NCBI GenBank assembly: GCA_965203435.1 | Contig: CBDBCU010000003.1 | Span: 74,918 to 138,917, forward strand | From: Dehalococcoidia bacterium | GTDB lineage: Bacteria; Chloroflexota; Dehalococcoidia; Lucifugimonadales; UBA3495 | Direction: 5' to 3' | DNA length: 64,000 nucleotides | Shown here: one piece after another, positions 1-64,000 of the stretch | How the letters are laid out: every line of letters begins with the position of its first letter | Numbering within the stretch: position 1 is the first letter of the stretch | Position numbers and translations under genes: made by a program | Notes under the pieces: generated by a model | What the model was told of the DNA's origin: nothing | Database searches by the model: none | Seen by the model: only the letters and a program-made list of their open reading frames with translations

Positions 1-1
1 C

Positions 2-2446
2 TGGGGGGACAATACGGCCGGTCAAGCGGCCGTGCCAACCCATTCCCATACCGACACCGCCACGCCGCCGGTCACTACCGTCACCCCCTACACCTTTTCC
101 GCGTTGAGCGTAGGGGCCGACCACACTTGCGGCATCCATGATGCAACTACGACCTATAATGACAACAGCCCGACGCCGCAGACGGTGACGGCGCAGACCG
201 CCGGCCGGATGCTTTGCTGGGGCGGCGATGGCTATGGGCAAAGCACGGCTACCGCCCCCACTGGCAGCGGCCGGGTAGCCTGCGCCCGGGACACTACGAC
301 CAACGAACCCACTCCAGCCAACTGCAACTATTTTGTGGCCGGGGCTGATTTGTCCACGATGACCTTTTCCCAGGTGGCGGCCGGCAACGGCTTTACCTGC
401 GCCGTCCTGGTAGATGGGGATACTGGAACGACCGGCAATCAGAACCAAGGGGAACCGCGCTGTTGGGGCCGGAATGATAAAGAGCAGGCAATGGGTTACG
501 AGCCTAATTTTAACGCCGCCCTGGGCTCCACCGCGCCCCCGGCCGCTTATGTAACCATACCCCCGGCCGACTACATTCATTCCCTCAGCGCCGGGGATTC
601 CCATGTGTGCGCCGTGCGGGGGGCCAGTTCCCTCAGCATCCAAACCACGGTGCGCTGCTGGGGCGAACTGACCGACGGGCAGCGGGCTTGGACTTATGGT
701 CGGTTGACCGGCTCTGCCACTTTCTGGCCGCAAACCTATTTTTCGATGCGCTATTCCCAAGTGGTTTCGGGGCATAATCACTACTGCGGCCGGCTCAACG
801 GCGATGACCATTCCTCTTACAGCATCGATCCCGGCGAAATCACCTGTCTTGGCCCGGCGGCCAATGGGGCCGCCGCCGTTCCTGCCCTATCCCTGGGTCA
901 ACTCAGTACCGGCGTGGCCTATGCCCATCTCTGCGGTTTGACCGATGACCGCTACGGCCAGACTCCGGGCCGGGCGTTGTGCTGGGGTTCGGATGACGGC
1001 TATGGCGTGGTCACCGGCACTACCGCGCGGGTCAGGGCCGCGGAGCAAGCCTATGCCAAAACCATCGCCTTGGGCGATTATGCCTTTTCCGCCTTGACCA
1101 CCGGCTATTGGCACGTTTGCGGCCTCCGGGCGGCCGGGGACGACCAGGGCAAAGCCCTCTGCTGGGGACAGGATGCCTTTGCCCAAGCCAGCGGCGATCG
1201 CACGGCCGGCACGGTCCTGTCCCGCCGGCTTAACCAGATTTTCACGCCGGTCAATCTGGAATCAGCGACCTTTTCCGCCCTGGCCGGCGGCCTTTGGCAT
1301 ACCTGCGGCCTGCTGGATGGGCGCGGCGGACAAACCGCCGGGCAAATTCGCTGTTGGGGCTGGGATGCCTATGGACAATCCTCCGGGACTGCCACCCGCA
1401 TTCCCCCGGGTTCGACCGCGCCGGTAATCTTGCGGCCGGATTTGGCCCAGTTGACCTTTTCCGCTATATCCGCCGGCTACTATCATACCTGCGGCCTGCG
1501 GGCGGACAACGGCCGGGCGGTGTGCTGGGGCCTTAACCGCTATGGCGCGGCGGCAGTGCCGGACAGTTGGGATCGCACTCCCTTTGTCGCCATCAAGGCT
1601 GGGGAAAGGCATACCTGCGCCCTGACCGCCGCCGGCCGGGTCGCCTGCTGGGGAGCCGACGCCGACTTGGCGGAACCGGGCAATCAATTGGCGGCTCGGG
1701 TTTATGCAAACAGCGAGGGGGCCGCCCTGGAAGGAACGCAGCGGGTCATCGTCAACGCCGGCCAGACTTGGGTCGAGGAACTGCCCATCGCCCAGGAGCC
1801 GGAACCGACGCCGCGGCCGACCCGGCGGCGGCGCACCGCTACGCCGCGGCCGCCCACCTATACGCCAACGCCAACGGCTACCGCTACGCCGGAGCCGACG
1901 CCGACGCCGACGCTGATACCGGCCACCGCTACGCCGACGCCGACCGCTGTACCGACCCCGATCCCGACGGCTACGCGGCCGCCGCGGCGACCCGCGCCAC
2001 CGACCTTTATCCCGACGCCGCGGCCGCCAACGGCAACGCCTATTCCGACGCCTACGCCGGCGCCCACCGCTACGCCTACGCCAACCCCGACGCCGATTCC
2101 GACGACGCCGCCTACGGCTACGCCCACGCCCACCGCAACGCCGACGGCCACGCCGCCGCCGACCGCGACAATGCCGCCGCCGCGTTTGGGCATACGGGCC
2201 CGAGGGGTATCGCCGCGGCCTACGCCCACGCCCGTACCAACGCCCACCGCCGCGCCCACGCCGACCCCGGAGCCGCCGCCAGCACCCACTCCGACGGTGA
2301 CTCCGCCGCCGCCATCCGGAGAATCCAATGGCGGCGTCACCCGAATTTGGCCCTGGCTGCTGTTGCTGCTGCTATTGCTGGCGGCTGCGGCCTATCTGGC
2401 CCTGCGTCATTGGCGGCGGCGGGGGCCGCGGCCTTATTGGGGGTAA
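2..2446 (+). CDS. RCC1-repeat (beta-propeller) surface protein with Pro/Thr-rich linker and C-terminal membrane anchor; 5' end lies outside the window
   Basis: The reading frame is open from the window edge (WGDNTAGQAAVP precedes the ORF-track start at 32). There are 10 or more repeats of the RCC1-type pattern CWG-x-(D/N)-x-x-GQ ... H(T/V)CG. A long P/T-rich segment follows, then the hydrophobic helix WPWLLLLLLLLAAAAYLAL and a basic tail RHWRRR. Confidence 0.75.
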   Translation, partial: WGDNTAGQAAVPTHSHTDTATPPVTTVTPYTFSALSVGADHTCGIHDATTTYNDNSPTPQTVTAQTAGRMLCWGGDGYGQSTATAPTGSGRVACARDTTTNEPTPANCNYFVAGADLSTMTFSQVAAGNGFTCAVLVDGDTGTTGNQNQGEPRCWGRNDKEQAMGYEPNFNAALGSTAPPAAYVTIPPADYIHSLSAGDSHVCAVRGASSLSIQTTVRCWGELTDGQRAWTYGRLTGSATFWPQTYFSMRYSQVVSGHNHYCGRLNGDDHSSYSIDPGEITCLGPAANGAAAVPALSLGQLSTGVAYAHLCGLTDDRYGQTPGRALCWGSDDGYGVVTGTTARVRAAEQAYAKTIALGDYAFSALTTGYWHVCGLRAAGDDQGKALCWGQDAFAQASGDRTAGTVLSRRLNQIFTPVNLESATFSALAGGLWHTCGLLDGRGGQTAGQIRCWGWDAYGQSSGTATRIPPGSTAPVILRPDLAQLTFSAISAGYYHTCGLRADNGRAVCWGLNRYGAAAVPDSWDRTPFVAIKAGERHTCALTAAGRVACWGADADLAEPGNQLAARVYANSEGAALEGTQRVIVNAGQTWVEELPIAQEPEPTPRPTRRRRTATPRPPTYTPTPTATATPEPTPTPTLIPATATPTPTAVPTPIPTATRPPRRPAPPTFIPTPRPPTATPIPTPTPAPTATPTPTPTPIPTTPPTATPTPTATPTATPPPTATMPPPRLGIRARGVSPRPTPTPVPTPTAAPTPTPEPPPAPTPTVTPPPPSGESNGGVTRIWPWLLLLLLLLAAAAYLALRHWRRRGPRPYWG
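1795..2310 (+). repeat. Low-complexity Pro/Thr(/Ala)-rich coding repeat; linker of the RCC1-repeat protein
   Basis: Iterated ACG-CCG / CCG-ACG codon runs translate to PTPTATPTP-type sequence. They generate spurious Gly/Val- and Arg/Ala-rich ORFs in other frames and on the opposite strand. Confidence 0.8.
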
Positions 2447-2536
2447 AATGAATTGCGGGGAGTATTTGTCCGGCAAAAAGTTCCGGGGGCGCGGAGGAAA
2501 TGCGCCAAAAAGCAACAGAACCGGTCGGCTATCTAA

Positions 2537-2566
2537 TTGACTACCCCATCCCCTTTGCCTTACAAT
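2537..2566 (+). promoter_or_regulatory. Candidate sigma-70-type promoter upstream of alaS
   Basis: TTGACT (2537-2542), an 18-nt spacer, then TACAAT (2561-2566), about 35 nt upstream of the alaS start region. Motif match only. Confidence 0.35.
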
Positions 2567-2598
2567 GCTGCTTATTCCTTGCCGACAGGTGAGCCGCC

Positions 2599-5500
2599 TT
2601 GATCTTTATGACCGGGGACGAAATCCGCAACTCCTTTATCGGCTTTTTTGAGGACAAGGGGCATCTGCCCATGCCCAGCGCGTCCCTGATTCCGGCCGGC
2701 GACCCGACCCTGCTGTTCACCAGCGCCGGGATGGTGCCCTTCAAGCCCTTTTTTATGGGGGAACAGACGCCGCCCAATCGCCGCCTGACCAGCTCTCAAA
2801 AGAGCTTTCGCACCACCGACATCGACGAAGTGGGCGACCATAAGCATCTGACCTTTTTCGAGATGCTGGGCAACTTCAGCATCGGCGATTATTTCAAGAA
2901 CCACGCCGTAGCCTACGCATGGGAACTGGCGACGACCCGATTCCACCTGCCGCCGGAAAGCATCTATGTAACCATCCATCTGGATGACGACGAGGCTTTT
3001 GCCATCTGGCGGGAGGAAATCGGCATCCCTCCGGAGCGGATTTACCGCTATGGAGACAGCGATAACTGGTGGGGGCCGGCCGGCGCCGAAGGCCCTACCG
3101 GCCCTTGCTCGGAGTTGCACTTTGACGGCGGGGCGGCTAAGGGCTGCGCGCCGCTAATGCCGCCGGAGCAGCTTACCGCCCAATTCCGCCGGGAATTGGC
3201 AACCGGCCAACCGGAAACCCCGCCGGGCTGCCATCCCAACTGCGACTGCGAGCGGTTCGTAGAACTGTGGAACCTGGTTTTTATGCAGTTCTATCAGGAT
3301 GCCCAGGGCCAGCGCACGCCCTTGCCCGCCCCCAGCGTGGACACCGGCATGGGCCTGGAACGGGCCGCCGCCGTTTTGCAGGACAAGCCCAATGTCTATG
3401 AAACGGACCTGTTCCGGCCCATCATCGACCGGGCAGTGCAACTCAGCGGCCGGGACTATGGCATTGACCGGGAGGCCGATTATGCCCTGCGGGTAGTGGC
3501 GGAACACGCCCGGGCCGCGGCTTTCCTGATTGGCGATGGGGTGGTACCGGGCAACGAGGGGCGCGGCTATGTGCTGCGCCGGGTCATCCGTCGGGCCATC
3601 CGCTACGGCCGCCGCTTGGGACTGACCCAGCCTTTCTTGACCGAAGTGGCGGCGGTAGTAATGGACAACTTCAGCGCCGCCTACCCGGAACTGGCGGAAA
3701 ACCGCAACTTCATCCAACGGGTAATCGGGCTGGAGGAGGAACGGTTCGGGCGGACGATTGACACCGGGCTGCCGATCCTCGAGGATCGGCTAATCCCGCT
3801 CCATAAAAAACTGGAGACCTTTGGCGACCGGTGGGATAGTTTTATCCAGCGTATCCAAGAGCCTGTCTATACCTCCGTGGATGGCGGCCCTCGGGTCGAG
3901 ATGTCGATGCCCGCCAAGGTTAATGTCCTAAGCGAACTGGTAGCAGGCGCAATGTCCCAAATAAAGCAAGAGGAGTCCGACGAAGCCAGCCGGATACTGT
4001 TCCAGATACTGTTAGAATCTCCGGCGGGTGTTGCGTTGCAGCAGTCTGCCAGGGAAGTAAGCCAGTCTCGGGAAAATCTCTTGGGCTTGGCACGGATTCA
4101 TTTGGCTGAGTCCCGCTATATTGAGGAAATCTGCGATTTCCTGCGCGGTTTGACGATTCCCGAAGGGGAAGCCGTTAATCAGTTCTTGCTCGATGTCGGT
4201 ATGGAATTGCGGCGTCGGTGCGCCACTTTGCCCAGTGAAACCGTGTTCATCCTCTACGACACCTACGGTTTTCCCCCGGAACTGACCGCCGAAATTGCCC
4301 GGGAGCAGGGGCTGGAGGTCTATCTGCCCGGCTTTGAGCGGGAAATGGCCCGGCAGCGGGAGCAGTCCCGGGCCGCCCAGGGGTTCAGCGGCGGGATGGA
4401 AATGTTGACCGCTTATGAAAACTTGGGCGTAGGGCCGTCTAACTTCGTCGGCTATACCCAAATGAACCGGGAAACGGTTATCGCCGCCCTACTGGTGGAC
4501 AATGAGCCGGTCGGCCACGCCATCCCGGGACAGGCGGTAGAGTTGGTCTTGGCCGATACGCCTTTCTACGCCGAAAGCGGCGGGCAGGTGGGCGACCGGG
4601 GCCTTATTGCCGGCCCTAATGGAACTTTCCGGGTGGCGGATACGCAAAGCCCGGTGGCCGGCTTGATTGTCCACAAAGGGGTAGTGGAAAGCGGCGATAT
4701 TTCTCTGGGGGAGCCGGTGTCCGCGCAGGTGGACGCCGCCCGCCGGATGGACGCCGCCCGCCATCACAGCGGCACGCATCTGCTCCACGCCGCCCTGCGT
4801 TCGGTGCTGGGGCCGCACGTCCGTCAAGCCGGTTCTTTAGTTTCTCCCGACCGGCTGCGCTTTGACTTCAGCCATGTAGGGCCGCTGTCCCCGGAGGAGC
4901 AGCGGTCGGTGCAGGGCCTGGCTAACGGCAAGGTGCGGGAAAACCTGGCCGTATCCACTCAGGAAAGCACTTACGCCGCCGCCGTGCGGGAGGGGGCGTT
5001 GGCTTTCTTTGGCGACAAGTACGGCGACACCGTGCGGGTAGTGCGGATGGCGGATGATGCCGCCGCCGATAACGCCGCCGCGTTCAGTATGGAAGTCTGC
5101 GGCGGCACCCATGTCCACGCCACCGGCCAGGTGGGAACGCTGTTTGTCCTCGGCGAATCGGGCATTGGCGGCGGGATGCGGCGCATCGAAGCCGTCACCG
5201 GCCGCGCCGCCGAACAGCTTTTCCTGGAACGCACCGCCCGCCTGGAATCCTTGGCCCGCAAACTGCAAACCCCGGTAGTAGATTTGGAATCCCGCCTCGA
5301 CAGCTTTATGCAGGATACCGATGACCTGCGCCGCCGTTTGGCCGCTCTGGAACGGGGCAATCTGCGGGCCGAGGCCGAGGCTCTGCTGGCCCAGGCCCAG
5401 GATATTGACGGCGTTACGCTGATTGCCGGGCGCACTTCGGCCAATGGCGCGGAGGGGATGCGGGAAATGGGCGATTTCCTGAAAACCCGTCATCCGGCCC

Positions 5501-5742
5501 GCGCGGTCATCGCCTTGGGCGCGGTGGTCAACGGCAATCCGCTGCTGGTAACGATGGTTACTGCCGACTTGACCGGCCAGGGAATCCACGCCGGCAATAT
5601 CGCCCGAGAGGCGGCTCGGCTGATGGGCGGCGGCGGCGGCGGTCAGCCGGAAATGGCTCAGGCCGGCGGCCGGGACGCCGCCCAACTGGACAATGCCCTC
5701 CGCCGGGTAGCCGACTTGGTGCGCCAGGCCCGGGCCGGTTAA
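2599..5742 (+). CDS. alaS: Alanine--tRNA ligase (AlaRS) with a large internal insertion
   Basis: N-terminal IRNSFIGFFEDKGH, FTSAGMVPFKPFF, WNLVFMQF, LYDTYGFP, the editing-domain HSGTHLLHAAL and CGGTHV motifs, and a C-terminal DHHA1-like tail GGGGGGQPEMAQAGG. The start may be TTG 2599 (AGGTGA 6 nt upstream) or ATG 2608. Confidence 0.95.
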   Translation: MIFMTGDEIRNSFIGFFEDKGHLPMPSASLIPAGDPTLLFTSAGMVPFKPFFMGEQTPPNRRLTSSQKSFRTTDIDEVGDHKHLTFFEMLGNFSIGDYFKNHAVAYAWELATTRFHLPPESIYVTIHLDDDEAFAIWREEIGIPPERIYRYGDSDNWWGPAGAEGPTGPCSELHFDGGAAKGCAPLMPPEQLTAQFRRELATGQPETPPGCHPNCDCERFVELWNLVFMQFYQDAQGQRTPLPAPSVDTGMGLERAAAVLQDKPNVYETDLFRPIIDRAVQLSGRDYGIDREADYALRVVAEHARAAAFLIGDGVVPGNEGRGYVLRRVIRRAIRYGRRLGLTQPFLTEVAAVVMDNFSAAYPELAENRNFIQRVIGLEEERFGRTIDTGLPILEDRLIPLHKKLETFGDRWDSFIQRIQEPVYTSVDGGPRVEMSMPAKVNVLSELVAGAMSQIKQEESDEASRILFQILLESPAGVALQQSAREVSQSRENLLGLARIHLAESRYIEEICDFLRGLTIPEGEAVNQFLLDVGMELRRRCATLPSETVFILYDTYGFPPELTAEIAREQGLEVYLPGFEREMARQREQSRAAQGFSGGMEMLTAYENLGVGPSNFVGYTQMNRETVIAALLVDNEPVGHAIPGQAVELVLADTPFYAESGGQVGDRGLIAGPNGTFRVADTQSPVAGLIVHKGVVESGDISLGEPVSAQVDAARRMDAARHHSGTHLLHAALRSVLGPHVRQAGSLVSPDRLRFDFSHVGPLSPEEQRSVQGLANGKVRENLAVSTQESTYAAAVREGALAFFGDKYGDTVRVVRMADDAAADNAAAFSMEVCGGTHVHATGQVGTLFVLGESGIGGGMRRIEAVTGRAAEQLFLERTARLESLARKLQTPVVDLESRLDSFMQDTDDLRRRLAALERGNLRAEAEALLAQAQDIDGVTLIAGRTSANGAEGMREMGDFLKTRHPARAVIALGAVVNGNPLLVTMVTADLTGQGIHAGNIAREAARLMGGGGGGQPEMAQAGGRDAAQLDNALRRVADLVRQARAG

Positions 5743-5769
5743 GACGGGCTAACGGGAGGGTCAGGGAAA

Positions 5770-6177
5770 ATGCGGCTGCTGGCTCTGGATTTGGGCGACC
5801 GGCGCATCGGCATGGCGACCGGCGGCGTTCCCGGCTTGCCGGCCACTCCCATCGGCCACCTGGAACGGGATACCCTGAACCGGGATTTGGAGCAGGTGCT
5901 GGCCCTAGCCCGCAAGCGGGATATTGAGGGCTTTGTGGTGGGGATGCCCTATTCCCTTTCCGGGGAAATGGGGCCGCAGGCCAAATTGGCCCAGGGCTTT
6001 ATCCGGGAGTTGGAAAAGCGCACCGAACTGCCGGTTTACGCCGTGGATGAACGGTTCACTTCCTTGAATGCGGAACGGCTGCTGCGGGAAGGCGGCGGTC
6101 AACCCTCCCGCCGCCGCGGCGCAGTGGACGCCGCCGCCGCCGCCCTAATCCTGGAGCGGTTCTTGGCGCAAATCTGA
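5770..6177 (+). CDS. ruvX: YqgF/RuvX family putative pre-16S rRNA nuclease (Holliday junction resolvase-like)
   Basis: N-terminal LALDLGDRRIGMA motif, about 135 aa, in the conserved position immediately downstream of alaS. Confidence 0.85.
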   Translation: MRLLALDLGDRRIGMATGGVPGLPATPIGHLERDTLNRDLEQVLALARKRDIEGFVVGMPYSLSGEMGPQAKLAQGFIRELEKRTELPVYAVDERFTSLNAERLLREGGGQPSRRRGAVDAAAAALILERFLAQI

Positions 6178-6182
6178 TTGTC

Positions 6183-6275
6183 CCTTTCAACAGATTCAAG
6201 GTGACCCTTCAACAAGTTCAGGATGACCTTTCAACAGGTTCAGGGTGACCCTTCAACGAGTTCAGGGTGAGCGGG
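6183..6275. repeat. Family A intergenic repeat: four tandem 22-nt units
   Basis: The units are cctttcaacagattcaaggtga, cccttcaacaagttcaggatga, cctttcaacaggttcagggtga and cccttcaacgagttcagggtga, followed by gcggg. The core is the same as at six other loci in the window. Confidence 0.9.
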
Positions 6276-6305
6276 GGATGGGTTGCAAAACCGGCGGGGG
6301 AAATC

Positions 6306-7079
6306 CTACAGATAGTCCCGCGTAAAGTCCGCGGACAAGCTGGTCATTCCATCCAAATCCCAGTCAAAGGTCAGGATTACGGAGCGGTCGGCGGTGGCTT
6401 GCAACAGCCGTTGGCCGTCTTTGGCAACGATGCTTTCGGCTTGGCGATAGTCCAGTTCCTCCGGTTCTATGCCGGAGCGGTTGCAGACCATAATGGGCAA
6501 GCCGTTATCCCGGGTACGCTGCTCCCATTCCCCCTCCGGGGCGCACTGGCCCGGCCCCCAGGCGGCCGGGGATACATACAACTGCGCGCCCTTAGCCTTG
6601 AGGATTTGCGCCACATCGTTTTTGTAGGCGTCGGCGCAAATCAGGATACCCACTGAGATTCCGTCACAGTGTACCGGCTCCACTATTTTGCCGCCGGTGG
6701 ACCAGCCCTCGGCGCCGCGCAGGGCTTTGACTTTCCGGTGCTGGCCGACAATTGCCCCTTGCCGGTCGAGGACAAAGACGGTGTTGAACAGCTGACCGGT
6801 CGCCGGATCCCGTTCCGGGTGGGAAAGAAAGACGACAACGCCCAGCTGGCGCACCAGATGGCAGTAGCCGGCCATCCATTCGTCCGGCTGCGGCTGGATC
6901 CAGTCCACGCCGATGCGCGGCGCAAAGACATAGCCGGGGATGCACAGTTCCGGGGTGACAATCCACTGGGCGCCGGCCGCGGCGGCCCGGCGGGTAGCCC
7001 GTTCCACCAAAGCCCGATTGCCGGCCACATCGCCGGTAACCGGGGCCAGGTGCAGCAGGGAAACGCGCAGTTTATTCAA
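6306..7079 (-). CDS. Carbon-nitrogen hydrolase (nitrilase superfamily) protein
   Basis: The Glu-Lys-Cys triad context is present: TPELCIPGY, HRKVKAL and LICADAY. Length is 257 aa. Confidence 0.8.
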   Translation of the reverse strand: MNKLRVSLLHLAPVTGDVAGNRALVERATRRAAAAGAQWIVTPELCIPGYVFAPRIGVDWIQPQPDEWMAGYCHLVRQLGVVVFLSHPERDPATGQLFNTVFVLDRQGAIVGQHRKVKALRGAEGWSTGGKIVEPVHCDGISVGILICADAYKNDVAQILKAKGAQLYVSPAAWGPGQCAPEGEWEQRTRDNGLPIMVCNRSGIEPEELDYRQAESIVAKDGQRLLQATADRSVILTFDWDLDGMTSLSADFTRDYL

Positions 7080-7218
7080 GGATGTACCCCCGGCAATGCC
7101 GAATGTTGCCCTCCATTATAGCGCTGAATGCCGGGCCGCCAGCCCCTTGACTATAGGGCAGTATAAGGGGATAATGGTAAAGGAAAGACCGCAACCCAAT
7201 CCCCGGTTTCCGCAACGC

Positions 7219-7292
7219 TGCCCGGTAGTGTAATGGTAGCACGTCAGCCTTTGGAGCTGTAAGTCTGGGTTCGAACCCCGGCCGGGCAGCCA
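7219..7292 (+). tRNA. tRNA-Gln (anticodon TTG), CCA encoded
   Basis: Cloverleaf folded by hand: acceptor TGCCCGG/CCGGGCA, D-arm GTGT/GCAC, anticodon loop CTTTGGA, T-arm CTGGG-TTCGAAC-CCCGG, discriminator G and a CCA end. Confidence 0.85.
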
Positions 7293-7331
7293 CAGCGTTG
7301 CTTTAATTTCCGGAGTTTCAAGGAGAGCCGT

Positions 7332-7703
7332 ATGGCTAAGCCGAAAGTTTTTGTCAGTTTCAATTACGAAACTGACTACGAACTCAAAGAGACGCTGATG
7401 GGACAGTCCCGTCTGGAGGATTCCCCTTTCTCGGTAACGGATGTTTCTCTGAAAGAGCGGGAACCGGAAATGAATTGGCGGGAGAAAGCCCGCCGGGCCA
7501 TCCAAAGTTGCGATGTGTTCGTGGTAATTCTCGGCGAGAACACCCACACCGCAAACGGGGTAATCGACGAAATCCAGATTGCCAAGGAGTTAGGAAAGCG
7601 GCGTTTCCAACTGCGACCCCAAGGCAAGAAGTGGCAACCTATGAAAGGCGGCGGCGATTTGGTCGTCTGGACGTGGAACAACCTGAAACGGAAATTTTCC
7701 TGA
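7332..7703 (+). CDS. Stand-alone TIR-like domain protein (ThsB / DUF1863-like)
   Basis: KVFVSFNYETD at the N-terminus and CDVFVVILGENTHTANGVIDEIQIAKELGK resemble the ThsB/MTH538 TIR-like pattern (xVFxSFxYxD ... vlIG..T..s.WV..EI). An AGGAGA Shine-Dalgarno sequence lies upstream. Local GC is low: 40-55% in 60-nt windows I counted by hand. Confidence 0.65.
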   Translation: MAKPKVFVSFNYETDYELKETLMGQSRLEDSPFSVTDVSLKEREPEMNWREKARRAIQSCDVFVVILGENTHTANGVIDEIQIAKELGKRRFQLRPQGKKWQPMKGGGDLVVWTWNNLKRKFS

Positions 7704-7859
7704 TTCAGCAAGGCCGTTTGCCAATGGACTACGAGCGTTGAGCCGGGCTAAATCATAACCCGACTTTCTTTATTATCCGGTATCCCCCTATTGTATCCGG
7801 CTCTCAAACCGGCAAAAGGCAGCCGTCGAGGCTAAACCGGCAAATCCGAGGCGGTATTT

Positions 7860-8105
7860 ATGGCTACCTATGGCATCCGGGAGTTTAAGGCCCGGGCCAG
7901 TGAAATTCTCCGCAATGTGGAGGAGTGCGAGGAAGTGGTAATTACCCGGCGGGGGAAACCGTGCGGGAAACTTACCGGCGTGCCGCCATCGGAGGAAAAT
8001 CCGGCTCTGATGGCGCTCCGGGAAAAGTATAGTTCCTTGCCCGATCTGGATTTCGAGGAACTTCAGACCACCATTAAAGGATTCTGGAAAGTCCGCCTTG
8101 TTTGA
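7860..8105 (+). CDS. Phd/YefM-type antitoxin-like protein, orphan copy with no toxin gene directly downstream
   Basis: N-terminal MATYGIREFKARASEILRNVEE.EEVVITRRGKPCGKL is typical of Phd/YefM-family antitoxins. The first ~40 codons are almost identical at DNA level to the gene at 8157. Confidence 0.65.
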   Translation: MATYGIREFKARASEILRNVEECEEVVITRRGKPCGKLTGVPPSEENPALMALREKYSSLPDLDFEELQTTIKGFWKVRLV

Positions 8106-8156
8106 CGCTACGATGTGTCAAGGGCAAACTATCCAACCGCTTTATCGGGGGTATTT

Positions 8157-8435
8157 ATGGCTACCTATGGCATCCGGGAGTTCAAGGCCCGGGCCAGTGA
8201 AATCCTCCGCAATGTGGAGGAGGGCGAGGAAGTGGTAATTACCCGGCGGGGGAAACCGTGCGGGAAACTTATCGCGCCGCCGGTCGATGCAGGGCCGCAG
8301 CTTTCCCTGGCTACGCTGCGGGGGGCCTTTCGGGACATCCTGCCCGAGGCTACTTGGGAGGATTTTCAGGAAATCAAGAAAATCTGGGAGCCGCGGCCGT
8401 TGCCGGAGGACGACAATGCAGTCCAGGCCGGCTGA
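8157..8435 (+). CDS. Phd/YefM-type antitoxin (partner of VapC)
   Basis: It has the same N-terminal domain as the 7860 gene. The ATG at 8157 matches the paralog start, whereas the ORF-track start at 8115 is an upstream GTG extension. The 3' end overlaps the PIN gene by 20 nt. Confidence 0.7.
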   Translation: MATYGIREFKARASEILRNVEEGEEVVITRRGKPCGKLIAPPVDAGPQLSLATLRGAFRDILPEATWEDFQEIKKIWEPRPLPEDDNAVQAG

Positions 8436-8820
8436 GTTTGTGGTGGACAGCCACGCCCTTTGGTGGTATCTCAAGACGCCGGAACTGCTTTCCGAAACGG
8501 CGGTTTCGGTCTTTGCGCTGGCGGAAGCCGGCAATGCCACTATCGTAATTCCGGCCATTGTCGTGGCTGAGTTTTACTTTCTTTCCGTCAAGCGCGGTCA
8601 GCCCTTTACTCCCGCCGCCCTGTACCATCACCTAGCTCAGGTACGCGGCATCGAGTTATCCGACTTGGGCATCGCGCAACTGGCTTTGCTGGAGCGGTTG
8701 CCGGAGATAGCGGACATCCACGACCGGCTGATTGCGGCGGAGGCGCTGCACCGCAAAGCCCCGCTGCTGACCCGGGATCGCACTCTCCGGGCGTCAACGC
8801 AGTTGGCAACCATTTGGTAG
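8416..8820 (+). CDS. vapC: PIN-domain toxin (VapC family)
   Basis: About 134 aa with conserved acidic positions in VVDSHALWWY, VVAEFYF, IHDRLIAAEA and LLTRDR. The ATG at 8416 overlaps the antitoxin stop. The ORF-track start at 8287 is an out-of-context extension. Confidence 0.75.
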   Translation: MQSRPAEFVVDSHALWWYLKTPELLSETAVSVFALAEAGNATIVIPAIVVAEFYFLSVKRGQPFTPAALYHHLAQVRGIELSDLGIAQLALLERLPEIADIHDRLIAAEALHRKAPLLTRDRTLRASTQLATIW

Positions 8821-8831
8821 TTGTCCCCCCA

Positions 8832-8860
8832 TTGACCTGCCCTTTATTGACCGCTATAGT
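8832..8860 (+). promoter_or_regulatory. Candidate sigma-70-type promoter for the nucleotidyltransferase/MoxR operon
   Basis: TTGACC (8832-8837), a 17-nt spacer, then TATAGT (8855-8860), 33 nt upstream of the ATG at 8893. Motif match only. Confidence 0.4.
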
Positions 8861-8892
8861 ATCCGGCAACTGCTGGCGCGGCGGGGGGCTTT

Positions 8893-9630
8893 ATGTTTGC
8901 TTTGATACTGGCCGGGGGCAAGGGGGAACGGCTGCGGCCCTTGACCGATACTCTGCCCAAGCCCATGGCGCCGCTGGCCGGCCAGCCCCTCCTGGAACAT
9001 CAGGTAGATTGGCTGCGGTCGGCCGGGGTTTCCGAGGTGGTCTTTCTGGCGGGCTATCGCTGGCAGCAGGTGCGGGACTATTTCGGCGATGGCGGCGATT
9101 TCGGCATCCGGGCGCATTACAGCGTCGAGGATTCGCCCCTGGGCCGGGGCGGGGCTATCCGCCAGGGCTTGGCCCAGGTTCCCGAAATGGAGGATGCCGT
9201 TTTTGTCCTGAACGGGGATATTATCACCGCCGCCGACCCGGCGGCGCTGTTAGCCGCCTACCGCCGCCGTCAAGCCGCCAATCCCGCGCACTTGGCTACT
9301 ATTATGGTGACGCCGATGGTCAGCCCCTATGGGATTGTGGAACTGGACGGGCCGGAGGGCGTGGCGGCCTTTCGGGAAAAGGCGGAATTGCCGCATTGGA
9401 TTAACGGCGGCGTTTATGTCTTTGACCGCCGCTTGGCCCCGCTGCTGCCGGAGGTGGGCGACCACGAAACGGAAACCTTTCCGCATTTGGCGCGGCAAGG
9501 GCGCATTGCCGCCTATCCCACCCGGGATTTCTGGCGCAGCGTGGATTCCTTTAAGGATTTGCGGGAAGCCGAGGATTATCTGCAAGGGCGCCGCCCGGCC
9601 GCCGTACCGGCGGCAGCGGCCCGGGGCTGA
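8893..9630 (+). CDS. Sugar-phosphate nucleotidyltransferase (NTP_transferase family)
   Basis: N-terminal LILAGGKGERLRPLTDTLPKPM signature (GxGxRL). Length is 245 aa. Confidence 0.8.
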   Translation: MFALILAGGKGERLRPLTDTLPKPMAPLAGQPLLEHQVDWLRSAGVSEVVFLAGYRWQQVRDYFGDGGDFGIRAHYSVEDSPLGRGGAIRQGLAQVPEMEDAVFVLNGDIITAADPAALLAAYRRRQAANPAHLATIMVTPMVSPYGIVELDGPEGVAAFREKAELPHWINGGVYVFDRRLAPLLPEVGDHETETFPHLARQGRIAAYPTRDFWRSVDSFKDLREAEDYLQGRRPAAVPAAAARG

Positions 9631-9634
9631 CCGG

Positions 9635-10600
9635 ATGACTGCCAATATCCTCAGTCCGGAAATTGTCGGCCGGGTGGCCGCGGCTATGGCCCGGATTAAA
9701 GGCAATGTGGGGCAGGCCCTGGTGGGCAAGGGGGAAGTGGTGGAGCTGACCCTGGCCGCCGTGCTGAGCGGCGGGCATATTCTGGTGGAGGATGTGCCGG
9801 GCATTGGCAAGACGACCCTGGCCCGGGCCCTGGCTAATTCCCTGGATTGCCAGTTCAAGCGGATTCAGTTCACGCCGGATTTGATGCCGGCGGACATTAC
9901 CGGCATCCACTACTATAACCAGAAAAGCGGCGAGTTCGAGTTTCGGCCCGGCCCCATCATCGCCCAAATAGTGCTGGCCGATGAAATCAACCGGGCTACG
10001 CCGCGCACCCAATCGGCTCTGCTGGAAGCTATGGCCGAGCGGCAGCTGACCGTGGATGAGGCTACCGTGTCCTTGCCGGCGCCCTTTCTGGTCATCGCCA
10101 CGCAAAACCCCATTGAACTGGAAGGCACCTTTCCTTTGCCCGAGGCTCAGTTGGATCGTTTCCTCATCCGCCTGCAATTGGGCTACCCGGCGGAGGCCGA
10201 GGAGGAGGAAATGCTGCTGCGGTTTGAGCAAGCGGAGCCTTTGACCGACCTGCGTCCGGTAGCGGCCGCCGGGGAAATTCTGGAGTTTCAGGCATTGACC
10301 CGGCGGGTTTATGTGGATCCGGTACTGCGGAATTATGCCGTCCGCATTGGGCAGGCCAGCCGGCAGCATCCGGAGGTGGAACTGGGGTCCAGTCCCCGGG
10401 CTACGATGGGCTTGTACCGGTGCAGCCAGGCTTTATCGCTGCTGCGCGGCCGGGAGTATGTTACCCCGGACGAAATCAAGACCCTGGCCCCCTATACCCT
10501 GGGTCACCGGGTTATCCTCAAGTCCCAGGCCCGGCTGCGGGAACGGACGGCGGCGGACATTATTGGGGAAATACTGGAACGGGTAACGGTGCCGGTGTAG
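9635..10600 (+). CDS. MoxR-family AAA+ ATPase
   Basis: Walker A GIGKT, Walker B LADEINR, ATQNPIE and the C-terminal SPRAT motif. The ATG at 9635 lies just after the upstream stop. The ORF-track start at 9329 overlaps the previous gene. Confidence 0.9.
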   Translation: MTANILSPEIVGRVAAAMARIKGNVGQALVGKGEVVELTLAAVLSGGHILVEDVPGIGKTTLARALANSLDCQFKRIQFTPDLMPADITGIHYYNQKSGEFEFRPGPIIAQIVLADEINRATPRTQSALLEAMAERQLTVDEATVSLPAPFLVIATQNPIELEGTFPLPEAQLDRFLIRLQLGYPAEAEEEEMLLRFEQAEPLTDLRPVAAAGEILEFQALTRRVYVDPVLRNYAVRIGQASRQHPEVELGSSPRATMGLYRCSQALSLLRGREYVTPDEIKTLAPYTLGHRVILKSQARLRERTAADIIGEILERVTVPV

Positions 10601-10627
10601 CAGTATCCCTTTGCGGGCAAGGCTTTG

Positions 10628-10755
10628 CCGTCCTTCAACAAGTTCAGGGTGAGCGGAAAGCAAGTTCAGGGTGAGCAGAAAGCAAGTTCAGGGTGAGCGG
10701 AAAGCAAGTTCAGGGCCGTCCTTCAACAAGTTCAGGATGATCGGAAAGTTCGGGG
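10628..10755. repeat. Family A intergenic repeat cluster between MoxR and DUF58 genes
   Basis: ccgtccttcaacaagttcagggtgagcgg, then three tandem ~22-nt units aaagcaagttcagggtgagc(g/a)g, then a second ccgtccttcaacaagttcaggatgatcgg. Confidence 0.9.
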
Positions 10756-10761
10756 CGGGTT

Positions 10762-12000
10762 ATGCTTAACGATTTCTGGCCTTTCATTGGCGGGGTGCTG
10801 CTGTTTGTCGGGCTGGTGTCCAGCCTGGGACTGCTGCTGATTGTGGGCGCGCTGGTGCTGATTGTCTGGGCTTTGGCGAAGTTCTGGGATCGCTTTGCCT
10901 TTCGGGAAGTGAATCACTGGCGCAGCCTGGGCCGCAGCCGGGCTTTCGTCGGCGATGCCCTGGAATATACCGTTACCCTGGCTAACGACAAGATTGTCCC
11001 CCTAATCTGGGTGGATATTCAGGACAGCTTTCCGCCGGAACTGGATTTGCCCGGGGCTACGGTGCGCGGCACCGGAATGGAAGCGGCCCGGGAGCATCGC
11101 ATTACCACCTCCTTGCTGCCCTACCAACGAGTAACCTGGAAGTATCAGTTGCGCTGCCTGGCCCGGGGCTATCACCGCATCGGCCCGGTACGGCTGCGGA
11201 GCGGCGATATTTTCGGCTTTACCGCCGCCGAAACCCGGCATAGCGGCGTGGAGCATATCCTGGTCTATCCCCGGGTGGTGGACTTGCGGCGGCTGATTTT
11301 CCCGTCGGAACATCCTTTAGGAGAAACCGGGGGGCGGCGGAATCTTTATCAAGACCCCAGCCGCTTTATGGGATTGCGGGATTATCAGCCCCGAGATCCG
11401 ATGAAGCATATCGACTGGAAAGCCACGGCGCGCCGTTCTTTGCTGCAAACCCGGGTTTTTGAGCCGGTGGTGTCGCTGAATGTGCTGATTGCCCTGAATG
11501 CCACGACCGGTGAGTTTGCCTGGCAGGGCAGCAATCGGCGGTTGTTTGAGCGGGCGGTTACGGTGGCGGCCTCGGTGGCCGATTACTGCGCCGCCGCCGG
11601 CTACAGTTTCGGGCTAATCAGCAACGGCGTGGCGGTCTATTCCGGCAAATGGCTCAGCGTGCCATTGGGCAGTTCCCGGCAGCAGTTGGGGCTGATTCTG
11701 GAAGCTCTGGCTATGGCCGGGCCTTATTCGGTGATTACCGTGGCCGATGTGCTGCAACGGGAGCGGGATACCCTGCCGCCGGGGGCTACGGTGGTGCTGG
11801 TTACGGCGGTAGTTACCCGGGCCCTGGCCGAGGAAATTGCCGTATTTCAGGATCGGGGCTACCGGGTAATCGTGCTGTATGCCGGGGACGGCGGGCCGGA
11901 AATCCGCTTGACCGGGGTAACGGTGCATTCCCTGGGGCGGGTGCTGGAAACTTTGGAACGGGAAACGGCGGCCGATTATGAGTCAGTTCTGGCGGACTAG
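10762..12000 (+). CDS. DUF58 domain protein (MoxR-associated, vWA-like)
   Basis: N-terminal transmembrane helices and the DUF58 signature FMGLRDYQPRDPMKHIDWKATAR. It occupies the conserved position after MoxR. Confidence 0.8.
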   Translation: MLNDFWPFIGGVLLFVGLVSSLGLLLIVGALVLIVWALAKFWDRFAFREVNHWRSLGRSRAFVGDALEYTVTLANDKIVPLIWVDIQDSFPPELDLPGATVRGTGMEAAREHRITTSLLPYQRVTWKYQLRCLARGYHRIGPVRLRSGDIFGFTAAETRHSGVEHILVYPRVVDLRRLIFPSEHPLGETGGRRNLYQDPSRFMGLRDYQPRDPMKHIDWKATARRSLLQTRVFEPVVSLNVLIALNATTGEFAWQGSNRRLFERAVTVAASVADYCAAAGYSFGLISNGVAVYSGKWLSVPLGSSRQQLGLILEALAMAGPYSVITVADVLQRERDTLPPGATVVLVTAVVTRALAEEIAVFQDRGYRVIVLYAGDGGPEIRLTGVTVHSLGRVLETLERETAADYESVLAD

Positions 12001-13381
12001 CGCCATCACCGGGGCCGCCCTCTTTCTGGAAGCGGCCGCCGCCTATCTGGTCATCGGGCTGCTGGCCCTGTTGACCAACACGGAATTGGCCCGGCTGCCG
12101 CTCTGGCTGGTACTGCTGGCTTTGGCTTGGGCCTACATCCTTTCCCTCTACATCCAAACCATCCGCTTTTCCCTGAACCTGCGCGGGGTCATCGGCCTGT
12201 TCCTGAGCCTGCTATCCCTGATGGCCCTGGCCGCTTTAAGCGGAATGGGCTTGGTACCCTTGGGCCGGATACTGAGCGGTGACCTGAACGTTGCCTTTGG
12301 GCTGGCCTTGACTCTGGCCTTTCTGGTGGCTTTGTGGTGGCGGGGCAGCAGTCTGGCCCATGACGAGGTGACACTGGAAACGGTGCGCGGCGCCTTTCAG
12401 CGGGGCTTGGGCATAGTAGTGGGGGCGGTAGTCATTGACGCCCTGGTCGCGGCCCCCATTGTCAACGGCTTGCTGGTGGTGGGCTTTTTCGCCGTGGGTT
12501 TGGCCGGCTTGTCCCTGGCCCGCTTTGCCGCCGAGGCCGCGGACGGGCAAGGGATGTCCCGGGACTGGTTTCTGCCCATCGGGATAATGGTGGCGGCGGT
12601 GCTGCTGCTGGCCCTGCTGATTGGCGGCCTGGGCCTGGGGGGATTGGATGATGTAACCCGCGCCATCCTGCGCGGGGTCGGCGCGGTAGGCAATTGGATC
12701 CTGCGCCCCATCCTGCTGGGCTTGGGCTATGTGGCGGCGGCCCTGGTCGCCCTGGGCCACTGGCTGACCAGCGTATTGGGCGGCGGCGATTTGAGCGGAT
12801 TGACCGAGGCGCAGGAACAGCTACGGCGTTTCCACGAGAACCTGGAGGAAGTGGAGGGCGATGGGCCGCCGGGCTGGGTCTATGCCCTGCTGCGGTGGCT
12901 GGCGGTGCTGACGGCATCCCTGTTGGTCGGGTGGGTTCTGTTTCGGGTTTTCCGATTCCGCCGCCTGCTGCGCCGTTCCGGGGAGGTGCAGGAAACGCGG
13001 GAATCCCTGTTCACTTGGGACAAGGCCAACCGGGATTTGTTCGGCGCGGTCAACGGCTGGTGGCATAACCTGGTGCAAAAGGCTACGGCGGAGGGGGATA
13101 AAGTCCCGGAACCGGTTAATCCCCGGGAAGTGTACCATCGCTTTCTGGAAGTGGCGGCAAACCGGGGCCGGCCCAAAGGGGAAAGTCAAACGCCGCGGGA
13201 ACATCAGGATACCCTGGAGGATACCCTGCCGCCGGCTCCGGTAGCGCGGATCGTCGGCGGCTTTCAGCGTTCCCACTACGGCCGCCAAGACGCTAATCCC
13301 CAAGAAATGGCAACCCTGCGGCAGGATTGGGAAACCCTGCGGCAGCACGAAAAAGAACGGGATGATTCCAACATGGATTAA
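11978..13381 (+). CDS. Polytopic membrane protein with C-terminal DUF4129-like domain (MoxR/DUF58 operon third gene)
   Basis: Multiple hydrophobic helices, then a soluble tail (PREVYHRFLEVAANRGRPKGESQTPREH) of the type seen in DUF4129/TgpA-like partners. The start overlaps the DUF58 stop. Confidence 0.6.
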   Translation: MSQFWRTSAITGAALFLEAAAAYLVIGLLALLTNTELARLPLWLVLLALAWAYILSLYIQTIRFSLNLRGVIGLFLSLLSLMALAALSGMGLVPLGRILSGDLNVAFGLALTLAFLVALWWRGSSLAHDEVTLETVRGAFQRGLGIVVGAVVIDALVAAPIVNGLLVVGFFAVGLAGLSLARFAAEAADGQGMSRDWFLPIGIMVAAVLLLALLIGGLGLGGLDDVTRAILRGVGAVGNWILRPILLGLGYVAAALVALGHWLTSVLGGGDLSGLTEAQEQLRRFHENLEEVEGDGPPGWVYALLRWLAVLTASLLVGWVLFRVFRFRRLLRRSGEVQETRESLFTWDKANRDLFGAVNGWWHNLVQKATAEGDKVPEPVNPREVYHRFLEVAANRGRPKGESQTPREHQDTLEDTLPPAPVARIVGGFQRSHYGRQDANPQEMATLRQDWETLRQHEKERDDSNMD

Positions 13382-13382
13382 C

Positions 13383-13497
13383 AGGATGGACAGGATTTTG
13401 TTGTCTGCTAATCAAGATTCTCTCTATAAGGAAAGAATCCGACAGAGCAGACAAACAAAATCCGGTCTATCCGGTCTATCCGGTCTATCCATGTAAA
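13383..13497. repeat. Family C long imperfect palindrome between convergent genes
   Basis: GGATGGACAGGATTTTGTTGTCTGCT ... AGCAGACAAACAAAATCCGGTCTATCC, with an inner GATTCT/AGAATC stem and a tctatccgg x3 tail. It is related to the element at 57028-57136. Confidence 0.8.
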
Positions 13498-14403
13498 TTA
13501 CTGGCGGAATTGGGGCAGGGTTTGGGCGGCCAGGCTTTCCATCAGTTCCCGGATGCGGTCGGCGTCGCCGGTGTTCAGGGCTAGTACCAGATGTTCTACG
13601 CCGGCCGCCCGATAGGCGGCGATGGACAGGGCGGTTTGCTCCGGGTCGCCGCCGGGGATGCGGGCCCGGTCGGCGGCTCGTGCGCTGGAAGGGCCGGCGG
13701 TGGCTTCGACTTCGACCCGCGCCGACCAGACCAGGGAATTGGGGTCGCGGCCGGCCTGTTCGGCCAATTCCTGAACCTGCTGGCGGCCGGCGGCGTATTC
13801 CGCCGGCGTCAATCCGGAGGGATGCCAGCCGTTGCCAAGGCGGGCGGCCCGGCGCAAAGCTCCGGGGCTGGAGCCGCCAATCCACAGGGGAATATGCGGC
13901 TGCTGCACCGGCTTGGGGGCAAAGCGCAGGTCGTCAAAGTTCCAGCGGCGGCTGTGATAACGAGGGGCCGGGTTGGTCCACAATTCCTGCATTACCCGGA
14001 TGCCCTCGTTGGTCAAGGATGCCCGTTCCGCCATAGGGATGCCCAGGGCGGCGAACTCCTCGGCCATAGCCCCGACGCCGATGCCAAGGGTAACCCGGCC
14101 GCCGGACATACAATCCAGGGTGGCGGCGTATTTAGCCAGTTCCACCGGATTGTGGTAGGGCAGCACCAGCACCGAAGTTCCCAAGCGCACCTGCCGGGTA
14201 GTGGCGGCCAAGTAGGAAAGGGTAGCCAGGGGATGGTAATAGGGCTTGTCGTCCAGCCGTTCCCGGATGTAGCCGTTGTTAAAGAGATGATCCATCACCC
14301 AGACGGAGTCATAGCCCAACGCCTCAGCCAGCGGCCCGAAAGCCAGGACTTGTTGCACATCCTCTAGTCCCCAGTTATTGGGGATGGTAACGCCGAACTG
14401 CAT
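13498..14403 (-). CDS. LLM-class (luciferase-like) flavin/F420-dependent oxidoreductase
   Basis: MQFGVTIPN..., GYDSVWVMDHL and LGIGVGA are typical of luciferase-like monooxygenase family proteins. Length is 301 aa. Confidence 0.75.
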   Translation of the reverse strand: MQFGVTIPNNWGLEDVQQVLAFGPLAEALGYDSVWVMDHLFNNGYIRERLDDKPYYHPLATLSYLAATTRQVRLGTSVLVLPYHNPVELAKYAATLDCMSGGRVTLGIGVGAMAEEFAALGIPMAERASLTNEGIRVMQELWTNPAPRYHSRRWNFDDLRFAPKPVQQPHIPLWIGGSSPGALRRAARLGNGWHPSGLTPAEYAAGRQQVQELAEQAGRDPNSLVWSARVEVEATAGPSSARAADRARIPGGDPEQTALSIAAYRAAGVEHLVLALNTGDADRIRELMESLAAQTLPQFRQ

Positions 14404-14470
14404 AAACTAGCCTCCGGTTTGGCGGGATTTAGAGGGCGTATTGCCCGGATTTTGACACCCGGGGCAATAC

Positions 14471-14944
14471 CTAGCCCATCCGTATCGCTTGCAACAGGCG
14501 GGTCGTTTCTACGGCGGCGGCGGCGGCGTTGCTGCCGATATTGCCCGATTTGCCGCCGGCCCGGTTGATGGCCTGATCCATATTATCCGCGGTCAGCACG
14601 CCGAAAATAGCCGGCACGCCGGTATCCAGGCCCACGGCGGCGATGCCACGGGCCGCCTGGCCGGCCACCATTTCGTAGTGGTCGGTTTCCCCCCGAAGGA
14701 CCGCGCCCAGGCAGATGACGGCATCATAGCGGCCGCTTAGGGCCATAGCCTTGGCGATAACCGGCAGCTCAAAGGCGCCGGGAACCCAGGCCACGGTGAC
14801 GGCGGCGTCCGCTACGCCGTGCCGTTCCAGGGTTTCGAGGGCGCCGGTCAGCAGCGGCCGGGTTACGAAATCGTTGAACCGGGCGACGACCACGCCCACC
14901 CGCAAGCCGGGGCCGTCCATAGTTCCCTGCAATTCCTGCGGCAC
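14471..14944 (-). CDS. ribH: 6,7-dimethyl-8-ribityllumazine synthase
   Basis: 157 aa with GLRVGVVVARFNDFVT, VAWVPGAFELP and LGAVLRGETDHYE. Confidence 0.9.
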   Translation of the reverse strand: MPQELQGTMDGPGLRVGVVVARFNDFVTRPLLTGALETLERHGVADAAVTVAWVPGAFELPVIAKAMALSGRYDAVICLGAVLRGETDHYEMVAGQAARGIAAVGLDTGVPAIFGVLTADNMDQAINRAGGKSGNIGSNAAAAAVETTRLLQAIRMG

Positions 14945-14956
14945 TTTATCCTCTCC

Positions 14957-15670
14957 CTAATCGGTTTTCGGGGTTTCCGGGGCGGCGGCGGCGGCTTCCG
15001 TGGATTCCAAGCGGCCGCGGATGGTGAACATCCGTTGAAACAGGGTAAAACAGGATACCAGAGCGATAACCAGCAGGATCCAGGGCATCAGGGTCAAGGC
15101 GGGGGTCAAGCCGTCAATTATCAACCCACCGCCCAGAATGACCACCCGCTCGGTACGGGTCATTACGCCGGAGCGAATGAATACGCCCAAGCCTTCCCCC
15201 CTAGCCCGCAGGTAGCTGACGCCCTGGGAAAAAATCAGGGCCAGCAGCAGGATGACGCTGTAGAATTGGGCAAAGCCGGCGGCGTCCATAAAGCCCGGCG
15301 CGGCAAAATTGCCTTGCAGAGCGTACACCGCCATTCCGACGAACAGGCCGGCCTCGCCCAAGCGGTCAAAAACCGAGTCGAGCAAAGCGCCGAAGGGACT
15401 GGCCCGGCCGGTCATTCGGGCCAAAGCGCCGTCGAACAAATCCAGGCCGCCGCCGGCCAGAAAGACGAGGCCGCCCAGCCAAAGGTGACCGGCGGCGACC
15501 AGTCCGGACGCCGCGATACAGACGGCAAAGCCCAGCAGGGTAATGGCGTTGGGCGTCAAGCCTACCGCCCGGAAAAGCCGGGCCCCGGGCAATTCCACAT
15601 AGCGGGACAAGCCGGCCCGAAACTGTTCTCTACCCGGTACAGCCATCAGCGTTCCGCGCAATGCAGTCAA
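14957..15670 (-). CDS. CDP-alcohol phosphatidyltransferase (candidate phosphatidylinositol-phosphate synthase)
   Basis: The complete D-x2-DG-x2-AR-x8-G-x3-D-x3-D motif is present (LDLFDGALARMTGRASPFGALLDSVFDRL), in a polytopic membrane protein. The start may instead be the internal ATG at 15646. Confidence 0.8.
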   Translation of the reverse strand: MTALRGTLMAVPGREQFRAGLSRYVELPGARLFRAVGLTPNAITLLGFAVCIAASGLVAAGHLWLGGLVFLAGGGLDLFDGALARMTGRASPFGALLDSVFDRLGEAGLFVGMAVYALQGNFAAPGFMDAAGFAQFYSVILLLALIFSQGVSYLRARGEGLGVFIRSGVMTRTERVVILGGGLIIDGLTPALTLMPWILLVIALVSCFTLFQRMFTIRGRLESTEAAAAAPETPKTD

Positions 15671-16775
15671 GATAGTAGTTTTCCACTTGGCGCGCCACCA
15701 CTTTCCAGCGGTATTGCTCGACCAGCCGCCGCCCGGTAGCGCCCATCCGGGCGGCCCGGGCCGGGTCGTTAATCAGGGCGGCCAGGGCATCGGCCAGGGC
15801 ATCGGAATCCTTGCGGGGAAAGAGCAATCCCTGCTGCCCATCCCGGATAATGCCGGCATAGCCCTCGATGTCCGAGGCCACGATGGGCTTGCCGGCGGCC
15901 ATAGCCTCCAGCAGCACAATGCCAAAGCTTTCCTGCCCGGTGGCCGGAGAGCAGAAAATATCGGCGGAGGCGTAGTAGCGGGGCAAATCCTGATAGGAAA
16001 CGCCGCCGACCAGTTCCACATCGGCCGGGTTGCGGGCGCTCAATATCTGGTGGGATTCCTTGTCCAGATTGCCCGGCCCGACCACCAGCAAGCGCAGGTC
16101 GGGATATTCCCACTTCAGCCGGCTGTAGGCGGCGAGGAGGTATTTCAATCCCTTGCGCTTTTCCAGGCGGCCCACAAAGAGGATATTGGTTTTGCCGTCC
16201 TGATATTGCGGCCAGGGCTGTACCGGGCCGGCAAAGTGTTCCACGGCAATGCCGTTGGGGATGATGCGGTAATCCCGGGGAAAGAAGTTGTTGACATACT
16301 GATGGGCCGCCGGGGATACGGCAATGCCGCCGTGCAGCCGCTGATGCCAGCGCTTGACGATGGGCTGGCTGAAACGATAGAGGTACTGCGGGCTGTGGTA
16401 GGCGTGGAAAGTGCCAATGTTGACGGTGTTGGAACATTCCAGGACGCAGAGCGGCAGCACGGGGGCCAAGGGTTCATGGAGATGGATGATGTCAAAGGAT
16501 TCCTCAGCCAGCAAATCCCGCACCCGGGGGTAGAGCCACCAGGAAAGGGACAGGCGGGCAACGGAGCCGCCGGAAAAGACCGGCACGGAGCGGCCCAAGG
16601 GTACAAAGGCGTCCAGTTCGCGGTCCTCCCGGGCCGGGGAATGGGGAGCCAGGATTTGCACCTGGTGGCCGGACGCCTTTAACTCCTGGGCCAGTTGGGA
16701 TATGTGGGCCGTTACCCCGCCGGGCCAGGTGAAATCGTAGGGCGATACCATTGCTATTTTCACGGCAGGTTTCAA
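15630..16775 (-). CDS. GT4-family glycosyltransferase (PimA-like)
   Basis: 381 aa GT-B protein with the E-x7-E motif region ESFGIVLLEAMAAGKPIVAS. It lies between ino1 and the CDP-alcohol transferase. Confidence 0.8.
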   Translation of the reverse strand: MKPAVKIAMVSPYDFTWPGGVTAHISQLAQELKASGHQVQILAPHSPAREDRELDAFVPLGRSVPVFSGGSVARLSLSWWLYPRVRDLLAEESFDIIHLHEPLAPVLPLCVLECSNTVNIGTFHAYHSPQYLYRFSQPIVKRWHQRLHGGIAVSPAAHQYVNNFFPRDYRIIPNGIAVEHFAGPVQPWPQYQDGKTNILFVGRLEKRKGLKYLLAAYSRLKWEYPDLRLLVVGPGNLDKESHQILSARNPADVELVGGVSYQDLPRYYASADIFCSPATGQESFGIVLLEAMAAGKPIVASDIEGYAGIIRDGQQGLLFPRKDSDALADALAALINDPARAARMGATGRRLVEQYRWKVVARQVENYYLDCIARNADGCTG

Positions 16776-16861
16776 TCCTTACGGGCGGGCGCGGCCGGTT
16801 CCGTCCCTCAGTCGTTGTGCCGGGATCGGCTGGGCCGGCCGCTTCCGCGGCGGCTGGCGGG

Positions 16862-17983
<1,122 letters not shown>

Positions 17984-18107
17984 GTTTTCACTCCTTTATC
18001 CGGCCCCGGCTTGCCGCCAGTTGCCCTGACCCGTGATTGCATTGTACCAGTTTAAGCAGGCCGGGGCAAGAGGGGGGCAAGCACCTTTGTCGACCCCAAC
18101 CGCAACC

Positions 18108-18587
18108 CTACCGAGGACGGAACAGGGTGTAGAGGGCAAAGGCGCGGCGGGCCGCGGGGTCGCACCGCTCCAGCTCCGTTACCGCCTGCTCCGTTTGGTC
18201 GATGAACTGAAGGACGTGGGGGCGGGAAAAGGATTCGGCGGGGTTGTAGTCGGCCGAATGGCGTTGGATCTGCATCGCAACAAACCGGATCCCGAAGTTG
18301 CGAATTTCCGGGGGAAAGGCCCGCATTCCCGCCGGATTGTCGAGACGGTTCCGGGCCGGCCCGTGTTCCAAGGACCGGTAAACCAACTGCCAACCCGGTT
18401 GGCGGCGGTGGGCCGGGGTAGCGCCGGCGAGGGTATCGGCGCAGCAGTGGGACAAAGCATGGAACAGGGCGTAATAGGCCGTGCTGACGGCCCGCCGCAA
18501 GTCGGCTTGCCGCGGCCGGCCCCGATTCCCGCTGACGCCGCCGGTCGCCAGATGCCGGGCAATTCTAATCAGGTCGTAGGGATTCAT
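18108..18587 (-). CDS. HEPN-like all-alpha protein (putative toxin-type partner)
   Basis: The start is taken at MNPYDLIRIA. The pattern AVSTAYYALFHAL ... QRHSADYNP ... QTEQAVTELE resembles HEPN-domain (PF05168-type) helices with the R-x-x-A-D-Y segment. The gene overlaps the upstream gene by 23 nt. Confidence 0.45.
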   Translation of the reverse strand: MNPYDLIRIARHLATGGVSGNRGRPRQADLRRAVSTAYYALFHALSHCCADTLAGATPAHRRQPGWQLVYRSLEHGPARNRLDNPAGMRAFPPEIRNFGIRFVAMQIQRHSADYNPAESFSRPHVLQFIDQTEQAVTELERCDPAARRAFALYTLFRPR

Positions 18588-18930
18588 ACTCTCCGTACCG
18601 CTTGCGATAGAGCCGATTCCAATCGGACTTTTTGACGAAGGAGTCGCTGGGGGTGTGGGGCAGTGCGACGCCGACGGCCTCCAGCTCATCGATAATCAAC
18701 CCGAGCATATGGTGCGTCCAGACCGGGTCGAGTTTTTTCTGGTCGCCGTCAAAGACGATGTAGATTTCCACATACTCGTCCCCGTACTCGTCGATCTTGG
18801 GTACGGCGGCGATGGGGTCAAAGACGAAATCGTCCTTGAAGCGATCCTCCAGGAGCCTGCGGGTAATGCTGACGATTTTAGCGCGGTCGCCTTCGCTGAT
18901 CATCCTGCCGTCCTCCGAAATGGCCGCCAA
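18565..18930 (-). CDS. Small acidic hypothetical protein, upstream partner of the HEPN-like gene
   Basis: 121 aa with no confident family. It has a weak G-D-x9-D-G-D pattern (YGDEYVEIYIVFDGD) reminiscent of the minimal nucleotidyltransferase signature. GC was about 50% in a 60-nt window I counted. Confidence 0.4.
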   Translation of the reverse strand: MAAISEDGRMISEGDRAKIVSITRRLLEDRFKDDFVFDPIAAVPKIDEYGDEYVEIYIVFDGDQKKLDPVWTHHMLGLIIDELEAVGVALPHTPSDSFVKKSDWNRLYRKRYGEYESLRPD

Positions 18931-19110
18931 GGTTGGCCGGGATTGGCGTTGCTACCATGACAGGATACCACGGCGGCGGCGGCAAGTCAAATCGGGATAA
19001 TCCGGGTTCCGTCTGTTGTGGGGTGTTCATCCGGCAACCGGTTCGGGATTATCCCGCAATCGGGGGCAAGTTGGGGCCAGCGCTGGCCCCGACTTTGCCT
19101 AGCCCGGCCG

Positions 19111-21723
19111 CTATTCAGCGGCGGCGTCCTCCTCCGGCAGCCCCTCCTGATGGCCGTTGGTTGCGGCGGGCGGGGCGGCGCCGTTAGGGGCGGCGGCGTT
19201 GTCGCTGCCGTTGGCGGCATTGCCGTTGGCCCCGGCGCTGCTGTAGTCCGTTTCCTGGAAACAGGCTACCGAGGCTACGCAGTCGTCCGGCTCCCGATCC
19301 CGCCAGATAATGACGCCTTTGGTACGGCGCCCATCGGTTACTTTCACATCCTGCAAGTTGATGCGGACGACCTGGGCCTTGGCCGAGATGATAAAGACTT
19401 CCTGCCCCTCATCATCGGTAACGACGCGGGCGGCGGCGATCGATTCGGTTTGGTCATCCACCCGGAAAGTGATGACTCCCTGCGTGCCACGGCCCTTAAC
19501 CGGGTACTTATCCAGGGGCGTGGACTTGCCATAACCCCGCCGGCTGACCACCAGCAGGTTGCCGTTGGGTATAACCGGGGCCATTCCGACCACCTTGTCA
19601 TCCCCGGACAGTTTCATCCCCCGGACGCCGCCGGCGGACCGGGAGCGGGGCGTCAGGTTCTTTTTGTCGTCGGGATGATTCCGCACTTGGAAACGGGCGG
19701 CTTTACCCTGCTCGGAGACCATTATAATCTCATCGGCCTCGCCCAACTTGGCGACGCTGACCAGTTCATCCCCCTCCTCCAGGTTCATCACAATCAGGCC
19801 GGAGGCCCGGATGTTGGTCAGTTCGCCCTCTTTCAGGGCTTTGATTTCGCCCATTTTGGTCGCCAGGATCATCATGGCGCTGTCCCGGGCGTTTTTGACC
19901 GGAAGCATGGCCTGCACCTGTTCGTTGCGGGCAATGGGGATAAGGTTGACCAGTAGGGTGCCGCGGCTGACCCGGGAAGTGTCCCCTTGGATTTGGAAGG
20001 CCCGCAGGGGATAGACCCGGCCCCGGTTGGTGAAAAACAGCAGGGTGTCGTGGGTATCCACCAACACCAGATCCATCAGGGCGTCATCCTCCCGGGTGGT
20101 CATTCCGCGGACGCCCTTGCCGCCGCGGTTCTGGGTGCGGTAGGTGTCGCAGGGGATGCGCTTGATGTAACCCTTCTGGCTCAGGGTAATCAGCACATCC
20201 TGATGGGGGATGAACTGTTCCGCCGACTGTTCGCCCACTTCCTCCCGCTCGATGCGGGTGCGGCGGGCGTCGCCGAAATCCCGCTTGAGCTTGCGGGTTT
20301 CCTTTTTGATTTCGTTCAGGATCCGGGCCGGGCTGGACAGGAGTTCCTCAAGGTTGGCGATGGTTTTGAGCAGGTCGTTGTGTTCCTTTTCCAAGCGTTC
20401 CCGTTCCAGGGCGGCCAGGCGGCGCAGCTGCATATCGAGGATGGCCTGGGCCTGGATTTGGGTCAAATCCAGTTCATCCATCAGGTTGGCGCGGGCGGCG
20501 TCGGCGGTGTCGGAACTGCGGATGATGGTAATGACCTGATCCATCACATCCAGAGCCAGCAGCAAGCCTTGCAGGATGTGGTCGCGATCCCGGGCCCGGC
20601 GCAGCAGTTCCTCGGAACGGCGGCGGATGACTTCCTGGCGGTGTTCCACAAAGAGAGTCAAGGCCCGTTTCAGCGGCAGAACCTGCGGCTGCCCTTCGAC
20701 CAGGGCCAGCATAATGGCGTTAAAGGAGGTGCGAAGGGCGGTGTGGCGCAGCAGGTTGTTCAGGACGATATTGGCCTGGGCATCCCGGCGCAGTTCAATG
20801 ACAATCCGCATCCCCTGGCGATCCGATTCGTCCCGGATGTCGGAGATGCCTTCGATGCGCTTATCCCGGACCAGATGGGCGATTTTCTCCACCAGATTGG
20901 CCTTGTTGACCTGATAGGGCAGTTCGGTAACGAGGATGCGCTGGCGGCCGCCGCGCATTTCCTCGATTTCGGTAACGGCCTCCATAATGATGCGGCCGCG
21001 GCCGGTGGTGTAGGCGTCGACAATGCCCTGGACGCCGCGGATGACGCCGCTGGTGGGGAAGTCCGGCCCCGGCACCAGTTTCATCAAATCCTCGGTTACG
21101 CAGTCCGGGTGGTCGATGACATGGCAGACGGCGTCGCAGACTTCGGACAGGTTGTGCGGCGGCAGGTTGGTCGCCATCCCCACGGCGATGCCGGTGGCCC
21201 CGTTGACTAGCAGATTGGGCAGGCGGCTGGGCAGCACCTGGGGTTCGTGCAGGGAATCGTCGAAGTTCTGGGAGAAGTCGACGGTGTTCAGGTCGATGTC
21301 GGCCAGGAGTTCGTCGGCAATGGCGGCCAGGCGGGCCTCGGTGTAGCGCATGGCCGCCGGCGGATCGCCGTCCACGCTGCCGAAGTTGCCCTGCCCGTCA
21401 ATGAGGGGGTAGCGCATAGAGAACAGCTGGGCCATCCGCACCAGGGCGTCATAGACCGGGGTGTCGCTGTGGGGGTGGTACTTGCCCAGCACTTCGCCGA
21501 CGATGCGGGCGCTTTTGCGGTGAGCCTGGTTGGGGCGCATCCCCATTTCGTGCATAGCGTAGAGGATGCGGCGCTGCACCGGTTTCAGCCCATCGCGCAC
21601 ATCGGGCAGGGCCCGGGAGACGATGACGCTCATGGCGTAGCTGAGGTAGGAGGTCCGCATTTCCTCTTCGATGCGGATGGGAAGGATGCGGCCCGCGGGC
21701 GGCGGTGGCGTGGCGGTTACCAT
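19111..21723 (-). CDS. gyrA: DNA gyrase subunit A
   Basis: [32 protein letters not shown], the active-site region [11 protein letters not shown]-terminal beta-pinwheel repeats and a low-complexity acidic tail. Confidence 0.95.
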
Positions 21724-21726
21724 AAG

Positions 21727-22440
21727 TTACTGCTCCTGGCCCGAATAGCTTTCCGCCCTTTCGTAAAAGGCGGCGAACAGGTTGGCGAAACTGCGCGGCA
21801 TTTCCCCCTGCCGCTCCGGATGGCACTGGAGGCCGATGACCCAGCTATGGGCCGGGCTTTCCAAGCCTTCGATCAGCCCATCCTCTACGGCGTAGGCGCT
21901 GGTCAACAGGCCGGGGGCGCGCTGGGCTTCCCGCAAGCCCTGATGATGCAGGCTGTTGACCCGAAAAAAGCCGGCGCTGCCCACGATGGCGGCGGTCTTG
22001 GCTCCCGGCGCCAGGAAAATCGGATGTTTGACCGGCTCCCAGCCGCCATCGGCTTTTTCCGCCTTATGCCCCGGCAAATCCTGAATCAGCTGCCCACCAA
22101 AGGCCACATTGAGCAGCTGCATCCCCCGGCAGATAGCCAATACCGGCAAATCCCGGGCCAAGGCATAGTCCAGCAGGGTCAATTCCAAGGCGTCCAGGGG
22201 GCGGCACAAATCCAGATTGGCCGCCGGGTCGGGTTCGGCACCATAAAGGGCTGGGTCAACATCCGGGCCGCCGGGCAAAAGCAGGCCGCCGACGCCGGCT
22301 AACATAGCGGCCGCCGACCCGGCCGCCGGCGGGGTCAGCAAGCGGACTTCCGCCCCCAAATCCGCCATTGCGCCGGAATAGCGGCGGGCGTTGTCCGAAT
22401 CCACCGATGAAATGGCTACAGTAGTCATTGCGCTTAACAT
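21727..22440 (-). CDS. Class I glutamine amidotransferase-like hydrolase (peptidase C26 / gamma-glutamyl-GABA hydrolase family)
   Basis: ICRGMQLLNVAFGG (Cys nucleophile) and LQCHPE (His/Glu). The gene ends 4 nt before the gyrA start. Confidence 0.75.
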   Translation of the reverse strand: MLSAMTTVAISSVDSDNARRYSGAMADLGAEVRLLTPPAAGSAAAMLAGVGGLLLPGGPDVDPALYGAEPDPAANLDLCRPLDALELTLLDYALARDLPVLAICRGMQLLNVAFGGQLIQDLPGHKAEKADGGWEPVKHPIFLAPGAKTAAIVGSAGFFRVNSLHHQGLREAQRAPGLLTSAYAVEDGLIEGLESPAHSWVIGLQCHPERQGEMPRSFANLFAAFYERAESYSGQEQ

Positions 22441-22538
22441 ATTATAACAGAAAGGGGCGGGGATTCATAGACTTTCCGCGGCGGCTATCGAGAGTTTTAG
22501 CGGTTTCCCTTGTCGGAGGTTCCTGTTACGGGGTATTC

Positions 22539-22675
22539 ATCCTTCAACAAGTTCAGGATGAGCGGACGGCGGGGGCATCCTTACCGGATCAGGATGAGCG
22601 GACGGCGGGGGCATCCTTACCAGATCAGGATGGACAAATGACTCTTTTCCGCTCATCCTGAACTTGTTGAAGGAT
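22539..22675. mobile_element. MITE-like family A element with perfect 27-bp terminal inverted repeats
   Basis: ATCCTTCAACAAGTTCAGGATGAGCGG (22539-22565) and its exact reverse complement (22649-22675) flank two 36-nt direct repeats (caggatgagcggacggcgggggcatccttacc.gat). Confidence 0.7.
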
Positions 22676-22704
22676 GAACGGGAAAGAGTCACCCGCCGCC
22701 CTTA

Positions 22705-22713
22705 TGCTATAAT
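22705..22713 (+). promoter_or_regulatory. Extended -10 box (TGcTATAAT) 7 nt upstream of the ATG at 22721; candidate leaderless promoter
   Basis: The sequence tatgctataatccggcttATG is present, and the same block occurs upstream of the paralog at 25729. Confidence 0.45.
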
Positions 22714-22720
22714 CCGGCTT

Positions 22721-25417
22721 ATGTTCCCGCCGTTGCGCCAAATATATCCCCGCTTTTCCGACCGGAGCCGAGCGGCGCTGAACTTCCTTGCCATCCACAG
22801 CGGCCTGCTTATCTGCGCCCTGTTTCTGCTGGTCGGCCTGGCTTTGGCCGGGGATTACGGCATTAACCAGGATGAGCACCACCAGCGGAGTATTGCCGCC
22901 GTCAACTTGCAGTATATCCTGGGGCAGGATCCGATTGATGACCGGCACATTACCCCCGCCTACCGGTTGTACGGCATGGTTTTCGAGTTGCCGCTGCTGC
23001 TGGCCGAGCGGCTGCCGGGAATGGACGATTATCATTATGTCCACCGCCTCCGTTTAACCCTCACCCACCTGTTTTTCATCATAGCCGCCTTTTGCTGCTA
23101 CCGGCTGGCTTATCATTTGGGCGGCAATCGGCTGATTGCCCTGCTGGCCCTGCTGCTCTTTCTGCTACATCCCCGCCTTTATGCCCACTCTTACCTCAAC
23201 AGCAAAGACCTGCCCTTTCTCAGTATGTTTGTCATTGCCCTGTATCTGCTGGAGCGGGCTTTCCGCCGGGATACCATCGGGGCTTTTGCGTTGCTGGGCC
23301 TAGCCGTAGGGCTGCTGACCAATTTGCGGATTGCGGGGATAATGCTGCTGCCGGCGGCGCTGGCGCTGCGGGGGCTGGATCTGTTTTATGCCACGACTTG
23401 GCCGGAGCGCAAGGGAATCCTGCGGACTGCCGGGCTGTTCACCCTGGCCGCCGGGCTGACTTTTTATGTCGTATCGCCCTACGCCTGGGCTAACCCCATC
23501 AGCTACCTGGCAGACGGTATCGCCTTGGCGGCCAACCAGCCTATTGTTGTGCCGGTGCTATTCCAGGGCGAATGGACTACTGCCGACCAACTGCCGCCGC
23601 ATTACCTGCCGGTCTGGTTCAGCATCACTACACCGCCGCTGATTCTGTTGCTGGGCTTGGTCGGAATAGCGGCGGCCTTGGCCCGGGGTCTGGCCCGGCC
23701 CGGGGCGGTTTTCCGCAACAACCGGCGGCGTTTCCTATGGCTGCTGCTGGCCTGCTTTCTGCTGCCGCCGCTGGCCGCCGTGCTGCTGGGATCCGACCTG
23801 TTTGACGGCTGGCGGTATTTCTATTTTGTCTATGGGCCTTTCGGCCTGCTGGCGGCTCTGGGCGGCGGTTGGCTGCTGGCGGCCCTTTCCCGGCAGCGCC
23901 GGCGGCGGGCCGGGTTGTATGGCTTGGCCGGGTTGGGTCTGGGGTTGATTCTGCTCCAGATGACGCAACTCCATCCTTTGCAATACAGCTATTTCAACTT
24001 TCTGGTGGATCGCGTTACCCCGGAATATCTGCGGACGCAGTATCCTCTGGATCATTGGGAATTGGCCTTTCGAAACGGCTTGGAGGAGCTGCTGGAACGG
24101 CATCCCGGGGAGATCGTGGTGGCGCTGGTCGAGGAGAAACACAGGGAAACGCTGCCGCCGGCGGCCCGGCAGCGTTTGCCGCGCGGCGGCGGCCGTAACG
24201 CGGATTATGAACTGACCAACCCTTTTGACCCCAGCCGGCTAGATCTGGCTTTTAATTCGGTGTACCGCCGTTTCTACAATAACACCCTGGTCGCCGTACG
24301 GCCGCTGGATGCTTCCTTGATGACGCCGGCGGCCGTGGCGGCTTACCAAGAGCTTTACCGCCAAGCTGTCGCCGGCGAACCCATCAGCCGCGGGGATTAT
24401 AATGTTTATCTTGACGACAAAAGGCTTACTTTCGTACGGGAAAACTGCCCGGCGGATAGCCCGGATGCCTGGCTCGGCGTGAAAGTTTTTCCCCACGATC
24501 CGGAAACCTACCCGGGTTTCCGGGGAAACCGATCTTATGTAGCCTACGGCAATTACGGGGTACGCTTGGGGGATACCTGCCTCGCGGTTATCCAACTGCC
24601 CGATTACGCTCAAGGCGACCTGATCCTGATCCAGCGCAACGCAGGCTTTCCCGGCCAGAAGGAGGAACTTTACAGCATATCCCGGCCCGGCTGGCGGGAA
24701 CTTATTGAGCAAGGGCGGCGGAATCAGCCGCAACCGGCCGGGCCGGAGGCTTTTGATGTTTTCCTGGATCGGTCGGAGGACCGTCACCGTCTGATCTATG
24801 CCAAACCCCATTGCTCCCGAACTGAATATGAAACCCCGGTAACTTTGCATCTCTACCCGGAAGCCCTGGCCGATTTGCCCTTTTACCTCTGGAAAGGGGG
24901 GGTGGATAATCGGGATTTCCTCTTGTCGATTTACGGCGGCCGGCCCGGCGGGGAATGCGTGGCGGTGTTTCCCTTGCCCGATTATCCCATCGCCGCCATC
25001 CATACCGGGCAAGCCGGGGTGTGGGCCGTCAACCTATACCCGCCGACGGAACCCGACCGGTTGCGGGCAACTTATGCCGCCTTGGCCGACCGGCAACCCA
25101 ACGCCCGGGCCGCTTTTGACCTGTACCGGCAAGACAATCGGCTGATTTATTTGCGGGAAACCTGCGCGGCGGCGGATACGGCGGCCGGCTTTTTCCTGCA
25201 TATCCTCCCGGAGGATAGGGCCGATTTGCCGCCGGCACGGCAGGCGGCCGGCTTTGCCAATCGGGATTTTGCCTTTGACCGCCGGGGCGGCCCTTTTGAC
25301 GACAAATGCCTGGCCGCCGTTGCTTTGCCCAACTATCCCATCAAGGAAATAAGGACGGGGCAGTATGTACCCGGGCAAGGGGAATTGTGGGCGGTGGAAT
25401 TGATGGTGGGGCGGTAG
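22721..25417 (+). CDS. GT-C fold membrane glycosyltransferase (family 39/ArnT-PMT-like) with C-terminal triple repeat module
   Basis: About 12 predicted hydrophobic helices and a first-loop acidic motif (GDYGINQDEHH). The extracytoplasmic tail of about 450 aa contains three copies of a ~85-aa two-Cys module. The ATG at 22721 matches the paralog start; the ORF-track start at 22664 lies inside the repeat element. Confidence 0.7.
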   Translation: MFPPLRQIYPRFSDRSRAALNFLAIHSGLLICALFLLVGLALAGDYGINQDEHHQRSIAAVNLQYILGQDPIDDRHITPAYRLYGMVFELPLLLAERLPGMDDYHYVHRLRLTLTHLFFIIAAFCCYRLAYHLGGNRLIALLALLLFLLHPRLYAHSYLNSKDLPFLSMFVIALYLLERAFRRDTIGAFALLGLAVGLLTNLRIAGIMLLPAALALRGLDLFYATTWPERKGILRTAGLFTLAAGLTFYVVSPYAWANPISYLADGIALAANQPIVVPVLFQGEWTTADQLPPHYLPVWFSITTPPLILLLGLVGIAAALARGLARPGAVFRNNRRRFLWLLLACFLLPPLAAVLLGSDLFDGWRYFYFVYGPFGLLAALGGGWLLAALSRQRRRRAGLYGLAGLGLGLILLQMTQLHPLQYSYFNFLVDRVTPEYLRTQYPLDHWELAFRNGLEELLERHPGEIVVALVEEKHRETLPPAARQRLPRGGGRNADYELTNPFDPSRLDLAFNSVYRRFYNNTLVAVRPLDASLMTPAAVAAYQELYRQAVAGEPISRGDYNVYLDDKRLTFVRENCPADSPDAWLGVKVFPHDPETYPGFRGNRSYVAYGNYGVRLGDTCLAVIQLPDYAQGDLILIQRNAGFPGQKEELYSISRPGWRELIEQGRRNQPQPAGPEAFDVFLDRSEDRHRLIYAKPHCSRTEYETPVTLHLYPEALADLPFYLWKGGVDNRDFLLSIYGGRPGGECVAVFPLPDYPIAAIHTGQAGVWAVNLYPPTEPDRLRATYAALADRQPNARAAFDLYRQDNRLIYLRETCAAADTAAGFFLHILPEDRADLPPARQAAGFANRDFAFDRRGGPFDDKCLAAVALPNYPIKEIRTGQYVPGQGELWAVELMVGR

Positions 25418-25431
25418 GGCGAGTCCCCCCG

Positions 25432-25530
25432 CCGTCATTCCCGCGTAAGCGGGAATCCAGAAATGCCAGATTGGTCATAGGCCGGTCTTTGGTAGTACCG
25501 TCGGGATTCCCGCTTACGCGGGAATGACGG
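25432..25530. repeat. Family B composite element: inverted pair of 27-nt hairpin units
   Basis: CCGTCATTCCCGCGTAAGCGGGAATCC (25432-25458) and its exact reverse complement (25504-25530). Each unit folds as ATTCCCGC-GTAA-GCGGGAAT. Confidence 0.85.
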
Positions 25531-25548
25531 TAGCGGGGCCGCCGTTTC

Positions 25549-25576
25549 CATCCTTCAACAAGTTCAGGATGAGCGG
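25549..25576. repeat. Family A repeat, single copy
   Basis: catccttcaacaagttcaggatgagcgg. Confidence 0.85.
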
Positions 25577-25621
25577 ACAAGCAGCGCCGCACCACTTTTA
25601 CCGTCCTTCCCGGCCTCTCTA

Positions 25622-25721
25622 CCGTCATTCCCGCGTAAGCGGGAATCCAGAACGGCACTGCTTTATAATGCCGCACCCTTGGCAAGCAACCACCGGATTC
25701 CCGCTTACGCGGGAATGACGG
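25622..25721. repeat. Family B composite element, second copy
   Basis: The same 27-nt unit occurs at 25622-25648, with its exact reverse complement at 25695-25721. The element abuts the promoter block of the second GT-C gene. Confidence 0.85.
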
Positions 25722-25728
25722 TAGAGTA

Positions 25729-25737
25729 TGCTATAAT
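25729..25737 (+). promoter_or_regulatory. Extended -10 box (TGcTATAAT) 7 nt upstream of the ATG at 25745; candidate leaderless promoter
   Basis: The sequence tatgctataatccggtctATG is present. Spacing and sequence are the same as at 22705. Confidence 0.45.
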
Positions 25738-25744
25738 CCGGTCT

Positions 25745-28108
25745 ATGTTCCCGCCCTTGCGCCATATATTCTTGCGCTTTTCCGGCGGGGGACAAGCGGC
25801 GCTGAACTTCCTTACCGTCCGCAGCGGCCTGCTTACCTGCGTCCTTTTTCTGCTGGTCGGTCTGGGCCTGGCCGGAGATTATGGCATTGGCCCGGATGAG
25901 GGGATACAGCGGCGGATTGCCCAAGGCAATCTGAACTATATCTTGGGCCGGGCCGAGGTCAGCGACCCGCAGCTTATACCCACCGACCGCTATTATGGCG
26001 TGGCCTTTGAGCTGCCGTTGCTGCTGGCCGAGGGGGTGCTGGGCATAGAGGATTACCATTATGTCCACCGGCTCCGCTTAATCCTGACCCACCTGTTCTT
26101 TATAGTAGGGGCTTTCTGCTGCTACCGGCTGGCTTGGCGGCTGTTCGACAACCGGCTGATTGCCCTTTTTGCCCTGCTGCTGTTTCTGCTGCATCCCCGG
26201 ATTTATGCCCATTCCTTTGTCAATTCCAAAGACTTGCCCTTTCTCAGTATGTTCAGCATTGCCTTGTATCTGCTGGAACGGGCTTTCCGCCGGGATACCG
26301 TCGGGGCGTTCATCCTGCTGGGAATAGCGGTGGGATTGCTGACCAATTTGCGGATTGCGGGGATGGCGCTACTGCCGGCGGCTCTGGCAATGCGGGGTTT
26401 GGACTGGCGGATAGCGGACGGAGGGGCGGGACGGAAACATACTCTGCTGACCGCCGGATGGTTCACCCTGGCCGCCGGGCTGACCCTTTACGCGGTAACG
26501 CCTTATGCCTGGACTAACCCGGTCGACTATCTGACCGCTGCCCTGTCGCTCACCGTCAATCATCCCAATGTGGTATTTGAGTTGTTTCAGGGCCGGCTGA
26601 TTCCGTCGACGGAACTGCCGCCGCACTATGGCTTGACCTGGTTCGGCATCACCACGCCGCCGCTGGTTCTACTGCTGGGCCTAGTCGGAATGGCGGCGGT
26701 AGTGGCCCAAAGCCTGGCCCGGCCCGGGGCGGTTTTCCGCAATAGCCGGCGGCGTTTTCAACTGCTGCTGCTGGCCGGTTTTGCCCTGCCTTTGCTGGCC
26801 GCCGCCCTGCTGGGTTCCAATCTGTACGGCAACTGGCGGCAGCTGTTCTTTATCTATGTACCCTTTTGCCTGCTGGCGGCCGGGGGCTTGCATTGGCTGG
26901 CGGCGGTCTTGGCCCGGCGGCCGGGAAAGCGGATGGGCATATACGGCTTGGGGGGGCTGGGTTTGGGATTGATTCTGCTGCAAATGGCGCAGCTGCATCC
27001 CCAGCAGCAGATTTATTTCAACTTTCTGGTGGATCGGACTACCCCCAACTATCTGCAATCCCAATACGAAATGGATAGTTGGCGGCTGTTGGCCCGGGAG
27101 GGATTGGAGGATTTGCTGGCCCGCCATCCGGGAGAAACTTTGACCGTGGAGACGGCGCGGGCGGCGGTAAAAATCCTGCCGGCCGCCGACCGGCAGCATT
27201 TGATTGTCGGCTCCGCCACCCGGGAAGCCGACTATGCCCTTGCCGGGCCGGGGGAATCCCAGCGTACCGACTTGGCTTTTAATGCCGAGGATCAGCGCCG
27301 CGTTTATAACAACGCGGTTTTGTCGGTCAAGCCGCTGCAAGGGGAACGGATGACGGCGGCGGCCAGGGCGGCCTATGCTGAGTTCTATCAGCAAGCCGCG
27401 GCTGGGGAGCCCATTATCCGGGAGGATTATGCTGTATACCGCAACGGCCGGATTTTGACTTTTGTTAAAGAGGATTGCCGGCCGGGCGACCGGGCCGCCC
27501 GCTTTGGCGTGAAAGTTTATCCGGCGCCGGCGGAACTGCGGGCCGGCTATATTCCCAACCAGGTTGCCTATGATTTTCGGGAAAACGACGGGGTGCGGCT
27601 GGGCGAGCGCTGCCTGGCGCTGATTGAGCTGCCCGACTATCCCATCGATTTTATTCTGGCCGGGCAGTATGCCGACTGGGAAAGCCGGGCGGTATGGTGG
27701 CCGCGTCCTTTGTGGTCGGGGCTGCACAGCCTGGCCCGGCCGGGCATAGAGGAAACCATCGCCGCCGGAGGGGAAAGCAATCTCCGGCAAGAGGAGGGCG
27801 GCGTTCCCTTTGCGTTGTATCCGCAGGCGGGACGGATTAGCTATTACCGAAACCCTTGCAATCCGGCGGACACGGCGGCCGGGTTCTTTCTGCACATCAT
27901 CCCGGAGGAGGTTGCCGACTTGCCCCGGGCACGACGGCGGTACGGCTTTGGGAACCGGGATTTTGCCTTTGACCGCTGGGGCGAACATTTCGACGGCAAG
28001 TGCCTGGCGGTAGTCCCCTTGCCCCACTATCCCATCAAGGAAATCCGTACCGGCCAGCATATCCCCGGCCAAGGTCCGTTGTGGGCGGCGAATTTGCCGG
28101 GGCCGTAG
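25745..28108 (+). CDS. GT-C fold membrane glycosyltransferase paralog with C-terminal double repeat module
   Basis: Collinear with the 22721 gene (GDYGIGPDEG, LRIAGMALLPAALAMRGLD and other shared segments). Its tail carries two copies of the two-Cys module. Confidence 0.7.
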   Translation: MFPPLRHIFLRFSGGGQAALNFLTVRSGLLTCVLFLLVGLGLAGDYGIGPDEGIQRRIAQGNLNYILGRAEVSDPQLIPTDRYYGVAFELPLLLAEGVLGIEDYHYVHRLRLILTHLFFIVGAFCCYRLAWRLFDNRLIALFALLLFLLHPRIYAHSFVNSKDLPFLSMFSIALYLLERAFRRDTVGAFILLGIAVGLLTNLRIAGMALLPAALAMRGLDWRIADGGAGRKHTLLTAGWFTLAAGLTLYAVTPYAWTNPVDYLTAALSLTVNHPNVVFELFQGRLIPSTELPPHYGLTWFGITTPPLVLLLGLVGMAAVVAQSLARPGAVFRNSRRRFQLLLLAGFALPLLAAALLGSNLYGNWRQLFFIYVPFCLLAAGGLHWLAAVLARRPGKRMGIYGLGGLGLGLILLQMAQLHPQQQIYFNFLVDRTTPNYLQSQYEMDSWRLLAREGLEDLLARHPGETLTVETARAAVKILPAADRQHLIVGSATREADYALAGPGESQRTDLAFNAEDQRRVYNNAVLSVKPLQGERMTAAARAAYAEFYQQAAAGEPIIREDYAVYRNGRILTFVKEDCRPGDRAARFGVKVYPAPAELRAGYIPNQVAYDFRENDGVRLGERCLALIELPDYPIDFILAGQYADWESRAVWWPRPLWSGLHSLARPGIEETIAAGGESNLRQEEGGVPFALYPQAGRISYYRNPCNPADTAAGFFLHIIPEEVADLPRARRRYGFGNRDFAFDRWGEHFDGKCLAVVPLPHYPIKEIRTGQHIPGQGPLWAANLPGP

Positions 28109-28129
28109 TTTCGGGCCGGGACGGGTGGT

Positions 28130-29749
28130 TTATTCCGGGCGGATTACGCCGCTGTGCGATCCGTCGGCATAGCCGGTGCGGATTTCCCGGATAGCGTAAT
28201 CCGGCAAGGGAACAAAGGCCAGGCAGCGGCCGCGATGCCGCAGGCCGGATCCGCCGAAACGGAAATCCCGGTTCTCGAAACCGTGTTCCTTCCGATAGTC
28301 GGGGAGGTCCTCCGGGTTCACCGGCGCGATGTGCAGATAGAACTGCCTTTCCAGTCCTGGCGGGGGGCAAGGGTCTTGCACATAGAGCAGCTCCTGGCCG
28401 CGCCAATACACCGCATAGTCGGCTATAAGGTCGGGGGGCTGTTGGGCGATAATCCGGTCGGCGGCGGCAGCCAGCCCGGCTTGATAGCGGGCCAACTGCT
28501 CCTCCCGGGTCAGGGTGGGGTCGATGACCATAATCACGCCAGAAAAGGCAACCAGGTAAAGCAGGCCCTCCCGTTCCAGGATGGCGGTAACATAGCCCGG
28601 CGCATCGCGGACAATGCGGGTGGGCGTAAAAGTTTCGTAATCGAAGCGATCCACTACGAACCCGTCGCCGCCGTTCCCGGCGGCATCCGGCAGGGATAGG
28701 TAAGCCACATAAACGCCTTGTTCGTTGGCATAGGCAAAGGTGGATACCGCCCCGGGCAACACGGCGACCGGCTCGGTTACGCCGGCTTCCGGCGGCGCTT
28801 GGTTAGTTCCCCAGAAAGGATAACCGTAAAAGCCGCCCGGAACTATGGCGTTCAGCTCCTCTAACTGCCCCCGGGTAGCCCGGCCCGACTCGGCGTCATT
28901 GTCCGCGCCATAGAGGATGCCGTCCGGGCCGATGGATATGCCGTAGGTATTGCGGAAACCGGTGGCATAGACTTCCACATCCCGATCCCCGGGGCGAAAG
29001 CGGGCAATGACCCCCATTAAGTCGGGACGGCCGCCGGCGGCGGCTAATTCGGCGGCGGCATCCGTAATATAGTTTCCCTGGGGGTGGGGCTGCTCGATCC
29101 AGGGATGGCCGATACTGGCATAAATCCACTCGCCATCATTGGTCAAGCCGTTGGGACTATGCGTCCGTTCAAGGGCTAATATCCCGTCCACCACGATGCG
29201 CTGGTCATCCAGGGCACCGTCGGCGCCAATGCGGTAGGATAAAATCCGGGCGTTGGATTGGGCTAACCGGGCCAAATTCTCCGTCTCGGTCCCCTTGGCC
29301 GAGCGGACACACCCGACGGTGGGCAGCAAGGCGCAGACATTGCCCAGATCCGATAAGTAAAGGCGTCCGTCCAGGATGGTCAAACCCTGGGGAACGCTCA
29401 GCCCCTCGAGGATCGTTTTAATTTCCTCGGTGGCCACATTCAGCAAACGGATATTCCCCTTTGCATCGGCTAGATACATCCGGTCAGAATCCAACCAGGT
29501 CGCCGCCGTCAACGGGCCGCCGGGGCGCAGCAGGGTCGGGAGGGGGCTGTCTATAGGTTGGAGCGGGCCAACCGGAGTGGGCTTTGCCGGAACGGCCGGC
29601 GGCGGGAGCGGCGGGGTAGCCGTTGGCTCAGCGGCGCAAGCCAAGGCAAAGGCGGCCAGCAGCGCCACTAACATCCCCAGTCCCATTGCCGTCCAACGGC
29701 CGGGCCGGCGGGAAAGGGTCGATGCAGTGATTTCAGACAAGGGCAACAA
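28130..29749 (-). CDS. Lipoprotein with PQQ-dependent sugar dehydrogenase/SGL-like beta-propeller and a C-terminal two-Cys module
   Basis: Signal/lipobox-like LLAAFALAC; GFRNTYGISIGPDGILYGADND ... LNAIVPGGFYGYP resembles the soluble glucose/sorbosone dehydrogenase propeller. The last ~96 aa match the module in the two GT-C proteins. The start may be the internal ATG at 29686. Confidence 0.6.
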   Translation of the reverse strand: MLPLSEITASTLSRRPGRWTAMGLGMLVALLAAFALACAAEPTATPPLPPPAVPAKPTPVGPLQPIDSPLPTLLRPGGPLTAATWLDSDRMYLADAKGNIRLLNVATEEIKTILEGLSVPQGLTILDGRLYLSDLGNVCALLPTVGCVRSAKGTETENLARLAQSNARILSYRIGADGALDDQRIVVDGILALERTHSPNGLTNDGEWIYASIGHPWIEQPHPQGNYITDAAAELAAAGGRPDLMGVIARFRPGDRDVEVYATGFRNTYGISIGPDGILYGADNDAESGRATRGQLEELNAIVPGGFYGYPFWGTNQAPPEAGVTEPVAVLPGAVSTFAYANEQGVYVAYLSLPDAAGNGGDGFVVDRFDYETFTPTRIVRDAPGYVTAILEREGLLYLVAFSGVIMVIDPTLTREEQLARYQAGLAAAADRIIAQQPPDLIADYAVYWRGQELLYVQDPCPPPGLERQFYLHIAPVNPEDLPDYRKEHGFENRDFRFGGSGLRHRGRCLAFVPLPDYAIREIRTGYADGSHSGVIRPE

Positions 29750-29897
29750 CCGCCTCTGGGGGGATGGGGTTAAATACTACCATATCATGGGGGCGGCGGC
29801 AAAGGGAATTGACGGAATCCGCCGATTATGTTGCTTGTCAGGCTTGCGGCTATAGTGTAAGGTTATGGAAAATCCCTACGGGTCAAGGAAGGTTTAA

Positions 29898-30974
29898 TTG
29901 AGCATCAACAACTGGCGGCTGTGGGTTGGCATTGGGGTCAGCGCCCTTTTCATCGGATTCCTGCTTTTATCCATTGACGGGGAGAAGCTGTGGGCGGTAA
30001 TGCGGGAAGCCGATTACCGCTACGCCATTCCCGCCGCCGTCATCTACTTTATCGCGGTCTTTTTCCGGTCGGCCCGCTGGCAGTATGTCCTGTCGCCGCT
30101 GCGGGCCCTTCCCATAAGGCGGCTCTATCCGGTAGTGGTTATCGGCCATGCCGGCAACAATGTGCTGCCGGCGCACATGGGGGAACTAATCCGGGCTTAC
30201 TATCTGGCGCAGCGGGAACGGTTCAGCGGCAGCGCGGCCCTGGCGACCATCGGCGTGGAGCGGGTCTATGACGGGCTGACTTTGCTGGCTTTAGGCGCTA
30301 CGGCGGTAATGCTGCTGCTGGCGGCCGGCCAATTTACCGGCATTGGCGAAGTTTCCCGCAGCGCCATCGTGATAACGGCCGGCGGGGTGGCCGCCGTATT
30401 TTCCCTGGGCCTGCTGGTGATTACCGCGCTGGCCGTCGTCCCCGGCGCGGCCCGGCTGATTTACCGGTTGGTTGACCGGCTGCCGGCCCGGTTCCGGCCG
30501 CAGGCCCGGGAAGTGGTAGGCAGTTTCCTGGAAGGGTTGAGGATCCTGGCCACGCCGCGGCAACATTTGTTGCTGGCCCTGCGGACGCTGCCGGTCTGGC
30601 TGGGCGAGGCCGCCGTCTATCTGACCATTGCCTACTCTTTCGGCATCCAGAACCACTTTGACAGCGGCCTTGCCTTTGTCTTTGCCATCCTGCTGGTAAC
30701 GGCGACTTCCAACCTGGCGTCGGCCTTTCCCTTTGCCATTGGCGCTATTGGCCCCTTTGAGTTCATCTCCCAGCTGACCCTGATTGTGCTGGGCGTACCG
30801 GCGGAAGTGGCCCTCAGCTATGCCCTGGTGACCCATCTGGTGGCTTTGTGGCTGCCGGTGAACCTGGCGGGCCTGGCGTTGATGCTCAAGCACAACCTTT
30901 CCCTGAAACAGCTGACGGCGGAAACGGAATGGGGCCAAGCGGCGGAACCGGCGGAGCCGGCCCGGGGGATGTAG
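29898..30974 (+). CDS. UPF0104 / lysylphosphatidylglycerol-synthase-TM-region family (flippase-like) membrane protein
   Basis: 358 aa polytopic protein whose N-terminal region (ADYRYAIPAAVIYFIAVFFRSARWQYVL) is typical of the family. TTG start with AAGGAAGG upstream. Confidence 0.6.
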   Translation: MSINNWRLWVGIGVSALFIGFLLLSIDGEKLWAVMREADYRYAIPAAVIYFIAVFFRSARWQYVLSPLRALPIRRLYPVVVIGHAGNNVLPAHMGELIRAYYLAQRERFSGSAALATIGVERVYDGLTLLALGATAVMLLLAAGQFTGIGEVSRSAIVITAGGVAAVFSLGLLVITALAVVPGAARLIYRLVDRLPARFRPQAREVVGSFLEGLRILATPRQHLLLALRTLPVWLGEAAVYLTIAYSFGIQNHFDSGLAFVFAILLVTATSNLASAFPFAIGAIGPFEFISQLTLIVLGVPAEVALSYALVTHLVALWLPVNLAGLALMLKHNLSLKQLTAETEWGQAAEPAEPARGM

Positions 30975-30977
30975 CCC

Positions 30978-32306
30978 ATGCGGGTGGGCATTATCGGCGG
31001 CGGGGCGGCGGGATTGGCCGCCGCCTATGAACTGACCAAAGGCGGCCACTATGCCGAGGTCTTTGAGGCCGCCCCCTTTCTGGGGGGGCAGGCATCCACT
31101 TTCGAGGTGGGCGGCGGGCAGTTGGAACGGGGCTATCATCATCTCTTTGTCAGCGACACCGCCATGGTCGACCTGATTCATGAGTTGGGCCTGGGCCACA
31201 AGCTGGAGTGGCGGGAGTCCAAAGTCGGCTTGTACCACAGCGGCCGCATCTGGGACTTTGCCACGCCGCTGGATTTGCTGCGTTTTAAGCCGCTAACCCT
31301 GCCGCAGCGGATCCGCCTCGGGATATGGACTTTCATCCTGCAAAAGACCCGCCACTGGCAGAAGTTCGAGGGCGTCACCGCTCAGGATTGGCTGACCCGG
31401 CGGCTGGGGGCGGAAACCTATCGGACGATTTGGGAGCCGATGCTGCGCGGCAAGTTCGGGGAATATTACGATCAAATCGGAATGGCCTGGCTTTGGGGGA
31501 AAATCCATCTGCGGGTGGCCTCCCGGGAAAAGGGAATGCAGCGGGAACGGCTGGGCTATCCGATGGGCAGTTTCGGCGAGGTTTTTGACCGGCTGGGGGC
31601 GCGGGTGGTTGAGTTGGGCGGCGATGTGCATACTTCGGCCCGGGTTAACCGCATAACGATCGATGAACGGGGGGCCGCCGCCGGCTTGGAAGTGCAACTG
31701 GACGGGCAGGAACCGGCTATGCGGGATTATGACGCCATCATCGCCACTACGCCCTCTTACATTTTCACCCGCTTGGCCCCCTTTCTGCCGGCGGATTATC
31801 GGGAAGGGCTGGAACAGGCGCGCTACCTGGCGGCGGTGCTGCTGATCTTGACCCTGGATCGGCCTTTGTCGGAAAAGTATTGGCTGAATGTGGCCGACCG
31901 CGCCTTGCCCTTTGTCGGCGTCATCGAGCATACCAATATGATTGACAAGTCTCTCTACGGCGGCCGGCACATCCTCTATCTGACCAACTACACCCCCCGG
32001 GACAGCGAGCTGTACCGCAAAAGCCCGGAGGAATTGCTCGCGGATTTCGTTCCCCATCTGCAAAAGCTGAACCCGGATTTTCAACGCTCTTGGATCCGGG
32101 AATACTATCATCACAAGGTGGACGGGGCGCAGCCTATCATCGGCGTCAACTATGGACAGCAATTGCCTGACCATCGGACGCCGTGCCGGAATTTGTACCT
32201 GGCGAACACCACTCAAATTTACCCGGAGGATCGCGGCACCAACTACTCGGTAAGGATGGGCCGCCAGGTGGCCCGAATGGTATTGGAGGATAACGGGGCG
32301 GCCTAG
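30978..32306 (+). CDS. FAD/NAD(P)-binding oxidoreductase (amine oxidase / phytoene desaturase-like)
   Basis: N-terminal dinucleotide-binding motif VGIIGGGAAGLAAAYEL ... FEAAPFLGGQA. Length is 442 aa. The start lies 4 nt after the upstream stop. Confidence 0.75.
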   Translation: MRVGIIGGGAAGLAAAYELTKGGHYAEVFEAAPFLGGQASTFEVGGGQLERGYHHLFVSDTAMVDLIHELGLGHKLEWRESKVGLYHSGRIWDFATPLDLLRFKPLTLPQRIRLGIWTFILQKTRHWQKFEGVTAQDWLTRRLGAETYRTIWEPMLRGKFGEYYDQIGMAWLWGKIHLRVASREKGMQRERLGYPMGSFGEVFDRLGARVVELGGDVHTSARVNRITIDERGAAAGLEVQLDGQEPAMRDYDAIIATTPSYIFTRLAPFLPADYREGLEQARYLAAVLLILTLDRPLSEKYWLNVADRALPFVGVIEHTNMIDKSLYGGRHILYLTNYTPRDSELYRKSPEELLADFVPHLQKLNPDFQRSWIREYYHHKVDGAQPIIGVNYGQQLPDHRTPCRNLYLANTTQIYPEDRGTNYSVRMGRQVARMVLEDNGAA

Positions 32307-32458
32307 GCGCGGCCATTATTCAGCCGGCCGCAGGATTGCGGGAAAAGTAGTAAAATAGGCAAGTACGACGGGCGAAAATCCCGCCGCCGGCTGGCGCATT
32401 ATTCCGTTGCGGCGGGTATAATAGCGCCATTGGCAAAACTTGAAACAGGGAGTTTTTT

Positions 32459-32680
32459 GTGTTGCAAGAGAAATCGGAAATCGCCGCCAACCGGGGGTCG
32501 AGTCGCCGCCGTTTCCTGGCCGGGCTGGGGATTGGCGCGGCCGCCGTAACCGCCCTGTCCGCCGGGCTGCTGGGCTGGGGCCGCAAAGCGGATAAGGCGC
32601 CGGCCCGGGATTTTCCCGGCCCGGACTCCATTTTCCACCCGGCCCAAGACCCGCGCACTGACGACCGCCGCCAGGGTTAA
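32459..32680 (+). CDS. Small twin-arginine (Tat) signal protein, 73 aa
   Basis: SRRRFLAGLGIGAAAVTALSA is a canonical Tat motif plus h-region. GGGAG lies 7 nt upstream of the GTG start, and a TATAAT lies about 35 nt upstream. Confidence 0.5.
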   Translation: MLQEKSEIAANRGSSRRRFLAGLGIGAAAVTALSAGLLGWGRKADKAPARDFPGPDSIFHPAQDPRTDDRRQG

Positions 32681-32764
32681 AGCCGGGTATCCGCAACCCT
32701 GACCGACCGTTGCCGCCGCCAGGGTTAAGGTTGGGTATCCGCCCCTGCCGGCCGCCGCCGGCCG

Positions 32765-34510
32765 TTACCGCCGCCCGAACTCCCGCTCCATGTGGTAGGA
32801 GCTGAAGTGCAGCAGGGTCGGCCGCCCGTGGGGGCAGGTATGGGGGCTGTCGGTAACTTCCAACTGCTCCAGCAAGGCCCGCATTTCCGCATCGGTAAGG
32901 GATTGGCCGGCCCGGATGGCGCTGTGACAGGCTACGGAGGCCGCTAGAATATCCTCCCGTTCCCGCAGCAGGCCGTCAAAGGCCGCCAGATCCAGCACAT
33001 CGCGCAGGGATTGGGCCGGATCCTGGCTGGTCAGGATGGCCGGCATAGTCCGCAGCAGGTAGCTGTTGCGGTCGCCAAAGGGTTCCAGCCCAAAGCCATA
33101 GGCTTGCAGAAACTCCTGATGGGATTCCAGGGTTTCCGCCTGGGCCGGCGTCAATTCCACCGCCGCCGGCGTCAGCAGGGGTTGAGAGGGGACTTCCCGC
33201 TGGGCGGCTTGGCGGACGATGCGGTCAAACAAGACCCGCTCGTGGGCCGCGTGCTGATCCACCAGATACATTCCGTCCGGGCTTTCGGCCACGATGTAGG
33301 TCAATCGCACCTGGCCCACCACGCGCAGGGTCGGCAGGGCTTGCTGCGGCGTCATCGCCGCCGCCGGCGGGCCATTGCCGTCGACCGGGCGATTGGCGGT
33401 GCTGACGGCGGCCTGGCCCGGGGCGCGGGAATCCAGGGGACTGCGGAAAAAGCCGGGGGTAGCGGTGGCATCGGCCGCGGCCGGCGCCCGGCGGGGCCCG
33501 CTAAATTCCCGCACCGGCGCGGCGGCGACCAGGGCCGCCCGCACCGCCCGCTGCAAGACCGCATAGACCTTGCCCTCCTGATGAAAGCGCACTTCCCGCT
33601 TGGCCGGATGGGAGTTCACATCCACCGCGCTATAGGGCAGGATCAGGTTCAGGGCGGCCAGGGGATAGCGTTTTTCCGGCAGCAAGCCATGATAGGCTTC
33701 CTCCAGGGCAAAGGACAGCAGGCGGCTCTGAATCCAGCGGCGGTTGACGAAAAAGGTCATATAGGTGCGGTTGGCCCGGTGCAGGTTGGGCGCGCCGGCA
33801 AAACCGGCCAAGCTATAGCCGGTTTCCGGGTCTTGCCCGGCCACTTCCAGCATCGCCGCCGCCGCTTCCGCGCCATACACCGCCAAAAGCGCATCGGCGG
33901 CCCGGCCGTTGCCCGGGGTAGCCAGGGCTTGCCGGTCGCCGATAGTCAAGCGGAAAGCGATTTCCGGGTAGGCCAGGGCGTAGCGGGAAACCAGGTCGTG
34001 GCAACGGCCGCCCTCAGCCTGGGCCGATTTGAGGAACTTGCGGCGGGCCGGCAGATTGCCGAACAGGTCGGCAATCGTTACCGTCGTTCCCGGCGGGCCG
34101 CCCTGCGCCCCTTCCTTGAGCAGCTGCCCCCAAGCGTATTCAATGGAATAGCCGGAATCAGCGGCCGGAGGCCGGGTGGTCAAGGTCATTCGGGAAACGG
34201 CGGCGATGCTGGGCAGGGCCTCGCCGCGAAAGCCCAAAGTGCCGATAGCGTCCAACTGTTCCCGGCCGCTGATCTTGCTGGTGGCGTGATGCTGAAAAGC
34301 CAGGGCCACTTCGGCGGCCGGGATACCCTCTCCGTCGTCCACCACCCGGATGCGCTCGATGCCGCCGCCCTGGATGGCAATGGATATGCGGGCGGCCCCG
34401 GCGTCCAGGGCGTTTTCCAGCAGTTCCTTGACTACCGAGGCCGGCCGTTCCACCACTTCGCCGGCGGCAATTTGCGCCGCCAGTTCCGGGGAGAGCAGTT
34501 TAATGGGCAT
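32765..34510 (-). CDS. mutL: DNA mismatch repair protein MutL
   Basis: LSPELAAQIAAGEVVERPASVVKELLENALDAG (GHKL ATPase) and the C-terminal dimerisation/endonuclease-type region. The ATG at 34510 gives the canonical N-terminus MPIKLL. Confidence 0.92.
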   Translation of the reverse strand: MPIKLLSPELAAQIAAGEVVERPASVVKELLENALDAGAARISIAIQGGGIERIRVVDDGEGIPAAEVALAFQHHATSKISGREQLDAIGTLGFRGEALPSIAAVSRMTLTTRPPAADSGYSIEYAWGQLLKEGAQGGPPGTTVTIADLFGNLPARRKFLKSAQAEGGRCHDLVSRYALAYPEIAFRLTIGDRQALATPGNGRAADALLAVYGAEAAAAMLEVAGQDPETGYSLAGFAGAPNLHRANRTYMTFFVNRRWIQSRLLSFALEEAYHGLLPEKRYPLAALNLILPYSAVDVNSHPAKREVRFHQEGKVYAVLQRAVRAALVAAAPVREFSGPRRAPAAADATATPGFFRSPLDSRAPGQAAVSTANRPVDGNGPPAAAMTPQQALPTLRVVGQVRLTYIVAESPDGMYLVDQHAAHERVLFDRIVRQAAQREVPSQPLLTPAAVELTPAQAETLESHQEFLQAYGFGLEPFGDRNSYLLRTMPAILTSQDPAQSLRDVLDLAAFDGLLREREDILAASVACHSAIRAGQSLTDAEMRALLEQLEVTDSPHTCPHGRPTLLHFSSYHMEREFGRR

Positions 34511-34546
34511 AAGGGCACCTGACCGCCGCCGGCCCAAGCCGCCGGC

Positions 34547-34984
34547 CTACCAGAGCGGCAGGACGGTGCCTTTGGCGCGATACTGCTTGTCCTCGGAACT
34601 GCCGACCCGGTGGAAGTCGCAGACGATTTGATAGACCCGGGCCATCTGCTGATCCACATTGCGGGCAAAGAAGTAGGGCGGCACCCAGGCCCCGCCAAAG
34701 GCGGCCACCACTTCCGGGTAGTCGTCGATGACGAACTCCGGCTCGAAGGGGATTTTCAGCTCCTCCAGCCGTTCCTGAAAATGGTGGGTGGGTTTTTCGT
34801 ACACCCCGCTGATGTAGGGGTTCAGCTGGTGCTTTTCCACCACTTCCCACCGCTCGCCCATGCCGGACCAGATGTAGATTTCGTGGTGGTCGTCCAGGAG
34901 TTTCTGAAAGGTCTCCTTGGTGCCGGGGCGCAGGGTATCATCCAGCCCCAGGATGGTGTAGTCCACGTCAAAAAAGATTTTCAT
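34547..34984 (-). CDS. Small HAD-superfamily phosphatase-like protein
   Basis: Motif I is FFDVDYTIL (DxDxT), with a downstream IWSG and a VIDDYPE acidic motif. Length is 145 aa. Confidence 0.6.
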   Translation of the reverse strand: MKIFFDVDYTILGLDDTLRPGTKETFQKLLDDHHEIYIWSGMGERWEVVEKHQLNPYISGVYEKPTHHFQERLEELKIPFEPEFVIDDYPEVVAAFGGAWVPPYFFARNVDQQMARVYQIVCDFHRVGSSEDKQYRAKGTVLPLW

Positions 34985-35148
34985 CGCGCGACGCTAGTCC
35001 CCCGACGGCAAAAATAGGCTAAAAGGATAGCATAACCGGCAATAGGTCAACAATAGAATTATTGCCAGTTTTGGCGATTTTCCCGAAATATCGTCAAAAC
35101 TTGCCGGCTACCCTTTCCGGGCAGGGGGCAACGGCTTGGGCCGGCGGC

Positions 35149-35514
35149 TTAACCGTCCCCGGCCAGGGCCGCCGCCAGCAGTTTCAGGTTAGCCCCGATG
35201 ACCAGCCGGTCGCCCAGGCGGGTTATCGGGCGGCGCAGCAGGCGCGGCTCCTCCAGGATCAGCCGCCGCAGCTCGGCGGCCGGCAATTCCTGGCCGGCCA
35301 AGCCCAACTTTTTCAGGCTGGGACTGCGCCAGGCAAAGAGTTCCGGCAACGGGGCCAAGGCCGCCAGTTCGTCAAGTTCCTCAGGGCGCAACGGCTCCTG
35401 GAAAAAGTCCCGTGCGGTCACCGTCAGGCCCTGCTGCAAGAGCAACTCTCTCGCTTTGCGGCAGGAACTTCAACGCGGCCACCAGTAGAAAGTAACCGAT
35501 TCGCTTTCGCTCAA
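35149..35514 (-). CDS. ArsC/Spx-family (YffB-like) thiol oxidoreductase with in-frame TGA at the redox Cys: candidate selenoprotein (U-x-x-C)
   Basis: TTG start at 35514, with GGGAGG 6 nt upstream. Translation is MSESESVTFYWWPR-[TGA 35470-35472]-SSCRKARELLLQQGLTVTARDFF..., continuing in frame into the ORF-track ORF 35149-35445. The TGA aligns with the first Cys of the family motif Y.x.x.C-x-T-C-(R/K)-K-A. Total length is 121 codons, normal for the family. Confidence 0.7.
35430..35465 (-). promoter_or_regulatory. Candidate bacterial SECIS hairpin downstream of the TGA at 35470-35472
   Basis: The RNA is CCUGC-C-GCAA-AGC-GAG-[AGAGUUG]-CUC-UUGC-A-GCAGG, about 12 bp. The stem starts 5 nt after the UGA and the apical loop lies about +21 to +27. 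Confidence 0.5.
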
Positions 35515-35660
35515 AACGCGCCTCCCGGCGGCTTGGTCAAATGCCGGGCAATGCCCGCGCCGCCGCCAATGTTAGGCTATTCTAACCCGGATTGGGGAGA
35601 AAGTTAAAGGCATTAGCCGGGCGGTTTGTGGGGGAATTGTTGCAACGACCGGCCTTGCGC

Positions 35661-36278
35661 TTACTCAGCCGGAAACCATTCCCTGAGTATTGAACGCAGT
35701 TCCAGAAATGCCGCATCCTGGCAACGGCGCAGGGATACCTTTTCCGCCAACTGCCGGTACAGAGATGCGCTCCGCGGAGTTTGCGCCGCGTGCAAAACCT
35801 CGAGAAATGCCTTTTTAGGGCTTTCCGGTTTGACGGCGCCCGGTTGCAACAAATTTTGCTCCCTCAGCCAATCGTTGATGGACAAGGGCCGGCCGCGCCA
35901 GCCAACTACTTCGGCAATATGCGGCGACCCGCTCCAAACCCACGCCTCCAGTTCCGGCGCCAATACAATCGCCCGGGCCCGGTCATCCCACGCTGCGGCT
36001 AGTTCCCGGTTAAGTTGATTTTGCAACTCTTGCGGGGTATAGCCCTCGCGCCCACTGCCCTGGTGGTCGAAGATCAGCAGGCCGTGACGATACTGCCGGG
36101 CGAAAATGGACAGGAAAGGGACGCCGCGTTGGGCGCAGCCCGGATCGTGTTCCTGATGGACCTGAATGTCCGCATTAACTTCCCGAAGGCCCAGGGATTG
36201 CCGGCGGGTCAACAACCCGGCCAGGGCATTTTCCATATCCTTGTCCGCGGCCAGGATAATCAAGTCTTTCGCGCTCAC
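35661..36278 (-). CDS. Toprim-like (DUF4276/RloB-type) small protein, partner of the upstream ATPase
   Basis: The pattern LIILAADKDMENALAGLLTR ... GLLIFDHQGSG ... AIVLAPELEAWVW mirrors the strand-acidic, D-x-D-like and pElEaW arrangement of DUF4276/RloB-type Toprim proteins. The start overlaps the ATPase stop by 4 nt. Confidence 0.45.
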   Translation of the reverse strand: MSAKDLIILAADKDMENALAGLLTRRQSLGLREVNADIQVHQEHDPGCAQRGVPFLSIFARQYRHGLLIFDHQGSGREGYTPQELQNQLNRELAAAWDDRARAIVLAPELEAWVWSGSPHIAEVVGWRGRPLSINDWLREQNLLQPGAVKPESPKKAFLEVLHAAQTPRSASLYRQLAEKVSLRRCQDAAFLELRSILREWFPAE

Positions 36279-37534
36279 CCCAAAACTCCCGCGGCAAACA
36301 GCGTACCCAAGTCAACTTGCCCTTGCCAGTCCCGGAGCATCGGATGCTCCGAGCCCAGGACAATGTCGGTCGCGCCGTCGGCGCTCTTGGCAAAGCACAG
36401 CACATCATCCGCATGGGCATTGTTTAACACCACCGGGGAATGGGTCGCCAGCAGCACTTGGGAATGGTACATTGCGGAAAGGGAAGCGTATGCGGTAGCT
36501 ACCGCCGACGGATGTATCCCATTCTCCGGCTCCTCAATCAGGTAGATGCCTTGATGACCGGTTAGGTAGGCCGGCAGGGTAAGGCCGGTAAGCCGGAGGG
36601 TGCCGTCGGAAACCAACCAGGAAGGCACCGTCATTCCGCCGGCATACTGGTACAGCATATAGCAGTGCCGATCCTCCGGGCGCTCAAAGGTAACAATATC
36701 CTCCAAGTCGGGCAGAGCCGTCCGCAGATGGGCGACCCAATTCCGGTGTCGTTCCGGGGATTCTTTCCGGAGACGGTCGACCACCCAGGGCAGATTAGAG
36801 CCGTCGGGCAAGAATCCTGAAATTCTGGTAGGCGGGCTCGGACGGCGGAGCTCACGGCTGTTGAGAAAAAACTGCTGCACCCCGTCCGTCAGGTATTCCC
36901 GGAACCAGGTAGCCACCGGAAAGTTGGTTTCATCCTCCGGCAAGTTGCCCAAGGCCGACCGGCGCGGCCCCAAGCGGATAGCCGGTACCCACCCGCCGGC
37001 AGAGCGCTTGTAGGTTTCGCTGTAGAAATTGTCGTTGCCGCCGGGCAGTTTGTTCAGTACGACCTTGTTTTTAGGCCCGTGAATGCCGGCCTGCAAGGTG
37101 GTCGGGGCTGGGGGCGGCATGGGGAAAATAGCGCGCTGCTGCGGTTTCAACGCCGTCGCCTTATGCAACAGAAGCGTTTCCGCCTTGAACTCAAAAGCTC
37201 CCTGCGCCGCGTCGGGGCCGATAGCTACCTGGTATCGGATGAGGTCCAAGTCCGGCCGAAAGGTGCGCTCGCGCAACTCCTCCGGGATCTGCGCCTCTAC
37301 CGACAGCTCAAAACTCTTGCCCCGGCCCTGAAAGAGCAGTTGCTGCGGGTCGGGGGTACGGGATTCCATGGCTGAGTCCAAGCCCCCGGACACCAGGTCG
37401 CGCAGAAACCCGATAACATCCAGAAAGGTGGTTTTGCCCGAGGCGTTAGGCCCGACCAGGATATGAAAGGGCTTCAGCGGCCGATGCATATACCGCAAGC
37501 AACGATAGTTCAGGGCTTCGACCAAGGTAATCAT
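36275..37534 (-). CDS. ABC/SMC-like AAA ATPase (AAA_21-type)
   Basis: Walker A GPNASGKTT, signature-like SDGTLRL, Walker B/D-loop IYLIEEPENGIHP and H-loop LATHSP, with a long insertion between Walker A and the signature motif. Confidence 0.75.
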   Translation of the reverse strand: MITLVEALNYRCLRYMHRPLKPFHILVGPNASGKTTFLDVIGFLRDLVSGGLDSAMESRTPDPQQLLFQGRGKSFELSVEAQIPEELRERTFRPDLDLIRYQVAIGPDAAQGAFEFKAETLLLHKATALKPQQRAIFPMPPPAPTTLQAGIHGPKNKVVLNKLPGGNDNFYSETYKRSAGGWVPAIRLGPRRSALGNLPEDETNFPVATWFREYLTDGVQQFFLNSRELRRPSPPTRISGFLPDGSNLPWVVDRLRKESPERHRNWVAHLRTALPDLEDIVTFERPEDRHCYMLYQYAGGMTVPSWLVSDGTLRLTGLTLPAYLTGHQGIYLIEEPENGIHPSAVATAYASLSAMYHSQVLLATHSPVVLNNAHADDVLCFAKSADGATDIVLGSEHPMLRDWQGQVDLGTLFAAGVLG

Positions 37535-37575
37535 CCGACTGCTCCGGCGCGCAAGGCGGCGCTGATTTAGCCTGC

Positions 37576-38616
37576 CTACCCCACCAATCCCCGCGCCGTT
37601 TTTACTACCCGCGCCGCGTTGGGCAGGTAGGTGTCCTCCAGGGGGCGGCTGTAGGGAACTGGCGTGTGGGGAGCCGTTACCCGGGATGGGGGGGCGTCCA
37701 GGTAGTCAAAGGCTTCCTCGGCCACCCGGGCGCAGATGTCCGCGGCCAGGCTGCATACCGGCGTATCCTCGTCCACCACTACCAAGCGGTGGGTGCGCCG
37801 CACCGAGTCGATAATCAGGTCGTAGTCAATGGGGGAAACGCTGAGCAAATCCACTACTTCGGCATTCACTCCCGTCTTAGCCAATTCCTCGGCCGCTTCG
37901 GTGCAAACCCAGGTCATCTTGGAAATGCCCACCAGGGTCAGGTCGGAGCCGGGGCGGACGGTGCGGGCCTTGCCCAAGGGCAGGGCGTAGGGTTCCTCCG
38001 GCACCGGGCCGGTGTTGCCGTACAGCCCCTTATGCTCAAAATAGACCACCGGGTCATCGTCCCGAATGGCGGCGGTCAGCAGTCCTTTGGCGGTGTAGGG
38101 ATCCGAGGGAACCACCCCTTTCAGGCCGGGAATGTGGCTGAAAATGGAATAGAAGGATTCCGAGTGCTGGGCGGCGCTGCCAAAGCCGGCCCCGATGCGG
38201 GTCAGCAGGGTAAAAGGCACTTTTACCTGGCCGCCGAACATATAGCGCATCTTGGCGGCGTTGTTCAGCAGCTGATCCATACAGACGCCGACGAAATCCA
38301 CGAACATCAGCTCGGCTACGGCCCGCATCCCGGTGGAGGCGGCGCCAATGGCCGTGCCGACAAAGGCGGCCTCGGACAGCGGCGTATCCAAGACCCGCTG
38401 ATTGCCGAACTGCTGAATCAAGCCCACGGTGGTGCGGAAGGGACCGCCCCAGGCGTCGACGATGCCCAGGTGTTCCCGGCCGGCGCCGCCGGCGATTTCC
38501 TCGCCCATAATGATGACGGTTTCATCCCGCTCCATTTCCTGGCGCAGGGCTTCGTTGATGGCTTCCCGATACCGCAGTTCCCGGTCGGTAGCCGGCAGCA
38601 TTGCCGTGGTGGTCAT
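37576..38616 (-). CDS. 2-oxoacid (pyruvate/acetoin) dehydrogenase E1 component beta subunit
   Basis: 346 aa with EAINEALRQEMERDETVIIMGEEI and the FRTTVGL..FG..RVLDTPLSE transketolase-like pyrimidine-binding domain. Confidence 0.88.
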   Translation of the reverse strand: MTTTAMLPATDRELRYREAINEALRQEMERDETVIIMGEEIAGGAGREHLGIVDAWGGPFRTTVGLIQQFGNQRVLDTPLSEAAFVGTAIGAASTGMRAVAELMFVDFVGVCMDQLLNNAAKMRYMFGGQVKVPFTLLTRIGAGFGSAAQHSESFYSIFSHIPGLKGVVPSDPYTAKGLLTAAIRDDDPVVYFEHKGLYGNTGPVPEEPYALPLGKARTVRPGSDLTLVGISKMTWVCTEAAEELAKTGVNAEVVDLLSVSPIDYDLIIDSVRRTHRLVVVDEDTPVCSLAADICARVAEEAFDYLDAPPSRVTAPHTPVPYSRPLEDTYLPNAARVVKTARGLVG

Positions 38617-38690
38617 ACTTCGTTCCTCGCGTTAAAGGATGCCGGTTATTTCCGGGCAAGGGTTAGCCCGGAAAGTCCCGTTGGCAACCC

Positions 38691-38718
38691 GGGATTCCCG
38701 CTTTCGCGGGAAGGACGG
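38691..38718. repeat. Family B hairpin unit, solo degenerate copy
   Basis: gggattcccgctttcgcgggaaggacgg differs from the 25504 unit at 2 positions. It lies between the E1 alpha and beta genes. Confidence 0.7.
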
Positions 38719-38764
38719 TTAAAGGCCGGGCCGGATTTCCACATTAAAGGCCGGGCGGAGCGGG

Positions 38765-39772
38765 CTAAATTTCCAGGTTGACGCCCCGGGCCATCATGGC
38801 CACCGGGTAATCCACATAAACATCATCGTAGAGTTCCGCCGGCTGGGGCAGGGGGCTTTCGTCGGCGAACTGGATGGCCTGTTCCATCAGTTCCTGGGCT
38901 TCCAGGTCCATAAAGTCCAGTTCATCGGCGGCGATCAGGCCGCCGGGCAAGACCTTTTCCCGGAACACCTTGAGGGGATCGCGGCCGCGCCAGTAATCCT
39001 GCTCCTCCTGAGTGCGATAGCTCAGCGGATTGTCAAAGACGGTGTGGCCGTAGTAGCGGTAGGTGCGACATTCCAGCAGGGAAGGCCCCAAGCCGGCCCG
39101 GGCCCGCTGCACCGCCTGGCCGGCGGCCTCGAAAACATCGAAAACATCCATCCCGTCCACGTGGACGCCGGGCATATCGTAGCCGGCGGCCCGGTCAGCC
39201 ACCCGAGCCGTGGACAAGGCGTATTCCACCGGAGTGGATTCGGCATAGCCGTTGTTTTCGCAGCAGAAAATCACCGGCAGTTTCCAGACGGAAGCCAGGT
39301 TCATACATTCGTGCAGGACGCCCTGATTGGCCCCGCCGTCGCCAAAGAAAGCTACGGCGACCCGCCCCAAGCCGCGCAGCTTGGAAGTGAGAGCCGCCCC
39401 CACGGCCAAAGGCACGCTGGCGGCCACTACGCCGTTCGTGCCCAGCATCCCCTTGCTCATATCGGCGATGTGCATGGAACCGCCCTTGCCCTTGTTGGGG
39501 CCGGTGGCCCGGCCGAAAAGCTCGGCCATCATCAGCTTGGGGTCGACGCCCTTGGCGATGCAATGGCCGTGGCCGCGGTGGGTGCTGCCGATGTAGTCGG
39601 CCTCGGTCAAGTGGGCGCAAACGCCGGTCGGCACGGCTTCCTGGCCGGCCGAGGAATGGACGGAGCCGGACATCCCCCGCTGGCCGGTTTCCGGGATGCC
39701 CCGTTCCTCAAAATGGCGAATGGTGGTCATGGTGCGGTACAGGCTCAGCAGCGTATCCCGGTTCAGTTCCAT
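38765..39772 (-). CDS. 2-oxoacid (pyruvate/acetoin) dehydrogenase E1 component alpha subunit
   Basis: ThDP motif GDGGANQGVLHECMNLASVWKLPVIFCCENN. The start is taken at MELNRDTLLSLYRTM (ATG 39772, GGGGGA upstream). The ORF-track start at 40132 would overlap mutS. Confidence 0.85.
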   Translation of the reverse strand: MELNRDTLLSLYRTMTTIRHFEERGIPETGQRGMSGSVHSSAGQEAVPTGVCAHLTEADYIGSTHRGHGHCIAKGVDPKLMMAELFGRATGPNKGKGGSMHIADMSKGMLGTNGVVAASVPLAVGAALTSKLRGLGRVAVAFFGDGGANQGVLHECMNLASVWKLPVIFCCENNGYAESTPVEYALSTARVADRAAGYDMPGVHVDGMDVFDVFEAAGQAVQRARAGLGPSLLECRTYRYYGHTVFDNPLSYRTQEEQDYWRGRDPLKVFREKVLPGGLIAADELDFMDLEAQELMEQAIQFADESPLPQPAELYDDVYVDYPVAMMARGVNLEI

Positions 39773-39900
39773 AGTCGTCCCCCGGCCGGCGGCGGCCGGC
39801 ATATTGTCCGCCGCGGGCAAAGCAGTTTCCCCCATAGTAGCACGGCGGCAAGATATGTCAATAGCGGCGGCGCGGCCGACAAGGACACGGGTAAAAAGCC

Positions 39901-42564
39901 TTATCCGCCGCCCTGCCGCGCCTTTTCCTGCAATTCGTACAATTTGTTGATGGCTTCCAAGGGCGTCAGGTTGGGGATGTCCAGGGACAGCACCGCATCG
40001 GTCAAGGGTTGGGCCGGCGGCAAGAGGGCGATTTGCAAGGCGGCGGCGGCCGGGGCGGATCGGCCGCCTTTGCCTTTGCCGGCGGCCCGGCCGGGCAAGG
40101 CGCCCTTTTCCAGTTCGGCCAGCACTTCCCAAGCCCGGCTGACTACCGCCCGGGGCAGGCCGGCCAATTGCGCCACATGGACGCCGTAGCTGCGGTCAGC
40201 CCCGCCGGGGACAATGCGATGCAGAAAAACCACCCGGACCTCCTCCTCCGTTACCGCCACGCTGAAATTGCGGACGCCGGGCAAAGTCTGGGCCAATTCG
40301 GTAAGTTCATGGTAGTGGGTGGCAAAAAGGGATTTGCAGCCCAGGCGCGGGTCATTGTGCAGGTGTTCGATCACCGACCGGGCAATGGAAAGGCCATCAT
40401 AGGTGCTGGTGCCGCGGCCGATTTCGTCCAGAACGACTAGGGAGCGCGGCGTGGCCTGGTTCAGGATGGCCGCCGTTTCCTCCATTTCCACCATAAAAGT
40501 GGACTGGCCGGTGGTTAAATCGTCCTGCAAACCCACCCGGGTGAAAATCCGATCCACTAACCCGATTTCCGCCGCCGCCGCCGGCACAAAGCTGCCCGTT
40601 TGCGCCATTAGCACAATAATGGCGGCCTGGCGGATGTAGGTGGACTTGCCGGCCATATTGGGGCCGGTGAGCAGGATGATCCGGGCGTCATTTTTATCCA
40701 GCTGCAAGTCGTTGGGAACATACGACCCGGGACCCAAAGTGCGCTCGACGACCGGATGGCGGCCGTCCCGGATGCTGATCGCCGGGCCGTCGTTCAACCG
40801 GGGCCGCACATAATCATAGCGGACGGCAACCTCGGCCAGGGCGGCAAAGACATCCAGGGCGGCTATGCCGGCGGCCAGCCGTCCGATGGGTTCGGCATAG
40901 CCGCCCAACTGACTGCACACCTGGCGGAATAGGGAGCGTTCCAATTCCTGAATCCGCTCCCGGGAGTTCAGCACCAGGGATTCGTACTCTTTCAGTTCGG
41001 GAACGATATAACGCTCGCCGTTGGTCAAGGTCTGGCGGCGGATGTAGTCGTCCGGCACTTGGCGCAGGTTGGTTTTGCTGACTTCGATATAGTAGCCGAA
41101 AACCTGATTGTAGCCGACGCGCAGATTGCGGATGCCGGTGCGCGCCCGTTCCCGGGTTTCCAGGCCGGCGATAAAGCCCCGAGCATCTCTAGCGGCGGTC
41201 TTGAGTTCATCCAGTTCCGGGGAAAAGCCTTCGCGGATGATGTTGCCCTCGCCAACGCTGCCGGCCGGCTCCGGGGCGATGGCATCGGCAATCAACGCCG
41301 CCGGTTCCGGCGTCGGGGCCAGTTGGCGGGAAAGCCAGGCAACCGGTTCCGCCGCCGCCGCATCATCCTCCGCCGCCAGAGTCGCCGCCAGGGGTTCGGC
41401 GGCTTCGAGGCCGGCTTTCAAGGCGGTCAAATCCCGGGGGATGGCGGTGCCGGCCTGCACCCGGCCCAAGATGCGCTCCAAGTCGGCAATGTTGCTCAAA
41501 AGGGCGCGGGCCGCGCTGCGGCGAAAGGCATCGGCAAAGAAATGCTCGACAGCATCCAACCGCCGCTCCAGTTCTGCCCGTTCCAGCAATGGCTGCCCCA
41601 GCCAGCGGCGCAGAAGGCGGCCGCCCATAGCGGTGCGGGTGTCATCCAAGGCGGTCAATAGGGAAAACTGGCGGCTTTCCCAGCGGCCGGCGGTGAACAG
41701 TTCCAAGTTGCGGCGGGTTTGAGCGTCCAGGGTCATATAGCCGGCGGTGGAATAGACGCTCAGCGGGGCCAGCCGGGGTTTGATGGCTTTGTAGGTCTGA
41801 CCCAGGTAGTCCACAATAGCCCCGGCGGCCCGGGTAGCCAGCGGCCGGTCGACGCAGCCAAAGGATTCCAGGGAGCGGATGGCGTAGTGGGTCAGCAGGG
41901 CGTCCCGGGCCAAATCCAGGTCAAAGGTAGCCGGATTCAGCCGGGTCAAAGGATAGCCGGAGGGATCCGCGGTTTCCGGGGATTCCGGCACGGACGGGTA
42001 GCCGCTGCCGCCGTTGCCGCCGGCCCAGGAGGGCGGAGTATCGGTGGCTGGAATCAGGATTTCCGCGGGGGCAATGCGTTCCAGTTCCGGAAGCAGCTTT
42101 TCCGGAGGCAGTTCCGTGGCGGAGAATTCTCCGGTGGTTATGTCCACATAGGCAAAGCCGATAGCGGCATCAGACTCGACCACGGCCGCCAGATAGTTGT
42201 TGGCTTTCTGTTCCAGGAGGGCGGTTTCCAGGACGGTGCCGGGCGTAACCACCCGCACCACATCCCGCTCCACCAAGCCTTTAGACAAGGCCGGATCGGT
42301 AAGCTGTTCGCAGATGGCTACCTTGTGGCCCTTTTTAATCAGGCGGGCCAGGTAGGATTCCAGGGCGTGGGCCGGGACGCCGGCCATCGGGACTTTCAGA
42401 CCCTTGCCCAAGGTGCGGGAAGTAAGGGTAATTTCCAGTTCCCGAGCCGCCAAGTGGGCGTCATCGTCGAAAGTTTCGTAAAAGTCGCCCAGCCGGAACA
42501 GCACCAAAGCGTCCGGATAGGAATGTTTGATTTTCAGGTACTGGCGGCGTACCGGCGTTACCAT
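39901..42564 (-). CDS. mutS: DNA mismatch repair protein MutS
   Basis: TPVRRQYLKIKHSYPDALVLFRLGDFYETF, Walker A GPNMAGKST, STFMVEMEE and DEIGRGTSTYDG. Confidence 0.95.
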   Translation of the reverse strand: MVTPVRRQYLKIKHSYPDALVLFRLGDFYETFDDDAHLAARELEITLTSRTLGKGLKVPMAGVPAHALESYLARLIKKGHKVAICEQLTDPALSKGLVERDVVRVVTPGTVLETALLEQKANNYLAAVVESDAAIGFAYVDITTGEFSATELPPEKLLPELERIAPAEILIPATDTPPSWAGGNGGSGYPSVPESPETADPSGYPLTRLNPATFDLDLARDALLTHYAIRSLESFGCVDRPLATRAAGAIVDYLGQTYKAIKPRLAPLSVYSTAGYMTLDAQTRRNLELFTAGRWESRQFSLLTALDDTRTAMGGRLLRRWLGQPLLERAELERRLDAVEHFFADAFRRSAARALLSNIADLERILGRVQAGTAIPRDLTALKAGLEAAEPLAATLAAEDDAAAAEPVAWLSRQLAPTPEPAALIADAIAPEPAGSVGEGNIIREGFSPELDELKTAARDARGFIAGLETRERARTGIRNLRVGYNQVFGYYIEVSKTNLRQVPDDYIRRQTLTNGERYIVPELKEYESLVLNSRERIQELERSLFRQVCSQLGGYAEPIGRLAAGIAALDVFAALAEVAVRYDYVRPRLNDGPAISIRDGRHPVVERTLGPGSYVPNDLQLDKNDARIILLTGPNMAGKSTYIRQAAIIVLMAQTGSFVPAAAAEIGLVDRIFTRVGLQDDLTTGQSTFMVEMEETAAILNQATPRSLVVLDEIGRGTSTYDGLSIARSVIEHLHNDPRLGCKSLFATHYHELTELAQTLPGVRNFSVAVTEEEVRVVFLHRIVPGGADRSYGVHVAQLAGLPRAVVSRAWEVLAELEKGALPGRAAGKGKGGRSAPAAAALQIALLPPAQPLTDAVLSLDIPNLTPLEAINKLYELQEKARQGGG

Positions 42565-42731
42565 TATCCCACCGCCCCGGGCCGAAATGCGGCCGCCCCC
42601 GGCCGGGTATCCACGACCATTCTACCCTAACCGGGGGCGGAATAACCCCAGGCAAAGCCGGCGGGTTTCATCCGATTAGGGGCTATGGCCCGGCAACAGA
42701 TGCAGGATGATACCCTACCGCCGGCCGCCGG

Positions 42732-43499
42732 CTATTCTTTCCAGAACCGTTCCTCTTTGAACTGCCAGCCTTGGGGGGTGACCAGATCCTTGACGCCGGC
42801 AATCATCCCGGGATGGCCGCAGGTATAGACCATCGTGTCCTCCTGGGGCAGATTGAACGCGGCCAGGTAATGCTCGACCAGATTGTTGAGGCGGCCTTTG
42901 GCTCCCGTCCAGCCGGCGTTGCGTTCCTCGTTGGGCCGGCTGATGGCGGGGATGAACTTGACGCATTCCGGGTGGTTAGCGGCCAGTTCCGCCAATTCCG
43001 CATCGTAAGTCAGTTCATCCTGATAGCTGGCCCCCAGCAGCACATAGAAATAATGGCCCTGGCCGCCCTGACGCAGGTATTCCCGGATGATGCTGAGGTA
43101 GGGGCCGACGCCGGTTACCGTCGCCAGCATCAAGTGATGATGCACCTTTTCGTTCAGGGTAAAGATGCCCTTGGCCCGGGGGCGCAGGGACATGGTATCG
43201 CCCACCTGCATCCGCCACATCTTGGGGGTAAGCTCCCCCTCCGGCACCAGCTCGACGAAAATTTCCAGTTCCCCCTCATAGGGGGCGGAGACGATGGAAT
43301 AGGCCCGTTCCACTCCCTCTTTGCCCAGGGTGCAATACTGGCCCGGCTTAAAGCGGAAGGGTCCATCCGGGGGGGCCAGCTTAATCACCATCAGGTCGTC
43401 GGTGATGTCCCGGCGGTACACCAGTTCGGCCTGGGGCAGGCGGTCGGTGCGATATTGGGGGCGGTCTTGGGTGGCCGCCGTGTCGCCGCTGGTGGTCAT
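42732..43499 (-). CDS. Ferredoxin--NADP(+) reductase-type flavoprotein
   Basis: RAYSIVS FAD-binding motif, GTGVGPY NAD(P)-binding motif, 255 aa. It is the last gene of the NuoE/F/FdhA-like operon. Confidence 0.8.
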   Translation of the reverse strand: MTTSGDTAATQDRPQYRTDRLPQAELVYRRDITDDLMVIKLAPPDGPFRFKPGQYCTLGKEGVERAYSIVSAPYEGELEIFVELVPEGELTPKMWRMQVGDTMSLRPRAKGIFTLNEKVHHHLMLATVTGVGPYLSIIREYLRQGGQGHYFYVLLGASYQDELTYDAELAELAANHPECVKFIPAISRPNEERNAGWTGAKGRLNNLVEHYLAAFNLPQEDTMVYTCGHPGMIAGVKDLVTPQGWQFKEERFWKE

Positions 43500-43582
43500 T
43501 TTTCTCTCCTCAGTAGGTTTAGGGCAAAGTTGCCGCTCAGGATGTTGCCGGCGCCGGGATAGTCCCGGGGCCGGTTAAGGAT

Positions 43583-46432
43583 TCAGGCGTCGGCCCTTTT
43601 CACTACCCGGGCCGGCAGGATGTCCAAGCCCGGGGTTTTGGACATGGGGTCGGGTTCGGCAGAGTTCTGCAAATCCACGGCCAACTGGCCGAACAGGATG
43701 GTGGCGGCCACGGAGCCGGCGGGCAGGGCGGCGTTCAGCCGGGCTTGGCCGGCCAGGCGGCCGCGGGGGGTCTGCACTTCCACCGGATCCCCATCAGCTA
43801 TAGCCCAAGCGGCGGCGTCCGCCGGATTCAGTTCCACCCATTCCTCCCGGACAATGCGGTTGCTGCCGCCGGGGCCGTCGGCAAGCACTTGGGTATCCCG
43901 ATCCCGTTGCAGCAGAACCCGGCCCGGCAGGAAACGGGCCGGGTAGCCCTCAACCGGCGTTTCCGGCGCGGCGCGGAATTGGGGAATTATGAAATCGGCT
44001 TTGCCGCCGGGAAAACCATCCCGGTACAGAACCGCCGTGCCGGCTCCGGAGGCGGCGGGCAAAGGCCATTGGAGGCCGCGCTGTTCCGGGCTCAGATAGA
44101 GCATTTGGGTGGGCTGGGGACTTTCCAAGCCGCTGCGGAAAGTCAAGGTCGTTGCCGCTGCCAGCCGTTCATAGGAAAGGCCGGCGTAGTGGGGAACGAC
44201 CTGGGCGATTTCGTCCATAACCGCTGCGGCGTCCGGGTAGTCAAAGCCGGCCGCGCCCAGCCGCTGGGCCAGTTGGCCCAAGAGCCACAATTCCGACCGG
44301 GCTTGCGGGCCGGCGGCCGGCGGCGGGAGAGCCGGCCGGAGGCGCTGAATCCGCCGCTCCAGGTTGGTATAGACGCCGTCCTTTTCGGCAAAGGAAACCC
44401 GCGGCAAAACCACATCGGCAAGTTGCGCCGGGCGGCTGAGAAAGGTATCCATTGCCACCAGAAAGTCCAGGTTTTGCAGGGCGGAAAGGGCGTCCCCCAA
44501 GCGGCCGTTGACCAAGTTATAGCTGTCGCCAATCAGCAGCATAGCCTTGAGGTCGCCGCGGTGGGCGGCCGCAATCATATCCCGCAGTCCCAAGCCCGGA
44601 TAAGTTGGCAAGGCGCAACCCCAGCGCTGTTCCAATTCTTGCCGTACTTGACGGCGGCTGCGGCCGGAGCCGAGGCCGGGCAGGCGTTGCGGCGCGCAGC
44701 CCACATCCCACGCGCCCTGTTCATTAGCCCCCTGCCGCAGGGGGTAGATGCCGCCGCCGGGACGACCCAAATTGCCGGTCAGCAGGGCCAGGTTGACCAG
44801 GGCATTGTCGCAATCCCGCTGCAATTCCGGGATTATGTTGTCCAGGGAATAGCAGAGGGCGGCGTTGGCGGCTTGGCCGTAAAGCCGGGCGGCCCGGGCC
44901 ATTTCCGAGGGGTCAACGCCAGTAGCGGCGGCGATTTCCTCCGGATCAAGGTTGTTCAGGTAATAGTAGAGGGTGGCCGGATCCTCGCAGTAATCCTCGA
45001 CCCACTTTTTGCTGACCAGATCCTGGGTCAGCAGTTCCCGCAGCAGGCCGCCCAGCAGCAGCAGCTCGCTGCCGGGAATCGGCCGCAGCCAGCAGTGGGC
45101 GTAGCGGGTCAATTCCACTTCCCGGGGGTCGATGACGACCAGCGACGCGCCGGCTTTCACCGCCCGCTTGAGGGGGACGCCGGCCACATTGTTATCCTCG
45201 GTCAAGTTACTGTTAAAGACCAGGATAGCGGCGGCCTGTTCCAGCTGCCAGATGGGATTAGTGGCCGCGCCGTAGCCCAGGGCCTGCTCCAGGCCGGCGC
45301 CCAATTCCGGCTGCAAGTTGGAAGTCAAGTCCACATTGTTGGACTGCATGGACACCCGGGCAAACTTCTGGGCCAGGTACAGATCCTCCGTAGTGCCGTT
45401 GGGGGCGGCCAGCAGGCCAAAGGCCGCGCCGCGATATTCGGGCAGCCTTTGGGCAATATAGTCCAGGGCCTCGTCCCAAGAGGCGGGGGTCAGTTGCCCA
45501 TCCCGGCGGATTAGGGGCTGGGTCAGGCGGTCGGGGCGGTTGATGAACTCCAAGCCGAACTTGCCCTTGAAACACGCCTGCCCCCGATTAGCCGGGGAAT
45601 TGTATTCCGGGGTCACCCGAATCAGCTGCCCGTTTCCGTTCAGTTCCAGATTAAGCTGGCAGCCCACCGGGCAGTGGGGGCAAAGCGTCCGTTCCACCCG
45701 CCGGGCCTTTTCCCACTTGTGTTCCCGTTCCACCAGGGCGCCGACCGGACAAACATCAATGCAGGCCCCACAGAACTCGCAGCCGGATTCCAGCAGGGAG
45801 GAGCCAAAGGAAGTGCCGACCAAGGCTTTGCCCGACCGCTCGGTGAAACAGATGGCGTCATCCCCGCGAATTTCCTCGCAGGCCCGGACGCAGCGGCCGC
45901 AGGTGATGCACAGGTTATAATCCCGGTCGTAAAAGGGATCGGCTACTTCCAGGGGAATCTGCTTGTATTTGTAGTTCAGCGGCGATTCCAGTTCCATGCC
46001 CAGGTAGCGGACGGTGTCCTTGAACTCGCAGCGTTCATTTTTGGGGCAGGTAACGCAGCGGTCGTTGACCGACACATGACGCAGGCAAATGTCGGTGGGG
46101 CCGCAGATGTCGACCCGGTGGCAGGTCAGGCAGCCGTTGGGATGTTCGGCAATAAGCATCTGCATTACCGAGCGGCGCAGTTCGTTCACATCCCGGGATT
46201 CGCTGCGGATCCGCATCCCCTCTTGCACCGGCAGGGTGCAGGCGGCGGGATAGCCGCGGCCGCCCTCGACGGCCACGACGCACATTCGGCAGGCGGCATA
46301 GGGTTTCATCCCCGGATGATAGCAGAGATAGGGCATATAGATGCCGGCGTCAATGGCCGCTTCCAGAACCATTTTCCCCGGTTGGGTGGCTACTTCCACG
46401 CCGTCAATGGCGATGGTGATTTGGTCGGCCAT
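43583..46432 (-). CDS. FdhA/NuoG-family iron-sulfur molybdopterin-oxidoreductase-like subunit that lacks the Cys/Sec-His metal-ligand dyad
   Basis: N-terminal 2Fe-2S (CRMC), His-ligated and two ferredoxin-type 4Fe-4S motifs (CITCGRCVRAC, CEFCGACIDVCP), and CPHCPVGC at the start of the MopB domain. A C-terminal molybdopterin-binding-barrel-like region is present. The site after NNVD reads LTSNLQP. Confidence 0.75.
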   Translation of the reverse strand: MADQITIAIDGVEVATQPGKMVLEAAIDAGIYMPYLCYHPGMKPYAACRMCVVAVEGGRGYPAACTLPVQEGMRIRSESRDVNELRRSVMQMLIAEHPNGCLTCHRVDICGPTDICLRHVSVNDRCVTCPKNERCEFKDTVRYLGMELESPLNYKYKQIPLEVADPFYDRDYNLCITCGRCVRACEEIRGDDAICFTERSGKALVGTSFGSSLLESGCEFCGACIDVCPVGALVEREHKWEKARRVERTLCPHCPVGCQLNLELNGNGQLIRVTPEYNSPANRGQACFKGKFGLEFINRPDRLTQPLIRRDGQLTPASWDEALDYIAQRLPEYRGAAFGLLAAPNGTTEDLYLAQKFARVSMQSNNVDLTSNLQPELGAGLEQALGYGAATNPIWQLEQAAAILVFNSNLTEDNNVAGVPLKRAVKAGASLVVIDPREVELTRYAHCWLRPIPGSELLLLGGLLRELLTQDLVSKKWVEDYCEDPATLYYYLNNLDPEEIAAATGVDPSEMARAARLYGQAANAALCYSLDNIIPELQRDCDNALVNLALLTGNLGRPGGGIYPLRQGANEQGAWDVGCAPQRLPGLGSGRSRRQVRQELEQRWGCALPTYPGLGLRDMIAAAHRGDLKAMLLIGDSYNLVNGRLGDALSALQNLDFLVAMDTFLSRPAQLADVVLPRVSFAEKDGVYTNLERRIQRLRPALPPPAAGPQARSELWLLGQLAQRLGAAGFDYPDAAAVMDEIAQVVPHYAGLSYERLAAATTLTFRSGLESPQPTQMLYLSPEQRGLQWPLPAASGAGTAVLYRDGFPGGKADFIIPQFRAAPETPVEGYPARFLPGRVLLQRDRDTQVLADGPGGSNRIVREEWVELNPADAAAWAIADGDPVEVQTPRGRLAGQARLNAALPAGSVAATILFGQLAVDLQNSAEPDPMSKTPGLDILPARVVKRADA

Positions 46433-46491
46433 TCGTTCCTCGCTGCGCTAGGGAAACTGCGTTGGTAGAAATAAAGGGTACGCCGGCCGGC

Positions 46492-48249
46492 CTAGCGGCG
46501 GCTGAGCCGGGGGGAGTAGTAAGGTTCCCGGCAACGGCCGACGGGACAGCGCTTTTCGTTGATATGCGCCGCAAACTCCTCGGGAAAGTAGCGCAAAGCC
46601 GAGGACACCGGGTTAAAGCCCAACTGCCCATGACCGCACAGGGAACCGGCCTGCATATTTTCCCCCACGGAGCGCATCAGATCCAAATCCTCCGGCCCGC
46701 CCTCCAGCCGGCAAATCCGTTCCAGGGTTTCCAGCAGGTGGCTCATGCCCATTCTACAGGGAAAGCATTTGCCGCAGGATTCGTACTGGCAAAAGGCAAT
46801 CAAAACCCGGGTCAAATCCACCACGCAGGCATCATCGGCGGCGGCGATAATGCCGCCGGAACCCAGGATAGCCCCGGCGTCGCGGAACACCTCAAAATCC
46901 AGGGCCAGGTCGGCCGCCGCCATTCCCAGCACGCCGCCCAGCGGCCCGCCGGTTTGGATGAACTTCAGTTCCCGGCCGCCGGGGGCGCCGCCGGCCATTT
47001 CATACAGGGCTTCGCGCAGGTTGAGGCCCATGGGAACTTCCACCATTCCGGTGTAGTTCAGGGCGCCGCTGAGACAGAGAATCGCCGTGCCGGTACTGCG
47101 CTCGTGGCCGATGCCGGCAAACCATTCGCCGCCTTTGGCGATAATTTCCGGCACATAGGCCAGGGTTTTGACATTGTTGATATTGGTGGGTTTGCCGAAA
47201 ACGCCCACTTGGGCGGGAAAGGGCGGCCGGTAGCGGGGCATCGCCCGGCTGCCCTCGATGGCTTCCATCAAAGCCGTTTCCTCGCCGGAAACATAGGAAT
47301 CTCCGGTCAAAGCCACTTCCAGGTCAAAGCTGAAATTGGAGCCGAAAATGTTGGCCCCCAGCAGGCCCAATTCGTAGGCTTGGGCTACGGCGGCGCGGGC
47401 GCGCTCAATCGGCCCGTCGTGGCCGTGACGGATAAAGATGTAGCCGTAGTTGGCTCCGGTAGCGTAGCCGGCCAGCAGGATGCCCTCTACTACCGTATGG
47501 GGGTCGCTTTCCAGGATGCCCTTGTCGTTGAAAGCCCCCGGATCGCCCTCCTCGCAGTTGCAGAGGATATATTTGTCCGGGGCGTTGGAACCGGCCAGAA
47601 AGCGCCATTTGGTGGCGGCGGGAAAGGCGGCCCCGCCGCGGCCGCGCAGGCCGGAAACATTGACCTGTTCCAGAACTTCGGGCGGCTCCATGGCGGTAAC
47701 GGCCTGATGCAAAGCGCGGTAGCCGCCGTTGGCAATATACTGGTAAATATCCAGGGGGTCGATATGGCCGGCATTCCGCAGGGCAATGCGCTGTTCCCGG
47801 GCGCGCATGGGATGGCGGTTCAAGTCGGGCAAGCTGCCGTTGCCGCCGTCCGCCGCAACAGTATCAGCATCAGCGCCGGCGGCGGCGGTTTCGGGATAAA
47901 GGCAGCCCAATACCCGGTCGGCCAAGGGGCGGCCCTGGACAATATGGGCCTCAACGATTTCCGCCGCCAATTCCGGCGTAACCCGGTCATAAAAAATCCG
48001 AGGCTGGCCGGGCAGCAATACATCGACCAGCGGCTCGGCAAAGCAGAGGCCCAAGCAACCCACCCGGCTGACCGGGGCGGCGATGCCGCGCTGTCGCAAG
48101 GCGGATTCCAGGGCCGCGGCCGTTTCCTCCGCCCCGGCCGCTTGGCCGCACAAGGCGGTACCCACCCGCAGCCAGGGGCGGTCGGCGGCGGTCAAGGATT
48201 GCCAACGCCGGGCGGCTTCGGCCTGAATTTCCGCAAAATCGGAGGGCAT
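46492..48249 (-). CDS. NuoF-family NAD(H)-binding FMN/4Fe-4S flavoprotein with N-terminal thioredoxin-like domain
   Basis: GLRGRGGAAFP, CNCEEGDPGAF, ESCGKCFPCR and the SLCGHGQ motifs. Length is 585 aa. Confidence 0.88.
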   Translation of the reverse strand: MPSDFAEIQAEAARRWQSLTAADRPWLRVGTALCGQAAGAEETAAALESALRQRGIAAPVSRVGCLGLCFAEPLVDVLLPGQPRIFYDRVTPELAAEIVEAHIVQGRPLADRVLGCLYPETAAAGADADTVAADGGNGSLPDLNRHPMRAREQRIALRNAGHIDPLDIYQYIANGGYRALHQAVTAMEPPEVLEQVNVSGLRGRGGAAFPAATKWRFLAGSNAPDKYILCNCEEGDPGAFNDKGILESDPHTVVEGILLAGYATGANYGYIFIRHGHDGPIERARAAVAQAYELGLLGANIFGSNFSFDLEVALTGDSYVSGEETALMEAIEGSRAMPRYRPPFPAQVGVFGKPTNINNVKTLAYVPEIIAKGGEWFAGIGHERSTGTAILCLSGALNYTGMVEVPMGLNLREALYEMAGGAPGGRELKFIQTGGPLGGVLGMAAADLALDFEVFRDAGAILGSGGIIAAADDACVVDLTRVLIAFCQYESCGKCFPCRMGMSHLLETLERICRLEGGPEDLDLMRSVGENMQAGSLCGHGQLGFNPVSSALRYFPEEFAAHINEKRCPVGRCREPYYSPRLSRR

Positions 48250-48258
48250 ATCGGGCGG

Positions 48259-48732
48259 CTACTCCGGGGAATGGCCCAGGGAAAGGGCCACGCGGCCGGC
48301 GGCCTGTTCCGGGGAAAGGCGGCCGACCAGATGATGGTCAATGGACATTACCGGGGCTTGGGCGCAGGCCCCCAGGCAGGTATTGTAGCGCACCGACAGG
48401 CGGCCGTCCGGGGTGTCGCCCTCGTCCTCCAGGCCGGCGGCGGCCAATACGGCTTGGATGACCGGCATAGCCCCGACCAGATGGCAGGACGGCCCCCAGC
48501 AGACTTCGATGCGGCGGGCGCAGGGGGGAATGGTGCGGAAATTGGGATAGAAGGACACCACCGCCCAGACATCGTTGATGGTAGCCCGGTTGAAATCGGC
48601 CACCGCCGCTACCGCTTCCTTGGGGATATAGCCCAGTTCATCCTCCACCGCCAGCAGGGAGGACAGGATGGTAACGGTCGGTTGGGGCTGATGCTGCACG
48701 GCCCGGGCAATTCGCTCTTTCAGCCCATCCAT
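48259..48732 (-). CDS. NuoE-family thioredoxin-like [2Fe-2S] ferredoxin subunit
   Basis: 157 aa with the four-Cys pattern CWGPSCH ... CLGACAQAP. Confidence 0.85.
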   Translation of the reverse strand: MDGLKERIARAVQHQPQPTVTILSSLLAVEDELGYIPKEAVAAVADFNRATINDVWAVVSFYPNFRTIPPCARRIEVCWGPSCHLVGAMPVIQAVLAAAGLEDEGDTPDGRLSVRYNTCLGACAQAPVMSIDHHLVGRLSPEQAAGRVALSLGHSPE

Positions 48733-48899
48733 TTACCGGGGCTCCTTTAGTCTCTGGAAAAGGTTACTGGGAAACCGGCGGCGTTTGGGAAAAGCCGCTA
48801 GCGGCCAATCATCCACCGGTTAAATGTTACCACAGGGGGCGGGAGGGTTTCAACCGGGAATCTCTGCGCGGCCGCCGGGTTTTTCCCTTTCCGGGCCGC

Positions 48900-49538
48900 C
48901 TACTCCCCTTTCAGGTACTGGTTTATTGCCGACTGGAAAATGGGGTAGGGGTGGGCGCCGGTGAACAGCAGATTGCCCACGACAAAGGTGGGAATGCCCC
49001 GGATGCCGTACTGCAAGGCTTCCTGATACTGCTGCATCACCGCGGCCGAATAGGTATGATTTTCCAGGTGTTCCAGCATTTCGGCGGCGTTCAGGGATAC
49101 CGAGCGGGCTACTTCGGCCAGCACCGCCAGCTGCCCCAAGTCCTGCCCGTCCTGCCAATAGGCTTTATAGGCGGCGTGGTGAAACTCCATAAACTTGCCC
49201 TGCCGCTGGGCGTACTCGGTGGCTTCCAGGGCGTAGCGGGTGTTGGGGGTAACGGAGGGCGGCCGCATAATCAAGTTGGCTTCCCGCACGTGAGAGCGGA
49301 TAGGTTCGCTCAGCTCGTCGGCGGTTTCTCCGGCCCGGGGCTGGCGCTGCAAACCCTCCGGGGGCGCATCCGGCCGCAGCAGATAGGCCCGGCCCTCGAC
49401 GGCAATGTTATAGTTCTGACCCAGCTGGTCGACCCGCTCCAGGCCGACATAGCACCAGGGTCAAATGTAATCGTACCAGACGATAACCCGCACCGGGTCA
49501 ACGCCGTTGGCCGCCGAATGCTGCGCCGCTTGGGTCAT
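48900..49538 (-). CDS. DsbA/FrnE-family thiol oxidoreductase with in-frame TGA at the first redox Cys: candidate selenoprotein (U-P-W-C)
   Basis: ATG at 49538, with GGAGGG 8 nt upstream. Translation is MTQAAQHSAANGVDPVRVIVWYDYI-[TGA 49461-49463]-PWCYVGLERVDQLG..., continuing in frame into the ORF-track ORF 48900-49352. That ORF contains the cis-Pro region GIRGIPTFVV. Family consensus at this site is SD..CPWCY.G. Total length is 212 codons. Confidence 0.72.
49425..49458 (-). promoter_or_regulatory. Candidate bacterial SECIS hairpin downstream of the TGA at 49461-49463
   Basis: In the RNA, GUCGGCC-[UGGAGCG]-GGUCGAC forms a 7-bp upper stem (one G-U pair), with a lower CUG/CAG stem. The apical loop lies about +20 to +26 after the UGA. 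Confidence 0.5.
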
Positions 49539-49611
49539 AATTGGATCCCTCCTGCCGCAATAGGGTAATGTTGACATCCAGGAATTGCCGCTGTTTGGCC
49601 GGTTCAGTCAA

Positions 49612-49792
49612 GCCCTATCATTCCGCTCACCCTGAACTTGTTGCAGTCCGCTCATCCTGAACTTGTTGAAGGATGCCTGCCGCAACCGGCCCTATCATTC
49701 CGCTCATCCTGAACTTGTTGAAGGATACCAGCCGCAACAGGCCCTATCATTCCGCTCATCCTGAACTTGTTGAAGGATGGCGGCCGCAACCG
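49612..49792. repeat. Family A repeat cluster: three units of ~52 nt, the first with an extra half copy
   Basis: The unit is gccctatcattccgctcatcctgaacttgttgaaggat...gccgcaac.g, starting at 49612, 49689 and 49741. Confidence 0.9.
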
Positions 49793-49808
49793 CAGGAAAT
49801 TGCTTGGC

Positions 49809-50570
49809 CTATTCCGCCGCCTGCTCGGCCCAATGGCCGGCTTCCGTTGCCGGTTGCAGGGCGGCCGGGGCCGCCGCCAGGAGCGGCTCCAGTTCGGCCA
49901 GGCCGGAGATGCGGACGCAGTCGGTTACTCCGGTCTGCCAGCCGCCCCGATCCAGCAGGATGGGATAGATGCCGGCGGCCCGGGCCCCCAGGACATCGGA
50001 ACGGGGTTGGTCGCCCACATGAACCGCTTCGCCGGGCCGGGCGGTGGCCCGCTGCAAGGCGGCGGCGAACATTTCCGGAGCCGGCTTTTCCGCCCCCACT
50101 TCGGCGGCGGTCAAGGTAAAATCCAAATAGGGCGTCAAGCCCAAGGCGCCGCAAAGCTGGTCAATATCCCGCCGCAGGTTGGTGATGACCCCCAAGCGGT
50201 AGCCTTGCGCCCGCAGCTGGGCCAGGGCCGGGCGGGTATCGGCAAAGGGGATGAAATCCTTGGGGACGCTGATGGCGATTTGCCAGATTTGCCGGGCCAG
50301 GTCCAGGGATACCGACAGCCCCGCCTTTTCCAGCAGGAGCTGCTCGTAGCGGGCAAAGAAAGCCAGCCGCTCCGCCGCGCTGCGCTGGGCCAGGGGCCGG
50401 ATTTCGTTTTCCCGGTTGAAATAGATGTCGGCGACCGAATAGCCGTAGTTAAGGGCTTCGGCGTCCACGTGCAGGCCCAGCTCCCGGCAGGCGGCCTGCT
50501 GGATCTGATCCAGCGGCGGCCAGAACCGCACCAGGGTATTGTAGAAGTCAAAAAGTACGGCTTTAATCAT
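49809..50570 (-). CDS. HAD-superfamily hydrolase (haloacid dehalogenase-like, DxYxT motif I)
   Basis: MIKAVLFDFYNTLV carries motif I with Tyr at the second acidic position, as in type II haloacid dehalogenases. GVITN and HVGDQPRSDVLGA follow downstream. The start is taken at ATG 50570. Confidence 0.7.
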   Translation of the reverse strand: MIKAVLFDFYNTLVRFWPPLDQIQQAACRELGLHVDAEALNYGYSVADIYFNRENEIRPLAQRSAAERLAFFARYEQLLLEKAGLSVSLDLARQIWQIAISVPKDFIPFADTRPALAQLRAQGYRLGVITNLRRDIDQLCGALGLTPYLDFTLTAAEVGAEKPAPEMFAAALQRATARPGEAVHVGDQPRSDVLGARAAGIYPILLDRGGWQTGVTDCVRISGLAELEPLLAAAPAALQPATEAGHWAEQAAE

Positions 50571-50751
50571 CTGCCCTGCCCAGGCCGCCGGGATGGGGAT
50601 AGGCTTGCGCCGGAAATCCGCCGCCAAGCCGTTAGGCCAAGGCATTGTAGCATATTTGGCGGTTAGGGGCAAAGGGCGGCGGCGGGCGGTTTTGCGGCCG
50701 GAGCGCTATACTAGGGGTCAACGGATTAAAGGGATACCCAAGGGGAAGGCG

Positions 50752-51441
50752 ATGAAACCGGTATTTATTCACGGGGCCGGCAGTTCCGGCTTGGCTTTTC
50801 ATTATCAGTTGCAGCATTTCCCTGAGGCCACGGCCTTGGACTTGCCGGGGCATACCGAGGGTGCGCCCTGCGTCAGCATTGAGGGGTACCTGGAATGGGC
50901 GCGGGGTTTTATCGCCGCCCGCAATTACCGGGACATCGTTTTGGGCGGCCACTCCATGGGCGGAGCCATCGCTATGCTTTATGCCTGGCGCTACCCGGAG
51001 GAACTGCGCGGCATCATCCTGATGGGCACCGGGGCGCGGCTGCGGGTGCATCCCGATTATCTGCAACTGTGCCGGGAACCCGGCGCTGACAACGCCAAAT
51101 GGTTGGAAACCCGTTCTGCCCAATACTATGCCGGAGTGGAGCCGGCTTTGCGCCGGGCTATGGAACAGCGGTCGGCGGCGATTGGCCCGGCGGTGGAATT
51201 GAACGACCTGCTAGCCTGCGACCGGTTCGATCTGATGGCGGAAGTGGCGAACATCCGCGTCCCGACCCTGGCGCTTTGCGGGGCCGAGGATGAAATGACG
51301 CCGGTTAAGTACGCCGACTATCTGGCCGACCGCATCCCGGGGGCGCAGAAAGTCATTATTTCCGGCGCAACCCACTTCGTCCAATTGCAGCAACCGCAGG
51401 CGGTCAACGCCGCCATTGCCGATTTTCTGAAATCCCTGTAA
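50752..51441 (+). CDS. Alpha/beta-fold hydrolase
   Basis: Nucleophile elbow GHSMGG and a C-terminal H in GATHFVQLQ. The ATG at 50752 has AGGGGAAGG upstream. Confidence 0.75.
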   Translation: MKPVFIHGAGSSGLAFHYQLQHFPEATALDLPGHTEGAPCVSIEGYLEWARGFIAARNYRDIVLGGHSMGGAIAMLYAWRYPEELRGIILMGTGARLRVHPDYLQLCREPGADNAKWLETRSAQYYAGVEPALRRAMEQRSAAIGPAVELNDLLACDRFDLMAEVANIRVPTLALCGAEDEMTPVKYADYLADRIPGAQKVIISGATHFVQLQQPQAVNAAIADFLKSL

Positions 51442-51498
51442 AGCGGATTTGCCCCCCTTGCGCCTGGCAAATGGCTACGGCCTACGGCCGGTCAACCC

Positions 51499-52002
51499 CT
51501 AATCCCGGAGGCCGGCGGTAGGGTGATACCAGCGGCTTTGGTAGAACATCAGGGGAGTGTCGGCGGCGTTGCGGCGCACTTCCTTGACCTCGCCCAGATA
51601 GACGGTGTGGTCGCCATAGATATGGGCGCCCACCACCGCGCAGCCAAAGAACACCATCGAGCCCTCCAGCACCGGAATGTTGTCGGCGGAAAGGTCGTAG
51701 CGGTATTCCGTCCCCTCCTGGCGATCCTCCGGGCGTTTGGCGAAATAGACGCCCAGCTCCTCCTGATCCTCGACCAGGATGTTGATGCCGAACTGGCCGC
51801 GGCGCTGCACATAGCCGTGGGTGTGGGTGCCGTGGGCGACGCAAATCAGCACCGTCGGCGGCTCCAAGCAGACCGAGGTAAAGGAGTTGGCGGTCATCGC
51901 GTGGGGATTGCCGTCATCGTCCAGCGAAGTTACCACGGTAACCCCGGTGGCGAACAGGGACATAGCCGACCGAAATTCATCTCTGCTAGTCAAAGCGCCC
52001 AT
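51499..52002 (-). CDS. Flavin reductase-like (FMN-binding split-barrel) protein
   Basis: EFRSAMSLFATGVTVVTS ... MTANSFTSVCLEPP is typical of the flavin reductase domain. Length is 167 aa. Confidence 0.8.
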   Translation of the reverse strand: MGALTSRDEFRSAMSLFATGVTVVTSLDDDGNPHAMTANSFTSVCLEPPTVLICVAHGTHTHGYVQRRGQFGINILVEDQEELGVYFAKRPEDRQEGTEYRYDLSADNIPVLEGSMVFFGCAVVGAHIYGDHTVYLGEVKEVRRNAADTPLMFYQSRWYHPTAGLRD

Positions 52003-52087
52003 CCTTCCCGCAAAGTTTGCACCATTATAACCCTTTGCCGGGCAATAGGCTACTACGCCGCCGGGCCAAGGCCGGAATCCCGGGGGA

Positions 52088-53065
52088 TTAGCCGGGCGGC
52101 CAGGGGACGAAATGGCGGCCCACTTCCTCCGGGCTAGCGGCGACGGCTTTTTCCTCGTCCAGTTTCAGGGCCGTGCCCGGGGGAATCCGGCCGCGGAAGC
52201 GCTGGGGATGGGTCAGCTGGGCCAGGATTTCCAGGCCGGTTACAATCCGGGGGCCGGGAATGCTGAAATAGGCGTGGTCAATCAGATAGACTTCCCCGGC
52301 GGCTACCGCCGGCAAGTCGTGCCAACCGGGTTGCGCCGCCAGCCAGGATACTTCCCGCCGCTGCCGCGCCAAGTCTGAGGAACAGAGGTCGATAAAAAGT
52401 TTCTCCGGGGCATAGGCGGTTACATCCCGCCAATCGATGCGGGCGGCCGGGCAACCGGGGCGAAAGGGACCGGCCGCGCCGCCGGCCCGTTCCAGCAAAT
52501 CGGGGATCCAATGGCCGCCCACGACCAGGGGATTGACGCCCTCCAGGGAAAAAGTCTGGGGGCGGCGGACGGATGGCGGCAGAGCATCCGCCACTGCATC
52601 GACCCGTTTTTGCAGGGCGGCGACCAGGGCGTTGGCCTTAGCCCCAGCCCCGGCGGCCGACCCTATCCGGTAGATAGTGTCAAAAATATCGGGCAAGGTG
52701 CGGGGGTTCAGGATCAGAATTTCCGGTTGCGCCGGCATGGCCGCCACGGCCCGGCCGACCGTGGGGGCGTCCACTTCGCAGAAGTAGCACAAATCCTGGG
52801 TCAAAACCAAATCCGGCGGATTAGCGGCCAGGAGTTCCGTATCCAGCACATAGGGGCTTTCCCCGGCGGCCAGGATGCGGCCCATCAAGGCGTCCACTTC
52901 CGCGCTGGACATTTCCGCCACTGCGATGCGGCTGCGGCAGACGATCGGCTTGTCCCGAACGGCCGGCGGGTAGTCGCACAAGTCGGTTACGCCGATCAGG
53001 GCCTCGTCCAAACCCAGGGCGTAGAGAATTTCGGTGCCGCTGGGCAGCAGGGAACAGATTTTCAT
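52088..53065 (-). CDS. BtuF/FepB-type (cluster A) binding-protein-fold protein without an obvious signal peptide; possible cobalamin-binding protein
   Basis: [33 protein letters not shown] matches the periplasmic-binding-protein type 2 N-terminus, but no hydrophobic leader precedes it. Confidence 0.6.
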
Positions 53066-53312
53066 TGCGACTGGCTCCGGGAGGGTTGCTTGGTTTTGCG
53101 GCCGGGTTATCCGGCAGCAAGTTCAGGGTGGGCGGATTCGACTACTTGGAACGGCAACAATATACCATACCGGTTGCGCCGCCGAGCGGTGACTTTGTTG
53201 AACGACCGGCTGCCGCCCAATGCCGGCTACACCGCTTGACAGACTGACCTTTATTAGTTGACAATGCTTTACACACTCGGCCTTGGACAATGGCTAGGAG
53301 GAGGACTGCGCG

Positions 53313-56237
53313 ATGGCTCTTTCCCGCATCGGCCAACTCCACGAACAGAACGCAAACGTGGTTATCGCGCAGTGGTTGAACGAATCGGGACGCCACTGGA
53401 CGGTCAGCGGCGATCGTACGGCAGTCTTGGTTGGCTCTAGTCGACGGCCGGATATTGTCATTCGACAGGCGGGGCGTATGCCGGTCATCGTCGAGTGTGA
53501 ATACGGACATCCCGCCGTGGCCGACGCCCGCAGCCGCCTCGGCGCGCAGCTGGTCAATGCCGCCCAACCCTTTACCGAAGTCATTGCGGCCGGCATTGCT
53601 GCCGTCTGCCAGAACGACGACGAGCAAACCCTCCGCCAAAGGCTGGATAACAACGAGGCGATTTTCACCATTCAACTGGTATCAGGCAAGGACCCGGACA
53701 ACTACAGCGTCTGGCCCAAAGCGCGACCTTTGCCGGCAACGCCGGCGGACTTGGCCGCCTACTGTGAATACGCGCAAGTGCCGCAGTCCCTCATCCAGGA
53801 GGAAAGCGACCGAATCGCCGACCTCATCCGATCCGCCGGGGGGCTATTGCTGGAGCGGATCCGAATGACTCGGCAGAGCGATGAAATTCTGGGGGAGTTG
53901 CGCGCTTTGACCGGAACCGGCCACAAACCGGATGAGCAAAATCCTCAGAAGCCCTGCCCTGCCAAGTGCGACCATAATGAGCAAGCTGCGAATACCGCTT
54001 GCGCCATCTGGCTGATTGCCATTGACCTCCAGAACGATTTGGCCCGGTACAGCTCGGCCCTGCGCGATTATGACCTGAAAACTGCTGACGGACTCAAAGC
54101 CGCGGCGCCCTCCCGGAAATTGACGGCGGAGGCTCTGCTCGAGCAGTGGGCGGCTATCGCCGAAGTCAACTATCTGCCAGTCATTGAAATTGCCATCGAC
54201 AGCCTGAAAATCGCCAAAATCGGCGAGGCCATATCCGACGTCCTGGAGTCGCTCAATGGCCTCTGCGCCCACTTGAACAACCTCCACGCCAAGCATATTT
54301 ATAACTTTGCCGGGGAACTCTGGCAGCGGCTGGTCTCGGACCGGAAGGGAATAGCGGCTTTCTATACCAAGCCGGAAATTGCCGAACTGCTGGCAACCCT
54401 GGCCGCCGCACGGTTTAACGACCGCAGCCGGGCGGATATTGCCGCCTTGAACCTGATGGACGCCGCCTGCGGCACGGGAACTCTGGTCGGCGCCGGGGAA
54501 CGGGCTTTGCGCCGCCAGTACGCCGTCAAAGGCGGCCGGGGCAACGACGCTCTGCACAAAAACCGGATGGAAAACCATATCTACGCAATGGATGTGAACG
54601 GCATTGCCGGCACCCTCACCGCCAAGCGGTTGACGGATATGAATGTGGAGCAGGACTACACGCAGAGCAAAATCGTGGTCATCACCGACCCGGCCGGCTC
54701 CTTGACTCTGCTGGATCCGACCAAAACCGGCATTTCCCGGGTTTTGGGATACCGAAATGTTACGCCCACCGCCGGGCTCAGCGGCGAGGAAGGCATCATC
54801 CATGTGATGCTCAAAGGCATTGATTGGGTGTTGATGAATCCCCCTTACAGCCGCCCGGGGCGGGGTCGGAAATTGACTACCACCGGGCTGAAGGAACCCC
54901 GCGCTCGCGCCCAAAAGGACGCGTACCGGATGTCCGACATTCAGGCCGGGCTGGCCAGCGATTTCGGAGATCTGAGCAACATCAGACTCAAGGAACGGGG
55001 CGTGTTTTCCCACGTCCTCCCTTTGACGGCGGCGACTTCCGTCAGTTGGCGGCCCTGGCGGGCTGAATTGGAAAAGGATTTCCAAAACATTGTGGTCATT
55101 GCCAACGCCGCCACGGAGGAATTGCAGAGCATGAGCAAGGACACCGGCATGAGCGAGTTGCTGGTAGTGGCTACGAAGCGAGGGGGGCGGCCTAAAAAAT
55201 GGCTGCCGGCGGAAATCTTGTGCGTCAACCTGTACGCCGCGCCGACTACTTTGGCCGAAGGCTACGCTTTGGCCCAGGAAATCGCCGCTATACCGGCCGG
55301 CGCCGATCAAGGGCTGCTGACCTCGGGAAACTATACCCGGATCCAGCAGAGCCGAGCCGGGTTTCCCTGGAGCACCGTAGGCAACAGCAACGGTGAAATC
55401 AGCGCGGTAACTACCGCCTTGCTGGAGGGCAAAGCCTACGATCCGCTCACGCTGGACACCTATGCCTTGACGGTGCCGATGGCTAAATTGGGCAGCATCG
55501 TCAGTCCCGGGCCAACCCATCACGGCATCGGATACCCAAAAGGCAGCGAGGTGCGCGGCGCGTTCGAGTGGACTCCACTACAAGGCTCGAGGGTGAACCC
55601 GGCCCAGCAGGCAATGTGGGCGGCGGATGGTGAAACTCAGACCTCCATTGCTACCCAGCCTACCCACGGCGGTCGGGTCGTGGACGCCGGGAAAGCGCGG
55701 GAAATGGTGGGAAAACGCAGTCGGTTCCACCTGAATCGGAACATCAGCTGGACCTCCCAAGCCCTGGCCGTAGCGTACACTCCACAACTCGCTCACGGCG
55801 GGTCGGCTTGGAATGCCCTGCAAGGCGGGGATGGGGCGGCCAACAAAGCAGCAACCTTGTTTCTGAACAGCATATTCGGGTGCCTGGTCATAAATGCTTA
55901 TGCAAAATCCGGGCAGAGGGGGCCGCGGGCGCGGCTCCAAATCAAGACGATTCCCGGATTGCCTTGCCCGGCGTTCAATATGGATACCCTGGAGGCTCAA
56001 GCCGCTTGTGCGGTAGCCGACAAACACTTCGCCGAGCTGATAGAGCTCGAGCTCGAACCTCTCGCCCACTGCTCGCGCGACGCCAACCGCCACCGCATCG
56101 ACAACGTAGTTGCCGAGATGTTGGGGCTAGACCCGCAAGACGCCGGCATCCAAGAGATGCTGGACAAATACCGCGCTCTGTTCGCCGCCGAGCCTAATAT
56201 CAAAGGCCGGCGAAGGATAGCATTGGTCAGCCCGTAA
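53313..56237 (+). CDS. Single-polypeptide nuclease-like / N6-adenine DNA methyltransferase fusion (Type IIG-like restriction-modification enzyme)
   Basis: AGGAGGAGG Shine-Dalgarno sequence 8 nt upstream. The N-terminus has a PD-(D/E)xK-like segment RRPDIVIRQAGRMPVIVECEY. SAM motif I is LMDAACGTGTLVG and motif IV is VLMNPPYSRP, in gamma-class order. A C-terminal region of about 450 aa could carry target recognition. Confidence 0.6.
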   Translation: MALSRIGQLHEQNANVVIAQWLNESGRHWTVSGDRTAVLVGSSRRPDIVIRQAGRMPVIVECEYGHPAVADARSRLGAQLVNAAQPFTEVIAAGIAAVCQNDDEQTLRQRLDNNEAIFTIQLVSGKDPDNYSVWPKARPLPATPADLAAYCEYAQVPQSLIQEESDRIADLIRSAGGLLLERIRMTRQSDEILGELRALTGTGHKPDEQNPQKPCPAKCDHNEQAANTACAIWLIAIDLQNDLARYSSALRDYDLKTADGLKAAAPSRKLTAEALLEQWAAIAEVNYLPVIEIAIDSLKIAKIGEAISDVLESLNGLCAHLNNLHAKHIYNFAGELWQRLVSDRKGIAAFYTKPEIAELLATLAAARFNDRSRADIAALNLMDAACGTGTLVGAGERALRRQYAVKGGRGNDALHKNRMENHIYAMDVNGIAGTLTAKRLTDMNVEQDYTQSKIVVITDPAGSLTLLDPTKTGISRVLGYRNVTPTAGLSGEEGIIHVMLKGIDWVLMNPPYSRPGRGRKLTTTGLKEPRARAQKDAYRMSDIQAGLASDFGDLSNIRLKERGVFSHVLPLTAATSVSWRPWRAELEKDFQNIVVIANAATEELQSMSKDTGMSELLVVATKRGGRPKKWLPAEILCVNLYAAPTTLAEGYALAQEIAAIPAGADQGLLTSGNYTRIQQSRAGFPWSTVGNSNGEISAVTTALLEGKAYDPLTLDTYALTVPMAKLGSIVSPGPTHHGIGYPKGSEVRGAFEWTPLQGSRVNPAQQAMWAADGETQTSIATQPTHGGRVVDAGKAREMVGKRSRFHLNRNISWTSQALAVAYTPQLAHGGSAWNALQGGDGAANKAATLFLNSIFGCLVINAYAKSGQRGPRARLQIKTIPGLPCPAFNMDTLEAQAACAVADKHFAELIELELEPLAHCSRDANRHRIDNVVAEMLGLDPQDAGIQEMLDKYRALFAAEPNIKGRRRIALVSP

Positions 56238-56255
56238 CGCCGCCCAAATCTTACC

Positions 56256-57011
56256 CTACTTCCCCTCGTAGCCCCGCGGCGTTACCATTTTGCCCTGGTG
56301 GAGGTAGGTGGCGGAGTTGCCGATGATTACGGTGGTGAACATATCTACGGCGGCAGCGTGGCTTTCCAAATCATGCAGGGTGGTCAGGATAGCTTGCTGG
56401 CCGGGGCGGTAGGCTTCCCGGACCAGTCCCACCGGGGTGGCCGGCGGCCGCTGTTCCAGCATCAGGCGGCGGGCTTCCAGCAGTTGCCAGTCCCGCCGTT
56501 GGCTGCGGGGATTGTAGATCGCCGTTACAAAATCGCCCAAGGCGGCCGCCGCCAGCCGCCGCCGGATGGTATCCCAAGGGGTCAGCAAATCGCTGAGGCT
56601 GATGGCGCAGAAATCCTGCATCAGCGGCGCACCCAGCAGGGCCGCCGCCGCTTGCAGGGCGGAGATGCCGGGGATGGTAACGACCGGCGGATTTTCCCCA
56701 TCCCAACCGCCGGCGGTCAGGATGCGGAACAGGGGGCCGGCCATGCCATAGACGCCGGCATCCCCGGAGGAAACCACCGCCACCGTCCGGCCGCCATAAG
56801 CCAAATCCACCGCCCGCTGCGCCCGCTCCAATTCCTGACCCAACTCCATCGCCACCACTTCCTTGCCGCCGGTCAAGGCGGCAAGGAGTTCCAGATAGCC
56901 GCGAAAGCCGACGATTGCCTCGGCGCGGCGCAGGGCGTCCACGGCGGCCGGCGTCAGCAGTTCCGCCGCCCCCGGCCCCAAGCCCACCAGAAAAAGTTTC
57001 CCCTCAGCCAT
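56256..57011 (-). CDS. cbiH: Cobalt-factor III / precorrin-3B C17-methyltransferase
   Basis: GKLFLVGLGPGAAELLT, SSGDAGVYGMAG; 251 aa. Confidence 0.85.
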   Translation of the reverse strand: MAEGKLFLVGLGPGAAELLTPAAVDALRRAEAIVGFRGYLELLAALTGGKEVVAMELGQELERAQRAVDLAYGGRTVAVVSSGDAGVYGMAGPLFRILTAGGWDGENPPVVTIPGISALQAAAALLGAPLMQDFCAISLSDLLTPWDTIRRRLAAAALGDFVTAIYNPRSQRRDWQLLEARRLMLEQRPPATPVGLVREAYRPGQQAILTTLHDLESHAAAVDMFTTVIIGNSATYLHQGKMVTPRGYEGK

Positions 57012-57027
57012 TGCTTTCCTTTATTTA

Positions 57028-57136
57028 CATGGATGGGCAGGATAGACAGGATTTTTGTATCTGCTGGGAACGGTTCTGACCGTCAATAGTCTTTCCCGTC
57101 AGATACAAAAATCCTGTCTATCCTGTATATCCATGT
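57028..57136. repeat. Family C long palindrome inside the cbi operon, between cbiG and cbiH
   Basis: ACATGGATGGGCAGGATAGACAGGATTTTTGTATCTGCTGGGAA ... TTCCCGTCAGATACAAAAATCCTGTCTATCCTGTATATCCATGT, with arms of about 45 nt. Confidence 0.85.
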
Positions 57137-57155
57137 TTGAATCAACAAGTTTGAA

Positions 57156-58331
57156 TCAATAGACAATCCGGGCTACGGCCAGGGTGGCCCGGTCGGTTTT
57201 CTGGCGGGGCAAGGCCAGTTCTTTACTGCCGGCGGCCAGCAGAGCGGCCGGCTCGGCGACGCCCCATAGCCCCAGCAGGCGGTGGGCGGCAGCGGATTTA
57301 TTCAAGCCGGCCGCCGGATAGTCGGCAAAGACCTGATTCAGCTGCGCGGTCGAGTAGGTTTGCAGGGGTACGCCATACTCCGCCGCCAACTCCTGGATGG
57401 CCGGTTCATCGGCTTTCAGGTCGGCAGTGGCGAGGGCGGCGATGCTGTCCACCCAAAACCCGTTCCGGGATAAAGTCCTGCCCACGAATTCGGACAGGTC
57501 CCTAAAGCGCACTCCCCGGCGGCAGCCAATTCCGGCCACCAAGGTGCGGGGACGATAGACCACCATATCCCGCGGCCGCTGGTTATTATATTGGCGGTTC
57601 CTTACCTCAACATACCACTCAATTACTCCCGGTTCGGGAGCCGGCAACCACTGGTCGGTTATCACCAGATAGGCCGCGCTGTTGGACTGGCTCAAGGCGG
57701 CCAGGGTAGGATAGACGGTCAAGTTAGCCGGCCAGGGTTGATTGGCCGGCCACCAATCCCGTTGGCCGGCATCCTGATAGACGCCGACCGGCTCGCCGTT
57801 GACGACCGCCGCGCTGACCCGGGTTATGGTTTCATTGCTGGCTTCGATTTTCCAGCCCAATTCCAGGCCCAGCAAGTCCACCGCCAGGGTGTCCAGGGCG
57901 TGGGATGCTGAGGTGATAACCGGCGTGGCCCCCAGGATAGCGGCAACTTCTCCGGCCAGGGCATCGCCGCCGCCGATATGCCCGGAAAGCAGGCTTACCG
58001 CAAAGCGGCCGCCATCATCCACGCAGACCACCGCCGGGTCGGTATGCTTGTGCCGCATTGCCGGGGCCAACAGCCGCACTGCCGCGCCCACCGGCATAAA
58101 GAGGATAAGGCGGCGGCTTTCCGAAAACAGCCGCTGCACTACCGGGCGCAGGGGCCGATCATAGACTTGGGTATCGGTATCCGCCGCGGCCGCTGCGACA
58201 AAGCGGCGATCCAGATAGAGGCGGCTGTTTCCGGGCAGGCGGCGCTGCAAGTCCGCCGCCAATCGGGAGCCGCGGCGGGACAGGGCTACGATAGTCGTAT
58301 CCGGAACAGTATCCGGGACAGGCGCAGTCAT
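57156..58331 (-). CDS. cbiG: Cobalt-precorrin-5A hydrolase CbiG
   Basis: It has N-, middle and C-terminal CbiG regions. The C-terminal domain carries LVAGIGCRRGV. Confidence 0.8.
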   Translation of the reverse strand: MTAPVPDTVPDTTIVALSRRGSRLAADLQRRLPGNSRLYLDRRFVAAAAADTDTQVYDRPLRPVVQRLFSESRRLILFMPVGAAVRLLAPAMRHKHTDPAVVCVDDGGRFAVSLLSGHIGGGDALAGEVAAILGATPVITSASHALDTLAVDLLGLELGWKIEASNETITRVSAAVVNGEPVGVYQDAGQRDWWPANQPWPANLTVYPTLAALSQSNSAAYLVITDQWLPAPEPGVIEWYVEVRNRQYNNQRPRDMVVYRPRTLVAGIGCRRGVRFRDLSEFVGRTLSRNGFWVDSIAALATADLKADEPAIQELAAEYGVPLQTYSTAQLNQVFADYPAAGLNKSAAAHRLLGLWGVAEPAALLAAGSKELALPRQKTDRATLAVARIVY

Positions 58332-58342
58332 CCGGCGGCCGC

Positions 58343-59161
58343 CTAATCGCCGCCGACCGCCGCGCCGTCTTTGGCCCGGCGGAACAGGTGGGTGTAGCTG
58401 TCGGAATAGAGATGGGAGGTGGCGACTTCCGCAGCGGCGGCCGCCGGATCCCGCAGAGCCGGGTCAATGGCTTGCCCCACAAAGACCAGGGCCTGGCGGT
58501 TGATTTTGGCGGCCCGCACTTGGGCGGCAATGTCGGCCAGAGTTCCCCGGATTATCTTTTCATCCTCCCAACCGACCCGATAGACGACGGCGGCCGGGGT
58601 AGCGGCGGCATAGCCGGCGGCGGTCAGTTCCCGGACGATTTGCGGCATCCGGGTAACGCCCAGGAAAATGACCAGGGTGCAGTTATGGGCCGCCAAATCC
58701 TGCAGCTGCTCTTTCGGCGGCATTGCGATGCGGCCTTGGGCGCGGGTCATTATCACCGTTTGGGAAACTTCCGGCACGGTCAGCTCGGCTTTCAGCTTGG
58801 CGGCGGCGGCAAAGGCGGCGCTGACGCCGGGGATGATTTCGTAGTCCACCCCTTCCCGTTCCAAAATCCGCATCTGCTCCAGGATGGCCCCGTACAAAGC
58901 CGGATCGCCGCTCTGGATGCGGGCCACCGTCTGGCCCTGGGCGACGGCGGCCAGGGTGATGTCCATAATTTCGTCCAGGGTCAAATCCCGGCTGCCGTGA
59001 ACGGCGGCATCAGGCCGGGCCCAGCCGACTACAGCCGGATGCACCAGGGAATCGGCATAGATGACCACTTCGGCGGATTCAATCAGCCGCTTGGCCTTGA
59101 GGGTCAGCAGTTCCGGGTCGCCGGGGCCGCCGCCGATGAAATAAACTTTGCCGCGCGCCAT
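58343..59161 (-). CDS. cbiF: Cobalt-precorrin-4 / precorrin-4 C11-methyltransferase
   Basis: GKVYFIGGGPGDPELLTLKA, IQSGDPALYGA. Confidence 0.88.
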   Translation of the reverse strand: MARGKVYFIGGGPGDPELLTLKAKRLIESAEVVIYADSLVHPAVVGWARPDAAVHGSRDLTLDEIMDITLAAVAQGQTVARIQSGDPALYGAILEQMRILEREGVDYEIIPGVSAAFAAAAKLKAELTVPEVSQTVIMTRAQGRIAMPPKEQLQDLAAHNCTLVIFLGVTRMPQIVRELTAAGYAAATPAAVVYRVGWEDEKIIRGTLADIAAQVRAAKINRQALVFVGQAIDPALRDPAAAAAEVATSHLYSDSYTHLFRRAKDGAAVGGD

Positions 59162-59165
59162 ATTG

Positions 59166-59891
59166 TCACCTTTTGATGATGAGTAGGGAAAAGTAGTCCA
59201 AGTCCTCCTCGGTCAGCTGCCGCAAATCCTGCACCACCTGCTCCCGGGCCGTAGTGGCCCGCCGCACATAGATGCCCTTGCCGGCCAAGCCCAGGCTTTC
59301 CAGGTTAGCCAAGGCGTCCAGCAGCACCCGGTTGACTTTCATCAGGACGATGGTGTCGTAGTTGGCGATAGCCTCGCGCAGGTCGTCGATGCCGTACACC
59401 GCCGGCAGGATCGCCAGGCGCTGGCCGTGCGTTACCAGGGGGACGCTGGCCCGGGCGGCGGCGGCCATCACCGAGGAGACGCCGGGGATGATTTCGACGG
59501 CGATTTCCGGATGATTGGCTTGGAGGCTTTCCAGCACATAGGAAAAGGTGCTGAACAGCATCGGGTCGCCCTCGGTGATAAAGGCGGCGTCCGGCCCTTG
59601 TCGCAGGCGGCCGGCCAGGGTTTCCGCCGCCCGTTCCCACACCTCGGCGGCGCCCTCGGCGTCATCGGTGGGAAAGGGAAAGCGCAGGATTTCCTGCCGC
59701 TCGGTGTCAATAAACTCCCGGGCAATGGACAGGGCAAAGCTGTCCACGCTGGTATCCGACTGGGGTACGCAGACCAGGGGGACGCTTTGCAGCACCCGTC
59801 GGGCTTTCAGCGTAACCAGTTCCGGGTCGCCGGGGCCGACGCCGACGCCGTAAAGACGACCGCAATTTACCGGGCCAGCGTTGCTGCTCAT
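59166..59891 (-). CDS. cbiL: Cobalt-factor II / precorrin-2 C20-methyltransferase
   Basis: GRLYGVGVGPGDPELVTLKARRVL, ITEGDPMLFSTF. Confidence 0.85.
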   Translation of the reverse strand: MSSNAGPVNCGRLYGVGVGPGDPELVTLKARRVLQSVPLVCVPQSDTSVDSFALSIAREFIDTERQEILRFPFPTDDAEGAAEVWERAAETLAGRLRQGPDAAFITEGDPMLFSTFSYVLESLQANHPEIAVEIIPGVSSVMAAAARASVPLVTHGQRLAILPAVYGIDDLREAIANYDTIVLMKVNRVLLDALANLESLGLAGKGIYVRRATTAREQVVQDLRQLTEEDLDYFSLLIIKR

Positions 59892-59896
59892 TTTTG

Positions 59897-60580
59897 CTAG
59901 TCCTCCGGATTGGCGGCGCGCCAGGCGGTTACGACAAAGACGGGGTTCATTCCCTCAAAGCGCAGGGCGCCGTCCGCCATTTCCCGACCCCGGGCGGCGT
60001 TGACCATCGTAACCGCCACCGCAAAGCCCAAAGTCCGGCACTGCCGCCGGGTTTCGTTAGTCCGCTCCAAGGCCGCCAGATTGACGACAATCCGGCCGCC
60101 GGGATTCAGCCGCTGGGCGGCCGTGGCCAGAATGGCGGTCAGCCGGCCGCCGCTACCGCCGATAAAGACCGCATCCGGATCCGGCAGTCCGGCCAGAACT
60201 TCCGGGGCCGCGCCGGGAATTATCCGCACATTGCCCGGACTGTGGGCGGTGATATTCCGTTCCAGTAGGGCCAACCCGGCGTCATCCCGCTCAATAGCAT
60301 ACACCATCCCCCGGTGGGCCAGGGCGGCGGCCGCGACGGATACCGAACCGGTACCAGCGCCAATATCCCAGACTATACCGTCGGGCGGCAAGGCCAGATT
60401 GTAAAGGCTGACCGCCCGCACTTCCTGCTTGGTGATTTGCCCCCGCAAAGGCCGCCGCTGCTCAAAGGCATCATCCGGCAAACCCCAAGGCCGGGCAGCC
60501 GATTGCGGCGGCGGGTTGGCAAACCGGTCAACGGCCGGGATAGCGGCGGCGGCCCGGTCAACGGCCGGCGGCTTAACCAT
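59897..60580 (-). CDS. cbiT: Cobalt-precorrin-6B C15-methyltransferase (decarboxylating) CbiT
   Basis: ITKQEVRAVSLYNLALPPDGIVWDIGAGTGSVSV. The start is taken at ATG 60580, which overlaps the cbiD stop. The ORF-track start at 60682 lies inside cbiD. Confidence 0.75.
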   Translation of the reverse strand: MVKPPAVDRAAAAIPAVDRFANPPPQSAARPWGLPDDAFEQRRPLRGQITKQEVRAVSLYNLALPPDGIVWDIGAGTGSVSVAAAALAHRGMVYAIERDDAGLALLERNITAHSPGNVRIIPGAAPEVLAGLPDPDAVFIGGSGGRLTAILATAAQRLNPGGRIVVNLAALERTNETRRQCRTLGFAVAVTMVNAARGREMADGALRFEGMNPVFVVTAWRAANPED

Positions 60581-61793
60581 TTTGCCCCATTCCGGCCGCG
60601 GCCGCCAAGGGTACGCCGGCGGCGTCCGTGGAGGCGTGGCCCAGCAAAGTTCCGTCAAAGTCAAAGCAGAGGGCGTCGACAATCACCTGGTCGGCGTCGG
60701 CGCCCAACTGCTTGCGGCTTTCGGCGCAAACCATTTGGCACATCTTTGGAAAGACCGCCAGCAAATCGTGGGCCTGGGCGATTTCCTGAAAGTGGCGGGC
60801 GCTGCTGGCCTGCCGCATTTCCTCCTGTACCGCCGCGTCAGCCCCGCATTGGGCCGCCAATTCCGCCAGGAAATTGGTATCCACTTGATTGCCGGCCACA
60901 TGGGTAACAAAATAGCCCATCGCCATTTTGGAAAACTTGCCGACCATTCCCACATGGGCCGCCCGCCGCACTTTTCGCAGGGCGCAGCGTTTCAGGGCCG
61001 GGCCGCTGAAAATGCCGGCCTCGATGTAAGCCATATCCGGCAAATCCAGACACTGGCGGGCATATTCCTCGCTGCGGGTGCCGGTGGACAAGACCAGATG
61101 GGACAGGGCGTTGGCTGCCGCCACATCAATCGCCAGATGGACACTGGCCCGCCAAGCGGCGGTGGAAAAGGGCTGCACTACGCCGGTACTGCCCAGGATG
61201 GAGATGCCGCCCAAGACGCCCAAGCGAGAATTGGTGGTTTTGGCGGCGATTGCCGCGCCGCCCGGCACCGACAGCTGCACCACAAATCCGCTATCGGCCG
61301 CTTGTCCATGAGCCGCTGCGGCCGCGGCTACCGATTCGGCAATCATCCGCCGGGGGATGCGGGTAACGGCCGGTTCCCCCACCGTTATGCCGGTGCCGGG
61401 CCGGGTGACCGTGCCAACGCCCTCGCCGCCAACAATGCGGACACCGCCGGCCGGCGCGGCCGAATCCCGCGCAACGGCGGCGCAGATTTCCGCGCCGTGG
61501 GTAACATCCGGATCATCGCCGCCATCCTTGACCACGGAACAGGTTACAGAGTCTCCGGCCGCCGACCATTGGCAGCGGACTACCGGAAAGGTGGCATCCT
61601 GTCCCACCGGCAAATGGATCGACACCTCGGACACCGGGCGGCCGCTGAGCAAGGCCAAGGTCGCCGCTTTGGCGGCGGCGGCGGCGCAGGAGCCGGTAGT
61701 GTAGCCGGTACGCAACCCCCGCCGTTTAATCGTCTGGCGGCTGTAGTCGCTTTCCGGCCTTTCCTGATTTTCCTTTTCCCGGGAGTCGGTCAT
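60573..61793 (-). CDS. cbiD: Cobalt-precorrin-5B C1-methyltransferase CbiD
   Basis: LRTGYTTGSCAAAAAKAA at the N-terminus; 406 aa. Confidence 0.85.
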   Translation of the reverse strand: MTDSREKENQERPESDYSRQTIKRRGLRTGYTTGSCAAAAAKAATLALLSGRPVSEVSIHLPVGQDATFPVVRCQWSAAGDSVTCSVVKDGGDDPDVTHGAEICAAVARDSAAPAGGVRIVGGEGVGTVTRPGTGITVGEPAVTRIPRRMIAESVAAAAAAHGQAADSGFVVQLSVPGGAAIAAKTTNSRLGVLGGISILGSTGVVQPFSTAAWRASVHLAIDVAAANALSHLVLSTGTRSEEYARQCLDLPDMAYIEAGIFSGPALKRCALRKVRRAAHVGMVGKFSKMAMGYFVTHVAGNQVDTNFLAELAAQCGADAAVQEEMRQASSARHFQEIAQAHDLLAVFPKMCQMVCAESRKQLGADADQVIVDALCFDFDGTLLGHASTDAAGVPLAAAAGMGQNG

Positions 61794-61803
61794 AACAACT
61801 GCC

Positions 61804-62766
61804 TCAGGGCAAAGCGGCCCGGTTGCGAATTTCCCGGATGCGGTCGGCGGCCACGGCGATCAACCGGTCATCGACGCCCAGGGGCGGCGTCACGGACATC
61901 GCTACTTGAGGATACTGGGCTTGCAGCTGATCCATAGCGCCGAGGACATTCCGGGTCAAAATCAGCCCCGGGAAAAAGATATAAGGGACGCAGATTAACG
62001 CCGCCACGCCGCGCTCGACTACCAGCCGGGCGGCGGCGAACTCCATAGTGGGGTCGCCATAGTGGGATTGGGCCACATCCACAGCATAGCCCAAACCGAG
62101 GCGATTTTCCACCATCCGTCCCAAGTCCACCAGCCACTGGCAATCATCGTACTGGGTACGGGTGCCGGCCTTGACCAGCAAAATGCCTACATCTTTGCCG
62201 GGGCCGGGAACCGGGGCCGCCGGGCCTAAATCGCCAATCCGATCCACTACCAGATCGGCAAGGCGGGCGTCAGCGCCGAGGCCATCGGCCAAGTGCAAGC
62301 GCACTTGGGGCAGGCGGGCGCGCACTTCATCCAGCAGTTCATCCATTTCAATGGTAGCGTGCTTGCCATGCCCCAGCAAATAGGGCATTACCACTACATT
62401 GCCGATACCCTGCGCGGACAGCAAGCGCACGGCATCCTCCGGGTGGGGTTCGATAAACTCCAGACAGGAAAGCAACACCGGCGGCCCGGCCGCATCCGCC
62501 GGGGCGGCCAGGGTATCCTGCAAGCGGCCGGCTACTTCGCCCAACCCTTGGGGAGTGCTGGGACAGCGGCGACACCAAGGCGGCCAATCCGCCGCTTCCG
62601 GAGCCGACGGGCCGTTGGCGGCCGGCGGCGGCCTCCGCCAGGCGCAGGAACATTCCCGGGGGCTGGCCCCCCGCTGACTGCCGTGACCCAGCAGAATGAC
62701 GCCCCAGGGGGCGGCCGGGTCAGCGGCGGCCACCGGCGGGATAGCTGGATGGTTGCTTGCGCTCAC
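61804..62766 (-). CDS. cbiX: Sirohydrochlorin cobaltochelatase CbiX (two-domain form) with a Cys-rich insertion
   Basis: Two CbiX-like halves (VILLGHGSQ... and ILLVKAGTRTQ...), with the insertion CSCAWRRPPPAANGPSAPEAADWPPWCRRC after the first GHGS motif. Confidence 0.75.
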   Translation of the reverse strand: MSASNHPAIPPVAAADPAAPWGVILLGHGSQRGASPRECSCAWRRPPPAANGPSAPEAADWPPWCRRCPSTPQGLGEVAGRLQDTLAAPADAAGPPVLLSCLEFIEPHPEDAVRLLSAQGIGNVVVMPYLLGHGKHATIEMDELLDEVRARLPQVRLHLADGLGADARLADLVVDRIGDLGPAAPVPGPGKDVGILLVKAGTRTQYDDCQWLVDLGRMVENRLGLGYAVDVAQSHYGDPTMEFAAARLVVERGVAALICVPYIFFPGLILTRNVLGAMDQLQAQYPQVAMSVTPPLGVDDRLIAVAADRIREIRNRAALP

Positions 62767-63422
62767 AGGGCCTCCGGCGCGGCCGATTCTCCGGCTAGTT
62801 CCAGCAGGGCGTTAATGGCGGCGGCGGCGGCGGAACTGCCCCCCCGCCGGCCCAGGATCGTGACGTAAGGGATGGCGCGCTTTACCAGTTCCTCTTTGGA
62901 TTCGGCGCAGGCTACAAACCCCACCGGCATCCCGACAATCAGGGCCGGCTTTGCGGCCCCGGCGTCCACCAAATCCAGCAGGGCCAGCAGGGCGGTGGGG
63001 GCATTGCCGATAGCAACGATCGCCCCGTTATGGTGCGGCGTCAATTCCCGAATGGCGGCTACGGAGCGGGTAGTCTTTTCCCGCTGGGCCCGGGCCGCCA
63101 CGGCCGGAACATCAATAAGGCAATGGGTAGCCACTCCCCGGCGGGCGAGCAGGGCTTTGGAAATGCCCATCTCTACCATCCGGACATCGGCAACTACCGC
63201 CGCGCCGTTGGATAGAGCCGCCAAACCCTGCGTCACCGCGTCGGGACTGAACCGCACCGCCGGGGCAATAGCCGGGTCGCCCTCGGCCCGCACCAGGCGG
63301 CAGAGGATATAATGCTCCTGGGGATTCAACCCCAAGCCGGGCGGCAAGGCGGCCTGAACCATGGTCAGGCTTTCCCGGTCAATCTGCTCCGGCAGCAGGG
63401 CGTAGCGTGCGACTAAAGACAT
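62763..63422 (-). CDS. cbiC: Cobalt-precorrin-8 methylmutase
   Basis: VADVRMV, AIGNAPTAL and IVGMPVGFV motifs. The start is taken at ATG 63422 (MSLVARY). The ORF-track extension to 63842 reads through the repeat cluster. Confidence 0.85.
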   Translation of the reverse strand: MSLVARYALLPEQIDRESLTMVQAALPPGLGLNPQEHYILCRLVRAEGDPAIAPAVRFSPDAVTQGLAALSNGAAVVADVRMVEMGISKALLARRGVATHCLIDVPAVAARAQREKTTRSVAAIRELTPHHNGAIVAIGNAPTALLALLDLVDAGAAKPALIVGMPVGFVACAESKEELVKRAIPYVTILGRRGGSSAAAAAINALLELAGESAAPEAL

Positions 63423-63488
63423 AGCACTATTGTAACGGACAAAAGGGCAAAGGGCAAACGGTGGGGAAAGCGGCGGTTCGGTTAAATT

Positions 63489-63603
63489 GCGGCCTATCAT
63501 TTCGCTCATCCTGAACTTTAAGGTGCGGCCTATCCTTACGCTCATCCTGAACTTTAAGTTGAGGCTTATCATTCCGCTCATCCTGAACTTGTTGAAGGAT
63601 GAA
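63489..63603. repeat. Family A repeat cluster: three tandem 36-nt units upstream of cbiC
   Basis: gcggcctatcatttcgctcatcctgaactttaaggt, gcggcctatccttacgctcatcctgaactttaagtt, gaggcttatcattccgctcatcctgaacttgttgaaggatgaa. Confidence 0.9.
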
Positions 63604-63699
63604 TACGCCGCAGCAGAACGGAAGCAAAGCGGCGTTGGCGGCGGAAAGGGAGCCGGCGGGCGGGATTGGCCGGGGCCGCCGCCGTTGCCAGTGCAAAGA

Positions 63700-64000
63700 T
63701 TACCAAGCGGCCGGTTTGGTGATAATTCCCTTGTCATCCCGCAATTGATCCGGGAATTGACTGCCGGCCAGAGCGTTGACCCGCAGGCGGCGGGTAAAGG
63801 TAGCGGCGGCGGTAAGCTCCCGGGGCGTAACGGCCTTGGCATCAGTGTTGGGATTAACCACGCCTACGGGAAAGCCCAAATCCTCCCGCACCATCCGAAT
63901 CGCCAGAGCCAAGTCCGAATCGTTGGAAATGACCACCGCCTGCTCATAGCGTTCCCGAAAACCGTCCAGAAGCAGATGCGCCGCCAAGTTGACATCCGTA
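63700..64000 (-). CDS. NYN-domain (LabA/DUF88-like) protein; 3' part only, N-terminus beyond the window
   Basis: DVNLAAHLLLDGF...AVVISNDSDLALAIRMV is typical of the NYN/PIN-like family. The frame is open to the window end. Confidence 0.6.
   Translation of the reverse strand, partial: TDVNLAAHLLLDGFRERYEQAVVISNDSDLALAIRMVREDLGFPVGVVNPNTDAKAVTPRELTAAATFTRRLRVNALAGSQFPDQLRDDKGIITKPAAW

What the first reader, a model, noticed from the sequence alone, without database searches (positions are those of the whole stretch)
24392..28420. Uncharacterised ~85-aa two-cysteine module repeated six times across three adjacent envelope genes
- The extracytoplasmic tails of the two GT-C paralogs and the C-terminus of the convergent propeller lipoprotein all carry the same module.
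- Consensus by eye: (D/F)Y-x-(V/L)Y-x3-5-L-x-(F/Y)-x-(K/R)-x-x-C-x3-D-x4-F-x-L-H-I-x-P-x4-D-L-P-x2-R-x3-G-F-x-N-R-D-F-x-F-x3-G-x5-6-C-L-A-x3-L-P-x-Y-P-I-x-x-I-x-T-G-Q.
- Copies lie at nt 24392-24634, 24749-25012 and 25112-25363 (first GT-C); 27422-27670 and 27803-28057 (second GT-C); and 28130-28420 (minus strand, propeller protein).
- The most similar copies are the terminal ones of all three proteins (FFLHI.PE..ADLP..R...GF.NRDFAFDR.G..FD.KCLA.V.LP.YPIKEIRTGQ).
- I do not recognise this as a named domain.
- Because it is shared between a glycosyltransferase and a sugar-dehydrogenase-like propeller, it may be a carbohydrate- or cell-wall-binding unit. The three genes may act on one envelope polymer, possibly with the flippase-like UPF0104 protein and the FAD oxidoreductase at 29898-32306.
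Basis: seen in the sequence. Interest (0 to 1): 0.65.

Follow-up and report, generated by a model that had tools for sequence, protein, structure and literature searches.

The report
New envelope-enzyme tail domain, sponge symbionts
The six repeats are real copies of a roughly 120-residue, two-cysteine domain absent from the curated domain and structure libraries searched, attached to the outer-face tails of many sugar-handling envelope enzymes and greatly multiplied in bacteria of at least six lineages, at least some of them from marine sponges; it most likely acts as a binding or targeting module.

Summary
**Observation: confirmed.** A profile built from any five copies finds the sixth at 64-127 bits. 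Everything else in the window scores 5.6 bits or less.

**What it is.**
It has an N-terminal helix, a beta core and a final strand, and the modules tile the whole tails.
- Pfam, NCBIfam and PDB sequences give no match.
- AlphaFold2 is confident (pLDDT 96.5), yet Foldseek finds no PDB or viral fold match (best TM 0.48).

**How widespread.**
- Exhaustive HMMER finds 2,423 protein clusters, with 1-10 tandem copies, almost always at the extreme C-terminus.
- Fusion partners are extracytoplasmic glycan-acting enzymes: PMT_2/ArnT-like and other GT-C membrane proteins, a Wzy-like protein, GSDH propellers, SGNH/AlgX, a polysaccharide deacetylase and arylsulfotransferases. Some proteins carry modules only.
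- Genes sit in copy-variable tandem arrays in MAGs of at least six lineages. The window's own DNA occurs in sponge metagenomes.

**Likely function (inferred).** A disulfide-bonded, non-catalytic binding module. A polar/aromatic site is best conserved in the distal copy, so inner copies may act as spacers.

The proposed link to the flippase-like and FAD genes is not conserved.

The parts
22721..25417 (+). GT-C glycosyltransferase paralogue 1. The ORF opens at TTG 22664; the likely start is ATG 22721, giving 898 aa. It has a multi-pass PMT_2-like membrane domain, a small alpha/beta region and three C-terminal modules.
   Evidence: Pfam PMT_2 scores 33.6 bits against a cut-off of 26.1. It is 85% identical to gene 1 of the four-gene array in relative L073.
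24329..24691 (+). Module 1a: the membrane-proximal, divergent 'first-position' subtype.
   Evidence: Profile envelope at 96.5 bits. Recovered in the leave-one-out test at 77 bits.
24680..25045 (+). Module 1b: the 'middle' subtype.
   Evidence: Profile envelope at 104 bits. Recovered in the leave-one-out test at 64 bits.
25046..25411 (+). Module 1c: the distal 'last-position' subtype, the most conserved. This is the copy whose structure was predicted.
   Evidence: Profile envelope at 175 bits. AlphaFold2 gives pLDDT 96.5 and pTM 0.89.
25745..28108 (+). GT-C glycosyltransferase paralogue 2. The ORF opens at TTG 25679; the likely start is ATG 25745, giving 787 aa. It carries two C-terminal modules.
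   Evidence: Pfam PMT_2 scores 34.0 bits. It is 91% identical to P0196, which is 787 aa. The full-length model resembles ArnT, PglB and STT3 in Foldseek at probability 1.0. D45 and D51 are invariant after TM1.
27359..27721 (+). Module 2a: first-position subtype.
   Evidence: Profile envelope at 97.6 bits.
27743..28105 (+). Module 2b: last-position subtype. It is 69% identical to module 1c.
   Evidence: Profile envelope at 149 bits.
28130..29749 (-). Convergent beta-propeller protein (GSDH-like). It has a signal/lipoprotein-like N-terminus, a Pro/Thr-rich tether and one C-terminal module. The called product is 518 aa, starting at 29686.
   Evidence: The Pfam GSDH hit is weak at 21.1 bits. Many homologues carry PF07995, and 79 of the 120 best homologues end in 1-2 modules. 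The N-terminus reads MGLGMLVALLAAFALAC.
28136..28489 (-). Module P: last-position subtype at the C-terminus of the propeller protein.
   Evidence: Profile envelope at 126 bits. Recovered in the leave-one-out test at 91 bits.

Best explanation
**What it is.** The six stretches are copies of one autonomous extracytoplasmic domain of about 120 residues. It has an N-terminal helix, an eight-strand beta core and two near-invariant cysteines that most likely form one disulfide. The domain is absent from Pfam, NCBIfam and the PDB.

**Where it sits.** In the window it forms the whole C-terminal tail of two tandem GT-C (PMT_2/ArnT-like) glycosyltransferases. It also forms the C-terminus of a GSDH-like propeller lipoprotein. 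Across the family it is appended in 1-10 tandem copies to many kinds of enzymes that act on glycans outside the cytoplasmic membrane. It almost always sits at the extreme C-terminus.

**How it most likely works (inferred).** It is a non-catalytic binding or targeting module, analogous to a carbohydrate-binding module.
- The distal copy carries a conserved polar/aromatic site (His52, Arg65, Asn72, Asp74 and Arg103, plus Phe, Tyr and Trp; profile numbering). This site would recognise a shared envelope glycan or acceptor.
- The middle copies are duplicated spacers that set the reach from the membrane.
- The divergent first copy packs against the enzyme.

**Shown:** homology, modularity, distribution, the confident fold prediction and the fusion partners.
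**Inferred:** outside location, the disulfide and ligand binding.
For: **Homology and novelty.**
- The repeats are homologous well beyond chance.
- No curated family or PDB sequence matches.
- AlphaFold2 predicts an independent fold with pLDDT 96.5 and pTM 0.89. No fold match reaches E<=0.001 in the PDB or BFVD.

**Size and modularity of the family.**
- 2,423 50%-identity clusters match at E<=1e-3, with up to 10 copies per protein.
- Homologues of paralogue 2 fall into length classes of 787, 906, 1019, 1142 and 1265 aa for 2 to 6 modules.
- 346 of 352 proteins have fewer than 100 aa after the last module. In the genome loci the median tail is 1 aa.

**Fusion partners.**
- PMT_2/PMT GT-C enzymes.
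- Weak, below-cut-off matches to DUF2079 and ALG3.
- GtrII and Wzy_C membrane proteins.
- Polysaccharide deacetylase, GDSL/AlgX and arylsulfotransferase.
- GSDH propeller, with or without cytochrome c.
- Proteins made only of a signal or anchor plus 4-7 modules also exist.

**Outside location and disulfide.**
- Both Cys are present in 1,326 of 1,333 ungapped instances. No other Cys column exceeds 2%.
- The Cys40-Cys88 pair ranks 10th among long-range couplings. The flanking strand pairs 34-91 and 38-87 are also coupled.
- The module occurs on signal-peptide proteins.

**Positional specialisation.** Conservation of the polar residues falls from the last copy to the middle copy to the first copy. 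His52 goes 93, 78, 38%; Asn72 goes 88, 67, 50%; Asp74 goes 85, 71, 47%. The core residues (Cys, Pro55, Leu94-Pro95, Gly105-Gln106) stay uniformly conserved.
Against: - No binding was tested, and no ligand is known.
- No similarity to any known CBM or lectin was found in sequence or fold.
The surface location of the conserved polar cluster and the Cys-Cys distance could therefore not be measured. The His/Asn/Asp/Arg network could be purely structural, or a metal site.
- The carriers span phyla with different envelope types. One shared bacterial envelope ligand is therefore not obvious.
- The top-150 list from the exhaustive search is biased towards multi-copy proteins.
Confidence: 0.45

Rival explanations
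1. Host-interaction domain. The module binds a component of the sponge matrix, for example sulfated glycans or collagen-like material. It would then serve symbiont attachment or recognition rather than substrate targeting of the bacterium's own envelope.
For: - The window's DNA occurs in runs labelled 'sponge metagenome'.
- The 72 best genome loci come from Dehalococcoidia, Caldilineaceae, Ca. Entotheonella, Latescibacteria, Gemmatimonadota, Binatia and Gammaproteobacteria MAGs.
- A gammaproteobacterial locus and a latescibacterial locus come from the same sample.
- A ligand shared by such different phyla is more easily host-derived.
- Module-only anchored proteins exist, as do arylsulfotransferase fusions.
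Against: - Most copies sit on polytopic cytoplasmic-membrane GT-C enzymes (156 of 202 ORFs have at least 6 TM segments).
- In diderm carriers these tails would be periplasmic and out of reach of host matrix.
- Restriction to sponge habitats was not formally tested, because habitat labels were available for only a few runs.
Confidence: 0.17
2. Protein-protein assembly or anchoring module (dockerin-like or homotypic). It would gather the various module-bearing enzymes on a common scaffold, S-layer or each other, forming an extracytoplasmic glycan-modifying assembly.
For: - The same C-terminal module is carried by many different enzymes within one genome. One 3.37-Mb Dehalococcoidia chromosome holds at least 20 module genes with at least 43 modules in the loci fetched.
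- The module sits at the extreme C-terminus, as dockerins and anchoring domains do.
- The distal copy is the most conserved.
Against: - No candidate scaffold or cohesin-like partner recurs near the genes. No neighbour family occurs in more than 6 of 72 loci.
- Tandem arrays of up to 10 copies are unusual for docking modules.
Confidence: 0.15
3. Passive structural stalk. The modules would be Ig-like spacers or stabilisers without a specific ligand, simply holding catalytic or terminal parts at a set distance.
For: - Copy number varies stepwise from 2 to 6 in otherwise orthologous enzymes.
- There is weak beta-sandwich (Fab/FN3-like) resemblance in Foldseek, with TM 0.3-0.48.
- The first-position copies have lost much of the polar motif.
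Against: - In the GT-C proteins nothing lies beyond the last module for a stalk to hold. The distal, free-ended copy is nevertheless the most conserved, including its polar residues.
- Single-copy fusions to soluble enzymes (79 of 120 propeller homologues) have no need of a stalk.
Confidence: 0.1
4. C-terminal sorting or secretion signal domain, comparable to the type IX secretion C-terminal domain.
For: The module sits at the extreme C-terminus (median tail 1 aa). It has a small beta-rich fold of about 100 aa. It is shared by diverse exported enzymes.
Against: - It occurs in tandem, up to 10 copies.
- It is attached mostly to polytopic membrane enzymes that are not secreted cargo.
- It occurs in phyla without a common dedicated secretion system.
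- No NCBIfam or Pfam sorting-domain hit was found.
Confidence: 0.03

Closest known systems
Carbohydrate-binding modules appended to carbohydrate-active enzymes (for example the C-terminal CBM-like domains of mycobacterial GT-C arabinosyltransferases EmbA/B/C)
   Same: - It is a non-catalytic, beta-rich, autonomously folding unit.
- It lies C-terminal to a GT-C membrane domain on the outer face.
- It is promiscuously fused to several classes of glycan-acting enzymes.
- It is often tandemly repeated.
- EmbA/B chains appear among the structural neighbours of the full-length model, through the membrane domain.
   Different: - No sequence or fold similarity to any known CBM or lectin was detected.
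- It has a leading helix and a conserved disulfide.
- Binding is untested.
- The family is concentrated in uncultivated MAGs of several phyla, at least some of them sponge-associated.
MIR domain of eukaryotic protein O-mannosyltransferases (PMT1/2/4)
   Same: It is an accessory luminal or extracytoplasmic domain of PMT-type GT-C enzymes, thought to help acceptor or ligand recognition. The host enzymes here hit the Pfam PMT_2 and PMT models.
   Different: - MIR is a beta-trefoil inserted in a loop between transmembrane helices.
- This module is a helix plus a beta core, lies C-terminal and is tandemly repeated.
- No Pfam MIR hit was found.
ArnT / GT83 and bacterial PMT_2 (GT39-like) GT-C glycosyltransferases
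   Same: - The membrane domains of both window enzymes pass the Pfam PMT_2 threshold.
- They resemble ArnT (5F15, 5EZM) in fold search.
- They keep invariant acidic residues after TM1.
- GT83 was reported among the most abundant GT families in sponge Chloroflexi (PMC6306507).
   Different: - ArnT has a small, unrelated periplasmic C-terminal domain and no repeats.
- The donor and acceptor of the window enzymes are unknown.
- A PDB sequence profile search gives no hit.
Type IX secretion C-terminal domains and dockerins (C-terminal modules shared by many exported enzymes)
   Same: It sits at the extreme C-terminus and is shared by many different extracytoplasmic enzymes within one genome.
   Different: It occurs as tandem copies, on polytopic membrane enzymes, has no family match and occurs across unrelated phyla.

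Membership tests
GT-C glycosyltransferases, Pfam PMT_2 (PF13231; ArnT/PMT-like) - for the two host enzymes | Sequence match to the family model above its curated threshold | tested here: met
   PMT_2 scores 33.6 and 34.0 bits against a cut-off of 26.1. Precomputed PF13231 is present on all 120 listed homologues.
GT-C glycosyltransferases, Pfam PMT_2 (PF13231; ArnT/PMT-like) - for the two host enzymes | Polytopic membrane domain with the GT-C fold | tested here: met
   The full-length model's top Foldseek hits are ArnT, PglB, AglB, STT3, ALG9, DPY19, EmbA/B, AftA and Pmt4, at probability 1.0 and E down to 5e-5. Caveat: the model has mean pLDDT 65.9 and the TM-scores are 0.3-0.47.
GT-C glycosyltransferases, Pfam PMT_2 (PF13231; ArnT/PMT-like) - for the two host enzymes | Conserved acidic residues in the first extracytoplasmic loop | tested here: met
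   G44-D45-Y46-G47 and D51 are invariant directly after the first TM helix in 35 homologues. Their catalytic role was not tested.
GT-C glycosyltransferases, Pfam PMT_2 (PF13231; ArnT/PMT-like) - for the two host enzymes | Use of a polyprenyl-phosphate-linked sugar donor | not testable with these tools
   This needs biochemistry.
Known carbohydrate-binding modules / lectin domains (Pfam-represented) | Sequence match to a curated CBM or lectin model | tested here: not met
   No Pfam or NCBIfam hit falls on the module for the 3 window proteins or for 29 module sequences, even at E<=10. Only noise such as Subtilosin_A and DUF6701 appears. CAZy-only CBM families without Pfam models were not tested.
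Known carbohydrate-binding modules / lectin domains (Pfam-represented) | Fold match to a solved CBM or lectin | tested here: not met
   Foldseek against the PDB gives no hit at E<=0.001. The best hit has TM 0.48 and is a cytokine-receptor chain of a DARPin-EpoR complex (6moh_C); most of the other listed hits are antibody chains.
Known carbohydrate-binding modules / lectin domains (Pfam-represented) | Demonstrated carbohydrate binding | not testable with these tools
   This needs a glycan array or ITC.
MIR domain (PMT accessory domain) | Beta-trefoil MIR repeats inserted in a luminal loop | tested here: not met
   No MIR hit was found. The predicted secondary structure is one helix plus about 8 strands without threefold repetition, and the position is C-terminal.
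Type IX secretion C-terminal sorting domain | Single C-terminal copy on secreted cargo; match to the sorting-domain models | tested here: not met
   No NCBIfam or Pfam hit was found. The module occurs in 1-10 tandem copies, mostly on proteins with at least 6 TM segments.
Immunoglobulin-like / fibronectin-III beta-sandwich | Significant structural superposition | tested here: inconclusive
   Only weak resemblance to Fab, FN3 and cytokine-receptor domains was found (E>=0.07, TM 0.29-0.48). No AlphaFold-DB, ECOD or CATH search was available.
GSDH (PF07995) PQQ/aldose-sugar-dehydrogenase-type beta-propeller - for the convergent gene | Family model match above threshold | tested here: inconclusive
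   The window protein scores 21.1 bits against a cut-off of 25. Many homologues at 50-70% identity carry precomputed PF07995. A related module-bearing protein scores 148.6 bits.

The most novel reading that the evidence does not exclude
The module is a new-fold lectin-like domain that belongs specifically to the sponge holobiont. Unrelated symbiont phyla would have acquired and massively amplified it, together with copy-variable arrays of GT-C enzymes. These arrays would write and read a shared or host-matched surface glycan code. That would make it a cross-phylum 'symbiosis toolkit' for camouflage from, or recognition by, sponge phagocytic cells.
Probability: 0.15. Interest if true: 0.85.

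Novelty: new variant of a known kind. Interest (0 to 1): 0.7.

Why it matters
**An unannotated family of real size.** A family of at least 2,400 protein clusters has no entry in any curated domain or structure library searched here. It has a confidently predicted structure and no detectable fold relative. One 3.37-Mb chromosome carries at least 20 genes with it. It marks a large block of envelope biology in uncultivated bacteria, at least some of them sponge-associated, that current annotation reduces to 'PMT_2' or leaves blank.

**Practical value.**
- If it is a binding module, it defines a new CBM-like family. It would also give a handle (one domain, one probable ligand) for asking what these expanded GT-C arrays glycosylate.
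- If the ligand is host-derived or shared among symbionts, the module bears directly on an open question: how sponge symbionts are recognised and tolerated.
- A model for this module would annotate the tails of thousands of proteins and sharpen comparative genomics of host-associated Chloroflexota.

Tried and rejected
**Database and literature searches that returned nothing.**
- A profile of the module against PDB sequences gave only noise, E>=0.43.
- A profile of the full-length GT-C against PDB sequences gave no hit.
- phmmer of the propeller against the PDB gave noise.
- Foldseek of the module against the viral BFVD library gave nothing significant.
- Five literature searches found no description of the module or of the GT-C expansion. 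The terms combined sponge/symbiont with PMT_2, COG1807, mannosyltransferase, GT83 and ArnT. The only relevant note is that GT83 is abundant in sponge Chloroflexi.
- Source names for homologues are absent.

It was repeated with 6 closer sequences.
- The first homologue search with the module profile returned only proteins of 219 aa or less, mostly gene fragments. It therefore says nothing about architecture. The exhaustive search and the genome loci were used instead.
- Exact look-up of the window's own proteins and of P0250 is not on record.
- RNA evidence could not be obtained. No run identifiable as RNA holds the region, so transcription was not assessed.

**Ideas considered and set aside.**
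- A conserved operon partner for the module genes. None was found.
- Joints in metagenome contigs that seem to delete paralogue 1 (22566 to 25548). These rest on only 18-27 bases on one side, inside a 35-bp repeat present at both places. They were rejected as evidence of a deletion.
- Rfam hits in the region (mir-2767, Ms1). They are far below gathering scores and fall on the inverted-repeat elements, so they were rejected.
- The Pfam 'Subtilosin_A' label on some homologues. It is a short, spurious match inside the module.

Full report
**1. Anatomy of the region.**

The region holds three genes.
- A GT-C-type membrane glycosyltransferase. Its ORF is 22664-25417 (+), and the likely start is ATG 22721, giving 898 aa.
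- A tandem paralogue that is 56% identical. Its ORF is 25679-28108 (+), and the likely start is ATG 25745, giving 787 aa.
- A convergent beta-propeller protein at 28130-29749 (-), which ends 21 bp from the end of paralogue 2.

Pfam places only residues of about 135-274 of the two enzymes, in PMT_2, at 33.6 and 34.0 bits against a cut-off of 26.1. It gives the propeller a sub-threshold GSDH hit. The C-terminal 250-360 residues of the two enzymes, and the last 120 of the propeller, have no hit in Pfam or NCBIfam.

**2.

- Pairwise scores are 30-115 bits.
- A profile built from any five copies finds the sixth at 64-127 bits. Nothing else in the six-frame translation of the window exceeds 5.6 bits.

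The unit is longer than drawn. Each copy is preceded by a conserved helix ('..Y..l.aGEP.ar..FDvY') and followed by a strand ('G.G.LW.aE'). With a family profile the envelopes are 24329-24691, 24680-25045, 25046-25411, 27359-27721, 27743-28105 and 28136-28489 (-). The modules therefore tile the tails completely.

**3. The module is a real, autonomous and uncatalogued domain.**

- AlphaFold2 was run on the distal copy of paralogue 1 with a 29-sequence alignment. It gave mean pLDDT 96.5 and pTM 0.89. The predicted structure is one N-terminal helix, three short helices and about eight strands.
- Foldseek finds no PDB chain at E<=0.001. The best hit has TM 0.48, and the list is generic beta-sandwiches such as Fab and FN3 domains.
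- Nothing significant appears in the viral structure library.
- Profile searches of PDB sequences, Pfam and NCBIfam return only noise.
- No AlphaFold-DB search and no profile-profile search against Pfam was available. 'New fold' therefore remains a claim limited to the PDB.

**4. Size and modularity of the family.**

An exhaustive HMMER search of 1.84 billion representatives found 2,423 clusters at E<=1e-3 and 904 at E<=1e-30. Proteins carry up to 10 copies.

Homologues of paralogue 2 number more than 2,200, and no source names any of them. Their lengths step with module count:

| Modules | Median length (aa) |
|---|---|
| 2 | 787 |
| 3 | 906 |
| 4 | 1019 |
| 5 | 1142 |
| 6 | 1265 |

I extracted 1,374 domain instances from 519 proteins.
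- Both cysteines are present in 1,326 of 1,333 ungapped cases. No other column is cysteine-rich.
- A mean-field coupling analysis (Neff 764) ranks Cys40-Cys88 tenth among long-range pairs. It also couples the flanking strand positions 34-91 and 38-87.
- I read this as a disulfide.

**5. What the module is attached to.**

A scan of one genome per species gave 478 confirmed stretches. The best 72 loci contain 202 module-bearing ORFs.
- 156 of the 202 ORFs have at least six hydrophobic segments upstream of the modules. The median tail after the last module is one residue.
- I clustered the N-terminal parts of 312 proteins.
  - The largest group is PMT_2/PMT-like.
  - Two further large groups are related to it by profile-profile comparison, at 83-93% probability.
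  - The other multi-pass groups remain unassigned.

The remaining partners, by Pfam:
- GtrII and Wzy_C membrane proteins.
- Weak, below-cut-off matches to DUF2079 and ALG3.
- A polysaccharide deacetylase.
- GDSL/SGNH/AlgX-type esterases.
- Arylsulfotransferases.
- GSDH propellers, one of them with a cytochrome c domain.

Two further points on architecture:
- The propeller fusion seen in the window is a stable architecture. 79 of the 120 best homologues of its propeller part end in one or two modules.
- Some proteins consist only of a signal peptide or membrane anchor followed by 4-7 modules.

The common denominator is catalysis on glycans outside the cytoplasmic membrane. The module can also stand alone, which argues for a binding or scaffolding unit rather than part of an active site.

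**6. Positional specialisation.**

Among homologues of the window enzymes, median identities between modules differ by position:

| Comparison | Median identity |
|---|---|
| Last vs last, different proteins | 67% |
| Middle vs middle | about 53% |
| First vs first | 53% |
| First vs any other position | about 30% |

- The structural core (two Cys, Pro55, Leu94-Pro95, Tyr97, Gly105-Gln106) is equally conserved at all positions.
- A set of polar residues declines from last to middle to first. His52 goes 93, 78, 38%. Arg65 goes 82, 60, 38%. Asn72 goes 88, 67, 50%. Asp74 goes 85, 71, 47%. Arg103 goes 75, 63, 36%.
- These polar residues are mutually coupled: His52-Asn72, His52-Asp74, His52-Phe70, Asp74-Arg103 and Phe70-Arg103.
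- I infer a functional site that is kept best in the distal, free-ended copy. Inner copies would serve as spacers, and the first copy would be adapted to the enzyme.

**7. The host enzymes.**

- The full-length model of paralogue 2 is only moderately confident (pLDDT 65.9).
- Its significant Foldseek hits are all GT-C enzymes. They include ArnT, PglB, AglB, STT3, ALG9, DPY19, EmbA/B, AftA and Pmt4.
- An invariant G-D-Y-G...D motif follows the first transmembrane helix in 35 homologues. In GT-C enzymes, acidic residues in the first outer loop are catalytic; that is established knowledge of the family, not tested here.
- The C-terminal soluble part of such enzymes lies outside the membrane. This fits the cysteine pair and the signal-peptide-bearing relatives.

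**8. Who carries it.**

- DNA nearly identical to the window is present in runs labelled 'sponge metagenome' and 'marine metagenome'.
- The 72 best loci come from MAGs of these groups:
  - Dehalococcoidia (the majority), Tepidiformaceae and Caldilineaceae.
  - Gammaproteobacteria, including Pseudomonadales.
  - Ca. Entotheonella, Binatia, Latescibacteria and Gemmatimonadota.
- A gammaproteobacterial locus and a latescibacterial locus are found in the same biological sample.
- This taxon set matches the known high-microbial-abundance sponge consortium. That rests on my own knowledge. Chloroflexi clades and GT83 abundance in sponges are documented in PMC6306507.
- A formal habitat enrichment test was not possible with the tools available.
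- One 3.37-Mb Dehalococcoidia chromosome (OZ251531.1) has at least 20 module genes with at least 43 modules in the fetched loci alone. Arrays of up to seven tandem paralogues occur.

**9. Dynamics and context.**

- A relative with 91-95% identical flanks has four GT-C paralogues between the glutamine amidotransferase gene and the propeller gene. The window has two, the orthologues of genes 1 and 4. The two extra genes are 85% identical to each other.
- The adjacency to the LPG_synthase_TM (flippase-like) and FAD oxidoreductase genes is kept in this close relative.
- That adjacency is not a property of the family. Among 72 loci these two genes occur 0 and 1 times. No non-module neighbour family recurs in more than six loci.

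**10. Mechanism and rivals.**

- **Best reading (confidence 0.45):** a disulfide-stabilised, non-catalytic binding module, CBM-like in role. Its distal copy recognises a glycan or acceptor common to the many enzymes that carry it.
- **Rival 1 (0.17):** a host-matrix-binding or symbiosis domain. The cross-phylum, habitat-linked distribution favours it. The periplasmic location that such tails would have in diderm carriers disfavours it.
- **Rival 2 (0.15):** a dockerin-like assembly or anchoring module. No recurrent partner gene supports it.
- **Rival 3 (0.10):** a passive stalk. The distal copy being the most conserved argues against it.
- **Rival 4 (0.03):** a sorting signal. Tandem copies on polytopic enzymes argue against it.
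- Chance similarity is excluded.

**11. Verdict.**

The proposed five-gene pathway is not supported.

As a kind of thing, this is an accessory binding-type module on carbohydrate-active envelope enzymes, which is known. As a family and apparent fold it is new. It is also very large, strikingly modular and tied to a particular symbiotic community.

Noticed in passing
window 25418-25744 (also 38692-38716); L073 4010-4104, 6924-7017, 9880-9975: The spacer between the two GT-C genes holds two copies of an element of about 95 bp. Each copy is bounded by perfect 25-bp inverted repeats, GTCATTCCCGCGTAAGCGGGAATCC (25434-25528 and 25624-25719). These repeats produce the spurious 'IPAYAGMT / RLRGNDG' ORF translations. 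In the four-gene array of relative L073, one copy sits in each spacer between paralogues. The elements could be terminators or hairpins, or substrates for the array's copy-number changes.
   Followed up: partly
window 22536-22678 and 25549-25581: A second MITE-like element lies upstream of paralogue 1. It has perfect 31-bp terminal inverted repeats, TTCATCCTTCAACAAGTTCAGGATGAGCGGA, enclosing two 36-bp direct repeats. One arm recurs in the spacer before paralogue 2. Some metagenome contigs lack the inner 81-83 bp, which suggests presence/absence polymorphism.
   Followed up: partly
window 22531-22807 and 25301-25854: In four public runs, including a sponge metagenome, contig word depth over these intergenic elements is 100 to 1,000 times that of the flanks (for example about 107,000 against about 50 in X1). 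The repeats are therefore extremely abundant in these communities. The distal-module segment 25024-25300 is also about 20-40 times over-represented, consistent with the large paralogue family.
   Followed up: no
window 22703-22723 and 25727-25747: Both GT-C genes are preceded by the conserved sequence TATGCTATAATCCGG(C/T)(T/C)T-ATG. This places a -10-like TATAAT box only 7 nt before the likely ATG, which suggests leaderless or near-leaderless transcripts.
   Followed up: no
window 22721-28108 compared with L073 1126-12364: The GT-C array has two genes here but four in a relative whose flanks are 92-95% identical. The two extra genes are 85% identical to each other. Paralogue 1 has diverged more (88.5% nt) than the flanks.
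   Followed up: yes
window 29560-29686 (minus strand; N-terminus of the propeller protein): After a signal or lipoprotein-like sequence (..LLAAFALAC) comes a Pro/Thr/Ala-rich tether (AAEPTATPPLPPPAVPAKPTPVGPLQP). It resembles the O-mannosylated linkers of actinobacterial lipoproteins. The adjacent PMT-like enzymes might glycosylate it. This is speculative and untested.
   Followed up: no
window 29898-32306: The LPG_synthase_TM/flippase-like protein (PF03706, 166 bits) and the FAD oxidoreductase (NCBIfam PRK07233, 487 bits) form a tight pair, with 3 bp between the genes. The pair is conserved in the close relative but is independent of the module family.
   Followed up: partly
L039 (Ca. Entotheonella), L017 and L060 (Gammaproteobacteria): In these non-Chloroflexota carriers the module is sometimes followed by a further 170-370 aa of unannotated sequence. 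These are the only cases, 6 of 352, where the module is not C-terminal.
   Followed up: no

What the first reader, a model, noticed from the sequence alone, without database searches (positions are those of the whole stretch)
35149..35514. ArsC/Spx-family gene with TGA exactly at the redox cysteine: candidate selenoprotein missed by ORF calling
- The ORF track shows only a 98-aa fragment (35149-35445) that lacks the family's N-terminal redox motif.
- Reading upstream in the same frame gives TTG(35514)-SESESVTFYWWPR-TGA-SSCRKARELLLQQGL... This is the canonical ArsC/Spx/YffB N-terminus (Y-x-x-x-x-C-x-T-C-[KR]-K-A) with the TGA at 35470-35472 in place of the first Cys.
- A strong GGGAGG lies 6 nt upstream of the TTG, and the restored length of 121 codons is normal for the family.
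- A hairpin of about 12 bp starts 5 nt after the TGA. Its apical loop lies about +21 to +27, the geometry known for the E. coli fdhF SECIS element.
- TGA is used as an ordinary stop elsewhere in the window (for example ruvX), so a reassigned genetic code is not the explanation.
- UxxC forms of thioredoxin-fold oxidoreductases are an established selenoprotein class.
- A second gene in this window shows the same arrangement, which argues against a random pseudogene.
Basis: partly seen in the sequence, partly recalled or inferred. Interest (0 to 1): 0.8.

Follow-up and report, generated by a model that had tools for sequence, protein, structure and literature searches.

The report
Missed selenoprotein gene, ArsC/Spx family
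This is a real but mis-annotated gene for a small redox protein that uses selenocysteine (encoded by an in-frame TGA) in place of its active-site cysteine; the same arrangement is kept in at least 80 related Dehalococcoidia genomes, and this kind of selenoprotein has been catalogued since 2005-2008.

Summary

- **The gene.** On the minus strand, TTG (35514) to TAA (35149) encodes a 121-codon ArsC/Spx-fold protein. An in-frame TGA (35472-35470) gives the motif F-Y-W-W-P-R-U-S-S-C-R-K.
- **Conservation.** In 80 other genomes (mostly Dehalococcoidia/SAR202 MAGs) the same codon is TGA in 80/80. It is never another stop codon and never a Cys codon. The 12 codons upstream show synonymous variation under amino-acid conservation.
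- **SECIS.** A 7-bp helix with a near-invariant AGUUG loop lies 16-34 nt after the TGA. It is paired in 99.8% of cells and has three compensatory pairs.
- **Active site.** The U aligns with Cys10 of the B. subtilis Spx C10xxC13 switch and with the first Cys of CxxC homologs.
- **Second gene.** A DsbA-like gene in the window (TGA 49461-49463) behaves the same way in 44/44 genomes.
- **Sec trait.** Two homolog-bearing genomes are in BSepDB's top ten selenoprotein-rich bacteria.
- **Annotation.** All 62 protein clusters for this clade in the public protein collection searched are N-terminally truncated.
- **Novelty.** Sec-containing ArsC-family proteins are already catalogued as UxxS and UxxC forms. 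This is a new member or sub-clade of a known kind.
- **Gaps.** Sec machinery in this genome could not be checked, and the biochemical role is unknown.

The parts
35149..35514 (-). Complete selenoprotein gene: 121 aa of ArsC/Spx fold with a U15-S-S-C18 motif.
   Evidence: Searches give the reading frame. One search gives PF03960 at E=5.5e-15. Searches show the same architecture in 80 other genomes.
35521..35526 (-). Shine-Dalgarno-like GGGAGG, 6 nt before the TTG start.
   Evidence: read directly from the sequence.
35512..35514 (-). TTG start codon. It is the only start codon in the open stretch upstream of the TGA.
   Evidence: WIN row. Homologs start 12 codons before the TGA, with ATG in 70 and TTG in 8.
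35470..35472 (-). In-frame TGA, the selenocysteine codon (U15).
   Evidence: TGA in 81/81 sequences. It aligns with Spx Cys10 and with the first Cys of CxxC homologs.
35461..35463 (-). TGC codon for Cys18, the resolving Cys of the UxxC motif.
   Evidence: C18 is an invariant column in alignment A3.
35448..35454 (-). SECIS upper helix, 5' arm (GCGAGAG), +16 to +22 after the UGA.
   Evidence: The 7-bp helix is paired in 99.8% of cells and 3 pairs show compensatory changes.
35443..35447 (-). SECIS apical loop AGUUG.
   Evidence: A, G and U are invariant and the following U and G are conserved in at least 90% of 81 sequences, including third codon positions.
35436..35442 (-). SECIS upper helix, 3' arm (CUCUUGC), +28 to +34.
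35429..35466 (-). Outer span of the lower stem (arms 35466-35461 and 35434-35429). It extends the hairpin in this window only.
   Evidence: One search gives -15.8 kcal/mol with both helices. One search shows only 56.6% of cells paired across homologs, so this stem is not a conserved part.
35149..35151 (-). TAA, the true stop codon.
35579..35607 (-). Weak sigma-70-like promoter match (TTAACT-17-TAGAAT) upstream of the gene.
   Evidence: This is a consensus match only (9/12).
34547..34984 (-). Conserved downstream partner: a 145-aa protein with a DxDxT motif and only a faint HAD-like match.
   Evidence: Present directly downstream in 79/81 loci. Pfam Hydrolase_3 E=0.029, below threshold.
32765..34537 (-). 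mutL, the conserved downstream neighbour on the same strand.
   Evidence: MutL domains. Present in 80/81 loci.

Best explanation
The locus is one intact gene for a 121-residue thioredoxin-fold protein of the ArsC/Spx superfamily, and its first active-site cysteine is replaced by selenocysteine.

**How it is made**
- Translation starts at TTG 35514.
- At UGA 35472-35470 the ribosome does not terminate. A SECIS hairpin inside the coding sequence recruits SelB carrying GTP and Sec-tRNA(Sec), which inserts Sec. The hairpin is a 7-bp helix with an AGUUG loop, 16-34 nt downstream of the UGA.
- Translation then continues to TAA 35149.

**What the product probably does**
- It carries a U15-x-x-C18 centre at the position of the Spx/ArsC redox cysteines.
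- It most likely cycles between a selenolate/thiol state and a selenenylsulfide state. It would act as a small cytoplasmic selenol-thiol oxidoreductase or redox sensor.
- It sits in a conserved mutS / this gene / 145-aa gene / mutL cluster.

**Status of each step**
- Shown here: conservation of the UGA, coding constraint on both sides of it, RNA covariation, alignment of U with the redox Cys, and synteny.
- Inferred: SelB dependence, actual Se incorporation, and the redox chemistry and physiological role.
For: 1. **Conserved TGA.** TGA is at the homologous codon in 81/81 sequences from distinct species-level genomes. It is never TAA/TAG and never TGY.
2. **Translated upstream region.** Upstream codons are conserved as amino acids with free synonymous variation: Tyr TAC 42/TAT 37, Pro CCC 40/CCA 11/CCG 9/CCT 9, Phe TTT 21/TTC 20. 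A start codon sits 12 codons upstream in 79/81.
3. **SECIS helix.** RNAalifold predicts the helix on its own. Pair types are UA 37/CG 28/UG 15, AU 46/GU 27/GC 8 and AU 61/CG 20. Paired cells are 99.8%, against 33-64% when the partner is slid. 0/500 shuffles reach the observed covariation score, though that shuffle control does not preserve relatedness, so it is not a probability. Several compensations couple an amino-acid change on one arm to a synonymous codon choice on the other.
4. **Loop conservation.** The AGUUG loop is near-invariant, including Leu always TTG in a 63% GC genome.
5. **Alignment of U with Cys.** U aligns with Spx Cys10 (E=1e-14 to solved Spx structures) and with the first Cys of CxxC in full-length homologs of 35-42% identity in alignment A3. 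One of these is a TGT-encoded form in another Dehalococcoidia MAG.
6. **Truncated database entries.** All 62 close database homologs are 71-102 aa and cover only about 79% of the protein. This is what gene callers produce when they stop at a Sec-TGA.
7. **A second selenoprotein gene.** A DsbA-like gene 14 kb away shows TGA in 44/44 genomes and its own hairpin.
8. **Sec-rich relatives.** Homolog-bearing genomes UBA1141 and 10f4566d are listed with 49 and 46 selenoprotein genes (PMC13326102). Dehalogenimonas has selABCD (PMC4918011).
9. **TGA is still a stop.** TGA terminates ordinary genes in the window.
Against: - No selA, selB, selD or tRNA-Sec was found in the 64-kb window or in the fetched flanks. 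The source genome could not be retrieved.
- The single-sequence fold energy is unremarkable (z=-1.5).
- No formal bacterial SECIS model (bSECISearch) was run, and Rfam gave no hit there.
- There is no proteomic or 75Se evidence.
- The function is inferred only from homology. The protein scores below the NCBIfam cutoffs of every named subfamily.
Confidence: 0.88

Rival explanations
1. This is a pseudogene. A nonsense mutation inactivated an ArsC/Spx-family gene, and the 98-aa ORF is a remnant.
For: A single sequence with an in-frame stop and a truncated ORF call looks exactly like this.
Against: - The same TGA is present in 81/81 genomes down to about 52% protein identity.
- There are no frameshifts.
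- Purifying selection acts on both sides of the stop, and the start codon and SD are conserved.
- A decaying gene would not keep one specific stop codon together with a covarying hairpin.
Confidence: 0.01
2. These are two products rather than one. The UGA terminates a conserved 12-14-residue leader peptide (…FYWWPR, reminiscent of Trp-rich attenuator leaders). A separate ArsC-fragment protein is then initiated downstream, and the hairpin acts as a regulatory or attenuator structure.
For: - Two tandem Trp codons lie just before a stop.
- A conserved hairpin follows.
- A TTG with a 98-aa ORF lies downstream.
Against: - The 'leader' is homologous to beta-strand 1 of the fold. It is continuous with the rest of the protein in Cys-form homologs (P0195 'FLYWWKKCSSCRKVR', Spx 'VTLYTSPSCTSC').
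- The downstream in-frame start is not conserved. Truncated database calls begin at different residues.
- A product without strand 1 and without the first redox residue would lack the active site.
- The stop is always TGA and never TAA or TAG. Plain termination would not require that.
Confidence: 0.03
3. The UGA is read through without selenium. This could be a lineage-specific reassignment, or near-cognate or suppressor decoding as Trp, Gly or Cys.
For: - One database homolog (P0187) is predicted with Trp at this position, which shows that gene callers sometimes apply such a code.
- TGA is the least-used stop among long ORFs, 7/42.
Against: - Long ORFs are intact under table 11, and TGA ends bona fide genes.
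- In both genes the in-frame TGA falls exactly on the nucleophilic Cys of a CxxC motif.
- Each TGA is followed by a hairpin at SECIS distance.
- Relatives are documented Sec users (PMC13326102, PMC4918011).
- Trp or Gly at the catalytic position would destroy the redox centre.
Confidence: 0.03
4. This rival concerns function only and is compatible with the gene being a selenoprotein. The protein would be a true Spx/MgsR-type regulator that binds the RNA polymerase alpha C-terminal domain. It would switch transcription through a U15-C18 selenenylsulfide, rather than being a stand-alone reductase.
For: - The best matches are Spx structures (E about 1e-14) and NCBIfam TIGR01617 Spx/MgsR.
- One Sec member (77.7 bits) and one Cys form (75.6 bits) pass the 75.05 cutoff.
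- The UxxC motif superimposes on the Spx C10xxC13 switch.
- There is no ars operon context.
Against: - The window protein scores 52.9, below 75.05.
- The segment around Spx Gly52 falls in a 2-residue gap and is variable across the clade. From my own recall, this segment contacts the alpha-CTD.
- The protein lacks the C-terminal roughly 15-25 residues of Spx.
- To my knowledge, all characterised Spx proteins are from Bacillota.
Confidence: 0.2

Closest known systems
'Arsenate reductase 2' selenoprotein family (UxxC, CDD cd03032) from the Global Ocean Sampling selenoproteome (Zhang & Gladyshev 2008, PMC2398784)
   Same: - It belongs to the ArsC superfamily and has a UxxC motif.
- It was found in marine metagenomes, where SAR202/Dehalococcoidia live.
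- Cys homologs outnumber Sec forms (42 Sec, 238 Cys).
- My family's best NCBIfam match is the Spx/MgsR subfamily. This agrees with cd03032 being the Spx-subfamily model, which I recall from memory and did not check.
   Different: I could not run the CDD model or obtain those sequences, so identity of the two families is likely but unproven. The paper gives no taxonomic assignment, no synteny and no SECIS covariation for the family.
NCBIfam NF041106 'ArsC family (seleno)protein' / 'Arsenate reductase-like protein, UxxC' (review PMC13188914)
   Same: ArsC fold, with Sec at the first position of a UxxC motif.
   Different: The window protein scores 27.8 bits and nine other clade members score 27-37 bits, against a cutoff of 85. 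It is therefore a different subfamily.
'Arsenate reductase' selenoprotein (UxxS; COG1393/TIGR00014) of the Sargasso Sea (PMC1088965)
   Same: PF03960 family, with Sec replacing the nucleophilic Cys (Cys12 of R773 ArsC) and a SECIS directly downstream.
   Different: - The motif here is UxxC, not UxxS.
- TIGR00014 scores are 38-59 bits against a cutoff of 106.
- There are no ars genes nearby.
Bacillus subtilis Spx (PDB 1Z3E, 3GFK, 6GHB, 7F75)
   Same: - It is the closest solved structure by sequence (E about 1e-14).
- Its C10-T-S-C13 aligns with U15-S-S-C18.
- The conserved R-S and LLRRPI motifs are shared.
   Different: - Here Sec replaces Cys10.
- There is a 2-residue deletion at the Gly52 region.
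- The C-terminal tail is missing.
- The phylum and the gene context (mutS-mutL) are different.
E. coli fdhF SECIS (the paradigm bacterial Sec insertion element; established knowledge)
   Same: A hairpin in the coding sequence immediately 3' of the UGA, with G and U in a small apical loop at a fixed distance.
   Different: - Here the conserved part is a 7-bp helix with a 5-nt AGUUG loop.
- The loop G-U lie at positions 27-28 counted from the U of UGA. By my recollection they lie at about 23-24 in fdhF.
- No conserved bulged U was identified.

Membership tests
Bacterial selenoprotein gene (UGA-Sec recoding) | An in-frame UGA is conserved among orthologs, with coding conservation on both sides. 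| tested here: met
   TGA is present in 81/81 sequences. There is a synonymous-variation pattern upstream and a conserved protein downstream.
Bacterial selenoprotein gene (UGA-Sec recoding) | The UGA aligns with Cys in homologs (a Sec/Cys pair). | tested here: met
   It aligns with Spx Cys10 and with CxxC forms P0185, P0186, P0189, P0193, P0195 and others. The TGT codon in L134 was verified.
Bacterial selenoprotein gene (UGA-Sec recoding) | A SECIS hairpin lies immediately downstream of the UGA, with a small apical loop containing G. | tested here: met
   A 7-bp helix with an AGUUG loop lies at +16 to +34. It is paired in 99.8% of cells and has 3 compensatory pairs. The formal bSECISearch model was not run.
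Bacterial selenoprotein gene (UGA-Sec recoding) | selA, selB, selC and selD are present in the same genome. | not testable with these tools
   They are not in the window or the flanks, and the genome is not retrievable. An E. coli SelA seed reached only enterobacteria. The literature supports the trait in relatives (PMC13326102, PMC4918011).
Bacterial selenoprotein gene (UGA-Sec recoding) | Selenium is actually incorporated (75Se labelling or mass spectrometry). | not testable with these tools
   This is an experimental test.
ArsC/Spx superfamily (Pfam PF03960) | The score exceeds the Pfam gathering threshold across the domain. | tested here: met
   55.9 bits against a cutoff of 24, covering residues 10-110.
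NF041106 ArsC family (seleno)protein | The score reaches the NCBIfam cutoff of 85 bits. | tested here: not met
   27.8 bits for the window protein and 27-37 bits for nine clade members.
Glutaredoxin-dependent arsenate reductase ArsC (TIGR00014; Sec form is UxxS) | The score reaches 106 bits, the motif is C/UxxS, and the gene sits in an ars operon. | tested here: not met
   Scores are 38-59 bits. The motif is UxxC. The neighbours are mutS, a 145-aa gene and mutL, with no arsB, acr3 or arsR.
Spx/MgsR RNA-polymerase-binding regulators (TIGR01617) | The score reaches 75.05 bits and a CxxC switch is present at residues 10-13. | tested here: inconclusive
   The window protein scores 52.9 bits. Nine other Sec-clade members tested score 58.7-77.7 bits and one of them passes; a Cys form (P0195, 75.6) also passes. 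The UxxC motif aligns with C10xxC13.
Spx/MgsR RNA-polymerase-binding regulators (TIGR01617) | An alpha-CTD contact surface around Gly52 and a C-terminal tail are present. | tested here: not met
   Gly52 falls in a 2-residue gap and the region varies across the clade. The protein ends about 10-15 residues after the aligned core. RNAP binding itself is not testable here.
GOS 'Arsenate reductase 2' (cd03032, UxxC) | The protein matches CDD cd03032 and has a UxxC motif. | not testable with these tools
   The UxxC motif is met. The CDD model is not available here. The best match to the Spx subfamily is consistent with membership.

The most novel reading that the evidence does not exclude
The clade could be a selenocysteine-dependent Spx-type redox switch. 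In that reading it is fixed as Sec in every one of the 81 genomes examined and embedded between mutS and mutL. It would couple cellular redox state, through a U15-C18 selenenylsulfide, to transcription or to mismatch-repair expression in Dehalococcoidia/SAR202. That would make it the first selenoprotein transcription factor.
Probability: 0.1. Interest if true: 0.6.

Novelty: new member of a known kind. Interest (0 to 1): 0.3.

Why it matters
**Practical value**
- The result documents a systematic annotation error. All 62 database clusters for this clade are N-terminally truncated and lack the active site.
- It flags the source organism as a Sec user, so other in-frame TGAs in the genome should be re-examined. 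A DsbA-like gene in the same window is a second case.

**Biological value**
- The clade is unusual in that all 81 sampled genomes keep Sec and none has reverted to Cys.
- Its position between mutS and mutL is strongly conserved.
- It offers a clean natural example of a SECIS whose stem is maintained by coupled amino-acid and synonymous changes.

None of this changes the known picture of bacterial selenoproteomes. ArsC-like UxxC selenoproteins and selenoprotein-rich Dehalococcoidia are both already in the literature.

Tried and rejected
1. **Sec machinery.**
   - ARAGORN and Rfam on the window found only tRNA-Gln.
   - tblastn of E. coli SelA and SelB against the window and 80 loci found nothing.
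   - The search for homologous proteins with E. coli SelA returned only enterobacterial SelA, so it gave no Dehalococcoidia seed and the search was wasted.
   - I considered degenerate DNA patterns for tRNA-Sec or Sec-SelD in genome contigs. I rejected them as too unspecific: thousands of expected hits with no way to target the lineage.
2. **Source genome.** The exact 98-aa product is not on record, and the best genome hit is 82% identical. The genome itself could therefore not be inspected.
4. **Single-sequence folding.** It is not significant (z=-1.5) and gives a register-shifted loop (GAGAG) compared with the comparative structure. I rely on covariation instead.
It was tested and is not conserved.
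6. **Trp-leader or attenuator idea for 'YWW-stop'.** Rejected because the segment is strand 1 of the fold in Cys homologs.
7. **Arsenate-reductase function.** Judged unlikely given the UxxC motif, sub-threshold TIGR00014 scores and the absence of ars neighbours.
8. **BSepDB supplements.** They are not held, so I could not confirm that this exact family is listed there.
Full report
**1. Observation**

On the minus strand the table-11 ORF list shows only a 98-aa ORF at 35149-35445. Reading the same frame upstream gives TTG(35514)-S-E-S-E-S-V-T-F-Y-W-W-P-R-TGA(35472-35470)-S-S-C-R-K-A-R-E-L-L… and continues to TAA at 35151-35149. GGGAGG lies 6 nt before the TTG. The restored product is 121 aa.

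With Cys substituted for the TGA, the protein hits Pfam ArsC (PF03960) at 55.9 bits over residues 10-110. The 98-aa fragment matches only the C-terminal two thirds of the model.

**2. Is it more than chance?**

A search of 5.8 billion proteins returned 62 clusters with E<=1e-5. All of them are 71-102 aa and cover about 79% of the query. So every database relative is truncated at the N-terminus in the same way.

A scan of 185,579 species-representative genomes found 310 genomes encoding a relative. I fetched the 80 best with flanks. Most are titled Dehalococcoidia, SAR202 or Chloroflexota MAGs, and many are complete chromosomes. Their features are as follows.
- In all 80, plus the window, the codon at the homologous position is TGA. 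It is never TAA or TAG and never a Cys codon. It is embedded in [FLMI]-Y-W-W-P-R-U-S-[ST]-C-[RK]-K.
- A start codon lies exactly 12 codons upstream in 79 of the 81 sequences: ATG in 70, TTG in 8 and GTG in 1. The window uses TTG at -14.
- The upstream codons behave as translated sequence. Tyr is TAC 42/TAT 37, Pro is CCC 40/CCA 11/CCG 9/CCT 9, Phe is TTT 21/TTC 20, and both Trp are invariant or nearly so.

A pseudogene cannot produce this pattern.

**3. The RNA element**

I aligned 66 nt around the TGA from all 81 sequences (alignment A2, gapless). RNAalifold predicts one helix, columns 25-31 pairing with 37-43, and a 5-nt loop. Three pairs show compensatory substitutions:
- U-A 37 / C-G 28 / U-G 15
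- A-U 46 / G-U 27 / G-C 8
- A-U 61 / C-G 20

Of all cells, 99.8% are paired, against 33-64% when the 3' partner is slid by 1-3 columns. No shuffle out of 500 reaches the observed covariation score. That shuffle control does not preserve relatedness, so it is not a probability.

Several compensations couple an amino-acid change on one arm to a synonymous choice on the other. Examples are Ala/Val in RK[AV]RE with Leu TTG/TTA, and Arg AGR/CGR with Leu/Val. This is hard to explain by protein constraint alone. The loop AGUUG is invariant or nearly so, including third codon positions.

In the window the helix is 35454-35448 / 35442-35436 and the loop is 35447-35443. That is +16 to +34 after the A of UGA.

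The lower 6-bp stem makes the hairpin 'about 12 bp' in this sequence. It is paired in only 57% of cells across homologs, so it is not part of the conserved element.

The single-sequence fold is not significant by itself (z=-1.5). It also chooses a shifted register.

The geometry agrees with the published description of bacterial SECIS elements: a small apical loop containing G a short distance 3' of the UGA (PMC1088965). I did not run a formal SECIS model.

**4. Does U sit on the redox cysteine?**

The closest solved structures are B. subtilis Spx (E about 1e-14). The TGA position aligns with Cys10 of the C10-T-S-C13 switch.

An exhaustive HMMER search of 1.84 billion cluster representatives, using the post-TGA part of the protein, found two kinds of relatives:
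- truncated proteins of 90-100 aa;
- full-length proteins of 113-124 aa, at 35-42% identity, with CxxC at exactly this position. Examples are P0195 FLYWWKKCSSCRKVR, P0185, P0193, P0186 and P0189.

P0195 comes from a low-GC Dehalococcoidia MAG. There the codon is TGT and the gene context is different.

P0187 carries Trp at this position, most simply a TGA translated under the wrong genetic code.

The classical Sec/Cys homolog-pair criterion is therefore met.

**5. Is the organism a Sec user?**

The window has no tRNA-Sec, selA or selB. The source genome is not in the searchable collections. The direct test could not be done. The indirect evidence is good.
- A second gene in the window is DsbA-like (48900-49538, minus strand; PF01323 E=8e-34 when restored). 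It has TGA at 49461-49463 in WYDYI-U-PWCY. That TGA is kept in 44/44 Dehalococcoidia genomes and is followed by its own hairpin.
- In several complete chromosomes the two genes lie 11-14 kb apart, as they do in the window.
- BSepDB includes only species with the Sec pathway. It lists 'Dehalococcoidia bacterium UBA1141' (my L067) and isolate 10f4566d (my L056) among the ten most selenoprotein-rich bacteria, with 49 and 46 genes (PMC13326102).
- Dehalogenimonas alkenigignens, a cultured member of the class, has selC, selA, selB and a Sec-containing selD (PMC4918011).
- TGA still terminates ordinary genes here, for example the 419-aa AAA_21 ATPase. A global reassignment is therefore excluded.

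**6. What is the protein?**

NCBIfam places the window protein and nine diverse clade members closest to TIGR01617, the Spx/MgsR 'arsC_related' subfamily.

| NCBIfam model | Scores (bits) | Cutoff (bits) | Outcome |
|---|---|---|---|
| TIGR01617 Spx/MgsR | 53-78 | 75.05 | One Sec member and one Cys form pass |
| NF041106 ArsC family (seleno)protein | 27-37 | 85 | Not a member |
| TIGR00014 arsC | 38-59 | 106 | Not a member |

The motif is UxxC, as in Spx. It is not the UxxS of the R773-type ArsC selenoproteins.

The gene context argues against arsenate reduction. In 70-80 of 81 loci the order on one strand is mutS, this gene, a 145-aa protein with a DxDxT motif, then mutL. The window and its 95%-identical relative L082 carry an additional inserted block between mutS and this gene.

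Three features argue against a bona fide Spx regulator:
- the Spx Gly52 region falls in a 2-residue gap;
- that region is variable across the clade;
- the Spx C-terminal tail is absent.

I therefore commit to a small cytoplasmic selenol/thiol redox protein that cycles through a U15-C18 selenenylsulfide. An Spx-like sensor or regulator role is a minority possibility.

**7. Comparison with what is known**

Sec-containing ArsC-family proteins have been described repeatedly.

| Source | Entry |
|---|---|
| Sargasso Sea (PMC1088965) | 'Arsenate reductase', UxxS, 14 sequences |
| Deltaproteobacteria (PMC1794560) | 'ArsC-like' |
| GOS (PMC2398784) | 'Arsenate reductase 1', pfam03960, UxxS |
| GOS (PMC2398784) | 'Arsenate reductase 2', cd03032, UxxC, 42 Sec and 238 Cys sequences |

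The present clade fails the NF041106 and TIGR00014 membership tests. It fits the description of GOS 'Arsenate reductase 2'. As I recall, cd03032 is the Spx-subfamily model, but I could not check that here. DsbA-like UxxC selenoproteins are also long known.

The finding is a valid, well-supported selenoprotein gene that automatic ORF calling misses. The kind is known, so I rate it a new member or sub-clade of a known kind with modest interest.

**8. What remains open**

- The Sec machinery in this genome.
- Physical evidence for selenium in the protein.
- Whether BSepDB already files this clade.
- The biochemical role, and the meaning of the conserved mutS-mutL embedding.

Noticed in passing
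window 48900-49538 (-), TGA at 49461-49463: This is a second missed selenoprotein gene. It is a DsbA-like protein (PF01323 E=8e-34 when restored) reading VIVWYDYI-U-PWCYVG. TGA is kept in 44/44 Dehalococcoidia genomes. A hairpin, GUCGGCC-UGGAGCG-GGUCGAC, starts 13 nt after the UGA. In several complete chromosomes the gene lies 11-14 kb from the ArsC-like gene, as it does here.
   Followed up: partly
window 32765-42564 (-); loci L001-L080: The same-strand order mutS, Sec-ArsC/Spx-like gene, 145-aa DxDxT protein (34547-34984), mutL (32765-34537) is conserved in 70-80 of 81 genomes. A small redox selenoprotein embedded in the mismatch-repair cluster is unexplained.
   Followed up: partly
window 35661-40132 (-): In the window and in L082, a block is inserted between mutS and the ArsC-like gene relative to most relatives. 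It holds E1 dehydrogenase alpha and beta genes plus a two-gene module. That module is an AAA_21 ATPase (36275-37534), whose best PADLOC hit is HEC-01A at E=3.5e-39, and an overlapping 205-aa protein (35661-36278) with no family match. The module may be a candidate defence system.
   Followed up: partly
whole window: TGA is the least-used stop codon among long high-GC3 ORFs (7 of 42, against TAG 19 and TAA 16), even though the window is 63% G+C. The ORF set is heuristic and includes some antisense ORFs. This could reflect selection against TGA stops in a selenoprotein-rich lineage.
   Followed up: no
alignment A2 columns 4-6; window 35473-35475: The codon immediately before the Sec-TGA is CGT in 71 of 81 sequences, with CGC in only 2. 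This is a much stronger codon preference than at other positions and may be a context effect on UGA recoding.
   Followed up: no
P0187 (protein found): This database homolog is predicted with Trp at the Sec position (YFWNR-W-SSCRKAREVLLQ) and has long spurious extensions on both ends. It looks like a TGA translated under genetic code 4 or 25 by a gene caller.
   Followed up: no
L134 2501-2860 (+): This is a Cys-form homolog (TGT; YWWKK-C-SSCRKVR) in a 37% GC Dehalococcoidia MAG. It lies next to rpsF-ssb-rpsR-like genes rather than mutS/mutL, and a run of masked N lies directly upstream. It shows that Sec and Cys forms coexist within the class.
   Followed up: partly

What the first reader, a model, noticed from the sequence alone, without database searches (positions are those of the whole stretch)
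48900..49538. DsbA/FrnE-family gene with TGA in place of the first Cys of CPWC: second candidate selenoprotein
- The ORF track begins this gene at an internal TTG (49352).
- Upstream in the same frame, from ATG 49538 (GGAGGG 8 nt upstream), the translation is MTQAAQHSAANGVDPVRVIVWYDYI-TGA-PWCYVGLERVDQL. It matches the DsbA/FrnE signature (h-h-x-D-h-h-C-P-W-C-Y-h-G) with the TGA at 49461-49463 at the nucleophilic Cys.
- The downstream part contains the expected cis-Pro loop GIRGIPTFVV. Restored length is 212 codons.
- A 7-bp hairpin, GUCGGCC[UGGAGCG]GGUCGAC, places a G-rich apical loop about +20 to +26 after the UGA.
- Two independent genes about 14 kb apart each carry a TGA precisely at the first Cys of a CxxC motif, each with a hairpin at the same distance. 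That is hard to explain by chance.
- It implies the organism uses selenocysteine in redox proteins other than formate dehydrogenase.
Basis: partly seen in the sequence, partly recalled or inferred. Interest (0 to 1): 0.8.

Follow-up and report, generated by a model that had tools for sequence, protein, structure and literature searches.

The report
DsbA/FrnE-type selenoprotein gene, mis-annotated as truncated
This is a real gene for a small cytoplasmic thiol-disulfide enzyme whose catalytic cysteine is replaced by selenocysteine, encoded by a UGA "stop" codon; that kind of selenoprotein has been known since 2005, so the find is sound but ordinary, although public databases still list the gene as a truncated fragment.

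Summary
On the minus strand, ATG 49538 to TAG 48900 is one frame of 212 codons. Its only interruption is TGA 49463-49461, at the first position of a U-P-W-C redox motif.

With Cys substituted, the protein matches Pfam DSBA end to end (E=8e-34). Its closest solved structure is Deinococcus FrnE.

- **Conservation:** in 80 of 80 species-level Dehalococcoidia/SAR202 genomes the same codon is TGA. The peptide is conserved on both sides of it.
- **Cys forms:** more distant homologues carry Cys at that position.
- **RNA constraint:** synonymous sites from just before the UGA to +35 are almost frozen.
- **Second gene:** the ArsC-like gene 14 kb away has a TGA conserved in 6 of 6 relatives, followed by a covarying hairpin.
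- **Machinery:** no sel genes lie in the window. Two genomes that carry this orthologue are listed in the literature among the largest bacterial selenoproteomes.

DsbA-like UxxC and ArsC-like selenoproteins were described in 2005-2006. This is therefore a new member of a known kind. Its main practical point is an annotation gap: all 120 listed database entries are N-terminally truncated.

The parts
48900..49538 (-). Complete FrnE/DsbA-like selenoprotein gene: ATG 49538-49536, Sec codon 26, stop TAG 48902-48900; 212 codons.
   Evidence: sequence and translation. Pfam PF01323 DSBA, E=8.4e-34, residues 18-205 on profile 2-190/191 in one stretch across the TGA; closest solved structure is FrnE 5cnw, E=6.8e-16.
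49547..49552 (-). Shine-Dalgarno-like GGAGGG, 8 nt upstream of the ATG.
   Evidence: Read directly from the sequence. Function is inferred.
49461..49463 (-). In-frame TGA, inferred selenocysteine codon (residue 26, first position of U-P-W-C).
   Evidence: TGA at the aligned codon in 80/80 orthologous loci (78 UPWC, 2 UAWC) and in the ~94% identical relatives L081/L082. Cys at this column in the aligned full-length homologues, e.g. P0121 and P0177.
49452..49454 (-). Cys29, the only cysteine in the protein; inferred resolving residue of the UxxC motif.
   Evidence: one Cys in the translation. Invariant column C29 in the alignment of Sec and Cys forms.
49428..49448 (-). SECIS-like hairpin. Stem arms are 49448-49442 and 49434-49428; loop UGGAGCG is 49441-49435. 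An alternative register has bulged C 49443 and loop GGAGCG 49440-49435.
   Evidence: -13.2 kcal/mol; 91.6% of cells paired, with compensatory changes; in the bulged register the six inner pairs hold in all but 1 cell; the core forms in the MFE of 69/81 sequences; published bSECIS criteria, all met.
49428..49465 (-). Block of near-invariant nucleotides (UU-UGA-CCC...GUCGAC) under constraint at synonymous sites.
   Evidence: Codon 25 is ATT in 67/67 Ile sequences. Codon 31 is GTC in 66/68, codon 32 GGC in 78/81, codon 33 CTG in 79/81, and codon 36 only GTC or GTT. Hobs/Hexp is 0.48 here against 0.93 elsewhere.
48984..48998 (-). Codons 181-185, GIPTF: the cis-proline loop of the thioredoxin fold.
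   Evidence: Invariant G181 I182 P183 T184 F185 in 26 sequences. Aligned with GVPFF of FrnE 5cnw.
35149..35514 (-). Second selenoprotein gene of the window (ArsC/Spx family). Start TTG 35514, TGA 35472-35470 in FYWWPR-U-SSCRKA, stop TAA 35151-35149. Hairpin GCGAGAG[AGUUG]CUCUUGC at 35454-35436.
   Evidence: TIGR01617, TIGR00014 and NF041106 hits, all below cut-off; all 62 listed homologues are N-terminally truncated. TGA conserved in 6/6 relatives, with stem C-G to U-A compensation.: -20.5 kcal/mol, z=-2.54.

Best explanation
The gene encodes a 212-residue cytoplasmic thiol-disulfide oxidoreductase of the DsbA family, FrnE type. Its nucleophilic residue in the CPWC-type active site is selenocysteine (U26-P-W-C29).

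**Inferred mechanism, following the established bacterial pathway.** The ribosome reaches UGA 49463-49461. The mRNA hairpin 12-32 nt further on (core stem UCGG/UCGA, G-rich apical loop UGGAGCG) binds the Sec-specific elongation factor SelB carrying Sec-tRNA(Sec). Sec is inserted instead of terminating, and translation continues to TAG 48900. The finished enzyme would attack substrate disulfides with the selenolate. The mixed selenenylsulfide would then be resolved by Cys29.

**Shown here:**
- the intact frame and the family assignment;
- the Sec/Cys correspondence;
- conservation of the UGA and of the hairpin across the clade;
- the RNA-level constraint on synonymous sites.

**Inferred, not shown:** actual Sec insertion, SelB binding, presence of selA/B/C/D in this particular genome, and the physiological substrate.
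For: - **Frame and family.** One frame from ATG to TAG, with a single TGA at the first Cys position of CPWC. Pfam DSBA match E=8.4e-34 over profile 2-190/191. FrnE 5cnw is the best solved relative, and its CPWC aligns with the site.
- **Orthologues.** 80/80 loci from different GTDB species (Dehalococcoidia, SAR202, Chloroflexota; 63-81% aa identity) have TGA at that codon, flanked by VRVIVWYDYI and PWCYVGLERVDKL.
- **Upstream is translated.** Codons 15-18 vary freely at synonymous sites while the amino acids are kept, so the upstream part is read in this frame.
- **Cys forms.** Full-length homologues at 29-53% identity (47% for P0121) have Cys at this column, which meets the Sec/Cys-pair criterion.
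- **No conserved internal start.** All 120 listed database homologues are truncated gene calls of 150-184 aa with differing starts.
- **RNA constraint.** Synonymous-site entropy collapses between codons 25 and 37 (0.48 vs 0.93; 0/100,000 random subsets).
- **Hairpin.** It meets the published bSECIS rules: loop 3-9 nt, stem 4-16 bp, G in the first two loop positions, 16-37 nt spacing, MFE <= -7.5 (PMC13188914). Observed values are 7 bp, UGGAGCG, 19 nt and -13.2 kcal/mol. Compensatory changes are seen in L078 and L069.
- **Normal stop use.** TGA also ends 9 of 46 long ORFs in the window, so the code is not reassigned wholesale.
- **Second gene.** The window holds a second gene with a conserved TGA and hairpin.
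- **Relatives.** L040 and L069 belong to genomes published as Sec-utilising with 49 and 46 selenoproteins.
- **Known family.** The DsbA-like UxxC selenoprotein family is established.
Against: - No selA, selB, selD or tRNA-Sec lies in the window or in about 0.97 Mb of related flanks. The machinery is therefore not shown for this genome.
- No Rfam family matches the hairpin.
- RNAalifold on the full 75-column alignment does not recover the hairpin. On trimmed alignments it gives only a weak consensus (-3.1 kcal/mol) in the bulged register.
- The short hairpin alone is no more stable than shuffled sequence (z=-0.47).
- Covariation is sparse because the element is almost invariant: 3 double-change cells.
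- No protein-level evidence of Sec.
- NCBIfam has no model that this protein passes.
Confidence: 0.9

Rival explanations
1. The TGA is a genuine stop. The locus yields a 25-residue peptide and, from an internal start, an N-terminally truncated DsbA-like protein without the redox motif, as public databases annotate it.
For: All 120 listed database homologues are called this way, at 150-184 aa. TGA is used as an ordinary stop elsewhere in the window.
Against: - In the window, the first start codon after the TGA is TTG 49352, 37 codons downstream. The product would lack strand beta1, the active site and helix alpha1.
- The called starts differ between relatives, so no internal start is conserved.
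- The 10 residues before the TGA and the 13 after it are the best-conserved part of the protein. They are kept in frame in 80/80 species.
- Pfam aligns one domain across the TGA.
Confidence: 0.03
2. The UGA is read through, but as something other than selenocysteine (Trp, Cys or Gly via a suppressor or near-cognate tRNA). The conserved hairpin only stimulates read-through.
For: Sec machinery was not found in the window. One database entry (P0172) was translated with Trp at this position. The context UGA-C is conserved.
Against: - The position is the catalytic Cys of CPWC, where only Cys or Sec is functional. Homologues have Cys there.
- Hairpin geometry and the G-rich loop match the SelB-dependent bSECIS model.
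- Relatives with this gene are documented Sec users with dozens of selenoproteins.
- P0172 diverges after residue ~100 and looks like a gene call made under a TGA=Trp table.
Confidence: 0.05
3. The gene is a pseudogene inactivated by a nonsense mutation, or the TGA is a sequencing or assembly error.
For: A single in-frame stop is what a fresh nonsense mutation would look like in one sequence.
Against: The identical codon is present in 80 independent species-level assemblies plus L081 and L082. There are no further stops or frameshifts, and protein identity is 63-98%.
Confidence: 0.01

Closest known systems
DsbA-like selenoprotein, 'form 1' (PF01323 / COG2761, UxxC). First reported in the Sargasso Sea selenoproteome in 2005 (PMC1088965). 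Also listed in PMC1794560, PMC5029168 and the 2026 review PMC13188914.
   Same: Same Pfam domain. Same UxxC motif, with Sec at the first Cys of the DsbA/FrnE active site. An in-frame UGA followed directly by a bacterial-type SECIS hairpin. Cys-containing homologues are widespread.
   Different: I could not fetch the published example sequences (AACY01178397, NIP15863.1), so orthology to them is not shown. The clade studied here is confined to Dehalococcoidia/SAR202 among the 80 loci retrieved. It has an almost invariant SECIS and a conserved HAD-hydrolase neighbour.
FrnE of Deinococcus radiodurans (DR_0659; PDB 5cnw), a cytoplasmic DsbA-family disulfide reductase/isomerase.
   Same: Best solved-structure match (E=6.8e-16, residues 13-196). 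The CPWC motif aligns with UPWC. There is a cis-Pro loop and no signal peptide (PMC8945050).
   Different: FrnE uses Cys, not Sec. It carries a C-terminal CXXXXC tail used to regenerate the active site. The window protein ends at residue 212 with no tail and has only one Cys, so its re-reduction route must differ, as in the tail-less FrnE of S. roseofulvus and D. maricopensis.
Bacterial SECIS consensus (bSECISearch model; E. coli fdhF as the type example).
   Same: A hairpin inside the coding region, directly after the UGA. 19-nt spacing to a small apical loop with G at loop position 2 (or GG at positions 1-2 in the bulged register). MFE is below -7.5 kcal/mol.
   Different: No sequence similarity to the E. 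coli elements, and no Rfam model matches it. The two bases before the UGA are invariably UU, which is not part of the published model.
ArsC-like / arsenate-reductase selenoproteins (UxxS in 2005; 'ArsC-like' in 2006; NCBIfam NF041106 'ArsC family (seleno)protein').
   Same: The window's second gene (35514-35149) has Sec at the catalytic Cys position of an ArsC/Spx-fold protein, with a downstream hairpin.
   Different: The motif here is U-S-S-C (Spx-like CxxC) rather than UxxS. It scores below the NF041106 cut-off (28.1 vs 85 bits).

Membership tests
Bacterial selenoprotein gene (Sec-UGA plus bSECIS) | In-frame UGA aligned with a conserved, catalytic Cys in homologues (Sec/Cys pair). | tested here: met
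   the aligned full-length homologues (P0121, P0132, P0137, P0177 and others) have C at the column of the TGA, except P0172 (W). D23, P27 and C29 are invariant.
Bacterial selenoprotein gene (Sec-UGA plus bSECIS) | TGA-containing orthologues in other organisms, with coding conservation on both sides. | tested here: met
   80/80 species-level genomes; upstream codons show synonymous variation with conserved amino acids.
Bacterial selenoprotein gene (Sec-UGA plus bSECIS) | bSECIS model: apical loop 3-9 nt; upper stem 4-16 bp; G in the first two loop positions; 16-37 nt between UGA and loop; MFE <= -7.5 kcal/mol (PMC13188914, Fig. 2 legend). | tested here: met
   The loop is UGGAGCG (7 nt), or GGAGCG in the bulged register. 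The stem is 7 bp, the spacing 19 nt, and the MFE -13.2 kcal/mol. The loop is UGGAR[C/A]G in all 81 sequences.
Bacterial selenoprotein gene (Sec-UGA plus bSECIS) | selA, selB, selD and tRNA-Sec present in the same genome. | not testable with these tools
   None in the window or in the flanks of 88 related loci. Indirect support: the genomes of L040 (UBA1141) and L069 (10f4566d) are listed as having the Sec system, with 49 and 46 selenoproteins (PMC13326102).
Bacterial selenoprotein gene (Sec-UGA plus bSECIS) | Selenium actually incorporated at the UGA position. | not testable with these tools
   Needs 75Se labelling or mass spectrometry.
DsbA family, FrnE subfamily | DSBA-like thioredoxin domain above Pfam's gathering score, full length. 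| tested here: met
   PF01323, 117.5 bits (cut-off 25.6), profile 2-190/191.
DsbA family, FrnE subfamily | Active-site motif CP(W/F)C near the N-terminus. | tested here: met
   U-P-W-C at residues 26-29, aligned with CPWC of FrnE 5cnw. Two relatives have U-A-W-C.
DsbA family, FrnE subfamily | cis-Pro loop facing the active site. | tested here: met
   GIPTF is invariant and aligned with GVPFF of FrnE. This rests on sequence alignment only.
DsbA family, FrnE subfamily | Cytoplasmic: no signal peptide or lipobox. | tested here: met
   By inspection. The 13 polar N-terminal residues run straight into strand beta1 (VRVIVWYDY), with no hydrophobic leader. No signal-peptide predictor was available.
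DsbA family, FrnE subfamily | C-terminal CXXXXC tail (present in many FrnE proteins and functionally important in D. radiodurans FrnE). | tested here: not met
   The protein ends ...FQSAINQYLKGE and has one Cys in all. The tail is also absent from S. roseofulvus and D. maricopensis FrnE, so it is not strictly defining.
DsbA family, FrnE subfamily | Thioredoxin fold with inserted helical domain (3D). | not tested
NCBIfam NF041057, Rcas_1661 family thioredoxin-like (seleno)lipoprotein | Score above the curated cut-off over the whole model. | tested here: not met
   53.8 bits against a cut-off of 190. Only residues 99-207 match, on profile 138-246. Not a member.

The most novel reading that the evidence does not exclude
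In Dehalococcoidia/SAR202 this FrnE-type protein may be an obligate selenoenzyme with a dedicated role, not a generic redox housekeeper. Four observations point that way:
- All 80 species retrieved keep UGA, with no reversion to Cys.
- The SECIS is almost invariant, down to a bulged C and a fixed UU before the UGA.
- A HAD-family hydrolase sits directly upstream on the same strand in 74/80 genomes.
- A NuoE/NuoF/NuoG-like module follows in about 35/80.

If the HAD enzyme or the flavoprotein module is its redox partner or substrate system, this would be a new selenium-dependent pathway in one of the ocean's most abundant bacterial groups.
Probability: 0.12. Interest if true: 0.45.

Novelty: new member of a known kind. 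Interest (0 to 1): 0.25.

Why it matters
**Biology.** The finding adds little that is new. DsbA-like and ArsC-like selenoproteins, and the selenoprotein richness of some Dehalococcoidia, are already in the literature.

**Annotation.** The practical value lies here.
- All 120 listed database homologues of the DsbA-like gene are N-terminal truncations that lack the active site. So are all 62 listed homologues of the ArsC-like gene. These include entries from NCBI-annotated complete genomes.
- Function prediction and selenoproteome counts for this abundant marine and subsurface clade are therefore biased.

**SECIS model.** The 81-sequence alignment gives a clean, clade-specific SECIS element. It could seed a covariance model for finding further selenoprotein genes in Chloroflexota.

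Tried and rejected
- **Rfam.** The whole window at gathering threshold gave only tRNA-Gln. The region at E<=10 gave one chance miRNA hit. No SECIS family applies.
- **RNAalifold.** On the 75-column alignment it returned an implausible weak structure (-5.1 kcal/mol). Trimmed alignments gave the bulged-C register at only -3.1 kcal/mol. This is because the outer pairs fail in about a quarter of the sequences.
- **Single-sequence folding.** The short hairpin is not better than shuffles (z=-0.47). The extended lower stem (UUUGACCC/GGGUCAGA, z about -3) is specific to this sequence and not conserved. I rejected it as part of the element.
- **Sec machinery search.** ARAGORN on the window and all loci, plus motif scans for SelB (GHxDHGKT) and SelD (G[C/U]GCK), found nothing credible.
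- **Metagenome scan.** The scan with the ArsC-like protein found no relative. It was replaced by a protein search and contig look-ups.
- **Supplements.** The BSepDB paper has no supplementary files held as text. I could not confirm that this exact gene is among the 49 and 46 counted.
- **Other selenoprotein genes.** A systematic scan of all window genes for TGA-extended frames found only the DsbA-like and ArsC-like genes credible.
- **Code reassignment.** A wholesale TGA reassignment was rejected, because TGA ends 9 of 46 long ORFs.

Full report
**1. What is in the sequence**

On the minus strand, ATG 49538-49536 opens a frame that runs to TAG 48902-48900. GGAGGG lies at 49552-49547, 8 nt upstream of the ATG. 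The frame is 212 codons long and has one interruption, TGA at 49463-49461.

The translation around the stop is VRVIVWYDYI-TGA-PWCYVGLERVDQL. The cis-Pro loop GIRGIPTFVV is present. Apart from the TGA position, the protein has a single cysteine, Cys29.

With Cys substituted for the stop, the protein matches Pfam DSBA (PF01323). The score is 117.5 bits, E=8.4e-34, in one stretch covering profile positions 2-190 of 191, so the domain spans the TGA. The closest solved structure is FrnE of Deinococcus radiodurans (5cnw, E=6.8e-16). Its CPWC aligns with the U-P-W-C.

**2. Comparative evidence for recoding**

A protein search returned 435 homologues. All 120 listed are 150-184 aa and cover only 71-85% of the query. 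They are gene calls that begin after the TGA, at varying positions.

A scan of one genome per GTDB species found 175 relatives and returned the best 80. All 80 are MAGs labelled Dehalococcoidia, SAR202 or Chloroflexota (one labelled only 'uncultured bacterium'), at 63-81% amino-acid identity.
- In all 80 the codon aligned with 49463-49461 is TGA: 78 with U-P-W-C and 2 with U-A-W-C.
- The flanking peptides are the most conserved part of the protein.
- Two metagenome contigs about 94% identical to the window in DNA also keep the TGA.
- Codons 15-18, upstream of the TGA, vary freely at synonymous sites while the amino acids are kept. That region is therefore translated in this frame.

An exhaustive HMMER search with the post-TGA part found full-length homologues of about 200-220 aa at 29-53% identity in the set aligned. 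Cys stands at the TGA column in them, for example P0121 SDYICPWCYVGLARVDKL and P0177 VWYDYICPWCYVGLDRLDRL. This is the classical Sec/Cys pair.

TGA also terminates 9 of 46 long ORFs in the window, against TAG 24 and TAA 13. The code is therefore not reassigned.

**3. The RNA element**

In a codon alignment of 81 sequences, synonymous-site entropy drops sharply from the codon before the UGA to codon 36:

| Codon | Residue | Codon usage |
|---|---|---|
| 25 | Ile | ATT in 67/67 (GTT in the Val-25 sequences) |
| 31 | Val | GTC in 66/68 |
| 32 | Gly | GGC in 78/81 |
| 33 | Leu | CTG in 79/81 |
| 36 | Val | GTC or GTT only |

- The same amino acids elsewhere in the gene use three to six codons.
- The mean observed/expected entropy is 0.48 in codons 25-37 against 0.93 elsewhere.
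- This is the lowest contiguous window in the gene, and 0 of 100,000 random codon subsets are as low.

Its loop occupies nucleotides 20-26 after the UGA.
- On the 81-sequence alignment, 91.6% of cells pair in that register. The four core pairs UCGG/UCGA hold in every distinct sequence.
- L078 changes C-G to G-C at the cost of an Asp-to-His substitution.
- L069 and L078 change C-G to U-A.
- Six sequences change G-C to G-U.

A register with one bulged C (C31-G40 and U32-R39, loop GGARMG) removes the 22 C-A mismatches of the closing pair. It leaves a single unpaired cell in the six inner pairs. Both registers share the core.

The published bSECIS rules are: loop 3-9 nt, stem 4-16 bp, G in the first two loop positions, 16-37 nt spacing, and MFE <= -7.5 kcal/mol (PMC13188914). 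All are met. The observed values are a 7-bp stem, 19-nt spacing and -13.2 kcal/mol.

Caveats:
- The short hairpin alone is no more stable than shuffled sequence (z=-0.47).
- The longer stem that includes the UGA in this window is not conserved.
- Rfam has no matching family.
- RNAalifold recovers the element only weakly.

**4. The second gene**

A second gene lies 13,991 bp away, from TTG 35514 to TAA 35149 on the minus strand, with GGGAGG 6 nt upstream of the start. It encodes an ArsC/Spx-fold protein with TGA 35472-35470 in FYWWPR-U-SSCRKA.
- All 62 listed homologues are truncated calls.
- In 6 of 6 relatives whose DNA I fetched, the TGA is at the same codon.
- The downstream hairpin GYRAGAG[AGUUG]CUCUURC shows C-G to U-A compensation.
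- In chromosome OY730415.1 the two genes lie about 10 kb apart, as in the window.

A systematic scan found no further credible TGA-extended gene in the window.

**5. Sec machinery**

The window has only tRNA-Gln and no SelA/SelB/SelD-like motifs. The flanks of the related loci have none either. The machinery therefore cannot be shown for this genome.

The literature fills part of the gap. The BSepDB paper (PMC13326102) accepts a species only if it has at least two Sec-pathway genes. It lists Dehalococcoidia bacterium UBA1141 (49 selenoprotein genes) and isolate 10f4566d-ab44-49ae-b774-fc9f760c6436 (46) among the largest bacterial selenoproteomes. These are the genomes of my loci L040 and L069, and both carry the TGA orthologue.

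**6. Mechanism**

The best-supported reading is SelB-dependent insertion of Sec at codon 26, directed by the hairpin 12-32 nt downstream. The product would be a cytoplasmic FrnE-type thiol-disulfide oxidoreductase with a selenolate nucleophile and Cys29 as the resolving residue.

The protein has no signal peptide. It also lacks the C-terminal CXXXXC tail that regenerates D. radiodurans FrnE (PMC8945050). Its reductant must therefore differ.

Rivals are poorly supported for the reasons given in sections 2 and 3. They are a true stop with a truncated product, read-through with another amino acid, and a pseudogene.

**7. Comparison with what is known, and novelty**

The published record is as follows:
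- 'DsbA-like protein' (COG2761, UxxC) and 'arsenate reductase' (UxxS) selenoproteins were reported from the Sargasso Sea in 2005 (PMC1088965).
- 'DsbA-like' and 'ArsC-like' are among the 25 bacterial selenoprotein families of 2006 (PMC1794560).
- DsbA-like selenoproteins were counted in 41 organisms in 2016 (PMC5029168).
- They appear as 'DsbA-like protein form 1, PF01323, UxxC' in a 2026 review.

The finding is therefore a new member of a known kind, in a clade already recorded as rich in selenoproteins. What remains notable is the annotation gap and the unusually invariant SECIS.

**8. Context**

A HAD-type hydrolase (49809-50672) lies directly upstream on the same strand in 74/80 loci. A NuoE/NuoF/NuoG-like module follows downstream in about 35/80. 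Whether these genes are functionally linked to the selenoprotein is unknown.

Noticed in passing
window 35149-35514 (-): Second selenoprotein gene: ArsC/Spx-fold, FYWWPR-TGA-SSCRKA, TGA at 35472-35470, hairpin at 35454-35436. The TGA is conserved in 6/6 relatives, with a compensatory stem change. All 62 listed database homologues are truncated calls.
   Followed up: yes
window 49647-49792, plus copies in clusters near 6258, 10640-10745, 22549-22665, 25560, 49622-49768, 53119 and 63501-63590: Dispersed intergenic repeat AAGTTCAGGATGAGCGGA: 17 copies at <=3 mismatches, against 0.02 expected. It includes a 52-nt x 2.8 tandem array directly upstream of the DsbA-like gene, between it and the HAD hydrolase gene. 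It looks like a REP/MITE-like element; its role is unknown.
   Followed up: partly
window 43583-46432 (-), with 46492-48249 and 48259-48732: The 949-aa 'formate dehydrogenase alpha'-like protein downstream lacks the Cys/Sec-His active-site motif (it reads ...SNNVDLTSNLQPE...). It scores below the NCBIfam Fdh-alpha and NuoG cut-offs. It is more likely a NuoG-like subunit of a NuoE/F/G-type module than a real FDH. The window therefore shows no Sec-containing FDH.
   Followed up: partly
window 49809-50672 (-); loci L001-L080, about 100-250 nt upstream of the match: A HAD-family IA hydrolase (TIGR02253/TIGR02252-like, below cut-off) is the immediate same-strand upstream neighbour of the selenoprotein gene in 74 of 80 species. 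This gene pair is conserved across the whole clade.
   Followed up: partly
database entries P0001-P0120 and P0271-P0332; P0172: Every listed public protein entry for both selenoprotein genes is an N-terminal truncation, including entries from NCBI-annotated complete genomes. One entry (P0172) carries Trp at the TGA position, presumably from a gene call made under a TGA=Trp table.
   Followed up: partly
whole window: Stop-codon usage of ORFs >=100 aa is TAG 24, TAA 13, TGA 9. TGA is the rarest stop although the DNA is 62.7% G+C.
   Followed up: no
proteins P0123, P0126, P0136, P0141 and others: Long proteins of 566-1196 aa contain 3-5 separate matches to the C-terminal half of this DsbA-like domain. 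These are multi-repeat architectures of unknown nature.
   Followed up: no
window 7860-8105 (+) and the following ~330 nt: A Phd/YefM-like antitoxin ORF (MATYGIREFKARASEILRNVEECEEVVITRRGKP...) is followed in the same frame by a near-identical second copy. Downstream is an ORF (8287-8820) that I guess, from its sequence alone and without a family search, to be PIN-domain-like. This may be a tandemly duplicated toxin-antitoxin locus.
   Followed up: no
L081 10541-11302, compared with window 48733-48899: The ~94% identical relatives (L081, L082) carry an extra 253-aa gene with no Pfam hit between the DsbA-like gene and the NuoE-like gene. The window has only a 167-nt spacer there, with a promoter-like TTGAAA-18-TAACAT at 48853-48824.
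   Followed up: no
window 52088-53065 (-): A BtuF-like periplasmic-binding-protein homologue (PF01497 in the orthologue of L081) lies next to a cobalamin-biosynthesis cluster and contains a CYFC motif. A 2026 review lists a CxxU selenoprotein form of BtuF. Here the frame is uninterrupted, so this would be a Cys form. Whether the motif corresponds was not checked.
   Followed up: no
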